DNA of 35,211 nt from positions 1 through 35,211 of IMG/VR virus record IMGVR_UViG_3300032301_000155; one strand, given 5' to 3'. Source of the stretch: a virus. Lineage: Duplodnaviria; Caudoviricetes. Of this stretch, positions 1 to 35,211 are shown piece after piece. Both the position numbers and the translations under genes were made by a program. Each line of letters starts with the position of its first letter. Positions within the stretch are counted from its first letter, which is position 1. The notes below the pieces were generated by a model that worked only from the letters and a program-made list of their open reading frames with translations, was not told the DNA's origin and did no database searches.

Positions 1-123
1 ATCCACCGCTTGCTTGAACCCCTTGACCAATAGCTGAGGTAATTGCGCCAGTAGCACCGCCAATCGCAGCACTTTGCCCTGATCGCTCTAAATTTTGACC
101 AGATAATTGCGCTCTAGTAAATC
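1..123. repeat. 123-bp terminal direct repeat, left copy (circular assembly overlap)
   Basis: 1-123 is identical to 35089-35211 (atccaccgcttg...ctctagtaaatc). A minus-strand ORF reads in frame across the join. Confidence 0.97.
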
Positions 124-613
124 CAGATGTTGCTCCACTTGCTGCACCTCCCGCAATAGCTCCAGGAGCATTAGCTCCCAAAGTAGGACCAACATCACTA
201 GCTATAGCAACAGGACCTCCAGTAGCGCCTGTAACACCTTTTCCGACAGCGCCACCCACAACAGATCCAGCAGCACTAGAAGCAGCGCCAATAGCACCCG
301 CTTTTAATATGCCATCAACATCTTTTCCTTGAACAGCAGCGTTTACTGCGCTTGTAGAACCTCCAATAGCAGCAGCGCCAACCGCAGCCGTAGTTGTAGC
401 ACTAGCTCCTACAACGCCCATTTCTGCCATTATTGCAGCTCCTACTTGTGGACCAGCGTAAACAGAAGCTACCACAGCTACAACGGTAATTAGAACGGGA
501 ACAACACTTCCTCCTCCTTTTCCACCACCACCACCACCACCACCACCTCCACCGCCACCTCCCATTGGGTTTCCGTAAGGTAACATTTTTTGTTTATATC
601 TTAATAAGCTCAT
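1..613 (-). CDS. 5' part of a 307-aa Gly/Ala-rich putative ejection (DNA transfer) protein spanning the circular join; continues 35088-34778
   Basis: ATG at 613 overlaps the upstream TGA (ATGA). Reads MSLLRYKQKMLPYGNPM-G14-KGGGSVVPVLITVVAVVASVYAG... with a hydrophobic segment. 613+311 nt = 308 codons, in frame with the track ORF 34778..35071. First of four consecutive ejection-like genes, P22 gp7/T7 gp14-like by position. Confidence 0.75.
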   Translation of the reverse strand, partial: MSLLRYKQKMLPYGNPMGGGGGGGGGGGGGGKGGGSVVPVLITVVAVVASVYAGPQVGAAIMAEMGVVGASATTTAAVGAAAIGGSTSAVNAAVQGKDVDGILKAGAIGAASSAAGSVVGGAVGKGVTGATGGPVAIASDVGPTLGANAPGAIAGGAASGATSGFTRAQLSGQNLERSGQSAAIGGATGAITSAIGQGVQASGG

Positions 614-1017
614 AATTTCATCTCCACCATTACAGATTTTCGGAATACATTAATTCTTTTGTATAGTCTTTCAATAGAATCGGTAACATACCCTTGAAGC
701 CTATCAGCACCGTAACCCCTTAATAAATCAACAAATTTTTCAAAACATTCTTTATTGATTAACATTCTTCCACCAAGGCAAGTAACAAAAGCTACATAAG
801 ATTTTGGATAAGACAAAAAAGAAACTACAGCAGCTCCGTTAACTGTGTTGTCATCATTGACAGAAACAAATAATTTCCATTTTTGATCTAAAACATATTG
901 CTTTATATCTTCCAATGAATATTCAGCGTCATGTTTGTTTAAAGCACGCTTAAAGTAAGGTTCTACCCTTACCCAAATTGGTTCAACAGCTTCAACAGGT
1001 ACGCAATAAACATCCAT
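610..1017 (-). CDS. putative GNAT-fold/internal virion protein (positional analogue of P22 gp14/T7 gp13)
   Basis: 135 aa with GAAVVSF...AFVTCLGG...GADRLQGY...ERLYKR, reminiscent of acyltransferase-fold proteins. Immediately precedes the ejection genes. Confidence 0.5.
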   Translation of the reverse strand: MDVYCVPVEAVEPIWVRVEPYFKRALNKHDAEYSLEDIKQYVLDQKWKLFVSVNDDNTVNGAAVVSFLSYPKSYVAFVTCLGGRMLINKECFEKFVDLLRGYGADRLQGYVTDSIERLYKRINVFRKSVMVEMKL

Positions 1018-1391
1018 TACAAACCTTCCGCAATTAATTCTTCAGTCATTTTTCCAAGGGTAATCCCATAGCCTAATAGCTTATAGTTTGTTCCCTGACC
1101 AATTTCTTCTTGTGTCATAAGACCATTTTTAACAGCCATATCTACAGCCATTTGATAAGCGATTGGATCACGCAATCCTTGATTACATAACTCACCTATT
1201 TGCACTAGAGTTTGTGGGTTGATTTGATATTCTTTGATGTATTGGCGTAATTGTTGTTTTGCTTTTTCTATATCAGGTGATTGTTTTGGCTTACCTTTAT
1301 TGGCAACCAAATCCATTACATCTTGGTTAATCGGCTGAGTTTGCAGATTTTCCATTTTTTTTGGAGGAGGGGAAACAGGATTGGTAGCCAT
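1017..1391 (-). CDS. hypothetical protein
   Basis: 124-aa ORF tightly packed in the late operon. Confidence 0.75.
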   Translation of the reverse strand: MATNPVSPPPKKMENLQTQPINQDVMDLVANKGKPKQSPDIEKAKQQLRQYIKEYQINPQTLVQIGELCNQGLRDPIAYQMAVDMAVKNGLMTQEEIGQGTNYKLLGYGITLGKMTEELIAEGL

Positions 1392-1733
1392 TTAATTTAT
1401 TCCTAGGGCAGCAGCTATTTGTTGGTGAATGTACAAATGAGAAGCAATCCAATCATAAAAATCTTCCTCATTATTAAAGTCAACATCAAGCATATTGAAC
1501 GGATTATTCAATCCTAGCAAGCCAGCAAAGGCTTGATGTTCGACCTGATGAGCCAATAACCAGTCATCTAAATTGTCTGTATTAGCATCCGTTATGGGGT
1601 AAATAGGCACAGAAATACCCTGATCCATAAAAGTTTCTTGAAAAACCTTGTGCTGAGTGCCATTACAGAACAAAAACTCTCCTAGAGAATCAACATCTCC
1701 GTATTTAACAATAGATAGAGTTTCAAAGTCCAT
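1392..1733 (-). CDS. hypothetical protein (acidic, two HxxxH motifs)
   Basis: 113 aa; WLLAHQVEH and WIASHLYIH form an internal repeat; abuts neighbours. Confidence 0.75.
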   Translation of the reverse strand: MDFETLSIVKYGDVDSLGEFLFCNGTQHKVFQETFMDQGISVPIYPITDANTDNLDDWLLAHQVEHQAFAGLLGLNNPFNMLDVDFNNEEDFYDWIASHLYIHQQIAAALGIN

Positions 1734-1734
1734 G

Positions 1735-1926
1735 TCAGTTCAGCTTAAACGCAATCGCTACTAAAGAAGCCACAATAAATCCAGCAGAAGTAATCAAAAT
1801 AGTTTCAATCCTCTTTAATCTGGCGCAAATACTGTCATACCGTATCTCACACACCGCTTCATGAGTATTTAACCGAGCTTCGGTGTTATCAATCATAAGT
1901 TCCATTGTTTGTGCATTAGACGGCAT
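1735..1926 (-). CDS. small coiled-coil protein with C-terminal TM helix (XhlA/holin-like)
   Basis: [21 protein letters not shown] followed by hydrophobic [18 protein letters not shown]. Confidence 0.55.
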
Positions 1927-2587
1927 AATATGGCACTTTTACAAGAGTTCCGTTTAGGTTGGTAACAATGTATCCAGCAGGCACTAAAGGCAAGCTGGAT
2001 GTAGCAAAAGTCGCATTAGCTGTCACATTGGCTGTGTGGTTAACAATCGTCACATTCATTGCTCCGCTAGGAATAGTGACATTGGTTAAGGTTAAATTGC
2101 CTACGGTTGTGGCTGTATTGCCAAGACCAATCGTGGTATTACCAAGAGTGATGTTGCCACCCGTAATCGCTGTATTAGCTACGCTGATGGCTACATTGGC
2201 TGCTGTGGTTACTCTGCCTTTAGCATCAACGGTAACTTGCGCTACGGTGCTTGCATTGCCATAAATACCAGCAGCAACACCGCTTGTGTTTAAAGTAGGG
2301 TTAGGGTAAGTGCCAGTAAGATCGCCACCCGCAGCACCACCAGGAGAAGTACCACTAATTACCACATTGGCAGCCGTTGTAATTTGACCTTGGCTGTTAA
2401 CCGTAATTTGAGATACGGTTGTAGCGTTTCCATAAATTCCAGCCGTTACCGCAGTATTAGCAAGCGAAACAGTACCCGTAGTCGTAATAGGACTAGGGCT
2501 GACATTGATGCCAGTACCCGCAGCAATCGAGGTTACTGTACCGCTACCTCCACCGCCAGAACTTCCTGATACGACCTTGAGAACCAT
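1916..2587 (-). CDS. tail fibre-like protein
   Basis: Thr/Gly/Asn-rich. Two copies of the fibre repeat ([12 protein letters not shown]...G..TTAANV.IS), including [10 protein letters not shown]. Confidence 0.7.
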
Positions 2588-2589
2588 TT

Positions 2590-2916
2590 TTAAACTCCAT
2601 CGCCAGGGGTAATATAAATTGTTGCGTTAGCCGTACTTGTACCTGTGAAATACGCATTGGGTACAAAAGTCAGAATTTCGTCTGTTCCGCCTAATAATGG
2701 GAAAGCAGCGCCAGAACTGGTCACATTGGCTGAGTTTGTAGTGGCATTAGCAGCATCTACTCCGTAACCTAAAAAAACAACGGTAGTACCAGCATTGATA
2801 ATGCGATATTGATTACCGCCAATAGTGCTATTGGTTACTTGAACAGGAGTTGGCGCAGTTACACCAGCAATAAAAGCAACGGTGTTTCCTGTTTTAGTAA
2901 ATGCGTTAATTCCCAT
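2590..2916 (-). CDS. small beta-rich virion protein (paralogue of 29717-30064)
   Basis: 108 aa in the tail region; shares N-terminal, NQxRIxN and C-terminal YxTPGxG motifs with 29717-30064. Confidence 0.6.
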
Positions 2917-3268
2917 TTGTTACCTCTACCCAAGAGGTAGCAGCTTCATCCCAAGAGTAAATTTTACCGTCTGTTGGATAAGGTACTGGTGATTCCCACA
3001 AATAAGTGTTTTGATTTAGTGTCCAGCTTGGATAGGGTTGTGGAGCAGCAAAACCTGTGCCATCCCATGTATAACCAATGCCAGCATAATTTTTGTTTAA
3101 TGCTACACCGCCATCAGGCTGACCATCTTGACCATAGTGAACATTACCTCTTGTATTGTAAGAAGTTTGAATCCAGCCATGACCGACCACACCGCTATCA
3201 ATAAAGTCTTGTTCAGCAACAATGACTTGTGTAACGATTCCGTTTTCTACTTTTGCAAAATGTGACAT
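2906..3268 (-). CDS. putative tail fibre assembly/chaperone-like protein
   Basis: MSHFAKVENGIVTQVIVAEQDF...WIQTSYN...NYAGIGYTWD...PQPYPSW; Trp/Pro-rich; directly follows the glycine-rich adhesin. Confidence 0.55.
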   Translation of the reverse strand: MSHFAKVENGIVTQVIVAEQDFIDSGVVGHGWIQTSYNTRGNVHYGQDGQPDGGVALNKNYAGIGYTWDGTGFAAPQPYPSWTLNQNTYLWESPVPYPTDGKIYSWDEAATSWVEVTNGN

Positions 3269-3277
3269 ATTTACTCC

Positions 3278-5731
3278 TTAAGCCGTATAAGTTCCAGATG
3301 AATTGTAAGTAAGAATAGTGTTAGATCCTGATGTGGTTACTGTTGGTGATCCTGTAGTTGTTCCAGAGTAATTTGCGGTTGGGATAGAAAGAATAACTAT
3401 TCCTGAACCACCGTTTCCACCGTTTCCGCTACTACCACCTCCACCTCCACCGCCACCTAAATTAGTAGTTCCAGCAGTTCCAGCAACGCCAGGATTTCCA
3501 CCTGCTCCACCACCACCTGAACCACCAGAAGCACCAGTTCCTCCTGTGTAGCATCCACCACCGCCACCACCAGCGTAAGTTGTTGACGAACCGCTTATGC
3601 TTGATGCTACACCAGCACCACCTATGCCTCCTGTGGATGCTTGAGAATTTTGACCAACTGCACTTGCGCCACCACCACCAGCACCTGGATAAGGCGCACC
3701 TGTTGAACCGTTACCTCCAGCATATCCTTGATTTGCAGTTCCAGCGCCACCAGCAGCACTATCATTTCGACCACCGCCACCTGAACCACCTGCATTTCCC
3801 CCGCTTCCAGCACCATCTCCACCGCCACCGCCAGTTGATGTAACAGTAGAAAAAACAGAATTTGAACCATTAGAACCATTGGCAGTTCCAGTAGCACCAT
3901 TACCGCCACCACCGACAGTAATTGTGTAAGAAGTGCCTTTTGTTAATAACAATGCAGATTCTAGAGATCCACCACCACCAGTTGCCGTAACTGTGCTTCT
4001 TAAACCTCCAGCACCGCCACCGCCATTGCCTACTGTTGATCTTCCACCACCGCCACCACCAGCTACTACTAAATAATTAGCTAAATAGCTACCAATTAAA
4101 GATCCGCTAGATGTAAATGTATGAATTGTGTTGCCACCAGAAGATGTAACAGTACCGCCAGTAAATGCTTGTGATCCAGCGTAAGAGATGATTACAACAC
4201 CTGAGCCACCGTTGCCACCGTTGGAAACTCCTGCGCCTGATGGATTACCGCCACCACCACCGCCACCGCCTAAGTTCGCTGTACCAGCAGAACCATCACC
4301 AGTTTTTGAACCGTTACCACCACCACCCAAACCTCCAGTTCCACCAGAAGTACCATTAAAGTCAGCGCCACCACCGCCACCACCAGCGTAATATGTTGAT
4401 GTGCCACTTATTGATGAAGCTGTGCCATCACCACCGTTGCCACCAACAGATGTTGTTCCCGCAGCGCCTACTGTGGATGCACCGCCACCACCGCCACATC
4501 CGTATGCTGGGGAAGCACTAGCGCCAGCATGAAGTCCACCATTATTTCCTTGACTTGGGCTTGTAGAAGGGGTGTTGCCTTGTCCAGCAGATGTTGTATC
4601 TGAATATCCATTACCCCCTCCTGAGCCGCCATTACCACCAGCGGAAGTTGGTGCGCCATACGAGCCACCATTACCACCACCAGTTGATGTAATAGATAAA
4701 AATACAGAATTAGAACCACTAGTAGCCGCTACTACACCCGAAGCTAATGCACCATTACCACCAGCACCTACTGTTACTAGGTATGTTGAGTTTGTGTCAA
4801 TGGTTATGCCAGAACCAGTTCTAAATCCACCAGCACCGCCACCGCCACCATCACCAACACTAGATGAAGTTAAACCGCCACCACCTCCGCCACCACCAGC
4901 TACAATTAAATAGCTTGCTGTCAATTTAGACAATGGGCTTAATGTGCCAGACGAAGTGAAAGTGTGAATAAAGTTACCGCCTGATTGGGTAACTGTGCCA
5001 CCACCAAATAATTGAGTTGCGGATGTGTAGGAAATAATCACTACGCCTGAGCCACCAGACATTCCAGCGCCAGACCTAACACCTCCACCACCGCCACCTG
5101 TGTTAGCCGTTCCGCTTGTTGGTGCAACGCTTGTGCCTCCACCTTTACCGCCACCTCCATCACCGCCTGGATAACCATCAGCAGCAGAAAATGCAGAGCC
5201 ACCACCACCGCCAGCATAAGTAACGCTTGAGCCCGTTATGCTTGATGCTGTTCCATCGCCGCCATATCCTTGTCCGTCTGTATTTCCAGCCTCAGACGCA
5301 CCACCACCGCCGCCGCCATTATTAGCATCACCATTACCGCCTGCAAATCCTTGGCTTGCTGTACCAGCACTACCAGAACCACTTGTAGCGCCTCCTCCAC
5401 CTCCGCTACCGCCAACAGCACTTGGTAAAGTTCCAGCGTTGGTACCACCTTTACCGCCACCAATTGAAGTAATTGAATTGAATACAGAGTTACTACCATT
5501 AACATCTGAAGAGCCACCAGCTCCTACAGTAACTGTATAGGATAAAGTTAAATTTAATAAACTTGTTCCAGTTAAATATCCGCCAGCTCCTCCACCACCT
5601 CCAAGGTCACCAACATCTCCACCGCCACCTCCGCCAGCAACAACAAGATAACTTGCAGAAACGGCTGCTGCGCCTGTAGTCCAACCAAAGGCTGCTAGGG
5701 CTGCTGCACCAATTTTAGATAAGCGTGGCAT
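3278..5731 (-). CDS. glycine-rich tail/receptor-binding protein with three tandem glycine-rich domains
   Basis: 817 aa. Three units, each starting YLV/IVAGGGGG and ending GGSGV/IVII/LS, linked by GGTVT.SGGN.IHTFTSSG. Confidence 0.8.
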   Translation of the reverse strand: MPRLSKIGAAALAAFGWTTGAAAVSASYLVVAGGGGGGDVGDLGGGGGAGGYLTGTSLLNLTLSYTVTVGAGGSSDVNGSNSVFNSITSIGGGKGGTNAGTLPSAVGGSGGGGGATSGSGSAGTASQGFAGGNGDANNGGGGGGASEAGNTDGQGYGGDGTASSITGSSVTYAGGGGGSAFSAADGYPGGDGGGGKGGGTSVAPTSGTANTGGGGGGVRSGAGMSGGSGVVIISYTSATQLFGGGTVTQSGGNFIHTFTSSGTLSPLSKLTASYLIVAGGGGGGGGLTSSSVGDGGGGGAGGFRTGSGITIDTNSTYLVTVGAGGNGALASGVVAATSGSNSVFLSITSTGGGNGGSYGAPTSAGGNGGSGGGNGYSDTTSAGQGNTPSTSPSQGNNGGLHAGASASPAYGCGGGGGASTVGAAGTTSVGGNGGDGTASSISGTSTYYAGGGGGGADFNGTSGGTGGLGGGGNGSKTGDGSAGTANLGGGGGGGGNPSGAGVSNGGNGGSGVVIISYAGSQAFTGGTVTSSGGNTIHTFTSSGSLIGSYLANYLVVAGGGGGGRSTVGNGGGGAGGLRSTVTATGGGGSLESALLLTKGTSYTITVGGGGNGATGTANGSNGSNSVFSTVTSTGGGGGDGAGSGGNAGGSGGGGRNDSAAGGAGTANQGYAGGNGSTGAPYPGAGGGGASAVGQNSQASTGGIGGAGVASSISGSSTTYAGGGGGGCYTGGTGASGGSGGGGAGGNPGVAGTAGTTNLGGGGGGGGSSGNGGNGGSGIVILSIPTANYSGTTTGSPTVTTSGSNTILTYNSSGTYTA

Positions 5732-5741
5732 TAACTAAATC

Positions 5742-6326
5742 CTACTTAAACTGTGTTTGAGAAGCTAGGGCAACATAGGCATTAGCGCCTGTTTTAATAA
5801 TCACATAAGTGTACGAATCAAGACTAGAAGCATTACCGCTAGTAGGAGCAGTACCGCCTTGCCATTTAGGAGTTACTGAGTTTCCATCAACGGTCAAAGC
5901 AGAGTTATAGTAAGCAGTAGCGCCTTGCGTAGTTACTAAAGTGCATGAAACAGCAGTATTGGTTGCAAAAGCGTTGTTAAAAGTGACGCTTGATGTTCCT
6001 CTAAAATTAACAGTAAAGTTACCAGCAGCATTGCTAGTAAAATATTGAACAGCGTTATTGAGGACATCAAAGTTGATTGTTGCGTTAGCAGCCGTAGCTG
6101 TTACATTAGATGGTTCTTGAATTGTCGTAATAGTGACATTGCTCATACTGGCATTAGCAGCATTTTGAATAGTTGGATTTGCAAGGGTGACATTACCAAA
6201 TGAAGTAACGGTGTTGCCTAATCCAACGGTGGTGTTACCGATAGTTGCGCCAGTATTAAAATTGGCATCAAGTTGCGATAACGGTATCGAAGTTGTTGCA
6301 GTTGCAAAAGAATATGGAACAGCCAT
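5742..6326 (-). CDS. tail fibre/spike-associated virion protein
   Basis: 194 aa, Thr/Asn/Ala-rich. N-terminal IPLSQLDANF; C-terminal KWQGGTAP...DSYTY as seen in fibre tip domains. Confidence 0.6.
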   Translation of the reverse strand: MAVPYSFATATTSIPLSQLDANFNTGATIGNTTVGLGNTVTSFGNVTLANPTIQNAANASMSNVTITTIQEPSNVTATAANATINFDVLNNAVQYFTSNAAGNFTVNFRGTSSVTFNNAFATNTAVSCTLVTTQGATAYYNSALTVDGNSVTPKWQGGTAPTSGNASSLDSYTYVIIKTGANAYVALASQTQFK

Positions 6327-6327
6327 T

Positions 6328-8331
6328 TTAGAACCTCACTCTCAATTCATGTTCAAATTCAAAACCGTTATAGTTATACGCAGGACTACTAGATGTTACT
6401 GTAATTCCTAGGTATTTTCCATACTGTGCTGCATCAGTTTTGTACAAGTTATATCCGCTACCAATCCACCCGATTACTGCCAGGGAATTGTTAGTCCAAG
6501 TTACTGTTGATAAATTGTTATTTGTCCAAGCAATCAGGCTTTGCAGCGTATAAGCTGGACTAGAACCAATTTCACTATCTATTGTGGCGCTCAAGATAAC
6601 AGCACTATTTGAGCTTGTTGCTTCAATACCAATCTTTAAAGCCTGTTTAGTGCGTATTGGATCACCCATTGGCATCAGCGCAGTTTGTACCCGACTGGTC
6701 ACAGCGCTTAAAGAATCGTCATACAGCTTAAATAATTGATTAGAAGCTGTGCCATAAAGCGATATTTTCCCACTTACAGGCACAGAAGTGATGTAAGCTA
6801 GGCTATCACCTTGACTGGTGATGAACCACTTTTTTTCAAAAAATACTGCTTGGACATAGCGATAGCTCTGGGTAAAGATGGCATCGTAGTATCTAAAATT
6901 AAACGCAGCGCATAAAATGTTGTTAATTAAAACCTGACCACCATAAACAGGGCTTGCAAAGTCAATATTAGGAAACAAGCCATCTAAAGAATCTGATAAT
7001 TTGGATGTGGTAGAACCGACCAAAGCATACACCCCGTAGTCGTTCATAAACAACACCGACCTAAAATACGGAAAAATAGCATTAGCTCTTTTAGAACCAA
7101 CGGAAGCGCTCACATTGGTATTGGTAAATAGGGTAGTACCGCTAGTAGTAACCCTAACATCTGAAAACACATTAATTGAATCATCGCCAAAAATGTACAA
7201 AAAGTTGTTAGCAGAAAGCAAATATTGGATGTTTCCATGCAGCGTGCTGTCTGTCAGAGTAACCGCTCCCGCAGAAACGCTTGTAAAGTCCGTATAAGAG
7301 CCCGCAGCGCTGTAATAAACTGTTCTACCTTGGGCTACCCACACCCTGCCAGAAAAAGTTGCTACGCCCACATTTTGCTCTGTTTGAACTGTACCTTGTA
7401 AAGCAGCGTTAGTTGTTGCACCGCCACCAGATATGGTGACAATTAAATTGGCTGTATTGGTATAACCCGTACCCGCATTGGTCATAATGACCGAAGTAAC
7501 CACATTGCCTGTCACAATCGCTTGGGCAGCAGCGTTTGTACCACCGCCACCTGAGAAAGTAATGATGGTATTAGCTGCGTTGGTATATCCCGCACCCCCG
7601 TCAATCACCGCTACCGATACTGTGCCTGTAGCAAAAGTGACCAAACTGGCTACCGCACTAGCGCCTGATCCTCCGCCACCTACAAAGGTAACCGTAGTAT
7701 TGGCAGCATTGACATAGCCAGAACCCGCATTGGACACGCTTACAGAAGCTACGGTATTTGCACCGCCAACAGTTAAAGTAGAAACTGCATTAGCATTAGT
7801 ACCGCCTGCTTGAGAAGGCGCTGAAATAATAACTGTGGGAGCTGAAGTATAACCAGAACCCCGATTAACAATACCTATTGATCCGACTGATCCGATAGTG
7901 ACAACATTATTACCATCCCAATTAAACAATCCCTTATTCGGATCAAGGATCAGCGCTCTGTCGTTATACCATTGGGTAGTTTGTAATCCTGAATTAGAAA
8001 ATGTGCCAGCTACCGCCACATTACCTCTTGTATTGCCTATAACATCGTAATACTGGGCTGATCCATCTGATAAAAAAGCTAGTACATAGTCTTTAACCCC
8101 AATATTAACTGAACTGAGGTAGGTAACCGTATTGCTAAAAGTTACGGCTACATTAGCAATATTGATATTGGAGTAGGTTGGAGTAATTTTAAGATTAGCG
8201 TAACCTATTGGTTGTGCATTTTCAATCCAAGAAAACTCAGTTTCATCAATGGCTGTACGGTTAGCCTTGGTATTAAGCCCTTTGAACTGCTTAATTACCT
8301 GGTAGGACTTTTTCTGTTCAGCAGCAGCCAT
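6328..8331 (-). CDS. tail nozzle/stabilisation protein (P22 gp10/T7 gp12-like) with a GSGY-repeat insertion
   Basis: 667 aa after the adaptor. N-terminal FKGLNT; propeller-like ATFSGRVWVA..TVYYS and FLYIFGDDSI; four GxGYT/V repeats. Confidence 0.65.
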   Translation of the reverse strand: MAAAEQKKSYQVIKQFKGLNTKANRTAIDETEFSWIENAQPIGYANLKITPTYSNINIANVAVTFSNTVTYLSSVNIGVKDYVLAFLSDGSAQYYDVIGNTRGNVAVAGTFSNSGLQTTQWYNDRALILDPNKGLFNWDGNNVVTIGSVGSIGIVNRGSGYTSAPTVIISAPSQAGGTNANAVSTLTVGGANTVASVSVSNAGSGYVNAANTTVTFVGGGGSGASAVASLVTFATGTVSVAVIDGGAGYTNAANTIITFSGGGGTNAAAQAIVTGNVVTSVIMTNAGTGYTNTANLIVTISGGGATTNAALQGTVQTEQNVGVATFSGRVWVAQGRTVYYSAAGSYTDFTSVSAGAVTLTDSTLHGNIQYLLSANNFLYIFGDDSINVFSDVRVTTSGTTLFTNTNVSASVGSKRANAIFPYFRSVLFMNDYGVYALVGSTTSKLSDSLDGLFPNIDFASPVYGGQVLINNILCAAFNFRYYDAIFTQSYRYVQAVFFEKKWFITSQGDSLAYITSVPVSGKISLYGTASNQLFKLYDDSLSAVTSRVQTALMPMGDPIRTKQALKIGIEATSSNSAVILSATIDSEIGSSPAYTLQSLIAWTNNNLSTVTWTNNSLAVIGWIGSGYNLYKTDAAQYGKYLGITVTSSSPAYNYNGFEFEHELRVRF

Positions 8332-9242
8332 TAGATCATCCCGCTATAAGAACTTGGAATCCTTCTAGTAAATGTCGTATTTAAGACTGAAGTAGCTTGT
8401 TTGAGGTACTCTTGTTTAAAGATTTCTGATTCGCCAAAACTTTGCTCATAAAATTTAGCTAGATAAGCTGCATAAAATTTTACACAAGTGCTATACGGAT
8501 CGTTAATGCTATCGGTAACTGTTGGAGCTGATAACAAAAGGGCATTAGGAAGCACTACGCAATCAATTTCAACTTGATAAATTTGGTCTGGTACAGGTCC
8601 AATATAAATTTGTCCTTGACCGTACACGCTAAACGCAAGCGGTCTGCCAATGTAGTTTTGCCAAAAACGCAACCTCACATTAAAGTCTGTCCAGGCTAAA
8701 TAATCGAGTGGCACACGAGTATTTCCCCAATACAGGTTTATGTTCACAATATCTAGCACCGAGTTGCCAGAACTAGGCGCTAATGGTGAAGTTCCCATTA
8801 AATTAGTCAATGCACCATAAAGGATATTTTCGCAATTACCGACATACTGCAAAGTGGCTGTACCATCAGCAAACGCAGTTGAGGGCGGGTAGTTTGTGTA
8901 ATTATTTGTTCCACCATCAGGATATGGGGGTGCAGTAGAACTTGAAGTTCCACCTGTAATGTATTGATAAATAAAAATATTTGAAAATACAAAAGTATTT
9001 GCTGTAACAACAGTATCAGCTACCCATTGAGTTGGATAAGCTGGCGTTGCACTATTGATAGTATTAACTACTTGACAAGGAACTTGAGCAACAATAACTT
9101 CCCGTAATGCTCCAGTATCACGAACTACTCGCTCACGAGCAGAATTGATGTATGTCGTTAACTGTGTATCTGTATAGAAGTTAGCGTTAGCATCGTGGAG
9201 CAAATATCGGACATCTGTAAGATAAGATGACAGGGTTGCCAT
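8331..9242 (-). CDS. head-tail adaptor/tail tubular protein A-like
   Basis: TLSSYLTDVRYLLHD...YTDTQLTTYINSA, IYIGPVPD and YAAYLA are typical of podoviral adaptors; carries an insertion of about 70 aa. Confidence 0.65.
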   Translation of the reverse strand: MATLSSYLTDVRYLLHDANANFYTDTQLTTYINSARERVVRDTGALREVIVAQVPCQVVNTINSATPAYPTQWVADTVVTANTFVFSNIFIYQYITGGTSSSTAPPYPDGGTNNYTNYPPSTAFADGTATLQYVGNCENILYGALTNLMGTSPLAPSSGNSVLDIVNINLYWGNTRVPLDYLAWTDFNVRLRFWQNYIGRPLAFSVYGQGQIYIGPVPDQIYQVEIDCVVLPNALLLSAPTVTDSINDPYSTCVKFYAAYLAKFYEQSFGESEIFKQEYLKQATSVLNTTFTRRIPSSYSGMI

Positions 9243-9256
9243 TTAAGCTCCATAGA

Positions 9257-9595
9257 TCATGCTACCGCCTGGAGGATCTTTCCCCCAGCCCGCTTTGAAA
9301 CGGGTAGGGGTACTCTTTCCACCAACGGGGATAACGATTGGTTCTTTTTAGGTGGTTCGGTGGATAAATGCCACTTAGCAAGTTTTTCTAATCCTTGCTC
9401 AAGTTCGTTGGTTGTTTTTACCCACCCAAGCCTAGCCAAATATTTCATTTTGTCCTCGTCTTTGTAACCAAAAATGTGTCTTGCAAATTCTTCAGGGATC
9501 TCAACTGTTGATCCTTTTTTAAATTCATAAAAAACACCACCGAAGCCATCTTTTAGGTCTTGGTCTGAATTATTGGTTACAAAGATATTAGACAT
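9257..9595 (-). CDS. hypothetical virion morphogenesis protein
   Basis: 112-aa ORF between the capsid and tail genes. Confidence 0.7.
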   Translation of the reverse strand: MSNIFVTNNSDQDLKDGFGGVFYEFKKGSTVEIPEEFARHIFGYKDEDKMKYLARLGWVKTTNELEQGLEKLAKWHLSTEPPKKNQSLSPLVERVPLPVSKRAGGKILQAVA

Positions 9596-10065
9596 TAAAA
9601 ACTCACTACATCGCCATAAACAGCGAAATTAACGGTGTTGGTATTGCCTGAAGCAGTAACAACATTAACAAATAAGGCTGAGGTAGTAGATCCAGATACA
9701 GCAGTATTAGCGCTGTACGAACCTGCTATTGCTAAGTCTTGGTAACGACCAGCAGTTGTTAAATTGCTAAGTACCACATTAGCAACAACGGCATTAGAGA
9801 TATTGCCGTCACTACTTGTGGTAATAGAAATATTAGCAAGCGATACATTACCTGATGGATTGTTAGCAACAATTCTACGAATAATGACACTTCCAGAATT
9901 AGATACTGCTCCACCGTTTGTTAAGCCACCACTTAGTAAAGGCATTTCAACGCCAGTAACCGTTCCATTACCAGTCACATTTAGTAACTGTGCTACAGCG
10001 ATTGCAACACGAGCATTACCAAAATTATCTAAAGTAAAAGAACGAACTGCATTTGGATTAGCCAT
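9595..10065 (-). CDS. putative capsid decoration/cement protein
   Basis: 156 aa, beta-rich and Asn/Ser/Val-rich; second gene after the major capsid gene. Confidence 0.5.
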   Translation of the reverse strand: MANPNAVRSFTLDNFGNARVAIAVAQLLNVTGNGTVTGVEMPLLSGGLTNGGAVSNSGSVIIRRIVANNPSGNVSLANISITTSSDGNISNAVVANVVLSNLTTAGRYQDLAIAGSYSANTAVSGSTTSALFVNVVTASGNTNTVNFAVYGDVVSF

Positions 10066-10076
10066 TACTGTTCTCC

Positions 10077-10418
10077 TTAACTTGCAAAAGTGCTAGACAC
10101 AGGAGAACCACCATTTACAGTCACTAACTGTACTGTAGCGTTGGTAGTAGCCAATAACTGAACATTCGTACCGTCAGAAATAATCATTCCGCCTGAGTTA
10201 GTGGGGTACACATTTGAAAATGTAGCCACATTAGAGGTGGAGTTATAACTTGTGACAGTTTGAATGACCACATTGGATGTACCAATAACAAGGTAAGTTC
10301 CAGCAGGTACAACATTTCCTGCTGTGGTTGCAGCTATGTTTGCAGCAGCTTGAAAGTACGCACCTGGCGTATTTTCGTATGTACCTGCTATGAGGATTTT
10401 ATTTAAACCGAGTGCCAT
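10077..10418 (-). CDS. putative capsid decoration protein
   Basis: 113 aa, beta-rich; directly after the major capsid gene; AGGAG RBS. Confidence 0.5.
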   Translation of the reverse strand: MALGLNKILIAGTYENTPGAYFQAAANIAATTAGNVVPAGTYLVIGTSNVVIQTVTSYNSTSNVATFSNVYPTNSGGMIISDGTNVQLLATTNATVQLVTVNGGSPVSSTFAS

Positions 10419-10429
10419 GACTATTCTCC

Positions 10430-11440
10430 TTAGATAGAAATTGAGTTATAGCCAGAAACTCTGGTCATTGACTTAGGCTTAACGCTCACTAATTCAGCGA
10501 TCATTAAGACAGCGCCAACATAGCCGATCTGCCAGTTTGGTAGAGTTGATTCAAAACCAGTAAATACGAATGAACCTTGATCGTGAATATACAAGGATAA
10601 GTAGTTGCTGTTAATGAAATACACAGTACCTTCTGGGCAATACGGATCAGGATAGATTGGAACTCCAGCTACCATCAAAGCTCTAAACGCAGCTTGAGGA
10701 CCGTTGCTGTCACTATCAAAACCATGTCCTGGGGTAATAACATACTGCTCTTGACCAACATAGTCTTGAGCTAAAAGTGTCCAAGTACCAAAACCGCAAA
10801 CACCAAAAGTAGGCACTTCTGCACCGTTTTTAACAGTTCCAGAAATATACTGAAGAATGTTTTGACGAGTTGGGTTTACTGAACCTGCGTTATATACTTT
10901 TGACTTCCACCAAGTATTGGCTGTACGACTGATGTTACCGTAGGTAACCATGTTCGTACCGTCATCAATAGCACCTGGCAAGCCAATGAACTGTTGAGTG
11001 TTGGTGTAGTTGTTGTACAAAGCAGTTGCCATTGCATCCATCATCACATTGGTCGCATCATTCATACGAGCTTCAATGAGAGGGATAATTGCATAGTCTT
11101 GCTGAACTGCACCTTCCATACCAAGAAATGGTACTGGTGAGATCATCAGTTTTAAGTTGAACTCAGCGTTATACGCACCTTGTTGAACTGACGGCTGGTT
11201 AAACGAACCAGAGTAGTCAGACCATTGGGCGTTGACGAATTGAGCACCTTGAACTGGTACTGTTACTTGGGATACACCACCTGAAGCCTGTTGACTGTTA
11301 GCAATCAAAGCAGCCATGAGGGGTGTGCTGTTGTAAATCTGCACGACCAGTTTAGGGATAAACGCTCTACGAGTTACATAAGTAAGTTCGTTATATTGCG
11401 ATGAACCCGATGCTGGTACTATTCCGCCACCTATCGGCAT
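10430..11440 (-). CDS. major capsid protein
   Basis: 336 aa downstream of portal and scaffold; strong GGAG RBS; GVPIYPDPYCPEGTVYFINSNYL resembles the C-terminal region of HK97-fold capsid proteins. Confidence 0.85.
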   Translation of the reverse strand: MPIGGGIVPASGSSQYNELTYVTRRAFIPKLVVQIYNSTPLMAALIANSQQASGGVSQVTVPVQGAQFVNAQWSDYSGSFNQPSVQQGAYNAEFNLKLMISPVPFLGMEGAVQQDYAIIPLIEARMNDATNVMMDAMATALYNNYTNTQQFIGLPGAIDDGTNMVTYGNISRTANTWWKSKVYNAGSVNPTRQNILQYISGTVKNGAEVPTFGVCGFGTWTLLAQDYVGQEQYVITPGHGFDSDSNGPQAAFRALMVAGVPIYPDPYCPEGTVYFINSNYLSLYIHDQGSFVFTGFESTLPNWQIGYVGAVLMIAELVSVKPKSMTRVSGYNSISI

Positions 11441-11476
11441 AATAATTCTCCGTTAAAAATATCCCCTAAACTGCGA

Positions 11477-12016
11477 TTAAATGCCAATAGGTCTGGTGTT
11501 CTTACGCAGATCCATTAGCGCTTGTGCTGCTTCATTCCTTGCACCTTGAACTGGGTTTTTCCAATACTTAGAAAGGTCAAACTTACCAATGGCGCTCGGG
11601 TTGTAACCCATGCTGTTATTGCCTGCTGGAGTAGCTGCTTGTTTCATCCAATCCCAATACTGTGCTGCGGTTTCGTGATTGGTCATACCTTGCTCTAGCA
11701 TCAATTTTTCAATCTCTGCAATGTCCTCGTCTGTTTGAGCTAAACCTTTAGACTTTAGTTTTGCTCTACGATTTTCAAGTTCTTGCACAGCATCTTTTTC
11801 ACGCAGTTTAGCTTCTAATTGCATAACTCGTTCTTCGGCAGCGTTCACCTTTTTCTCGGTGTAGTCCTCAATGTCAAGTTCTGGAATTGGAAGATTTGGT
11901 CTGACTTTTTTGGTCAAACGCAATACTTCTTTGCGTGTAGCGGGATCTTCAGCCAAGTTTTTCATTAACAAGGCTAATTCATCCCGTTGTTCTAAACTGA
12001 TATCTTCTAAGCTCAT
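11477..12016 (-). CDS. putative scaffolding protein
   Basis: 179 aa, charged coiled-coil, immediately upstream of the major capsid gene. Confidence 0.6.
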   Translation of the reverse strand: MSLEDISLEQRDELALLMKNLAEDPATRKEVLRLTKKVRPNLPIPELDIEDYTEKKVNAAEERVMQLEAKLREKDAVQELENRRAKLKSKGLAQTDEDIAEIEKLMLEQGMTNHETAAQYWDWMKQAATPAGNNSMGYNPSAIGKFDLSKYWKNPVQGARNEAAQALMDLRKNTRPIGI

Positions 12017-12035
12017 AATCTATCCCCTTACTTAG

Positions 12036-12221
12036 TTAAATAACTTTTTTAGTATCGCCAGGCTTAGACATATTCATCATATTCTTGTAGCCAGCTTTAC
12101 CTGAAGAATCCAAGCCACCAAACTCTGAATAACGAGGAGTATTGATAACTTGACCATTTTTTTGATTGTTGTCAGTAGGTCTGCGAGGACTTGCTGAACC
12201 ACGAGGTTTAAAGAGTTCCAT
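12036..12221 (-). CDS. hypothetical protein
   Basis: 61 aa; AAGGA RBS; in the head operon. Confidence 0.65.
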   Translation of the reverse strand: MELFKPRGSASPRRPTDNNQKNGQVINTPRYSEFGGLDSSGKAGYKNMMNMSKPGDTKKVI

Positions 12222-12230
12222 AATGTTTCC

Positions 12231-12734
12231 TTACATTGCGGGGGTTGGAGGAGGCATACCGCCAGGAGCGCCACCGCCCATTGGGGGAGGAGGCATACCG
12301 CCAGGTGACATACCAGGGATTGCGGGTGCTTGTGCCATTGCTTTACCTTCAGGCGTTGCACCACCAGCTTGAGGTAATGTTTGTAACATTTGCATGATTT
12401 CTGCGGGTTGCAGCTCGTTAGTCTTAGCTTTCTTAGGACCAATTACGCTGCTCATTCCACGAATAGCTGATAGAACTCTTTGTCCTTCTGGGCTTTCGCT
12501 TCCTAGGGCTGGCAAAGATTGTTCTAACAAATCCATCGCCATTGAAATATTGATCATGGCCGCTTCACGATTACCCATCTTCGGTTCTGGGGTACTCATG
12601 GGTGAACCCATAGGAGGAGCAGAAGCATCAGACATTGCTTGTCCAGCATCAGCAGTAGGAGGCAAACCACCAGGAGTGGCTGAATCCTTCTGGCTTTGAA
12701 TCATTTTCATCAGTTGATCTGAGGGTACGCCCAT
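12231..12734 (-). CDS. Pro/Met/Gly-rich hypothetical head protein
   Basis: 167 aa with low-complexity termini and a helical core; first gene after the promoter at 12761-12788. Confidence 0.7.
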   Translation of the reverse strand: MGVPSDQLMKMIQSQKDSATPGGLPPTADAGQAMSDASAPPMGSPMSTPEPKMGNREAAMINISMAMDLLEQSLPALGSESPEGQRVLSAIRGMSSVIGPKKAKTNELQPAEIMQMLQTLPQAGGATPEGKAMAQAPAIPGMSPGGMPPPPMGGGAPGGMPPPTPAM

Positions 12735-12760
12735 AATCTTTTCCTATCAAATTACTGCTA

Positions 12761-12788
12761 ATCGTAATCTTAATCTATCAGATGTCAA
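12761..12788 (-). promoter_or_regulatory. sigma70-like promoter for the capsid operon
   Basis: Minus strand TTGACA-N16-TACGAT, about 27 nt upstream of ATG 12734. Confidence 0.6.
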
Positions 12789-12861
12789 GTGGGGAGGATT
12801 ATTTAGTTTCCCCCTCCCTCCAGGACTTGTTTGGTCACCCAAAGCAATCCTTACGGATTAC
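12786..12861 (-). other. three contiguous RNA hairpins, two with GNRA loops
   Basis: GUAAUCC-GUAA-GGAUUGC (12861-12844), UUUGG-GUGA-CCAAA (12843-12830), CAAGU..GGGAGG..CCUCCC.ACUUG (12829-12786). Confidence 0.55.
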
Positions 12862-12896
12862 TTACGAGCTTTACGACCTTTACGCTTTGTACGCAT
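12858..12896 (-). CDS. 12-aa basic micro-peptide MRTKRKGRKARK
   Basis: GGAGA-N7-ATG; TAA stop; paralogous to two adjacent micro-ORFs. An alternative in-frame ATG at 12929 lacks an RBS. Confidence 0.65.
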   Translation of the reverse strand: MRTKRKGRKARK

Positions 12897-12983
12897 TGTG
12901 ATTTCTCCAATAAGCGTTTGCCTACTCATTTTTTAGGGAGAGCAGGACACCCCTTTTCTCTTTCGTGTGAAGGAGCGAGAAAC

Positions 12984-13028
12984 TTATCTGCGGGTTTTAC
13001 GACCACGCTTGCCTTTTCTACCGTACAT
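12984..13028 (-). CDS. 14-aa basic micro-peptide MYGRKGKRGRKTRR
   Basis: GGAGA-N5-ATG; TAA stop. Confidence 0.65.
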   Translation of the reverse strand: MYGRKGKRGRKTRR

Positions 13029-13060
13029 ATTCATCTCCAGTTAGCTATCCCCTACTCAAA

Positions 13061-13102
13061 TTATTTGCAGCTTTTACGACCTTTGCGAGTTTTGCGAACC
13101 AT
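13061..13102 (-). CDS. 13-aa basic micro-peptide MVRKTRKGRKSCK
   Basis: GGAGG-N5-ATG; TAA stop. Confidence 0.65.
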   Translation of the reverse strand: MVRKTRKGRKSCK

Positions 13103-13120
13103 GTTGACCTCCAAAATGAA

Positions 13121-13285
13121 CTATCCCCTAACTGTACGACCATAAGTCCTAGCTTTTGGACCACGATCAAAATTCTGTGCTCCTGAAACACGATACTCTA
13201 AATTCGGTGATCGTTCACCACTTTTTAGCGAACCTGTAGTTACTCTGGGTTGATCTGCTTTAGGTTGTACATTTTGTTGTGCCAT
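13121..13285 (-). CDS. 54-aa hypothetical protein (MAQQNVQPKADQPRV...RTYGRTVRG)
   Basis: TAATG overlap with the portal stop; GAGG RBS; absent from the ORF track (54 aa). Confidence 0.7.
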   Translation of the reverse strand: MAQQNVQPKADQPRVTTGSLKSGERSPNLEYRVSGAQNFDRGPKARTYGRTVRG

Positions 13286-14910
13286 TAGCCTACCTCTGGT
13301 TCTTTCTTTCCTTTAGGAGCTGGAGCTTGCGGAGCTGGCTGGTTAGCTTGCTCCTTCTCCCGCTTCTTGAGTTTATCTTTAATTAATTGTTTCATTGGTG
13401 GTTCAACTAAGTCAAGCAATGATTCTTTGTCAATAGCTTGCGCTTTAAACAAATTAAATGCAAGAGAGCGTAAATCCTCTTGAAAAATAGGGCTGTTAGA
13501 GTGAGCATCTACTTTAACCACAAAGTCTGTAGTAAATTGCTCAATAATAAACGGCACATCATCCGAGTCTTTGTAATGGGTGTCGTTATAGGTTTGCATG
13601 AGCTTGAGATACAGCGTTGCCACCTTTTCCAAGCTATCTTCTACAATCAACGCCCTTTTTTTCGCCCTTGACGATCCAAGTCGGGCTAATTGACTGGCAT
13701 GACCTTGGCTTCTAACACCTGATTCACCTCTGCCACTAAGCACATTACTGATACCAGATACTTCGGCAAACATCGCATCAATTTCATGTAACACTTCAAA
13801 CAAGTCGGCTGGCATAGTAGGTGCTAGGCGCTCTACCTTAGCGTTAGGCATATCAGAAGCCAACAAACCCCCTGGGCGATTTAGTGCAAAATTCTTTTCA
13901 TCCAAAATGCCTGTAAAACCAACTAAGCTGGTAGGCGGTGATACTTGCTTGGACAATAGATCGAGAATTTCGGTCATACGGGCATTGCGAAGGGATTGCA
14001 ATAGCATGAGCTTTTGACATTCGGATGTTCCCCAATAGTAGTCATACTGTGGGTTAGGACAAATTTGCACAAAGGGCAATTCACCCTTTAGGAACAGGCT
14101 TGCGCCAGGTCTGTCATAAATAATGACATCGGGTGCAGCCATTGTGACGCATTGATAATCAGCAGTATCGTCATTCCATACCCACAACTCTTTCATCTCA
14201 ATGGTTTCTTCAGCAACTCTGGCTTTGTAGCGGTTCATACCGTACAACTCCATGTTGACATTACCGTAAATATTTGGACTGCTCTGGCTCATTACAATGC
14301 GATTAACGGCATCAGGAATATCCGATTCTTGCTCACGATAACCAGCCGTTACTCTAGCAACAATATCTTCTCGCTTGGGATGAGAGTAAAGGCGGTTATA
14401 CAGTTCACTCTTAGTGATGTAATAAGTTTGAACTATTGCTTCTTGCCTGTCTGTATAAGGTATATCTTCTCTTAACACGCCTATTGCAGAAGGCTCAATC
14501 ATGTAAGGGTAGATACCGTTGTTATATACCAACTTAACAAAAGTGCTGTTGTACACCAAGGCGTAAGTTAATGCGCTAGAAAATATTTGGTCTGCGTTAG
14601 AATTAAGCCACTCATCATTTAAGGCTTGGGTTAGTACACCCGCTTTTTTATGCTCCATATTAGGTACAGAAGCACCCAGATTAATAGAAAAGCGAGTAGT
14701 TTCAGCCGAATACAAAAAGCTCGTAAGCTGATCTAGGTGAGGATTGATTTTATTAAAGTACGCTGGCGGTTCTTCAGGTCCAGCGCCAAACAAAAAGTAT
14801 GACCGTTGTGTGGTGTAATCCCCACGCCTTTCTTCTCTTGATACCAAACACTTTTGGATCAGGTCTAAGTAAAAATATTCTCGCTCAGTATTATTTGACG
14901 GGATTTTCAT
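13285..14910 (-). CDS. portal protein
   Basis: 541 aa between terminase and capsid genes; FNKINPH and EVSGISNVLSGRG..GVRS motifs typical of P22-like portals. Confidence 0.85.
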   Translation of the reverse strand: MKIPSNNTEREYFYLDLIQKCLVSREERRGDYTTQRSYFLFGAGPEEPPAYFNKINPHLDQLTSFLYSAETTRFSINLGASVPNMEHKKAGVLTQALNDEWLNSNADQIFSSALTYALVYNSTFVKLVYNNGIYPYMIEPSAIGVLREDIPYTDRQEAIVQTYYITKSELYNRLYSHPKREDIVARVTAGYREQESDIPDAVNRIVMSQSSPNIYGNVNMELYGMNRYKARVAEETIEMKELWVWNDDTADYQCVTMAAPDVIIYDRPGASLFLKGELPFVQICPNPQYDYYWGTSECQKLMLLQSLRNARMTEILDLLSKQVSPPTSLVGFTGILDEKNFALNRPGGLLASDMPNAKVERLAPTMPADLFEVLHEIDAMFAEVSGISNVLSGRGESGVRSQGHASQLARLGSSRAKKRALIVEDSLEKVATLYLKLMQTYNDTHYKDSDDVPFIIEQFTTDFVVKVDAHSNSPIFQEDLRSLAFNLFKAQAIDKESLLDLVEPPMKQLIKDKLKKREKEQANQPAPQAPAPKGKKEPEVG

Positions 14911-15488
14911 TTTTTGATCTGTAAGTTATCAGGATCTCTCATAGTACCACCAGGCAAGGTTGTAGGTCCTGTTCTAATTCCCGCTTGCCCTGGTGACAAG
15001 CCTACTTGCTCGGCTTCTTTGCCTAATGATGGTCCAACAGGGTTGGCAAACTTTCCAGCAAGAATGGATTGCATATTCATACCGTTTTGTCCACCGCCCC
15101 AGATCGCTGCATCACCTGGTCGAGCTTCTCTTGGACCTTCTTGTGGCGGTTGTGGCGCTTGCGGTTTGATTCGATCTTTGTTGACACCTTTTTTGCGGGT
15201 GGCAAACTTTTCGGCATCTGCGTATTCTTTTTCGGTAAATTTGTTTTTACGGGTAAGAAAGTTTTCTTGGTGCTCGCCTTCTTTTGTGGTTTTGATGTCC
15301 GACATACCAAACTCGATGGCGAGTTGCTTGGTGGATTTGTCGGTAAATCTGGTTTTTGCGCTGACCAAGTTAGGAGCTTGCAAAAATACGACCATAACTT
15401 CTTCATGGCAACCTTTCATTGGGCATTTAGCCTGTTTTGATTCAAAATACCCATGTACTGCACAATGATAATCATTTATTACCGCCAT
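14907..15488 (-). CDS. hypothetical protein with N-terminal zinc-ribbon (FmdB-like)
   Basis: DYHCAVHG...KCPMKGC; overlapping stop/start with the portal gene. Confidence 0.6.
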   Translation of the reverse strand: MAVINDYHCAVHGYFESKQAKCPMKGCHEEVMVVFLQAPNLVSAKTRFTDKSTKQLAIEFGMSDIKTTKEGEHQENFLTRKNKFTEKEYADAEKFATRKKGVNKDRIKPQAPQPPQEGPREARPGDAAIWGGGQNGMNMQSILAGKFANPVGPSLGKEAEQVGLSPGQAGIRTGPTTLPGGTMRDPDNLQIKK

Positions 15489-15490
15489 TT

Positions 15491-15886
15491 CTATCCCCTT
15501 TCAAGCTGTTCGTCAAGTGTTTGGTCAAAATAATCATAACGATTAGCAATTCCCATTTTGATTGTGAATTGCCCGTTTACTAACTGCAATTTGCTTTCTT
15601 TTTTCAAAGCTGGGCGCGCTTCCTTGCGATATTCATAAAATTTGGTGTTATCTCGGTTTTGCATAATTGCAATTTGTCCATCTTTCCATTCTGTATACGC
15701 TTTTGACACCCTTCTTTGTACAAATTCAGATAAGGGCAAATTTTGATATAAAAAGACCTCTTTAATAATGCTTTCTGATACCCCTGCTAATTGCGCAAAC
15801 ATAGCAATGCTAATTTCGCGATTTTTATCTTTTAAAAAGCGGTACATTACTTTACGCAAAACGGTTTTAGGCAAAGTAGGTTTCAT
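15491..15886 (-). CDS. hypothetical protein, possible HTH
   Basis: ISIAMFAQLAGVSESIIKEV resembles a helix-turn-helix; ATGA-coupled to terL. Confidence 0.55.
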   Translation of the reverse strand: MKPTLPKTVLRKVMYRFLKDKNREISIAMFAQLAGVSESIIKEVFLYQNLPLSEFVQRRVSKAYTEWKDGQIAIMQNRDNTKFYEYRKEARPALKKESKLQLVNGQFTIKMGIANRYDYFDQTLDEQLERG

Positions 15887-17646
15887 TGGCCGTAAACCCC
15901 TATTCTTTTAAGGTAGTCCGATACATTGCGCCCAACCGTTAACTGCTCTGGGGTAAATTCATCTTGGGTACGAGATACATTCTTTGTAATCTTTTGAGCA
16001 ATCAATCTAGGCTGTACTTGTTCTGCAAAGGCAGCGCAAGCTAGGGCAGCAGCAATAACCCTGTCATCCTTGTTGCGACCTGAAGCCTCAATCGAGCCAC
16101 CATCACGCACAATGGTTTTCATCTCCTCAATGGTGTCCATATCGTAAATGTCCATCATGCCACGCTCAAAAAAGTCTTTCATGTAGGTCAGCATCCGCTC
16201 TTTGGTAGCTGCCGTTGTTAGCCAGCCAATGGAGTTGGACATCCCGCCAAGGGTGTCATTCCTGCGCCAAATGTAGTTTTGCATATTGGCATACACATCC
16301 ATGAGGTCTTTACCCATAGCGCTACCCATCGCAGCAGCCTGTCTGCGTAAGTTCTTTAGTTCATTAATCACCGCTTGCCCTGGACCATTAATTTCTAGGT
16401 TTAAAGTCGAGTTTTTGTATGCGCCAGCAAGGTGGGCAATAATCCATGCAAACTGGTAGGTGTTTAATTCTGAAGTAGCAAAGCAAGCAACTTGCTCTAA
16501 ACCATCGGCATATACCCTAAAGACCTGAATACAAAATCGATCAGCCCAGTCAGAGCTACCATAAGCTGGATCAGCACCAATAACATAATAAGCAGTATCA
16601 ACAGGTTCTTCCCATATTTTGAGAGTAGCCAGTCGTTCTGTGGATTTAATAACTTCCGTATCCTGAAAGTTAACCCCAAAGCTATAGCGGTAATAATCGC
16701 AGTTAATCTTTTTAAGCAATTTAACGGCATCGGTACACCTTGCGTTAGAGAAGAACGAAGTTCCCGTCATTACAAAAGCGTAGTCCTCGGTAGGCGGGAA
16801 TTCCTGATACATCAGGCTTTCATCCTTTATACCCTCACTCATCTTCCAACGCCACCAGGCTAATTGGCGGGAATTGATCTCAAAACCATAGAGCTTTTTA
16901 ATATCCCGTACCCATTCTTTTTCCTCACCCGTCATCCTGCCATCCCAGTACACCTTGTAGATTTGGGAATCTGGATCAGCCATGTATAGCTCATTGCGCC
17001 ACCAGCCACAAAAAATGGCTCGCTGGGTTCTAGCCCTTTTAGCGGTGACATACATATCGTGAAACATATTAAAACCACGAGCTGTCGATTCAAAGATATA
17101 CATCCGATCTGGATTGGTTTCCGCAAGGGAAGCTAGTAGGGAGGCTAGTCCTTCTTCATCTCCCCAGGAACTGGTTTCTGTTCCATGTAGGTATGTAATA
17201 GCCTTACCACGACCCAAACTTCCTTTCGCTCTAAGCCCAGCGACTTGATAAAAGAGACGGCTTCGGTTTTTGAGGGAAAGCTGATTTCGGTTGTGAGCAA
17301 TGAGCGGGATGCGATACTCTTTGGGCAAACCATCCATATACATGGCAAGGGTTGATCGGAACATATCCCGATTTTCTTCCGTATCAGTTGTGAGTGTGCC
17401 TTGAAGCCCTGGATGGGTGAAGTGCCAGTAGAGATCAAGTGCGAGTGATATTGTAGTGATTCCAAGTTGCCGACCTTTCAAGATGACAAAAAAATGGACA
17501 TCTTCCTCTAAACCTTTAGCAAACTCCTCCATGACATAAGTTTGCGTACCTAAAAGATGGTCCATATTGCGTAAGCCTTGCTCTTTGGTTTCAATCTTGA
17601 GCTGCTTACAAAAGTGGTAAAACTGGTTTAAATTAAATTTGCTCAT
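15883..17646 (-). CDS. terL: terminase large subunit
   Basis: Walker A ILKGRQLGITT, Walker B-like YLHGTE, coupling motif ESTARG, nuclease IGADPA and KDDRVIA. Confidence 0.95.
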   Translation of the reverse strand: MSKFNLNQFYHFCKQLKIETKEQGLRNMDHLLGTQTYVMEEFAKGLEEDVHFFVILKGRQLGITTISLALDLYWHFTHPGLQGTLTTDTEENRDMFRSTLAMYMDGLPKEYRIPLIAHNRNQLSLKNRSRLFYQVAGLRAKGSLGRGKAITYLHGTETSSWGDEEGLASLLASLAETNPDRMYIFESTARGFNMFHDMYVTAKRARTQRAIFCGWWRNELYMADPDSQIYKVYWDGRMTGEEKEWVRDIKKLYGFEINSRQLAWWRWKMSEGIKDESLMYQEFPPTEDYAFVMTGTSFFSNARCTDAVKLLKKINCDYYRYSFGVNFQDTEVIKSTERLATLKIWEEPVDTAYYVIGADPAYGSSDWADRFCIQVFRVYADGLEQVACFATSELNTYQFAWIIAHLAGAYKNSTLNLEINGPGQAVINELKNLRRQAAAMGSAMGKDLMDVYANMQNYIWRRNDTLGGMSNSIGWLTTAATKERMLTYMKDFFERGMMDIYDMDTIEEMKTIVRDGGSIEASGRNKDDRVIAAALACAAFAEQVQPRLIAQKITKNVSRTQDEFTPEQLTVGRNVSDYLKRIGVYGQ

Positions 17647-18352
17647 TTAGCATCCAGGGCAATACTCCGTTGTGCCGTTTTAGCATTTCTGCGTTGCCCT
17701 GCTCAAAGAATTCTTTTTGAACCCCGCAGCCACCACCTAGTCTAAAGTTAAAGGTGTGCTTTAGGGTAGGCGCAAAGTTAGGAAACACTTGCTTTGCAGC
17801 AGCATAAAAATAACGATCTACCGCAATATCTTTGTTATTCAGAACTGGGGATATTTGTTTTAAACACTCGGTTTTCATACCCCACATACACCAATCCACA
17901 AAGTGATGGTTGGAATCTATCCAAACGGGGGATACTTCGCCAAGGGCTTCGCAATTATCGTTAAAAAGAAAAGCGCCTTCCTGATCACATATCTTGCGAA
18001 AAGAGTACGCCCAGTCATACCCTTCTTCGATCTTCTCCATAATGGTTTGCACATGGTTAGCCTCATACCAATCGTCATCGTTACAGAAGAAAGTCACATC
18101 CTCAGTAATAAGCTGAGGGGCTGCTGCGTACCAGCGTTGCCCAAGCCAGCCATCACCACCGATTCTGGCATCCCAATGGCAAACCTTGATATCGTAGTGA
18201 ATCCTTTTAAGTTCAGTAGAAAGCGCAAAGTTATTGTCCACTAACACATAATGCGTGCAAGGATAGGTTTGCGCCTTAATACTGGCTATGCAATTACTGA
18301 GCTGCCAGGGGCGCTTGCCATTCGTAACGGTGACTACGGCTGCGGTTTTCAT
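17633..18352 (-). CDS. glycosyltransferase family 2 (GT-A)
   Basis: CIASIKAQTYP..HYVLVD and FFCNDDDW (DxD-type) motifs. Confidence 0.85.
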   Translation of the reverse strand: MKTAAVVTVTNGKRPWQLSNCIASIKAQTYPCTHYVLVDNNFALSTELKRIHYDIKVCHWDARIGGDGWLGQRWYAAAPQLITEDVTFFCNDDDWYEANHVQTIMEKIEEGYDWAYSFRKICDQEGAFLFNDNCEALGEVSPVWIDSNHHFVDWCMWGMKTECLKQISPVLNNKDIAVDRYFYAAAKQVFPNFAPTLKHTFNFRLGGGCGVQKEFFEQGNAEMLKRHNGVLPWMLNEQI

Positions 18353-18603
18353 ATTTTGGACAGTCTTTTTTGTTCAAAGTTACCCAAATCCCAATACGCC
18401 ACTTTTAGGCGCGCATCGTGGTTTCTGGCTAAATGGATTAAGCCCACATAAGTCATATTGCTGTACTTTTCTTTCCACTCATTTGCCAACTTTATCTTTT
18501 GCTTTTTGGTTCGGCAAGAAATGGCTTTGAGCATTTCGCTTTTGTACAACACACGCTCTTGGTAGAGTTTTTCAATGTCTGATATCGCCATCTTCAGGAT
18601 CAA
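18349..18603 (-). CDS. hypothetical basic protein
   Basis: Coupled to neighbours; the true start may be the second Met (MAISD). Confidence 0.65.
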   Translation of the reverse strand: MILKMAISDIEKLYQERVLYKSEMLKAISCRTKKQKIKLANEWKEKYSNMTYVGLIHLARNHDARLKVAYWDLGNFEQKRLSKI

Positions 18604-18784
18604 GGATGTTTTTTAGACGGGTAATTTCTGCTTGAGCGGCCATCAGCAGCTTAGAGCTTTCGCCATGCACGCGCATTAACTCGTGAAAGATTTCGTCTTT
18701 ACCCATGCGCCAGACGCGTTCCATGTACATTTTTTTAGCCTGGTCATCAGCTTTTTCAATATATTGTTCTATTGTTTCCATCAT
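18572..18784 (-). CDS. hypothetical protein
   Basis: 70-aa helical ORF in the operon. Confidence 0.65.
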   Translation of the reverse strand: MMETIEQYIEKADDQAKKMYMERVWRMGKDEIFHELMRVHGESSKLLMAAQAEITRLKNILDPEDGDIRH

Positions 18785-18788
18785 ATTC

Positions 18789-19046
18789 TCAATAAGTTCT
18801 GTAGCGGGGCGCGCAGGTCACATCAATCACTACCTCGCTGGTGTAGCCATTGACCTTACGCTTGGAATAGAGCATTACAGCGCGCAAGCCATTGCCTTCG
18901 CACTCGGTTACTCCGTTGATGACTTCATTACGCGATAAAGGCTGAATTACCTTATCTACCTCTAGCCTGGTATTTAACTCGGTGGGCGCGGAAGAACATC
19001 CCGCCAATAAACTAACCAAGGCTGCAGCTGCTATTCGATTCTCCAT
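18789..19046 (-). CDS. putative lipoprotein (85 aa)
   Basis: Start reassigned to MENRIAAAALVSLLAGC, a signal peptide II with lipobox LAGC. The longer track start overlaps the upstream gene heavily. Confidence 0.7.
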   Translation of the reverse strand: MENRIAAAALVSLLAGCSSAPTELNTRLEVDKVIQPLSRNEVINGVTECEGNGLRAVMLYSKRKVNGYTSEVVIDVTCAPRYRTY

Positions 19047-19246
19047 ACTCTCACCCCGTTGCCTTCCCGTCTTGCGACAAACTTCATCCCTGTTAACTTG
19101 CCAATTCGATAGTTGTTGTTGCACATCAATCTGATCCCAACCCCATCTACAAAAAACGATTCCCCGACTTCCATATTCCTATATGGGTACGAATTTCTCT
19201 TTTTGCTTAGTGGTGGTGGTATTTGTTTATCTATTGCTATACTCAT
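19031..19246 (-). CDS. small putative DNA-binding protein; first gene of the leftward operon
   Basis: YPYRNMEVGESFFV...GVRVWRI, a motif common in small phage proteins; AAGGAG RBS. Confidence 0.7.
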   Translation of the reverse strand: MSIAIDKQIPPPLSKKRNSYPYRNMEVGESFFVDGVGIRLMCNNNYRIGKLTGMKFVARREGNGVRVWRIE

Positions 19247-19270
19247 ATCATCACTCCTTTGTTTAACCTA

Positions 19271-19299
19271 ATCATACACGACATGATACACACATACAA
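19271..19299 (-). promoter_or_regulatory. candidate sigma70 promoter for the leftward (terminase) operon
   Basis: Minus strand TTGTAT-N17-TATGAT, 25 nt upstream of ATG 19246. Confidence 0.5.
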
Positions 19300-20002
19300 C
19301 GAATATCATCTAGGCGATCAACTCATTCATCTTCAGTATTTGAGAAGGGTTTGTCAGGAAAACCCCCACTTAAAGTTCACGCACCATTGCAACCCCCAAT
19401 ACCACGCCCAGCTATTACCCTTGTGTGAGGATATGCCTATTAGCTTGCAGGGGTTAAGTATTCCGAGTACCGCTATTAATTCGTGGATCGGCTATAAGAA
19501 CTTCTTTTACAACCATCAAAAGCGTAGAGATTGGGTGGCTTTCCATCTAGACTGGTTCGCCTACCTCTCAGATCGCTTGGAAGCGCCCAACCCCATAGCA
19601 AGCGCTGATGACTTATTGTTTGATTACCCCGCTTTAAACGCACCTACCAGGTATGAGTTTGACTATTTGCTCATTAATTCTTTGCCAGCATCTAACCAGC
19701 TTCCCACTTATACCCACCAATACTGGCAAAAGAGGGTATTAAATCTCACAAACGAGGGGATAAAAGTCGTAACAACCTACCCTACGGGGATGTGTCCATG
19801 CACTCTAGACCACCATTTCACCGTCACCGACATCGGGGTTCTTTCCAAATGTGTGCAGCACATTGAGGCGGTGGACACAGGACCACTCTGGACAACCTTC
19901 AATATCCACAATAAAAACAAAGTGTTAAGCCGAAAGATTTACGGCACAACCTCTGACACCATAGACCTTGCACCGAACACCATCTGCTTTCAAAATCTAT
20001 AA
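19283..20002 (+). CDS. GT9 (ADP-heptose:LPS heptosyltransferase)-like glycosyltransferase
   Basis: N-terminal HLGD and C-terminal VDTGPLW match the GT9 'xIGD' and 'DSGPMH' motifs. Start moved to ATG 19283 to avoid overlap with the divergent gene. Confidence 0.55.
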   Translation: MIHTYNEYHLGDQLIHLQYLRRVCQENPHLKFTHHCNPQYHAQLLPLCEDMPISLQGLSIPSTAINSWIGYKNFFYNHQKRRDWVAFHLDWFAYLSDRLEAPNPIASADDLLFDYPALNAPTRYEFDYLLINSLPASNQLPTYTHQYWQKRVLNLTNEGIKVVTTYPTGMCPCTLDHHFTVTDIGVLSKCVQHIEAVDTGPLWTTFNIHNKNKVLSRKIYGTTSDTIDLAPNTICFQNL

Positions 20003-20312
20003 AAACTGATTTTTTTTCTGGGGGGAGTCAGTTGGGGTGCACGCACATCAACACCCCATGCCCAAATCAAATAGCCAGATAATCATTATCGAGATAATCG
20101 AGATAATCATTATCCCCTATTATGTACATAATGCAAATATATATATTCTCAGAGAGCGCGTTGTAGGTTATCCCCCATTCATTTATCTAATTACCCCTTA
20201 TGTATATATACCTATTATGTATATCACCTATTAGTCATATAGTCATATATTCATATAAGCATATTATCTATATTTGTATATAGTCTATATCTATATATAG
20301 TGGCTCTGATTA

Positions 20313-20356
20313 TGTTTGTTATCTTGTCTATGTATTTAAGTACAAGATGACAAACA
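20313..20356. repeat. 15-bp inverted repeat
   Basis: TGTTTGTTATCTTGT-N14-ACAAGATGACAAACA (14/15 match; the mismatch is a G-U pair on the + strand). Confidence 0.7.
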
Positions 20357-20480
20357 AGAGCTATGCGCTCACTCTGGTCGCGTCTCTGGACTACTCTCAT
20401 CTACTTGTCATCTATTCATCAATTCATGCGTTACACTATTAGCGGGTACTTTTGCCCGCAATAACCTAATGGAGTAAAAA

Positions 20481-21803
20481 ATGACATTTAACCTAATGAG
20501 AGAAAGACAGCGCGGCACAAGCATAAGTAGTCTGCGCTCTGGTATTCGTCGCAATATGGAAGGTAATTGGCGACAAGGACGCGACGGCAGACTTTTAACA
20601 CTTAACTTGGTCTTAGAGCGTCGGCAGCTGCGCGACAACTTAGCAATCAGTCTAAGACATGCAATCATTCGCGGCGACGACAGCGAGGCTCTGGACGCGC
20701 TCAACAACTTGTCCAGTATTCGCGGCTCTTACACAACTTGGAGCGAATGGCTCGAAGATAAATTCGGCGCTACTTATTTTCAATGCTATGACTGCGACAC
20801 TCTGGACATCTGGGATAACTCTCACAATGTGCGCGACGATTACAGGGTTTGCGATTGTTGTGTCGAAAATTATTACTATAGTGAGCGTAACCAATACTAT
20901 GACGACGACGAGGACGACGAGGACGACGACAGCGGGTATTGCAATATCGGCGGCAGACATTCCAGCAAGCACAAGTTGGGTCATATAGCGTCCAGCTTTG
21001 ACACTCGCAAGCCGCGGGTTTTACTGGGACTTGAGTTAGAGATGGAAATATCTCGCGACATGGACATGGACGACAAAGCGGCAGACTTGCTTAATGCTAT
21101 CGGTCATATTGATGGCTCAAAATATTGCTTAATCGAAGAGGACGGCTCTATCGGTCATGGCTTTGAGATGGTTACGGGCTATACGGGTCTGGACATTCAT
21201 AAGCGACAACTCTCATTCTTTAAAAATCGTTTAGTCGGCGCAAAGTCTCACAACACAACAACATGCGGCTTGCATGTACATGTGTGCAAATCTGATATGA
21301 CTATGCTCCATGCCGCCAAAATGATTTTGTTTATCAATGACGAAAAGAACCATTCACTTATCAAAGCAATAGCGCGGCGCGACTCGTCCAGCTGGGCAAA
21401 AGTACACGACAAGCAGAATGACAAGTATTGGCTACACGACGCGATGAAGTACGACAACAAAGCGGCGAAGTTGCGTCATCTGAATTCAGACAGGTACGAG
21501 GCTTTGAATTTTCAAAATGAAAAGACAGTCGAATTCAGAATTTTTAAGGGCACGCTCAAATATTCGACGATTATGGCTTGCTTAGAATTTACCTATTCGA
21601 CATGGTTTTTTAGTCGCGACACAAGCCAGACGCGCTTAACGACAGACGAATTTTTACAATTTATTTGTTTAGAAAATAATCGCCGCGACACTACTTTTTT
21701 ACGCGCTTATCTACTTGAAAAGGGTTTCGTTTTGCCATTTATTAAAAAGCCGCGACCTGAAGTATTCGGCGGCTCTATCAACTCAACAAGCGAGGAAATT
21801 TAA
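20481..21803 (+). CDS. putative amidoligase (COOH-NH2 ligase superfamily)
   Basis: GLELE, EEDGSI..GFEMVT, TCGLHVHV, RYEALN and TVEFRIFKGT motifs; N-terminal CxxC...CxxC and an acidic linker; GGAG RBS. Confidence 0.88.
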   Translation: MTFNLMRERQRGTSISSLRSGIRRNMEGNWRQGRDGRLLTLNLVLERRQLRDNLAISLRHAIIRGDDSEALDALNNLSSIRGSYTTWSEWLEDKFGATYFQCYDCDTLDIWDNSHNVRDDYRVCDCCVENYYYSERNQYYDDDEDDEDDDSGYCNIGGRHSSKHKLGHIASSFDTRKPRVLLGLELEMEISRDMDMDDKAADLLNAIGHIDGSKYCLIEEDGSIGHGFEMVTGYTGLDIHKRQLSFFKNRLVGAKSHNTTTCGLHVHVCKSDMTMLHAAKMILFINDEKNHSLIKAIARRDSSSWAKVHDKQNDKYWLHDAMKYDNKAAKLRHLNSDRYEALNFQNEKTVEFRIFKGTLKYSTIMACLEFTYSTWFFSRDTSQTRLTTDEFLQFICLENNRRDTTFLRAYLLEKGFVLPFIKKPRPEVFGGSINSTSEEI

Positions 21804-21806
21804 TCC

Positions 21807-22826
21807 ATGTGTCTACTTATCACTCAATCACAACATTCGCCAAAATTGTCGAATGAATGGCTTACCGATTTTTACGAAAGCAATTCAGACGGCGTTGGCG
21901 TTATGACAATCGAAAATAGCCAGCTGGTTATCAATAAAATTTTGCCAAAATCGGCCCATGAATTTATTGATTTTTATCGCTCTAACATTGAAGGCCGCGA
22001 CTGCGCTTATCACTTGCGCATGCGCACACACGGCGCGACAGACCTAGAAAATTGTCACCCCTATGAAGTACTCAACAAAGCCGCGCATGGCATAGATTTA
22101 TGGCTTATGCACAATGGTATTTTGGCGACTGGTAATCAAAAGGACATTTCAAAGTCTGATACATGGCACTACATTCGCGACTACTTGCGTCCTATGCTTG
22201 CCAACAATTCAGACTATGCTTTTACGCAAGGGTTTGCCGACATTATTGGTGAGCATATTGGCGCAAGCAATAAATTCGTCTTAATGGACGGCTCTGGTCG
22301 CGTCGCCGTCGTTAATCGCTCTAGTGGGGTTTATTGGGGTGGCTTATGGCTTAGTAATACTTACGCGTGGAGCGCGTCTAAAAGCGTCTCTAAGACACCA
22401 ATTAAGGGTCTTAAAAAGCAAGCCAAACAAGTCAAAGAAAAGCCAGCGGCTCGCGTCCAGTACGCAAAATATCCGAAGTACTGGGGAAATAAGACGGCGA
22501 TTGGTTACATGGACGGCTATGGCTATGACAATGACGACGACGAAAGCGGCGACTACTGGGACTATTTCGACGACATTGAAATTATGCTTTCAGACATGGC
22601 AGAGAATGGCTATAGCAAAGCCGCAAGCGTCTCGCTTAATACTTGCATGGACTTTGTTAATCAATTCGGTCTGGATGCTTTTAATGAAGTCTCTTACATG
22701 GTTTTGGACGGCAACATTGGCGAGGACTGGTACATCAAAGTAATGACCGACGAAATAGCGGCTCGCGAGGCTTTCCCATTTTTAGGGTCTAGCTACTCTG
22801 GAAAGGGTTACCAATATGCAGAATAA
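21807..22826 (+). CDS. class II (Ntn) glutamine amidotransferase
   Basis: N-terminal Met-Cys, NSDGVG, HLRMRTHG, NCHPY, MHNG, SDT; GAGG RBS. Confidence 0.9.
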   Translation: MCLLITQSQHSPKLSNEWLTDFYESNSDGVGVMTIENSQLVINKILPKSAHEFIDFYRSNIEGRDCAYHLRMRTHGATDLENCHPYEVLNKAAHGIDLWLMHNGILATGNQKDISKSDTWHYIRDYLRPMLANNSDYAFTQGFADIIGEHIGASNKFVLMDGSGRVAVVNRSSGVYWGGLWLSNTYAWSASKSVSKTPIKGLKKQAKQVKEKPAARVQYAKYPKYWGNKTAIGYMDGYGYDNDDDESGDYWDYFDDIEIMLSDMAENGYSKAASVSLNTCMDFVNQFGLDAFNEVSYMVLDGNIGEDWYIKVMTDEIAAREAFPFLGSSYSGKGYQYAE

Positions 22827-22911
22827 GCCAACAAAGGACGACATCATCTGCGCCATTATCTTAATTGTGTTTATCCTGCTACTTGTAAACCTAAAGGACT
22901 GTAAGCTATAG
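22816..22911 (+). CDS. 31-aa single-pass membrane peptide MQNKPTKDDIICAIILIVFILLLVNLKDCKL
   Basis: Overlaps the GATase stop by 11 nt; 15-residue hydrophobic core; ends just before the terminator. Confidence 0.55.
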   Translation: MQNKPTKDDIICAIILIVFILLLVNLKDCKL

Positions 22912-22926
22912 CTTCAGAAGGCTCTT

Positions 22927-22950
22927 AAACCCGCTTAGGCGGGTTTTTTT
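22927..22950 (+). terminator. intrinsic terminator
   Basis: AAACCCGC-TTAG-GCGGGTTT running into a T7 tract. Confidence 0.9.
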
Positions 22951-23029
22951 GTGTCTGGTTATACCCAACTATCAACCACACCAAAAAAATCGCTCTATGG
23001 CTCTCTAATCAATTCTGACAACTTATTCC

Positions 23030-23240
23030 TTTATATACATATATGATATTTAATAAAAATAATAATATATCTATGATATTTAATATATATTATTTAATAT
23101 CTATCCATAATCAATAAATAAAATAGTTAGATATACCATTTATTTAATATCTATTATATTTAATAAATATAATATTTATTATATATTATTTATATTATAT
23201 ATAAATTCAGTTTAAAAATTTTAAATTTTTTTTTTAAATT
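23030..23240. other. extremely AT-rich non-coding tract, candidate replication origin/unwinding element
   Basis: Very few G/C over about 210 bp; internal repeats TATGATATTTAATA x2 and ATTATTTAATATCTAT x2; no ORF. Confidence 0.45.
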
Positions 23241-23246
23241 TGTCAA
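23218..23246 (-). promoter_or_regulatory. near-consensus sigma70 promoter firing leftward into the AT-rich tract
   Basis: Minus strand TTGACA-N17-TAAAAT. Confidence 0.6.
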
Positions 23247-23266
23247 GTGCTTAAATTTTGAGCAGC

Positions 23267-23342
23267 CTGTAGAGACGAAAAATAGAAATTGACGCGGGTT
23301 TTTTAATTTCAAACGGGCTGTAGAGTGCAAAAATAGAAATTG
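23267..23342. repeat. two 25-bp direct repeats (22/25 identical, 51-bp period)
   Basis: CTGTAGAGacgAAAAATAGAAATTG (23267-23291) and CTGTAGAGtgcAAAAATAGAAATTG (23318-23342). Confidence 0.85.
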
Positions 23343-23355
23343 TGTACAAGATGAC

Positions 23356-23383
23356 TTGCACATCTTTTAACATTGTGTATACT
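23356..23383 (+). promoter_or_regulatory. sigma70-like promoter for the recombination operon
   Basis: TTGCAC-N16-TATACT, about 40 nt upstream of ATG 23425. Confidence 0.55.
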
Positions 23384-23424
23384 TGTAATCGTAGTACCCA
23401 ATTAACCTAACCGATGGAGAATTT

Positions 23425-23625
23425 ATGAAAGACCAACACGAAGCCCATTTGCGCGCGGTCCTGCGCAATTTGGTAACCCAATGCCGTATCGAGTTTGATG
23501 GCAAAGATTGTTCACCTGATATGGCTTTTGCATTAAATGATGCAGAAGCTACTCTGGACATTCAAAGACCGTTGTATTCATTTGAAGATCAAGATGATTT
23601 GTCTAACATACCTTTTGGGAGATAA
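23425..23625 (+). CDS. hypothetical protein
   Basis: 66 aa; GGAG RBS; ends in an acidic DDLSNIPF tail similar to SSB C-termini. Confidence 0.75.
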   Translation: MKDQHEAHLRAVLRNLVTQCRIEFDGKDCSPDMAFALNDAEATLDIQRPLYSFEDQDDLSNIPFGR

Positions 23626-23627
23626 GC

Positions 23628-24530
23628 ATGGCTAATGATCGAGGAGATTTTGCGCCCGAAGTACGCAATAGTGCCTGGTGGAGTGGTGACTCTCGCAAGG
23701 TTGCTAATGGTCGTGCGGTAGATGCCATACTGCAAAAACAAGGCAAGATGCCAGCACCTGATTTATCAGGGGTAGAGGCTGTCCAGATGGGTCATGTAAT
23801 GCAACCCCTGATTGGCAGATTGTTTCAAGACAAACACCAGATGGAGTTAAAAGATGCTGACTATAGTATTACTCACCCTCGCCATGATTGGTTTCGTAGC
23901 CATTTTGACTTTATTAGCGCTGATGGCTTATCTCTTGTAGAGGCTAAAAACTATAATGCTGCCACCCGAAACAAGTTTGATAGCGATACCAATCGTATTC
24001 CTGCTGCGGATTATGCCCAGTTGGTTCATGAAGCTGCTTGCCATGGTGTGCAAAAGATTTATCTTGCCGTTTTATTTGGTGGTCAAGAATTTCAGACTTT
24101 TGAGTTTGATATTTCGGAAAGTGAAAAAGATGACCTTATCCAAAAAATGGCAGTATTTTGGGCGCATTGCCAGACTGATACTGTGCCAGCTGCAGAAACC
24201 ATTGAGCAAACTAAGCTCATCTACCCTACAGTAACTGAAGGCTCGGTTATGGCTACGCAGCAGATTGAGTTGGCTGTCTCTCAACTTAAAGATGTTAAGC
24301 ATCAAATTAAGCATCTTGAGAGCCTTGAGGAAACTTTAGAAGTACAGATCAGAAACATTCTAGGAGAGCGTTCTGAGCTGGTGACCTACGCTGGTGAGGT
24401 GTTAGCAACTTGGAAGGCTGCAAAGTCCTCTAAACGCTTTTCAGCCACCCTTTTTCAACAGGCAATGCCCGATATTTATGAGAAGTTTGTAATCGAGCAG
24501 CCAGGTTCTCGGAGGTTCTTAGTCAAATGA
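23628..24530 (+). CDS. YqaJ/lambda-exonuclease family recombination nuclease
   Basis: MGHVMQP, SHFDF...LVEAK...YAQL and LAVLFGG motifs; adjacent to a strand-annealing gene. Confidence 0.88.
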   Translation: MANDRGDFAPEVRNSAWWSGDSRKVANGRAVDAILQKQGKMPAPDLSGVEAVQMGHVMQPLIGRLFQDKHQMELKDADYSITHPRHDWFRSHFDFISADGLSLVEAKNYNAATRNKFDSDTNRIPAADYAQLVHEAACHGVQKIYLAVLFGGQEFQTFEFDISESEKDDLIQKMAVFWAHCQTDTVPAAETIEQTKLIYPTVTEGSVMATQQIELAVSQLKDVKHQIKHLESLEETLEVQIRNILGERSELVTYAGEVLATWKAAKSSKRFSATLFQQAMPDIYEKFVIEQPGSRRFLVK

Positions 24531-24616
24531 ACAACATTGATATAGCAATTTGGGTGATGGCTGCATCTGCGGTCATTGATACAGTTTTAACTTTAGCGGA
24601 GATGATCCATGTCTAA
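24527..24616 (+). CDS. 29-aa hydrophobic peptide MNNIDIAIWVMAASAVIDTVLTLAEMIHV
   Basis: ATGA overlap with the YqaJ stop; GGAGG upstream; fills the gap to the RecT-like gene. Confidence 0.55.
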   Translation: MNNIDIAIWVMAASAVIDTVLTLAEMIHV

Positions 24617-25463
24617 CATTGTTAGCTTTAATGAAATGGACCAAATGGCGGGTGCTATTGCAGCATCAGGTTTATTTGGTATGAAGGACAAGAATAGCGT
24701 TCTTGCTCTGATGGCAGTAGCTCAAGCAGAAGGTTTGCACCCCGCTACGGCTGCCAGAGATTTTCACATTATTCAAGGTCGTCCAGCTCTTAAAGCTGAC
24801 GCGATGCTTGCTCGTTTTCAAAATGCAGGTGGAAAAGTAGATTGGAAGGAATACACAGATGAAAAAGTCACAGGAATATTTAGTCACCCAAATGGTGGAG
24901 AGCTTGCTGTTAGTTGGACGATTGAACAGGCAACTCGTATTGGGCTTGTCAAGCCTGGATCAGGTTGGCAAAGGTTTCCCAGGGCTATGCTACGCTCTCG
25001 TTGCATATCTGAAGGTATTAGATCGGTATTCCCAGGAAGTGTTACAGGATTCTACAGCCCAGAAGAAGTCCAAGACTTTGAACCCGCGCCCAAAGACCTC
25101 GGCAAAGTCCAAGAAGTCTCAGTTGCCCCCGTTTCCATTGAAACCATAGAGGAGGACATTCCCGTTCTAGACAATGGCGAGGTTTCTACTCCTAAAGGTA
25201 ATTTAGGAAAGATGTTAAACAAGTACCCTTTATACATCCCTGGAGCAGATGAGCCTTACGCGGTCTATCTAAATACCGAGGATTGGCAAGAGGGATTTTT
25301 TGAAATATCTAAGAAGATTTACGAATCTTCCAAGTATGACGATAAAACAAAGTTGGAAAAACACAATGCTTTGCGTGATGCAAACGAAGCATTTATGAAG
25401 TCGTGGAATGGCACTCATACTGCCAAATTGTTAGAAAAAATTGCTACTTTAAGGAGAAGATAA
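24609..25463 (+). CDS. RecT/Bet-like single-strand annealing protein
   Basis: FHIIQGRPALKADAM, W..FPRAML.SR..S..IR.VFP and G.YSPEE motifs; paired with the exonuclease. Confidence 0.78.
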   Translation: MSNIVSFNEMDQMAGAIAASGLFGMKDKNSVLALMAVAQAEGLHPATAARDFHIIQGRPALKADAMLARFQNAGGKVDWKEYTDEKVTGIFSHPNGGELAVSWTIEQATRIGLVKPGSGWQRFPRAMLRSRCISEGIRSVFPGSVTGFYSPEEVQDFEPAPKDLGKVQEVSVAPVSIETIEEDIPVLDNGEVSTPKGNLGKMLNKYPLYIPGADEPYAVYLNTEDWQEGFFEISKKIYESSKYDDKTKLEKHNALRDANEAFMKSWNGTHTAKLLEKIATLRRR

Positions 25464-25726
25464 TGGCAACTGGACACATAGACAGAATGGGCAGCGGTGT
25501 GCTTTACACCAACGACAAGCGCACCCACGAAAAAGCACCTCAATTTAAAGGTCATTTAATGATTTCTAGGGATTACAAAGCAGGCGAAAAGATCAAAATT
25601 TCCGCTTGGATGTATAACACTCCTAAAGGTCAGCTGGTGAGCCTTTCAGAAGATACTTGGAGACCAGAAGGCGAGCAACAGTACCCTAAAGAAGTTAACC
25701 GCAGGGATGATGAAGTACCGTTCTGA
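25463..25726 (+). CDS. putative small ssDNA-binding protein (87 aa)
   Basis: Start reassigned to ATG 25463 (TAATG coupling, AGGAG RBS); GVLYTND...PQFKG...SAW motif; acidic DDEVPF tail. Confidence 0.65.
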   Translation: MATGHIDRMGSGVLYTNDKRTHEKAPQFKGHLMISRDYKAGEKIKISAWMYNTPKGQLVSLSEDTWRPEGEQQYPKEVNRRDDEVPF

Positions 25727-26109
25727 TGATTGTTTTAAACCTACCTTACCCACCATCAGTTAATAACTACTGGATTGCTAGTGGGCATCGCAGGTTTATC
25801 AGTAAAAGGGGTGTGGAGTTCAAAAACGCGGTAATGGCGTATTGCATTGAATTTCGCACCCCCAATTTTGGCAATCAAGTGGTTTGGGTAGAAATTGTTT
25901 TACATCCTAGAAATAAGCGTTTACAAGATATTGACAATGTTTTAAAGCCAATTTTGGATTCGCTTATTGGAATTGTGTATGACGATGATGTCCAAGTGCA
26001 AAGTTTACAAATTACTCGCGGTCAAGCAATTAAAAACGGTGGTTGTCGGGTAATGATTGATGTATACCCTCCCAGTTCAGGGGAGAGTTCTCTCACAGAG
26101 AACCGTTAG
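25726..26109 (+). CDS. rusA: RusA-like Holliday junction resolvase
   Basis: LPYPPSVNNYW and DIDNVLKPILDSL...YDDDVQV motifs. Confidence 0.93.
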   Translation: MIVLNLPYPPSVNNYWIASGHRRFISKRGVEFKNAVMAYCIEFRTPNFGNQVVWVEIVLHPRNKRLQDIDNVLKPILDSLIGIVYDDDVQVQSLQITRGQAIKNGGCRVMIDVYPPSSGESSLTENR

Positions 26110-26170
26110 GTGTGATGCGCCAGCCATCTACTGAGCAAGCTGGCACTAATTAATTTAACAGGGGATAAGG

Positions 26171-26341
26171 ATGGTTAACAACGAAACTTGTAAATGCAAA
26201 CCACTTACTACGGATATGATTGCAAGGGTTTTTATTGATCATGTCAACACTTATAAAAATGTTGATGTGGATAGAGACGATTATTTTGATTTTGCAAGAG
26301 CGATTGAAAAAGCAATTAGAGGAGAAAATAATGCCGATTAA
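26171..26341 (+). CDS. 56-aa hypothetical protein (KPLT...FARAIE)
   Basis: AGGGGATAAGG RBS; MVNNETCKCKPLTTDMIARVF...DFARAIEKAIRGENNAD; not in the ORF track. Confidence 0.7.
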   Translation: MVNNETCKCKPLTTDMIARVFIDHVNTYKNVDVDRDDYFDFARAIEKAIRGENNAD

Positions 26342-26474
26342 ATCTGTGTTTTGGCACATCTTACAAAGAGAAATTGCCTATCGTAAGCGTGTCAATAAAG
26401 AACACCGCACCAATATGTTTACCATTCACAAGGTAAAAAAAGACATTGTGGTGGTTAAAGTAACTCCTGTGTAA
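26331..26474 (+). CDS. 47-aa basic hypothetical protein (MPIKSVFWHILQREI...)
   Basis: GAGGAG RBS before ATG 26331; corresponds to the 3' part of track ORF 26220..26474. Confidence 0.6.
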   Translation: MPIKSVFWHILQREIAYRKRVNKEHRTNMFTIHKVKKDIVVVKVTPV

Positions 26475-26926
26475 TGGAAACAGGGATGAACCGCCATAAA
26501 AAATGGCAAATTGCACAAGACTTGTTTAATCAAGAGTTTATGCGCTTGTCTTTGCAGGCCATGTTACATGGAGTTGATGTTGATCCACAAAATGAATTTA
26601 GCATTTGGGATTGGGAATTTAGGGCAGGAAAATATTTATTGGGTCTTGGCGAATACCGCAGGCGCTTTCACCGTTTTGGTCATTTTGATGATTTTCGATT
26701 TAGCAAAAAGAAATTTGACACAATGAAAAAAACAGCTAAAGAATTTAATGTAACGGCAATGATGTTTGTGCAATTTGATGATCAATTTCTGTATTTTACG
26801 ATTGAAGGAAAACCTAATAGTGAAATGATGCGCAGAAACCATGAAATTCGAACTGAAGAATGTGTGTGTATTCCTAAGAATTGGTTTAAAAACATTAACC
26901 ATTTAGAAAAAGAATTAACTTTTTAA
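26474..26926 (+). CDS. PD-(D/E)XK nuclease-like protein
   Basis: FSIWDW...GEYRRR resembles a D...ExK/R core; MFVQFDD strand. Confidence 0.5.
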   Translation: METGMNRHKKWQIAQDLFNQEFMRLSLQAMLHGVDVDPQNEFSIWDWEFRAGKYLLGLGEYRRRFHRFGHFDDFRFSKKKFDTMKKTAKEFNVTAMMFVQFDDQFLYFTIEGKPNSEMMRRNHEIRTEECVCIPKNWFKNINHLEKELTF

Positions 26927-26958
26927 CAAAACAAACAAATTCATTTTGAAAGAAAATT

Positions 26959-27729
26959 ATGCCAAATAAAAAAGAAGCAGTACCAGAACAACCTAAACTT
27001 TTTATTGCCACCCCTATGTATGGGGGTATGTGCGCTGGATACTATACCCAGTCGGTATTGCAGTTAAACAATGTTTTTTCTAGTCGTGGAATTGGCGCTC
27101 AGTACAGCTTTATGTTTAATGAGAGTTTAATTACCAGGGCTAGGAACGCTTTAACCCATACTTTTTTGCAAGGCGATTGCACTCACTTGATGTTTATTGA
27201 TGCTGATATTCGGTTTAACCCAGAAGATATAGTCAGGATGATAGAAGCAGATAAAGACATTATTTGTGGCATTTACCCCAAAAAAGAAATTAATTGGAAT
27301 ACGGTTAAACAAGCAATAGATCGACAAACGCCTGTAGATCAGCTTAAACACCACACAGGCAGCTTTGTAGTGAACTTAGTAGGTTATGCAGGGGAAGTAA
27401 CTGTGCCTGTCAATGAGCCTGTTGAGATCTTTAATGGCGGTACAGGATTTATGCTGATTAAACGAAAAGTATTTACTAAGCTATCTAAAAAAGTACCTGA
27501 GTACACTAACGATGTGGGTGATCTATCAGGTCAACTTAAAAACCAAGCCAAGATTAAAGAGTTTTTTGCTACTTCGATTGAACCAGACACCAATCGCTTG
27601 TTATCTGAGGATTATCATTTTTGCCGTATTTGGCGAATGGCAGGTGGCAAGGTTTACGCAGCGCCCTGGGCGCATTTAGGTCACATGGGTAGTTATATTT
27701 TTGAGGGTGGGTTAACACCAGCGCCATGA
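26959..27729 (+). CDS. GT-A fold glycosyltransferase-like protein
   Basis: LFIATPMYGG, ESLITRARN, LMFIDADI (DxD), GTGFMLIKR and LSEDYHFC motifs. Confidence 0.82.
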   Translation: MPNKKEAVPEQPKLFIATPMYGGMCAGYYTQSVLQLNNVFSSRGIGAQYSFMFNESLITRARNALTHTFLQGDCTHLMFIDADIRFNPEDIVRMIEADKDIICGIYPKKEINWNTVKQAIDRQTPVDQLKHHTGSFVVNLVGYAGEVTVPVNEPVEIFNGGTGFMLIKRKVFTKLSKKVPEYTNDVGDLSGQLKNQAKIKEFFATSIEPDTNRLLSEDYHFCRIWRMAGGKVYAAPWAHLGHMGSYIFEGGLTPAP

Positions 27730-28448
27730 AATATAAAATAAACAACCTCACAATCGAGATGACCGATGGTCATACTCTGCCCTACTATCAGCAGCAGCAT
27801 AAGCTCTATGACCGCTTTTTACCCCACCTTGCCAAGTCTTTGAAAGGTGATGTAATTGATGTCGGTGCTAATGTCGGTGCAACGATGGCAGCGATGGCAC
27901 AAGCTAATCCTAAACTCAACTTCTTTTGCGCTGAACCGCAGGCTAATGTTTATGATGCGTTGCAACAAAATGCAAAATTGGTGGAGAAAAAGCTCAAAAC
28001 TAAAGTTCGCATTATGAAAAACACTATCGGTACAGTTGGCGTTCCTCTGCAAGCCGTCATAGAAGAATTTGGTTATAAGCCTGATTTAATCAAAGTGGAT
28101 GTGGATGGCATGGACTACGATGTGCTGAACTCGTACAAGTTTGAACAGCAGCCTATGATTTATTTTGAGGCTGATTACCAAACTGAAACACAGCTAGAGT
28201 TGTTTAAAAAGTTGATCTATGACTTGACCATCAAGGGTTACAGCAAGTTTTTCTTGTTTGATAATTTTGGTGCTTTTATGGGTGGAGTTGAGCATGACCA
28301 GACCGATCACATTGATAACCTATTTGATTACATCTGGACACTCAAACAAAGGCGCAGCACGATGACTATTTATTATCTAGACATTTTGGCGGTAACACCC
28401 AAAGATGCGCTGCGAGCTGCTAGATCAGTTAATGAGTATGCTTCATAA
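27726..28448 (+). CDS. FkbM-family SAM-dependent methyltransferase
   Basis: VIDVGANVG, CAEP and LIKVDVDGMD motifs; ATGA-coupled to the glycosyltransferase. Confidence 0.85.
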   Translation: MKYKINNLTIEMTDGHTLPYYQQQHKLYDRFLPHLAKSLKGDVIDVGANVGATMAAMAQANPKLNFFCAEPQANVYDALQQNAKLVEKKLKTKVRIMKNTIGTVGVPLQAVIEEFGYKPDLIKVDVDGMDYDVLNSYKFEQQPMIYFEADYQTETQLELFKKLIYDLTIKGYSKFFLFDNFGAFMGGVEHDQTDHIDNLFDYIWTLKQRRSTMTIYYLDILAVTPKDALRAARSVNEYAS

Positions 28449-28455
28449 TGCGTTT

Positions 28456-28560
28456 GACGGCAGTTAAGCCGACACTCAAGGATGTCATGTGTATATTTTT
28501 TCGGCTTTCCTATACACATATACATTGAAATGTATATAAAACGACCAAATTGATGCCGTT
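28456..28560 (-). ncRNA. candidate structured RNA with a pseudoknot
   Basis: Nested stems ACGGCA/UGCCGU, UCAA/UUGA, GUCGU/AUGAC, UAUACAU/AUGUAUA and UGUGUAUA/UAUACACA. The last loop contains AAGCCGA, complementary to downstream UCGGCUU. Confidence 0.55.
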
Positions 28561-28723
28561 ACCGCTTGCTTTTTCTGCGTGTTTTTTTTGCCGTCTTTGC
28601 CGACTGTCTAAATGCTGATGCGGTTGGAGCGCCCTTTGATCCAGGCTTTCTCATTTTCTCGCCTGAGCCTTTGCGGATACGCTCTCTCTTTTTATGGATA
28701 TTGGCATAAAGTCCAGGTTTCAT
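28559..28723 (-). CDS. 54-aa highly basic protein (MKPGLYANIHKKRERIRKGSGEKMRKPGSKGAPT...)
   Basis: ATGA overlap with the upstream gene; Lys/Arg-rich; absent from the ORF track (54 aa). Confidence 0.8.
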   Translation of the reverse strand: MKPGLYANIHKKRERIRKGSGEKMRKPGSKGAPTASAFRQSAKTAKKTRRKSKR

Positions 28724-28944
28724 CTACACCCCCATCTCTTTCTGGCAGCTTTGCCTCGTTCACCCTTCCAACTTTTGGATCTGGCACAAAATGACTTATG
28801 CCGAGGTCCTGATTTTGTTGGTGCTTTTAATTTGCTTCCTGTTGCTCGGTTGTATTTCTTTCTTCCTTTGGCTGTTAATCCACCGCCTTGGCTTACTGAG
28901 AGCTTTTCTCCACGACCTACGGAAAGATTGGTACTCTTAGGCAT
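28720..28944 (-). CDS. 74-aa highly basic protein (GGLTAKGRKKYN...SFCAR...ARKRWGC)
   Basis: Start reassigned to MPKST after an AAGGA RBS; motif typical of small basic phage proteins. Confidence 0.75.
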   Translation of the reverse strand: MPKSTNLSVGRGEKLSVSQGGGLTAKGRKKYNRATGSKLKAPTKSGPRHKSFCARSKSWKGERGKAARKRWGCR

Positions 28945-29371
28945 AAGGTCTAGTTCCTTGTTTATCAATGATTAGAGTTTGTTTTCTTGGCTTTAGATCA
29001 TTATGACTTGGTACTGAGATATGTGTCCAGCGATCAAATTCTCTAATCACTTGGTCAAAATCAAGCTCTGAAGCCATCACAGCTTTAACTACCTCATCAG
29101 GTGTCATGCCAGGCACACGAATGTCAGCAGCGCACCCTATACGGTGCTGGCTAGTGTCTTTAGAACCTACGGCATCATTGACTTGTTTAGATCGAAAAGC
29201 AGAGTTAACCATAATTGGTCTGCCTTCTAATACGGTTTTAACTTCCTCTAAAAACAAGGCAAGGCGTTGTAAGTTAGATAACTCAGCATCATTAGGGGTA
29301 TTGTCAAACTCCCGATGATCGGTGTGAGTTAATTCCTCTAGCGTGAAATGCTCACTTAGATTTGTTGGCAT
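28937..29371 (-). CDS. peptidase M15A-family endolysin
   Basis: LSEHFTLEEL, NSAFRS..VN.AVG, SQHRIGCAADI and WTHIS zinc ligands; start MPTNL after an AGGA RBS. Confidence 0.9.
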   Translation of the reverse strand: MPTNLSEHFTLEELTHTDHREFDNTPNDAELSNLQRLALFLEEVKTVLEGRPIMVNSAFRSKQVNDAVGSKDTSQHRIGCAADIRVPGMTPDEVVKAVMASELDFDQVIREFDRWTHISVPSHNDLKPRKQTLIIDKQGTRPYA

Positions 29372-29720
29372 AAAAAAGTGTCCTATCACCAAACAAATAA
29401 AACCCTATTGCTGCTGCAAAATTGTCCACCGTTGCGGATGACATATTAGTGAGCTGCATATAAGACCAAGTACCTAAAACAATTACCCCTACAGCAGGTC
29501 GCATTAAGCGCACAATCGCTTCAACCCAAGGATATGAGGGGTTAGTACCACCAGCATCATTAACCGCTTTAAACTGCTCTAAATCCAACTGCTTCATTTG
29601 GACATACTGCTCAATCGTTGCTGGCTTAAATTGATCGGGTGCAATAAACCGATTGATTAGGGATTTCCCTAAGTCAACGGCTAGAGGACCAAGCGCAGCA
29701 AGGATGGTAATTGGATCTAT
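29352..29720 (-). CDS. 3TM-type holin, apparently starting at ATA (122 aa)
   Basis: Open frame from ATA 29720 (xDPITILAALGPLAVDLGKSLINRF...) preceded by GGAG-N7; W...MRP..G TM segment and IGFYLFGDR end; directly upstream of the endolysin. Confidence 0.7.
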   Translation of the reverse strand: MDPITILAALGPLAVDLGKSLINRFIAPDQFKPATIEQYVQMKQLDLEQFKAVNDAGGTNPSYPWVEAIVRLMRPAVGVIVLGTWSYMQLTNMSSATVDNFAAAIGFYLFGDRTLFYANKSK

Positions 29721-30064
29721 AGACCTTCTCCAGGTGTGACATATACGATTGCAGTTGCAGAAGCTACGATTGCAGATACATAAAATATATAGCCACCTTC
29801 AGTAGTTGGTATGCGTGGTGCAGTAAAAATAACAGTTTGATTGTTGTGCAAAACAGTACCGTAATTGGGCGTTCCAGCGAGAGGAATGGCAACATTGGAT
29901 GTCGCTGTTGTACCACAACGAATAAACACCTCGCCAGCCGTACCATTATGGATACGGAGTTGGTTGCACGGGGAATCGGCTGTTATAGCTACGGTGTTAG
30001 CAGTTGTAGCTACATTTATTCGTACCGTTTTGCCCATCTCTTGAAATGGGATATTGTTTGCCAT
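29717..30064 (-). CDS. small beta-rich virion protein (paralogue of 2590-2916)
   Basis: NQLRIHNG..EVFI..G and IVYVTPGEGL match 2590-2916. Confidence 0.6.
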   Translation of the reverse strand: MANNIPFQEMGKTVRINVATTANTVAITADSPCNQLRIHNGTAGEVFIRCGTTATSNVAIPLAGTPNYGTVLHNNQTVIFTAPRIPTTEGGYIFYVSAIVASATAIVYVTPGEGL

Positions 30065-30318
30065 TAGAAAATATCCTTGCCACCAGCGTTGCCAGGCTTA
30101 GTTGTAGCAGAATCTTTGGTGTTGCTGTTGTTGTCAAAGTTCCATACGGAAACATATCCCGAAGGCATTTTTCCTTTTAAAGAAGTGTTTAATCCGTTAA
30201 TAGATCCATCACGAGGTAGCTGTGGGCGTGTAGATTTAGCTACTTGTTGGTTTACATCACTTGGTCTTTTGTAAGGGGATTTACTTGCACTATCCTTCGT
30301 TGTCGGTTTTAAGCTCAT
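30064..30318 (-). CDS. hypothetical protein
   Basis: 84 aa; AGGA RBS; coupled to the next gene. Confidence 0.65.
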   Translation of the reverse strand: MSLKPTTKDSASKSPYKRPSDVNQQVAKSTRPQLPRDGSINGLNTSLKGKMPSGYVSVWNFDNNSNTKDSATTKPGNAGGKDIF

Positions 30319-30511
30319 GTTTATTCCTATCTTTGATGTTGACTATAAGGTAACAAAATACTACAAAAATTGCTAGTGTTGTTACCCTTTCCCACATGGG
30401 ATTCCACATTGTCCAGCCACACATAATGCTCGATGCTACTAACGCCAAAATCGTAATCAAACGGTCTGAGATGACCTTTAATGCTAGGCGAATAACTGCT
30501 ATTGCTTCCAT
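30290..30511 (-). CDS. two-TM small membrane protein
   Basis: LITILALVASSIMCGW and VTTLAIFVVFCYLIV hydrophobic helices; AGGGGA RBS. Confidence 0.7.
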   Translation of the reverse strand: MEAIAVIRLALKVISDRLITILALVASSIMCGWTMWNPMWERVTTLAIFVVFCYLIVNIKDRNKHELKTDNEG

Positions 30512-30545
30512 GATTGATCCCCTGAAAAGTTAAACAATTCATAGT

Positions 30546-30752
30546 TTAACTCTCATCATCATCTACTGCAATAAATCCACTACCCCATTCATCATCACTA
30601 ATCTTCTGCTTGAGCTTTTCAATATTAACCATACGGTCAATGACCTTGCATTTATCAGTCAAAGATGCAGTCTCATCAGCCATCACTTCTCGTAATAGTT
30701 TTGCTACAGCATCCTCTAGATCAGGATTTAATCCCTTTGTTTTTTTGGTCAT
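30546..30752 (-). CDS. hypothetical protein
   Basis: 68 aa; ATGA overlap with the upstream gene. Confidence 0.7.
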   Translation of the reverse strand: MTKKTKGLNPDLEDAVAKLLREVMADETASLTDKCKVIDRMVNIEKLKQKISDDEWGSGFIAVDDDES

Positions 30753-32458
30753 TTTCCACCTACAGTTCTAGCGGTTGGCAGTCCAACACCAAGGGTTAAT
30801 GCTCTGGCTAGTTCAGGAGATAACTGTTGTGCGGAAGGAGAAACGCCTTCAGTTAAGGCGCGCTTAACGGGGTCTGAATATAAGGCTGCTTGAGCGCCTC
30901 TAAGACCGCCAAGACCAGCTGCTACTGTACCGCCAGACAATAAACCAGCGCCATAACCACCAGCACCGATCATGTAAGGAATGGTTTTTGCCAAAGTAGA
31001 GGCTTGTGTTGGTTCACCTTTAATCTTTTGCAAATAAGCCAATTCTTCTGTTGGCAACATTTTGCGCCCAGGCTTGGGAGCTAAAAATACATCTGGCCGC
31101 CTGCGATTGACCGCGTCATACAATTTAGCAATGGATAAACCGCCATCTGGGGTTAAACCTTTATGTTTGGCAGCATCAAAAATGTCTTGATAAACCGTAT
31201 ATTGTTTACGCAAGGCTTTAATATTTTCTACAATCGCAGCGGTTTTTTCTGCTCCTTCTTCTTTGGCTAACTTTCGCATTCTTTCTGACATGAAAGTTGT
31301 ATATTCTTCTGTAAAACCAATAGGTTTAATAGTTCTTTCCGCAGATTTATCTACCGCTCTTTGAATTTGATACAGCACACGCGCAATATTGTCATCAGCT
31401 GATCCACTTGCGTATTCGCCAATAATAGACCGTATTTCGTTGTATTCTTTTCCTGAAATATTGCCTTCAACACCTCTTAACAACTGAATTAACTTGTTTG
31501 CTTTAGGCGCGTTTTGAAAAGTAGTAGTAATAAAATTTTCATTAGCAATATTAAGAATATCATTTTGTAATTGCTTATCAAGTTTAACAACGGTATCGGC
31601 TAGAACTTGGTCATAACGCTCTTTTATACCTAATTTAGCCAAACCAAGAACTTGTTCATTGATTTCTTTGCCTTGATAACCCATGGCTTTTAATACAGTT
31701 TCAGCAACCTTATCTTCATTAGCTGAGTTGATTTTTTTAATTTGACCAGCAGTAAAAGGCATATAACTAAAAAGACGGTCAGCACCTTTTAAAACAGGGT
31801 TTCCTGTAATTTCTCCAGGAGTTAGTTTTAAACCAAACTTATCAGCAATATCTACCAATATTTTGCGTGATTGTGGGAGATCACCCAGTTTAGCCAGTTG
31901 TGCACCTAAAGCAGTTGCGCCAGCTTCACCAGCTGCGCCAGTTGCCATGCCTAAGGCTGTTCTTGCGCCAGCCCTCTTGTACATTCCCTCAGGTTCAGTT
32001 GTGGCTTTAACACCTGCTTGCACACCACCAATGGCCGCTTGTTCAGCCAAGCGTCTTTTAAGTGCGGCTTCCCCGCCTTTTAATAATCCAACGCCTTTAC
32101 CAGCACCACCTAAAGCAAAGAACTCAGCAATATCACCAGTTATTTCACCAGCGCCTGTAGCAATGGGGTATTGTTTTTTGTATTGACCAAGTTCTGCAGC
32201 TTGTTTTCTAGCGGTGTCTGTGCCAACTTTGCCGCCTGTGGCTAATTGCGCTGCGCCTACTGCAGTTGATACAGGACGGCTTACCGCGCCCACACCAAAT
32301 GATTCTAAAGGGGTAACTTCTTTTACTTGCGCTACTTTTCGTCCTGGACGACCACCTACAGCAGCCCCGCCACCCGTTTCGGCAAAAGAAGTTTTCTCAG
32401 CTTTAATATCAGCAAACGGATCATCACCCGCTTTAATATCAGCAAATGGATCAGCCAT
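30749..32458 (-). CDS. putative ejection/DNA transfer protein (569 aa)
   Basis: N-terminal DPFADIKA duplication, Gly/Ala-rich amphipathic segments, KLTPGEITG motif; last of the ejection cluster. Confidence 0.6.
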   Translation of the reverse strand: MADPFADIKAGDDPFADIKAEKTSFAETGGGAAVGGRPGRKVAQVKEVTPLESFGVGAVSRPVSTAVGAAQLATGGKVGTDTARKQAAELGQYKKQYPIATGAGEITGDIAEFFALGGAGKGVGLLKGGEAALKRRLAEQAAIGGVQAGVKATTEPEGMYKRAGARTALGMATGAAGEAGATALGAQLAKLGDLPQSRKILVDIADKFGLKLTPGEITGNPVLKGADRLFSYMPFTAGQIKKINSANEDKVAETVLKAMGYQGKEINEQVLGLAKLGIKERYDQVLADTVVKLDKQLQNDILNIANENFITTTFQNAPKANKLIQLLRGVEGNISGKEYNEIRSIIGEYASGSADDNIARVLYQIQRAVDKSAERTIKPIGFTEEYTTFMSERMRKLAKEEGAEKTAAIVENIKALRKQYTVYQDIFDAAKHKGLTPDGGLSIAKLYDAVNRRRPDVFLAPKPGRKMLPTEELAYLQKIKGEPTQASTLAKTIPYMIGAGGYGAGLLSGGTVAAGLGGLRGAQAALYSDPVKRALTEGVSPSAQQLSPELARALTLGVGLPTARTVGGK

Positions 32459-33732
32459 TACAGCTCCTCCCCTGTTAAATCTTTAAATCTTTTTTTAACT
32501 TTATCTTCGGTAGTTGGTTCTGCGGCAATTTTAGCTTTGGCTTTAGAACGATAATCATCCACCGTTTCTTTAGGCAATTTTTCAGCAGCTGGAACAGCAG
32601 TAGTTTCGCCTCTAGCTTCTGCTCTAAAACTAGGTTGTAAGGGTTGCGGTATGGTTGTAAATCTTTCTTTTATAGATTCACCCGCTTTAGATCGGTCAGC
32701 ATACAATTCGGTTTCTTCAGCAATGATGTCATATAAAGACCGTATTTTGCTTTGGATAGTTTCTGCTGTATCTTTTTCGGTTGGTATAAAAGGTTGCGCT
32801 CTAGACCACTCTTGTACGGTAACGGTTGCACCAGAACGATCTTTTAACTTTTTTGTCATCAAATCAGCCATTAGCGCTTTAGTTTGTTTGGCTTTGTCTG
32901 ATTGGTAATATTGAGATATATCTCCTGGAACTCGACCAACAGCTGGTCCAAAAACTAATGGTTCGTTTTTATCAATGTAATCCACCATTTTTGATAAATC
33001 AGCTAAATTTTGAGCCAAAGTTAAATTGCTTTGCAGCTCTGCTTCCATCTTAGGAGATAGTTTTCCACCAGCAGCAGATTTAGCTTCTACTTCAAACTGC
33101 GCTTTTAAAATGCCATTATTTAATTCATACAATTTATCAAACTGACCAGAACGAATCATTGAGGCTGCTAAACCAGGGTTTTTATAAGCCATTTCTTCAG
33201 CTTTTAAATAAGCAGCTTCTTTATCAAGAGGTGCTAATTTAAAGTAATTGTCTAAATCTTTTTGTAAATCAGTACGAATTTGTTTAATGCGAGAAAATTC
33301 TTTATCAAAAATAGTTTTTTCTTTTTCATACAAATCTTTGCGACCTTGTTGCCATCCTTTGAGCATACCGCCCATAGCATTTAAAGCATTCATAGAAGAT
33401 AGTTTTCCAGCACCGCCTAAAGCAACGCCCATGGTAGCAACTAAGCTAAACAAACCGCCTAAAGAAGCAGCATTTTCTTGGGTGGGGTGAAATTCAGGAT
33501 AGGGAAATTCTGCTTCTTTTCTTTTGTTATCTTCTATTTTGCTTTCGTATTTTCCAGCAACAAATTCAGCAGCTTTAGTTTTTTCAGTAGCCAACGCTTG
33601 TTTAGGCAGCATTTCAGCTTCTACTCTTGCTTTTTCCATTTGTGGAATAAGCTCTTTTTGCTGGGCAATCGTTTCCCGAGAGCTGCTTGTGGTAGGCAGA
33701 GCGTTTATTTCAGTACCAAGTGCATTAGCCAT
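32458..33732 (-). CDS. putative ejection/internal virion protein (424 aa)
   Basis: Helical and charged with one hydrophobic segment; RSGATVT.QEW motif; position in the cluster. Confidence 0.55.
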   Translation of the reverse strand: MANALGTEINALPTTSSSRETIAQQKELIPQMEKARVEAEMLPKQALATEKTKAAEFVAGKYESKIEDNKRKEAEFPYPEFHPTQENAASLGGLFSLVATMGVALGGAGKLSSMNALNAMGGMLKGWQQGRKDLYEKEKTIFDKEFSRIKQIRTDLQKDLDNYFKLAPLDKEAAYLKAEEMAYKNPGLAASMIRSGQFDKLYELNNGILKAQFEVEAKSAAGGKLSPKMEAELQSNLTLAQNLADLSKMVDYIDKNEPLVFGPAVGRVPGDISQYYQSDKAKQTKALMADLMTKKLKDRSGATVTVQEWSRAQPFIPTEKDTAETIQSKIRSLYDIIAEETELYADRSKAGESIKERFTTIPQPLQPSFRAEARGETTAVPAAEKLPKETVDDYRSKAKAKIAAEPTTEDKVKKRFKDLTGEEL

Positions 33733-34781
33733 TATTGGACTACCCTAACAGTTTGTGGTTGCTGACCAGTTCCACCAGCTGCCAAACTAGCTAATTGAGT
33801 ATAGAAGTTATTGGTGCTTTGTTGCAACTGTTGGTCAAGCTGTAAACCTGAACGAATTGCACCCAAGGAAATTTGATCACCAATATTCATGACATTTAAA
33901 CCATAAGTGTATTGGTTATTCAATAAAGTCTGGTATAGGTTAGCAATTTGATTGGCAGCTTGCTGTTGTCCAACACCACCGCGAGTAGCGGTAGATTGCG
34001 CTATTTGAGCTTTAGCAGCTTCTAAGGCTTGCTGGCTTTGTGGTGTTAATTCTCCGCGTTGCGCTTGAGCTACAAGCTGTTTTCCTTGTTCTGTATAAGG
34101 TTGTGCAATAGCTTGTTGTTGAGCAGTAGCAGCTTGAGTTTGTCCAGCAGCTTTTTTAGCTTGTCCAGCGCCAAATACACCTAAAGCTCCTGTTAAACCT
34201 AAGCGAGCAAGATTGGTAGGTGTAACCAATTCTTTTAATTGTTGTGAAAAATCTTTTTCTCCTGTTGTGGTAGGAGCAGCGCCAACTTGAGGTGTAGTAC
34301 CTCGAATAGCGCCAAATGGAGCTTGTGCTAATTGAGGAGAAAGGCTTGGTGGGGCTGCTTGAATACCGTATTGCGTTGCAGCAGATATTCCAGGAGTTTG
34401 AAAAGATTGCATTTCCGCTCCAGGATAATATTTGTAACCATCATCTAGAGGAATAGCTGTACTTACTGGAGCTTGACCATACTTTAATCCATATCCGCTT
34501 GTATCAACAGGAGCAGAAGGAACATCAGCAGCAGTTTGTAAATAGCCTGTATCAACTGGTGCGCTTTCAGATAAACCACCAAAATAATCTTCACCATCAT
34601 AAAATTCAGGCAAACCCGTATCTGGGTTAATTGTTCCCGCACCGCCTCTGCGCTTTAAAAGAGCAGCCTCTTTAGGAGAGATGTGAGCAAGTACGGTATC
34701 TTTTACCCGACCTTTAGCTCTAATCATCTCTGCTAGTGCTGGCAAATCTAGCTTTAGCGATTCCATCAAAACTTTACTCAT
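33732..34781 (-). CDS. putative ejection/internal virion protein (349 aa)
   Basis: DTVLAHISPKEAALLKRRGGAGTINPDTGLPEF motif, then Gln/Ala-rich helices. Confidence 0.55.
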   Translation of the reverse strand: MSKVLMESLKLDLPALAEMIRAKGRVKDTVLAHISPKEAALLKRRGGAGTINPDTGLPEFYDGEDYFGGLSESAPVDTGYLQTAADVPSAPVDTSGYGLKYGQAPVSTAIPLDDGYKYYPGAEMQSFQTPGISAATQYGIQAAPPSLSPQLAQAPFGAIRGTTPQVGAAPTTTGEKDFSQQLKELVTPTNLARLGLTGALGVFGAGQAKKAAGQTQAATAQQQAIAQPYTEQGKQLVAQAQRGELTPQSQQALEAAKAQIAQSTATRGGVGQQQAANQIANLYQTLLNNQYTYGLNVMNIGDQISLGAIRSGLQLDQQLQQSTNNFYTQLASLAAGGTGQQPQTVRVVQ

Positions 34782-35211
34782 GAGCTGCTCCCTGTTTCAT
34801 CTTTTACCCGTAATGATGCAAGATTCCAGACGGGTTGCCTACTACTTTCGCCACCACCAGGAGATTCAATCGGTGCGCCTGGTTCGCCTGATCCTATCCG
34901 TAGTGCTTGTCCTAATGCTGAGCTTCCAATAGCGCCTTGCCCTGTAGTTGGAGAAGTGCCCACTAATTGTGTGCTCTGTTCACCAGAACCCGTTGTTCCA
35001 GCAGATCGTTGTGGTGCAAAGTATTCAGCTACATTTTGTGACACAAAAGGACCTGATAAAGCAGAAGCCAATCTAATGTCCTCTGGCGATCCACCGCTTG
35101 CTTGAACCCCTTGACCAATAGCTGAGGTAATTGCGCCAGTAGCACCGCCAATCGCAGCACTTTGCCCTGATCGCTCTAAATTTTGACCAGATAATTGCGC
35201 TCTAGTAAATC
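34778..35211 (-). CDS. 3' part of the 307-aa join-spanning ejection protein (starts at 613)
   Basis: Frame is open through the window end and continuous with 613-1 after removing the 123-bp overlap. Confidence 0.75.
   Translation of the reverse strand, partial: FTRAQLSGQNLERSGQSAAIGGATGAITSAIGQGVQASGGSPEDIRLASALSGPFVSQNVAEYFAPQRSAGTTGSGEQSTQLVGTSPTTGQGAIGSSALGQALRIGSGEPGAPIESPGGGESSRQPVWNLASLRVKDETGSSS
35089..35211. repeat. 123-bp terminal direct repeat, right copy
   Basis: Exact copy of 1-123. Confidence 0.97.

Follow-up and report, generated by a model that had tools for sequence, protein, structure and literature searches.

Comparative sequence analysis has confirmed that three tandem micro-ORFs in the head module of this tailed phage, encoding peptides of 12-14 residues, are genuine protein-coding genes under purifying selection. 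From their composition and by analogy with known virion proteins, we lean towards reading the peptides as head-internal polycations that would partially neutralize the packaged DNA. The window, i.e., the whole 35,211-base stretch analysed, is a complete virus record with direct terminal repeats. The sequence-only reading had described three tandem minus-strand ORFs in an apparent gap between the portal and capsid genes, each with a GGAGG or GGAGA Shine-Dalgarno (SD) site 5-7 nt upstream and a TAA stop, and all of this was borne out (SD-to-ATG spacing is 5 nt for A, 5 nt for B and 7 nt for C). The array does lie between the portal and capsid genes, but it does not directly precede the latter, as genes of 167, 61 and 179 aa intervene. 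In minus-strand order, the features of the region are as follows:

15883-17646, minus strand: terminase gene, assigned by PHROG and Pfam families
13285..14910, minus strand: portal protein, 541 aa, matching PHROG portal families and Pfam SU10_portal above cut-off
13121..13285, minus strand: conserved 54-aa ORF, net charge +6, which overlaps the stop of the portal gene and supplies, with its final codons, the leader of copy A
13102-13061, minus strand: micro-ORF A, 13 aa, net +7, MVRKTRKGRKSCK; SD GGAGG at 13112-13108; penultimate Cys; TAA stop
13028-12984, minus strand: micro-ORF B, 14 aa, net +8, MYGRKGKRGRKTRR; SD GGAGA at 13038-13034; TAA stop
12955..12982, minus strand: predicted hairpin between the stop of B and pseudoknot 1, found by eye in an alignment of relatives
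12921..12954, minus strand: predicted H-type RNA pseudoknot 1, just upstream of the ribosome-binding site of C
12896-12858, minus strand: micro-ORF C, 12 aa, net +8, MRTKRKGRKARK; SD GGAGA at 12908-12904; TAA stop; the constant last copy
12827..12859, minus strand: two predicted small tetraloop hairpins after the stop of C, from alignment and folding, variable among relatives
12792..12825, minus strand: predicted H-type RNA pseudoknot 2, whose end is 3 nt short of the -35 hexamer
12761..12788, minus strand: sigma-70-like promoter site TTGACA-16-TACGAT before the 167-aa gene (one site, against a chance mean of 1.8)
12231..12734, minus strand: 167-aa Pro/Met/Gly-rich gene of the head module, preceded by the micro-ORFs lineage-wide
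12036-12221, minus strand: conserved 61-aa gene, net +6, following the 167-aa gene
10430..12221, minus strand: the 61-aa gene, a 179-aa likely scaffold gene and the gene for the 336-aa major capsid protein (context)
10430-11440, minus strand: major capsid protein (phrog_9953, E 4e-36)

Searches of PHROG and Pfam matched no family to the 54-aa ORF, the 61-aa gene or the 167-aa gene; the look-alikes of the last are unnamed viral proteins only, and the 54-aa ORF carries no annotation in MW202825.1. The 179-aa protein is likely the scaffold, judging from gene position, and the 167-aa protein is a candidate partner of the micro-ORF peptides. Tail- and ejection-type genes recognized by PHROG and Pfam also lie on the minus strand, among them a gene for an 817-aa protein with glycine-rich repeats (3278-5731, minus). 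The portal is of the SU10/P22 type and there is no tape-measure gene; therefore, the virion is predicted from gene content to be short-tailed. The capsid family comprises 2,919 clusters at 90% identity and has no close cultured member among the matches found, the closest GenBank genomes being two from a freshwater spring with 87-88% capsid identity. Four genome matches are phage contigs whose bins belong to three different groups (betaproteobacterial for two, Saccharibacteria for one and Terrimicrobiaceae for one), so no reliable host can be named. An AlphaFold model of a related capsid protein, built on a 7-row alignment, has a mean pLDDT of 41, and a PDB sequence search returned a single match (E 0.17). 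The early region holds an amidoligase and class II glutamine amidotransferase gene pair (20481-22826, plus).

Several lines of evidence separate the three micro-ORFs from chance reading frames. The window contains 474 short ORFs (ATG start, 8-35 aa; 201 on the plus and 273 on the minus strand), 18 of which have an SD-like site, and only A, B and C combine such a site with a K+R content of at least 40%. An order-3 Markov model predicts 0.075 SD-led basic micro-ORFs by chance on each strand, and when the gap was shuffled 20,000 times, two or more appeared once. The conserved ribosome-binding sites and short basic ORFs expected in relatives were found: a close set of 80 IMG/VR loci, collected through the 167-aa neighbour and not de-duplicated, includes two without upstream DNA, and all 78 assessable loci possess at least one SD-led basic micro-ORF. 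Selection on the peptides, as had been proposed, is supported by pN/pS values over the last six codons of distinct tails, the micro-ORFs having been chosen by an Arg+Lys filter. In close loci the last copy gave a ratio of 0.11 over 12 distinct tails and the second-last copy one of 0.29 over 21, and with more distant, anchor-found loci included the values were 0.58 (31) and 0.31 (27); motif-filtered sets gave 0.16 and 0.28 in frame vs 2.2-9.4 in shifted frames. Since the filter itself lowers pN/pS and the sequences are related, these values serve as support rather than as a formal test.

Another pattern, independent of the filter, fixed only the last seven codons and the stop. It yielded 120 viral matches, 116 of them within the head module, and one further match (L189), read by eye, is a distant member of the lineage. 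Among 102 distinct matches, the nearest SD-led ATG was in frame in 100, absent in 2 and out of frame in none, with nine different ATG-to-tail distances that are all multiples of three. On metagenome contigs, an SD-led micro-ORF accompanied 77/77 matches with head-gene context vs 4/42 elsewhere. Variation is mostly at third positions, with both Ser codon blocks in use, and the final codon of the second-last copy specifies Arg in 93/93 distinct CDSs by means of all six Arg codons. Because this region is structured RNA in the close family, the ORFs might be taken not for genes but for an incidental product of a structured non-coding RNA or of purine-rich repetitive DNA; the codon usage just described, the in-frame starts and the persistence of the ORFs in loci devoid of pseudoknots reduce the probability of such an origin almost to nothing. 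The expectation that gene callers would miss these genes also proved right, as both GenBank relatives contain two copies each, unannotated beneath opposite-strand hypothetical CDSs. Three lake metatranscriptome runs contained 5-8% of words, and their contigs comprised scraps of 9934-11978 only, leaving the array uncovered.

The three copies are related to one another at the DNA level, with stop-anchored identities of 26/39 (A-C), 24/42 (A-B) and 19/39 (B-C). Likenesses between leaders had been cited as a sign of a duplicated unit, and this holds in part. The string TAGGGGATAG in the leader of A, which represents the final codons and stop of the 54-aa ORF, is repeated in the leader of B. The string TGAGTAGG before C forms one side of a pseudoknot, and most relatives have other letters there; its likeness is therefore probably due to chance and was rejected as evidence of duplication. 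Folding of nested structures gave no clear ranking of the openness of the SD sites.

Copy number and position were surveyed across the lineage, whose genomes span 38% to 70% GC. In the 71 close loci that reach the portal end, one copy is present in 14, two in 48 and three in 9, making copy A of the window an optional third copy; the largest array has four (L312), for an overall range of 0-4. On a rough 87-locus tree, built from 420 columns with weak support and to which recombination may contribute, 11 copy-number changes are counted (19.5 on average and at least 15 after shuffling), and two changes account for the three-copy state. A distant set consisted of 131 further loci obtained with distant capsid proteins and 5 found earlier, 107 of them extending 2.2 kb or more beyond the capsid gene on its upstream side. 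A basic micro-ORF occurs no more than 3 kb upstream in 84/107. The 316 kb upstream of the capsid gene contain 122 basic micro-ORFs and the 238 kb downstream contain 0, while 5 lie antisense. With a wider span and one locus per capsid sequence the count is 80/91. The 11 misses include two loci with an ORF led by another form of SD (L288, L309), three with a longer basic ORF only (L292, L294, L298), one with a weaker ORF (L276) and one probably clipped by the extent of sequence taken (L287); no basic micro-ORF is present in the slot of L253, L273, L274 or L303, or in that of L280 and L283, which form with L253, L273 and L274 a clade at 86% capsid identity. In two clades at 32-45% capsid identity, the micro-ORF is found in 39/44 distinct loci and absent in 5, with 1 match in 81 kb of downstream control sequence. 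These true absences indicate that the gene is usual but dispensable.

Among cultured remote relatives (Mx8, Mx9, BUCT555 and ppBjS10J-1; capsid identity 24-27%), no SD-led basic micro-ORF was found in the portal-capsid gaps, and matches in Mx9 and a TM7 phage record were set aside as lying inside annotated genes. A pattern search of five whole records for relocated micro-ORFs missed its two positive controls. In Stenotrophomonas phage BUCT555, the portal gene is immediately followed by an annotated hypothetical gene of 52 aa that is rich in Lys (L341:3442-3600), a possible analogue of the micro-ORFs. In a high-GC clade (L288-L294, L298), a second basic ORF of 30-45 aa with the core His...Ala-Arg-Arg/Lys-Asn-Leu/Val...Ala-Arg lies just upstream of the 167-aa homologue, beside the micro-ORF or replacing it.

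One rearrangement bears on the partners of the micro-ORFs. In L114, L127 and L352-L398, the portal gene points the opposite way from the capsid operon and stands back to back with the promoter-like site found before the micro-ORFs. In this clade, 34/35 loci retain one to three micro-ORFs heading the capsid block, mostly in first place directly behind the promoter-like site. The micro-ORFs thus belong with the scaffold and capsid genes, not with the portal.

The positive charge of the peptides is conserved. Net charge is +7 to +9 in 108/117 close peptides and +5 to +9 in 62/63 distant ones; the median length is 13 in both sets, within a lineage range of 9-21 aa. The close set is 62.5% K+R and 0.1% D+E, the large hydrophobic residues W, F, L, I and V making up 0.5% of it, and the distant set is 54.8% K+R with 4.0% D+E. 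Across 80 loci, Arg/(Arg+Lys) rises with genome GC (rho 0.68) while the Arg+Lys share stays flat at about 65% (rho 0.07), both statistics ignoring kinship. That charge remains steady near +8 while the choice between Arg and Lys follows GC argues that selection acts on charge. In some distant copies the N-terminus is extended by a short non-basic stretch, while the window peptides are basic from residue 2-3. The near lack of hydrophobic residues bears on a role as cationic membrane-permeabilizing helpers of lysis or entry, which only the high positive charge would recommend; the peptides can form no amphipathic face, and their genes keep to the head module, some 16 kb away from the gene for the endolysin, so that we regard this role as extremely improbable.

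A second property of the peptides is a fixed C-terminal register. Arg occupies position -5 in 112/117 close and 51/63 distant peptides and position -2 in 95/117 and 49/63, and Cys, when present, is at -2 in 13/15 and 6/9 cases in the two sets. The tail KGRKxRK or GRK is found again where capsid identity is 38-42%. The pattern points to a repeating Arg-Lys-small unit, and the register, which is more than a plain counter-ion requires, possibly marks a C-terminal docking site. Distinct C-terminal types persist, with a Cys-ending type in both clades; the proposal that the array is amplified by copy number therefore holds insofar as the number varies, but the copies are not plain dosage repeats. 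These features would also suit low-copy, site-specific virion peptides that dock by their C-termini at the portal, tail channel or ejection core and either grip the DNA end or enter the cell along with the DNA and shield it. Precedents exist: six copies of the basic T7 gp7.3 are described as gripping the DNA end in the tail channel (PMC11784390), and T4 IPI is reported to inhibit a restriction enzyme (PMC9026906). We nevertheless judge such a role unlikely, as the genes track the capsid block rather than the portal after its inversion, a low-copy part needs neither tandem copies that change so often on the tree nor strong SD sites, and the peptides have no hydrophobic anchor residues. A search of eight late proteins for acidic docking patches revealed nothing beyond net -5 per 12 residues. 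Nor was compensation by the capsid seen: in loci without the peptide its net charge is -4 to -11, vs a mean of -4.7, and thus is not higher.

In the subfamily to which the window belongs, the last copy is bracketed by predicted RNA folds. Both consist of two interleaved stems with compensatory changes and on that pattern belong to the H-type pseudoknot class. In a fixed-shape search, a pseudoknot was found before the last copy in 73/136 distinct loci vs 50/680 shuffles and after it in 97/135 vs 38/675, with 2/120 in coding controls. A variant shape, allowing one mismatch and stricter for pseudoknot 2, identified pseudoknot 1 in 78/134 vs 8/402 shuffles and pseudoknot 2 in 48/135 vs 4/405. The folds occur in 59 (pseudoknot 1) and 67 (pseudoknot 2) forms with several pair types per position, although parsing by a custom script makes the pair counts lean toward the fold sought. 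Pseudoknot 1 of the window differs in its letters from most relatives, yet its pairing is complete. The whole 35-position Rfam model DUF805b (RF02914) aligns to it with an E of 0.0043 (20.3 bits, cut-off 35.6); its stem letters would constitute an unusual DUF805b variant, and hence the match speaks for a similar shape more than for kinship. In 8 relatives, no Rfam family was matched at cut-off, so that the two pseudoknots stand outside Rfam families at that threshold.

The pseudoknots likely protect the short message or aid ribosome loading. A comparable element has been described in the tisB mRNA, where a 5' pseudoknot acts as an S1-dependent standby element that promotes translation of a very small ORF (PMC7708055). 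That pseudoknot lies far upstream of a sequestered ribosome-binding site and serves a hydrophobic toxin, whereas the one described here is 17-22 nt from the start codon and a second pseudoknot lies downstream. The tight coupling of fold and ORF, a basic micro-ORF following the pseudoknot 1 pattern at that distance in 90/90 assessable cases (92 distinct, 2 too short), is what might be expected of peptides that bind nucleic acids in the infected cell rather than in the virion. As arginine-rich-motif peptides they could act on the flanking hairpins and pseudoknots or on other RNA, providing feedback on late expression, or they could compact replicating or host nucleic acid. The arginine-rich motif of lambda N recognizes an RNA hairpin, and GNRA-like hairpins, seen in the alignment, flank the micro-ORFs. 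The peptides are devoid of an effector domain, however, and the variant fold precedes the second-last copy in 2/103 loci only. Moreover, the pseudoknots were scored in the close family, and in several close loci and in distant loci read by eye the peptide is kept without them, indicating that the folds are accessories of this subfamily; we consider an intracellular role of this kind quite improbable.

The order of elements in the inverted-portal clade, where the micro-ORF often comes immediately after a promoter-like site and ahead of a strong hairpin, raises the further idea of leader peptides whose Arg/Lys runs stall ribosomes or sense charged tRNAs to control the downstream head genes by attenuation. 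An attenuator would consist of a single ORF between the promoter and the regulated genes with overlapping alternative RNA structures, and the arrangement found here departs from this, the order fitting the inverted-portal clade only. Up to four tandem copies occur, each with its own SD site, the Arg codons are common ones, and Arg and Lys replace each other. In 133/144 close loci a promoter-like TTGAC separates the last copy from the gene that follows, uncoupling the array from the capsid genes. Attenuation is therefore very unlikely. In the window itself, the capsid block has its promoter-like site downstream of the array, and co-transcription of the array with the capsid gene is therefore not assured.

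We return to head-internal polycations as the favoured function. Gene order and the promoter-like sites suggest that the peptides would be made in bulk late in infection together with the scaffold and capsid proteins; strong SD sites, tandem copies and, for copy C in this subfamily, the pseudoknot-bracketed stretch would ensure high output. They would likely enter the prohead, either riding on DNA or by docking of the C-terminal Arg-x-x-Arg-Lys/Arg end on the scaffold or shell. Once enclosed, they would offset some of the charge on the packaged DNA, serving as a substitute for polyamines that the phage makes itself and that does not diffuse. The capsid protein, with a net charge of -6, is acidic and lacks a basic arm. 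The DNA-condensing role originally suggested is unlikely in its full form: neutralization of all 70,422 phosphates needs about 8,800-10,000 peptides, equivalent to 14-24% of the volume of an assumed 50-60-nm cavity, while one peptide for every subunit, with the shell assumed to be T=7, covers 4-5% of the phosphates. In lambda heads, DNA condensed by polycations is reported to jam and ejection is blocked, and the same source describes penta-arginine as a DNA-attraction agent on herpes capsids (PMC7377361). Both the low coverage and the jamming of DNA by polyvalent cations make partial screening more plausible than condensation.

Microviridae J proteins provide the best model for how the peptides would work. 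The J protein of phiX174 is described as a small basic protein inside the capsid that is involved in packaging (PMC11945456), and J proteins are given as under 40 residues long, with uncertain stoichiometry (PMC7096446). The micro-ORF peptides are likewise short (<40 aa), highly basic and separately encoded. The settings differ, J serving an ssDNA T=1 virus that packages during synthesis with 60 copies, and the peptides of 9-21 aa, from 1-4 gene copies, a dsDNA terminase phage. J is encoded next to capsid protein F in an ssDNA microvirus, in contrast to a 35-kb phage with a tailed-phage terminase, portal and head protein, and the micro-ORFs are genes that some relatives do without. The hydrophobic/aromatic C-terminus of J binds the capsid, whereas the C-termini of the micro-ORF peptides are Arg/Lys.

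[quoted passage not shown] The micro-ORFs are similarly basic, non-essential and variable in number (0-4 copies), but the T4 proteins are folded and of 8-20 kDa compared with 1.5-1.8 kDa, and they have a cleaved 10-residue N-terminal capsid-targeting propeptide, of which no counterpart is evident in the 12-14-aa peptides. The micro-ORF products would thus work like phiX174 J or the T4 internal proteins, yet they lack defining features of both. T7 gp7.3, a small basic podophage virion protein reported to contact DNA (PMC11784390), differs in being a nozzle-anchored protein of 99 aa from a single gene, present in six copies. Baculovirus P6.9 and adenovirus pVII have been described as Arg/Lys/Ser/Thr-rich proteins that neutralize DNA, and the micro-ORF peptides share this protamine-like composition (Arg/Lys above 50%, Gly/Ser/Ala/Thr spacers and almost no acidic residues). 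P6.9 and pVII are several times longer and show no homology, the genomes that they condense are not confined by a pressurized terminase-filled head in the same manner, and P6.9 is phospho-regulated.

In the literature searched, there were no free-standing basic genes of 9-21 aa in tailed-phage head modules; a small-phage-gene catalogue (Fremin 2022) and the DUF805 supplement lie outside that search and may bear on novelty. Motor-packaging tailed phages as a class are considered to balance genome charge with Mg2+ and host polyamines, not with basic capsid domains (PMC7096446). A dedicated, lineage-wide and copy-variable polycation gene would, if true, revise this picture. We entertain, as a tentative and rather doubtful extension, that a lineage of terminase-packaging tailed phages spanning 38-70% GC makes its own protamine of 9-21 residues from a pseudoknot-bracketed mini-message, that C-terminal docking loads it, and that copy number sets head pressure and virion stability at low outside salt; with the same reserve, the micro-ORFs, if structural, would be among the smallest viral structural genes. 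Such genes would make head pressure, packaging and ejection accessible to genetic study, given that natural variants with 0-4 copies exist and the peptides are cheap to synthesize. Whatever their function, they represent a conserved class of phage genes overlooked by gene callers, Pfam-type searches and tryptic proteomics. Two further basic late-strand ORFs lie beside the endolysin gene, one of 54 aa (28559-28723, minus; net +18, no Pfam family) and one of 82 aa (28720-28968, minus; net +19, DUF6321), and they are possibly additional nucleic-acid binders.

Follow-up and report, generated by a model that had tools for sequence, protein, structure and literature searches.

The question raised by this locus is what kind of element occupies the short gap in which two convergent gene blocks of a phage genome meet, and from which strand it acts. 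The window (the whole stretch of DNA analysed, 35,211 bp) is a complete phage record with direct terminal repeats. Virion and terminase genes fill its left part on the minus strand, a plus-strand block (19223–28448) holds RecE-like, RecT-like, SSB, RusA, glycosyltransferase-like, and methyltransferase-like genes, and a second minus-strand block, running in from the right side, ends in the endolysin and two short basic proteins. The element is the gap where the plus-strand block and the second minus-strand block converge, with 110 bp between the convergent stops (28449–28558), and its flanking genes are as follows:

27726..28448, plus strand: methyltransferase-like gene (phrog_8156, E 2e-5, a weak match)
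28559..28723, minus strand: convergent gene for a 54-residue basic protein (phrog_16028)

The former is the last gene of the plus-strand operon, its stop codon lying 8 nt before P1, the terminal helix of the element; the latter closes the minus-strand block holding the endolysin, and its stop codon is overlapped by P1 by one base. Scanning of the window region around the gap for promoters and terminators gave chance-level matches only, and an intrinsic terminator, that is, a GC hairpin with an immediate U-tract, was found on neither strand of the gap. The 54-residue protein gene was considered as a fixed partner of the RNA and rejected: among 80 loci carrying homologues of this gene, the RNA was seen in just two (L010 and L046, in opposite orientations), and an nhmmer search of the 80 loci with the window RNA found none. 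As for other genes of these blocks, 28559–28723 and 28720–28968 (minus strand) encode two short, very basic proteins (phrog_16028 and phrog_10346) at the end of the lysis block, the phrog_16028-type gene having about 16,000 pattern-matching stretches in IMG/VR with highly diverse neighbours, and an amidoligase-like gene (20481–21803, plus strand; phrog_2443, E 3e-13) stands at the start of the plus-strand block.

The original prediction had read the gap as a pseudoknotted non-coding RNA. Indeed, every helix that it named is present in the sequence, as is the perfect 7-nt loop complement, given below in plus-strand coordinates. R1 and R2 denote models built from 27 At1-type (type A) sequences only and from phage-type (type B) sequences, respectively, with rough E-values, and the outer ends of the element were deduced from P1 and from the mapped ends of the Agrobacterium RNAs At1 and Ti2.

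28455..28563, plus strand: Atu_At1/Ti2-like pseudoknotted ncRNA, phage type B (R1, 33.9 bits, E 4e-8; R2, 65.7 bits)
28457–28462/28554–28559, plus strand: P1, terminal helix joining both ends (sequence; 5 of 5 pairs with double-sided changes in the family)
28463..28475, plus strand: J1/2, 13-nt junction with a conserved GU-Y-A head, containing the pseudoknot 5′ strand (28466–28472)
28466–28472/28501–28507, plus strand: pseudoknot formed by the 7-nt complement (sequence and covariation)
28476–28479/28550–28553, plus strand: P2 (3 of 4 pairs covary in the family)
28480..28483, with 28546–28549 as the 3′ side, plus strand: purine-rich 4 × 4 internal loop, 5′ side GGAU (sequence)
28484–28488/28541–28545, plus strand: P3 (4 of 4 pairs covary in the family)
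28489..28517, plus strand: hairpin P4 (stem 28489–28495/28511–28517), whose U-rich 15-nt loop holds the pseudoknot 3′ strand
28518..28537, plus strand: hairpin P5, optional, AU-rich (stem 28518–28525/28530–28537; sequence)
28560..28563, plus strand: 3′ tail with ACC, one base past P1, also antisense of the last codons of the convergent gene

The element is single-copy in the phage genome. P3 of the window contains one A·C mismatch on the plus strand, which reads G·U on the minus strand, and the position of P5 is taken by a GC hairpin in At1-type members and by 2–10 unpaired nucleotides in most phage members. The 5′ side of the internal loop was fixed by the search patterns described below, and its invariance is not an independent result. 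Taken as a single sequence, the element folds modestly better than chance: positions 28456–28560 gave a z-score of −3.15 on the minus strand, with 1 of 200 shuffles equally good, and positions 28450–28565 gave −2.21 (minus) and −2.56 (plus); a loop-to-loop complement of at least 7 nt arose in 58 of 20,000 shuffles. Since the best ViennaRNA fold differs from the proposed structure on both strands, the fold rests on covariation.

A pattern with fixed pseudoknot strands cannot test covariation, and positions were therefore freed in turn. The first pattern, with both pseudoknot strands fixed, matched at least 120 IMG/VR loci (about 260 estimated), nearly all with a spacing of 46–50 nt and visibly homologous. 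A non-G first base in the central four pairs gave 107 loci, freeing of all four central pairs gave at least 120 loci in GTDB genomes (about 350 estimated), and forcing the last or the second pair off A-U gave at least 120 (about 1,200 estimated) and 65 loci, respectively. Family membership was scored from P1–P4 only. In the first three scans, 276 of 342 parsed matches passed (193 distinct), and the central pairs of those 193 were Watson-Crick at all four positions in 178, at three in 12, and at fewer in 3. The last-pair scan yielded 117 parsed loci of 120, of which 116 passed (108 distinct), and all 65 loci of the second-pair scan passed (43 distinct). In these two scans, with one strand forced off A and the other off U, the pair was Watson-Crick in 103 of 108 and 43 of 43 sequences, the remaining five being G·U on the plus strand. 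The 3 sequences with fewer than three such central pairs (L323, L386, and L416) were judged by eye to be chance matches from unrelated AT-rich genomes and were excluded.

Covariation of the 7-nt pairing in homologues, which the original prediction had named as a check, was borne out by compensatory changes: of the 341 kept sequences, 339 form every one of the six parsed pseudoknot pairs (339 of 344 when the three excluded are counted), in 69 variants, although about 90 of the 341 came from the first pattern and pair by construction. Double-sided changes occur in 6 of the 7 pseudoknot pairs. For 70 phage-type sequences, in an alignment fitted to the nested helices and not to the pseudoknot, the covariation score was 0.723 against 0.194 for shuffled sequences; none of 500 shuffles was as high, and slid registers reached at most 0.113. 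The 27 At1-type sequences gave 0.588 against 0.187. Judging from these comparisons, the pseudoknot is real and covaries strongly, and the element is a conserved pseudoknotted non-coding one rather than a simple terminator. The family core can be as short as 74 nt (L219, L224), and the family is estimated at 1,500 or more IMG/VR stretches, a redundant count that is not one of genomes; members also occur in Rhizobiales, Sphingomonas, Rhodobacterales, and freshwater Betaproteobacteria. Three queries of the GenBank phage collection returned chance matches only, that is, no cultured phage carrier at that sensitivity.

The Rfam scan likewise proposed for the window gave nothing at gathering thresholds (best chance match, mir-466, E 8.5), and the window copy lies below the gathering score of Atu_At1 (RF02496; 60 bits), with no match even at E up to 10. 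Other phage-type members score 27–35 bits with the Rfam Atu_At1 model. Of the family loci compared with Rfam, one of the first 20 exceeded the RF02496 threshold, on the strand opposite to that originally assigned, as did five of the second 20, two of them phage; At1-type copies in phages reached 63.4 (L160), 62.7 (L304), and 87.3 bits (L307). The two models matched reciprocally. Thus, R1 found the window copy at 28454–28562 (plus strand; 33.9 bits, E 4e-8, the next match having 10.4 bits) and 24 of 24 type B loci (E <0.003), against at most 18.2 bits on 17 chance loci sharing the anchor pattern, and R2 gave 30.5 bits on At1, against up to 21.2 bits on chance loci. Type A (At1-like, with a conserved P5) is found in Rhizobiales, Sphingomonas, Devosia, Rhodobacterales, and some phages, with 202 matching plasmid records, and type B, that of the window, in phages and six contigs of freshwater Betaproteobacteria. 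The window copy shares with Atu_At1 the nesting of P1–P4 and the order and spacing of the conserved single-strand blocks, but has a 4-bp P2, an unrelated AU-rich hairpin where At1 has its conserved P5 loop and the junction after it, and a location after a stop codon rather than a promoter. On sequence comparison, then, the element is homologous to Atu_At1 as a divergent phage subtype, and is not a member by Rfam's own rule; its description as an unclassified motif is not supported, since the reciprocal models tie it to Atu_At1 even though it falls below the Rfam threshold.

Atu_At1 is the Agrobacterium sRNA At1 of pAtC58 (PMC3384568). In the accessible text of that paper, At1 (55274–55161) and Ti2 (173670–173783) were each detected by dRNA-seq and Northern blotting as RNAs of 113–115 nt, At1 peaks at high cell density, and Ti2 is the most abundant Ti-plasmid transcript (1,772 reads), its deletion leaving tumour formation unchanged. 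A second RNA-seq study, as far as its accessible part goes, read Ti2 as part of a 207-nt 5′ UTR (PMC3738593), and Ti2 is plant-signal-induced through VirA/VirG (PMC3384568, PMC3738593). We found that Ti2 of pTiC58 is also a family member (Rfam, 80.5 bits; R1, 74.2 bits); it spans 113 nt, ends at P1, carries an ACCC tail, and, in contrast to the window copy, is the 5′ leader of the atu6155-virK operon under VirG. Neither a link to At1 nor a pseudoknot was found in the accessible parts of the two Ti2 papers (PMC3384568, PMC3738593). The Rfam consensus structure has no pseudoknot and draws a local hairpin over its 5′ strand; this hairpin can form in 276 of the 341 sequences and breaks in the other 65 without compensatory change. 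Ti2 lies at 1171–1284 of locus L430 (pTiC58 173670–173783), so that strain C58 has two paralogues under different regulators.

The original prediction placed the RNA on the minus strand, which is probably wrong: the plus strand is very probably the one transcribed. With G·U and A·C parsed alike, wobbles ran 74:25 for the plus strand in the 133 phage clusters (p 9e-7) and 36:7 in the 38 bacterial clusters, and all 28 pseudoknot wobbles among the 341 kept sequences are G·U on the plus-equivalent strand. Moreover, the mapped At1 and Ti2 RNAs each cover the whole motif, with P1 at both ends, and come from the strand that corresponds to the plus strand of the window. The sequence GGAAC-N18/19-TT, given as the RpoE2 general-stress promoter consensus in the accessible part of PMC3738161, lies upstream of 35 of 60 alphaproteobacterial copies on the plus-equivalent strand and of none of the 60 on the other side; in At1, such a promoter stands 11 nt before the mapped 5′ end. 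U-tracts after P1 (33 vs 9 of 133 phage clusters) and ACC within 2 nt of P1 (29 vs 3) likewise distinguish the plus- from the minus-equivalent strand.

Function of the minus strand instead of the plus strand in phages, or of both strands, or of the element as single-stranded DNA, is very unlikely. In its favour, the helices consist mostly of Watson-Crick pairs, which either strand can form, the type A P5 loop reads UNCG on the minus strand, the sole in-helix wobble of the window, in P3, is G·U there, and the excess for plus in the first phage set, taken by itself, was no more than 15:13 after clustering; in addition, a minus-equivalent stop adjoins 61 of 259 phage copies, and in L203, L210, L211, and L274 it is the minus-equivalent strand that has the direction of the tRNAs. 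Against these points stand the 28 of 28 pseudoknot wobbles, promoters, U-tracts, ACC tails, and At1 and Ti2 themselves, all in favour of the plus strand. Because the family evidence favours this strand, the element ends the plus-strand replication/recombination operon instead of the late operon, at the 3′ end of which it had originally been placed. In the four tRNA-linked copies (1465–1556 in L203, L211, and L274; 1493–1597 in L210), the RNA lies between tRNA-Gln and tRNA-Arg of a tRNA cluster or 13 nt away from tRNA-Ser; with the plus-equivalent strand as the transcript, it would point against the tRNAs.

No recurring partner gene was found among the 65 phage and 118 bacterial neighbour proteins scanned, the 65 having been picked from 149 to cut redundancy and the ORF calls being heuristic and noisy in GC-rich DNA; the neighbours include endolysins, HNH nucleases, exonucleases, polymerases, capsid genes, ligD, DUF892, and the virK operon. 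A same-strand stop lies within about 14 nt before the RNA in 119 of the 259 distinct phage copies, 61 copies abut an opposite-strand stop, and in 34 both apply, the RNA lying between tight convergent stops. Such positions would suit the main rival to the trans-acting RNA preferred below, a portable nuclease-resistant knot acting in cis, which would protect the 3′ ends of phage operons in place of a terminator and the 5′ ends of bacterial stress transcripts, would with P1 and a U-tract also terminate transcription in some, and would leave the 113-nt species as decay leftovers. A separate downstream terminator is indeed rare (12 of 270 copies), U-tracts directly follow P1 in the 33 phage clusters mentioned, and in bacteria the element forms the 5′ leader of stress-type genes, among them ligD, the virK operon, and DUF892; the reading of Ti2 as part of a 5′ UTR (PMC3738593) also supports such a role. 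We nevertheless regard a protective role of this kind as doubtful: on neither flank of about 10 copies was a same-strand gene found, a U-tract directly after P1 is absent from the window and present in 1 of 38 bacterial clusters, and a cap would need no more than a simple hairpin, yet the family conserves about 15 unpaired positions and its helix spacing all the way from Rhizobiales to freshwater phages (in part fixed by the patterns).

The gene-free copies, some of them inside tRNA clusters, each have TAAATA a few nucleotides before P1. A reading of this hexamer as a T4-type late promoter is doubtful: it was enriched in the first set (29 vs 7 of 122) but not in the later sets (8 vs 12 and 4 vs 5), one carrier is a complete 33-kb genome, and its genome-wide counts were not clearly above the reversed control. 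A Gp23 search matched neither the TAAATA carriers nor the controls and is uninformative. HNH/homing endonuclease genes flank the phage copies in L094, L100, L149, L224, and L099 and are a possible route of spread.

The reading that we prefer, at a probability of roughly 0.45, is that the element yields a stable, processed RNA whose fold engages a host protein or small molecule in trans. Established for the phage copy are its fold (P1–P4 with a 7-bp pseudoknot between loop and junction), its relationship by homology to At1 and Ti2, the absence of any fixed neighbour, and its place 8 nt past the plus-strand stop, whereas discrete 113-nt RNAs from this strand with ends at P1 are published for the relatives At1 and Ti2 only (PMC3384568, accessible text). 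The trans reading is favoured because these relatives are discrete under different promoters, the element is mobile among genes and orientations, and some copies stand alone. Furthermore, the letters of the pseudoknot vary freely, whereas conservation is seen in its geometry, in the U-rich flanks, and in the purine-rich loop; the search patterns themselves imposed much of the apparent invariance, although two relaxed scans still retrieved almost only true members. The fold would therefore be recognised as a shape, and paired letters that vary so freely speak against an antisense role of the P4 loop. The trans reading is weakened by the lack of an effect of Ti2 deletion on tumours and the reading of Ti2 as a 5′ UTR, both taken from the accessible parts of the papers (PMC3384568, PMC3738593), by the attachment of most phage copies to an mRNA end, which fits a cis role equally well, by the occurrence of the ACC tail in a minority of clusters, and by the shortness of P1.

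Presumably, the RNA would be made as the tail of the replication-gene operon by read-through on the plus strand, released at its 5′ end by RNase P at P1, and trimmed at its 3′ end to P1 plus the ACC tail, with termination at the U-tract setting the 3′ end in other phages. The product would be a stable RNA of about 105 nt, in which a fold-back of P4 may bring its U-rich loop up against the purine-rich internal loop, and which is predicted to bind a conserved host protein or small molecule through its fold, possibly as a decoy or sponge. It is conceivable, if somewhat doubtful, that the family is an overlooked, widespread class of compact RNA with tertiary structure, a host stress RNA captured many times by freshwater phages as an RNA-only decoy or sponge for the same target and thus common to host stress response and phage takeover, or else a new catalytic RNA; on this tentative scheme, alphaproteobacteria would switch the RNA on in general stress and Agrobacterium under VirG, and the target might be a host protein or a signalling nucleotide.

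As for the proposed release, a terminal stem with 3′ RCC(A) is an RNase P determinant, and pre-4.5S RNA is a substrate, according to the accessible text of PMC11143913. ACC is present just after P1 in the window, and the bias seen in phage clusters contrasts with 4 of 38 vs 2 of 38 in bacterial ones; the ACC-containing tail at 28560–28563 is a possible processing signal. P1 averages about 7 bp in the family, compared with the 12-bp ruler in tRNA. Among non-tRNA RNAs of bacteria and phages, the C4 RNA of phages P1/P7 is processed by RNase P, and 4.5S RNA has a 3′ tail. Paired ends and an RCC-like tail are shared with these RNAs by a minority of family members, but sequence or Rfam similarity is lacking, and the analogy is one for release and not for function.

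Bacterial copies are often 5′ leaders, of ligD, DUF892, pyridoxamine-oxidase-like, and PRC-barrel genes, which we take to be general-stress genes, with Ku divergent in one case. A riboswitch or attenuator sensing a ligand or protein in stress operons, carried by phages as a passenger or sponge, would account for the placement directly behind RpoE2-type or VirG promoters and for the Shine-Dalgarno sequence and start codon that follow, in the same orientation, 16 of 63 bacterial copies (against 1 when the opposite strand is read) and 30 of 259 phage copies (against 3); premature termination was raised by the authors on Ti2 (PMC3384568, accessible text), and a short hairpin competing with the pseudoknot is possible in 276 of 341 sequences. 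Such a sensing leader is unlikely, in that this hairpin is broken in 65 of 341 without compensatory change, most phage copies are at 3′ ends, the downstream genes have no common pathway, and no terminator or Shine-Dalgarno sequence overlaps the fold; the arrangement expected of a riboswitch, 5′ of the genes of one pathway with an expression platform, was thus not found. A type B copy on a Zwartia contig (L352, 2605–3087) lies 22 nt before a pyridoxamine-oxidase-like gene, and the same gene family follows a type A copy in Shinella (L340).

Among the three functions originally suggested, ribozyme, nuclease-blocking element, and protein-binding RNA, the ribozyme is the least likely. A new self-cleaving class cutting phage and bacterial transcripts would fit the small size (core down to 74 nt), the pseudoknot, the conserved unpaired bases, and the range of phage settings, close to lysis genes, HNH genes, or tRNAs, and the fold recalls the twister layout, in which the terminal loop pairs with an internal-loop strand. 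Twister, pistol, hammerhead, and HDV-like ribozymes are likewise small pseudoknotted RNAs in phage intergenic gaps, but no known core motif is shared: the hammerhead CUGANGA core is absent from both strands of the window, which has no Rfam match, and for twister, pistol, and HDV-like ribozymes neither the Rfam models (window and 60 family loci) nor crude core patterns matched. This upholds the earlier observation of no hammerhead, twister, or pistol match and adds HDV. The length of P1 varies and its ends are poor active-site candidates, and the relatives At1 and Ti2 are full length in vivo (113–115 nt by Northern blotting and dRNA-seq; PMC3384568, accessible text), which makes constitutive internal cleavage unlikely. 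Self-cleavage is accordingly quite improbable.

The trans-acting RNA that we prefer may be compared with ToxI of type III toxin–antitoxin systems and its phage mimics, pseudoknotted RNAs that work by protein binding. Only this proposed binding mode is shared, however, since the present element has no tandem repeat, a different topology, and no Rfam match, and no adjacent toxin gene occurred among the 183 neighbour proteins scanned. Readings as an integron attC site or an ENE-like element were dropped, as family variants break the consensus.

Literature searches, including the accessible parts of PMC5737381, PMC10085705, PMC10690425, and bioRxiv 10.64898/2026.09.22.753630, yielded no account of the pseudoknot or the phage copies, nor of the stress promoter or the At1–Ti2 link, although the supplements of PMC10690425 and PMC5737381 may list the motif. 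PMC10690425 reports, in its accessible text, 10,006 viral RNA candidates; six of its supplementary files had no match, and three others of that set may hold the motif. Within these searches, the pseudoknot and the phage subtype appear to be new; the Atu_At1 family and the At1 and Ti2 RNAs were already known. What was catalogued as a Rhizobiales sRNA without a function, and with a structure omitting the pseudoknot, is now a broad family, in which a strongly covarying tertiary contact and conserved unpaired bases give the profile of RNAs with a biochemical job. The very abundant Ti2 is tied to At1, and in a strain that has both, each paralogue could hide the loss of the other, so that the absent Ti2 phenotype would be explained; since C58, a standard laboratory strain, has both copies, it is directly testable what this RNA, common in uncultured lake phages, does.

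In 46 phage loci, a variable hairpin element of 40–170 nt lies between the upstream same-strand stop and the pseudoknotted RNA, typically with a G-rich/C-rich closing stem and ACC at its end (for example, L216 384–481, minus; L446 454–519, minus; L432 334–396, plus; in tandem in L434, L445, L467, and L469). A comparison of 20 of these loci with Rfam gave no convincing match, and an HDV-like reading made by eye was discarded, as no such Rfam match occurred among the 20. This hairpin is possibly a second unclassified phage RNA with the same release route. Finally, two Rhizobiales isolates each carry two copies of the pseudoknotted RNA on separate contigs (L370 and L372; L369 and L413).
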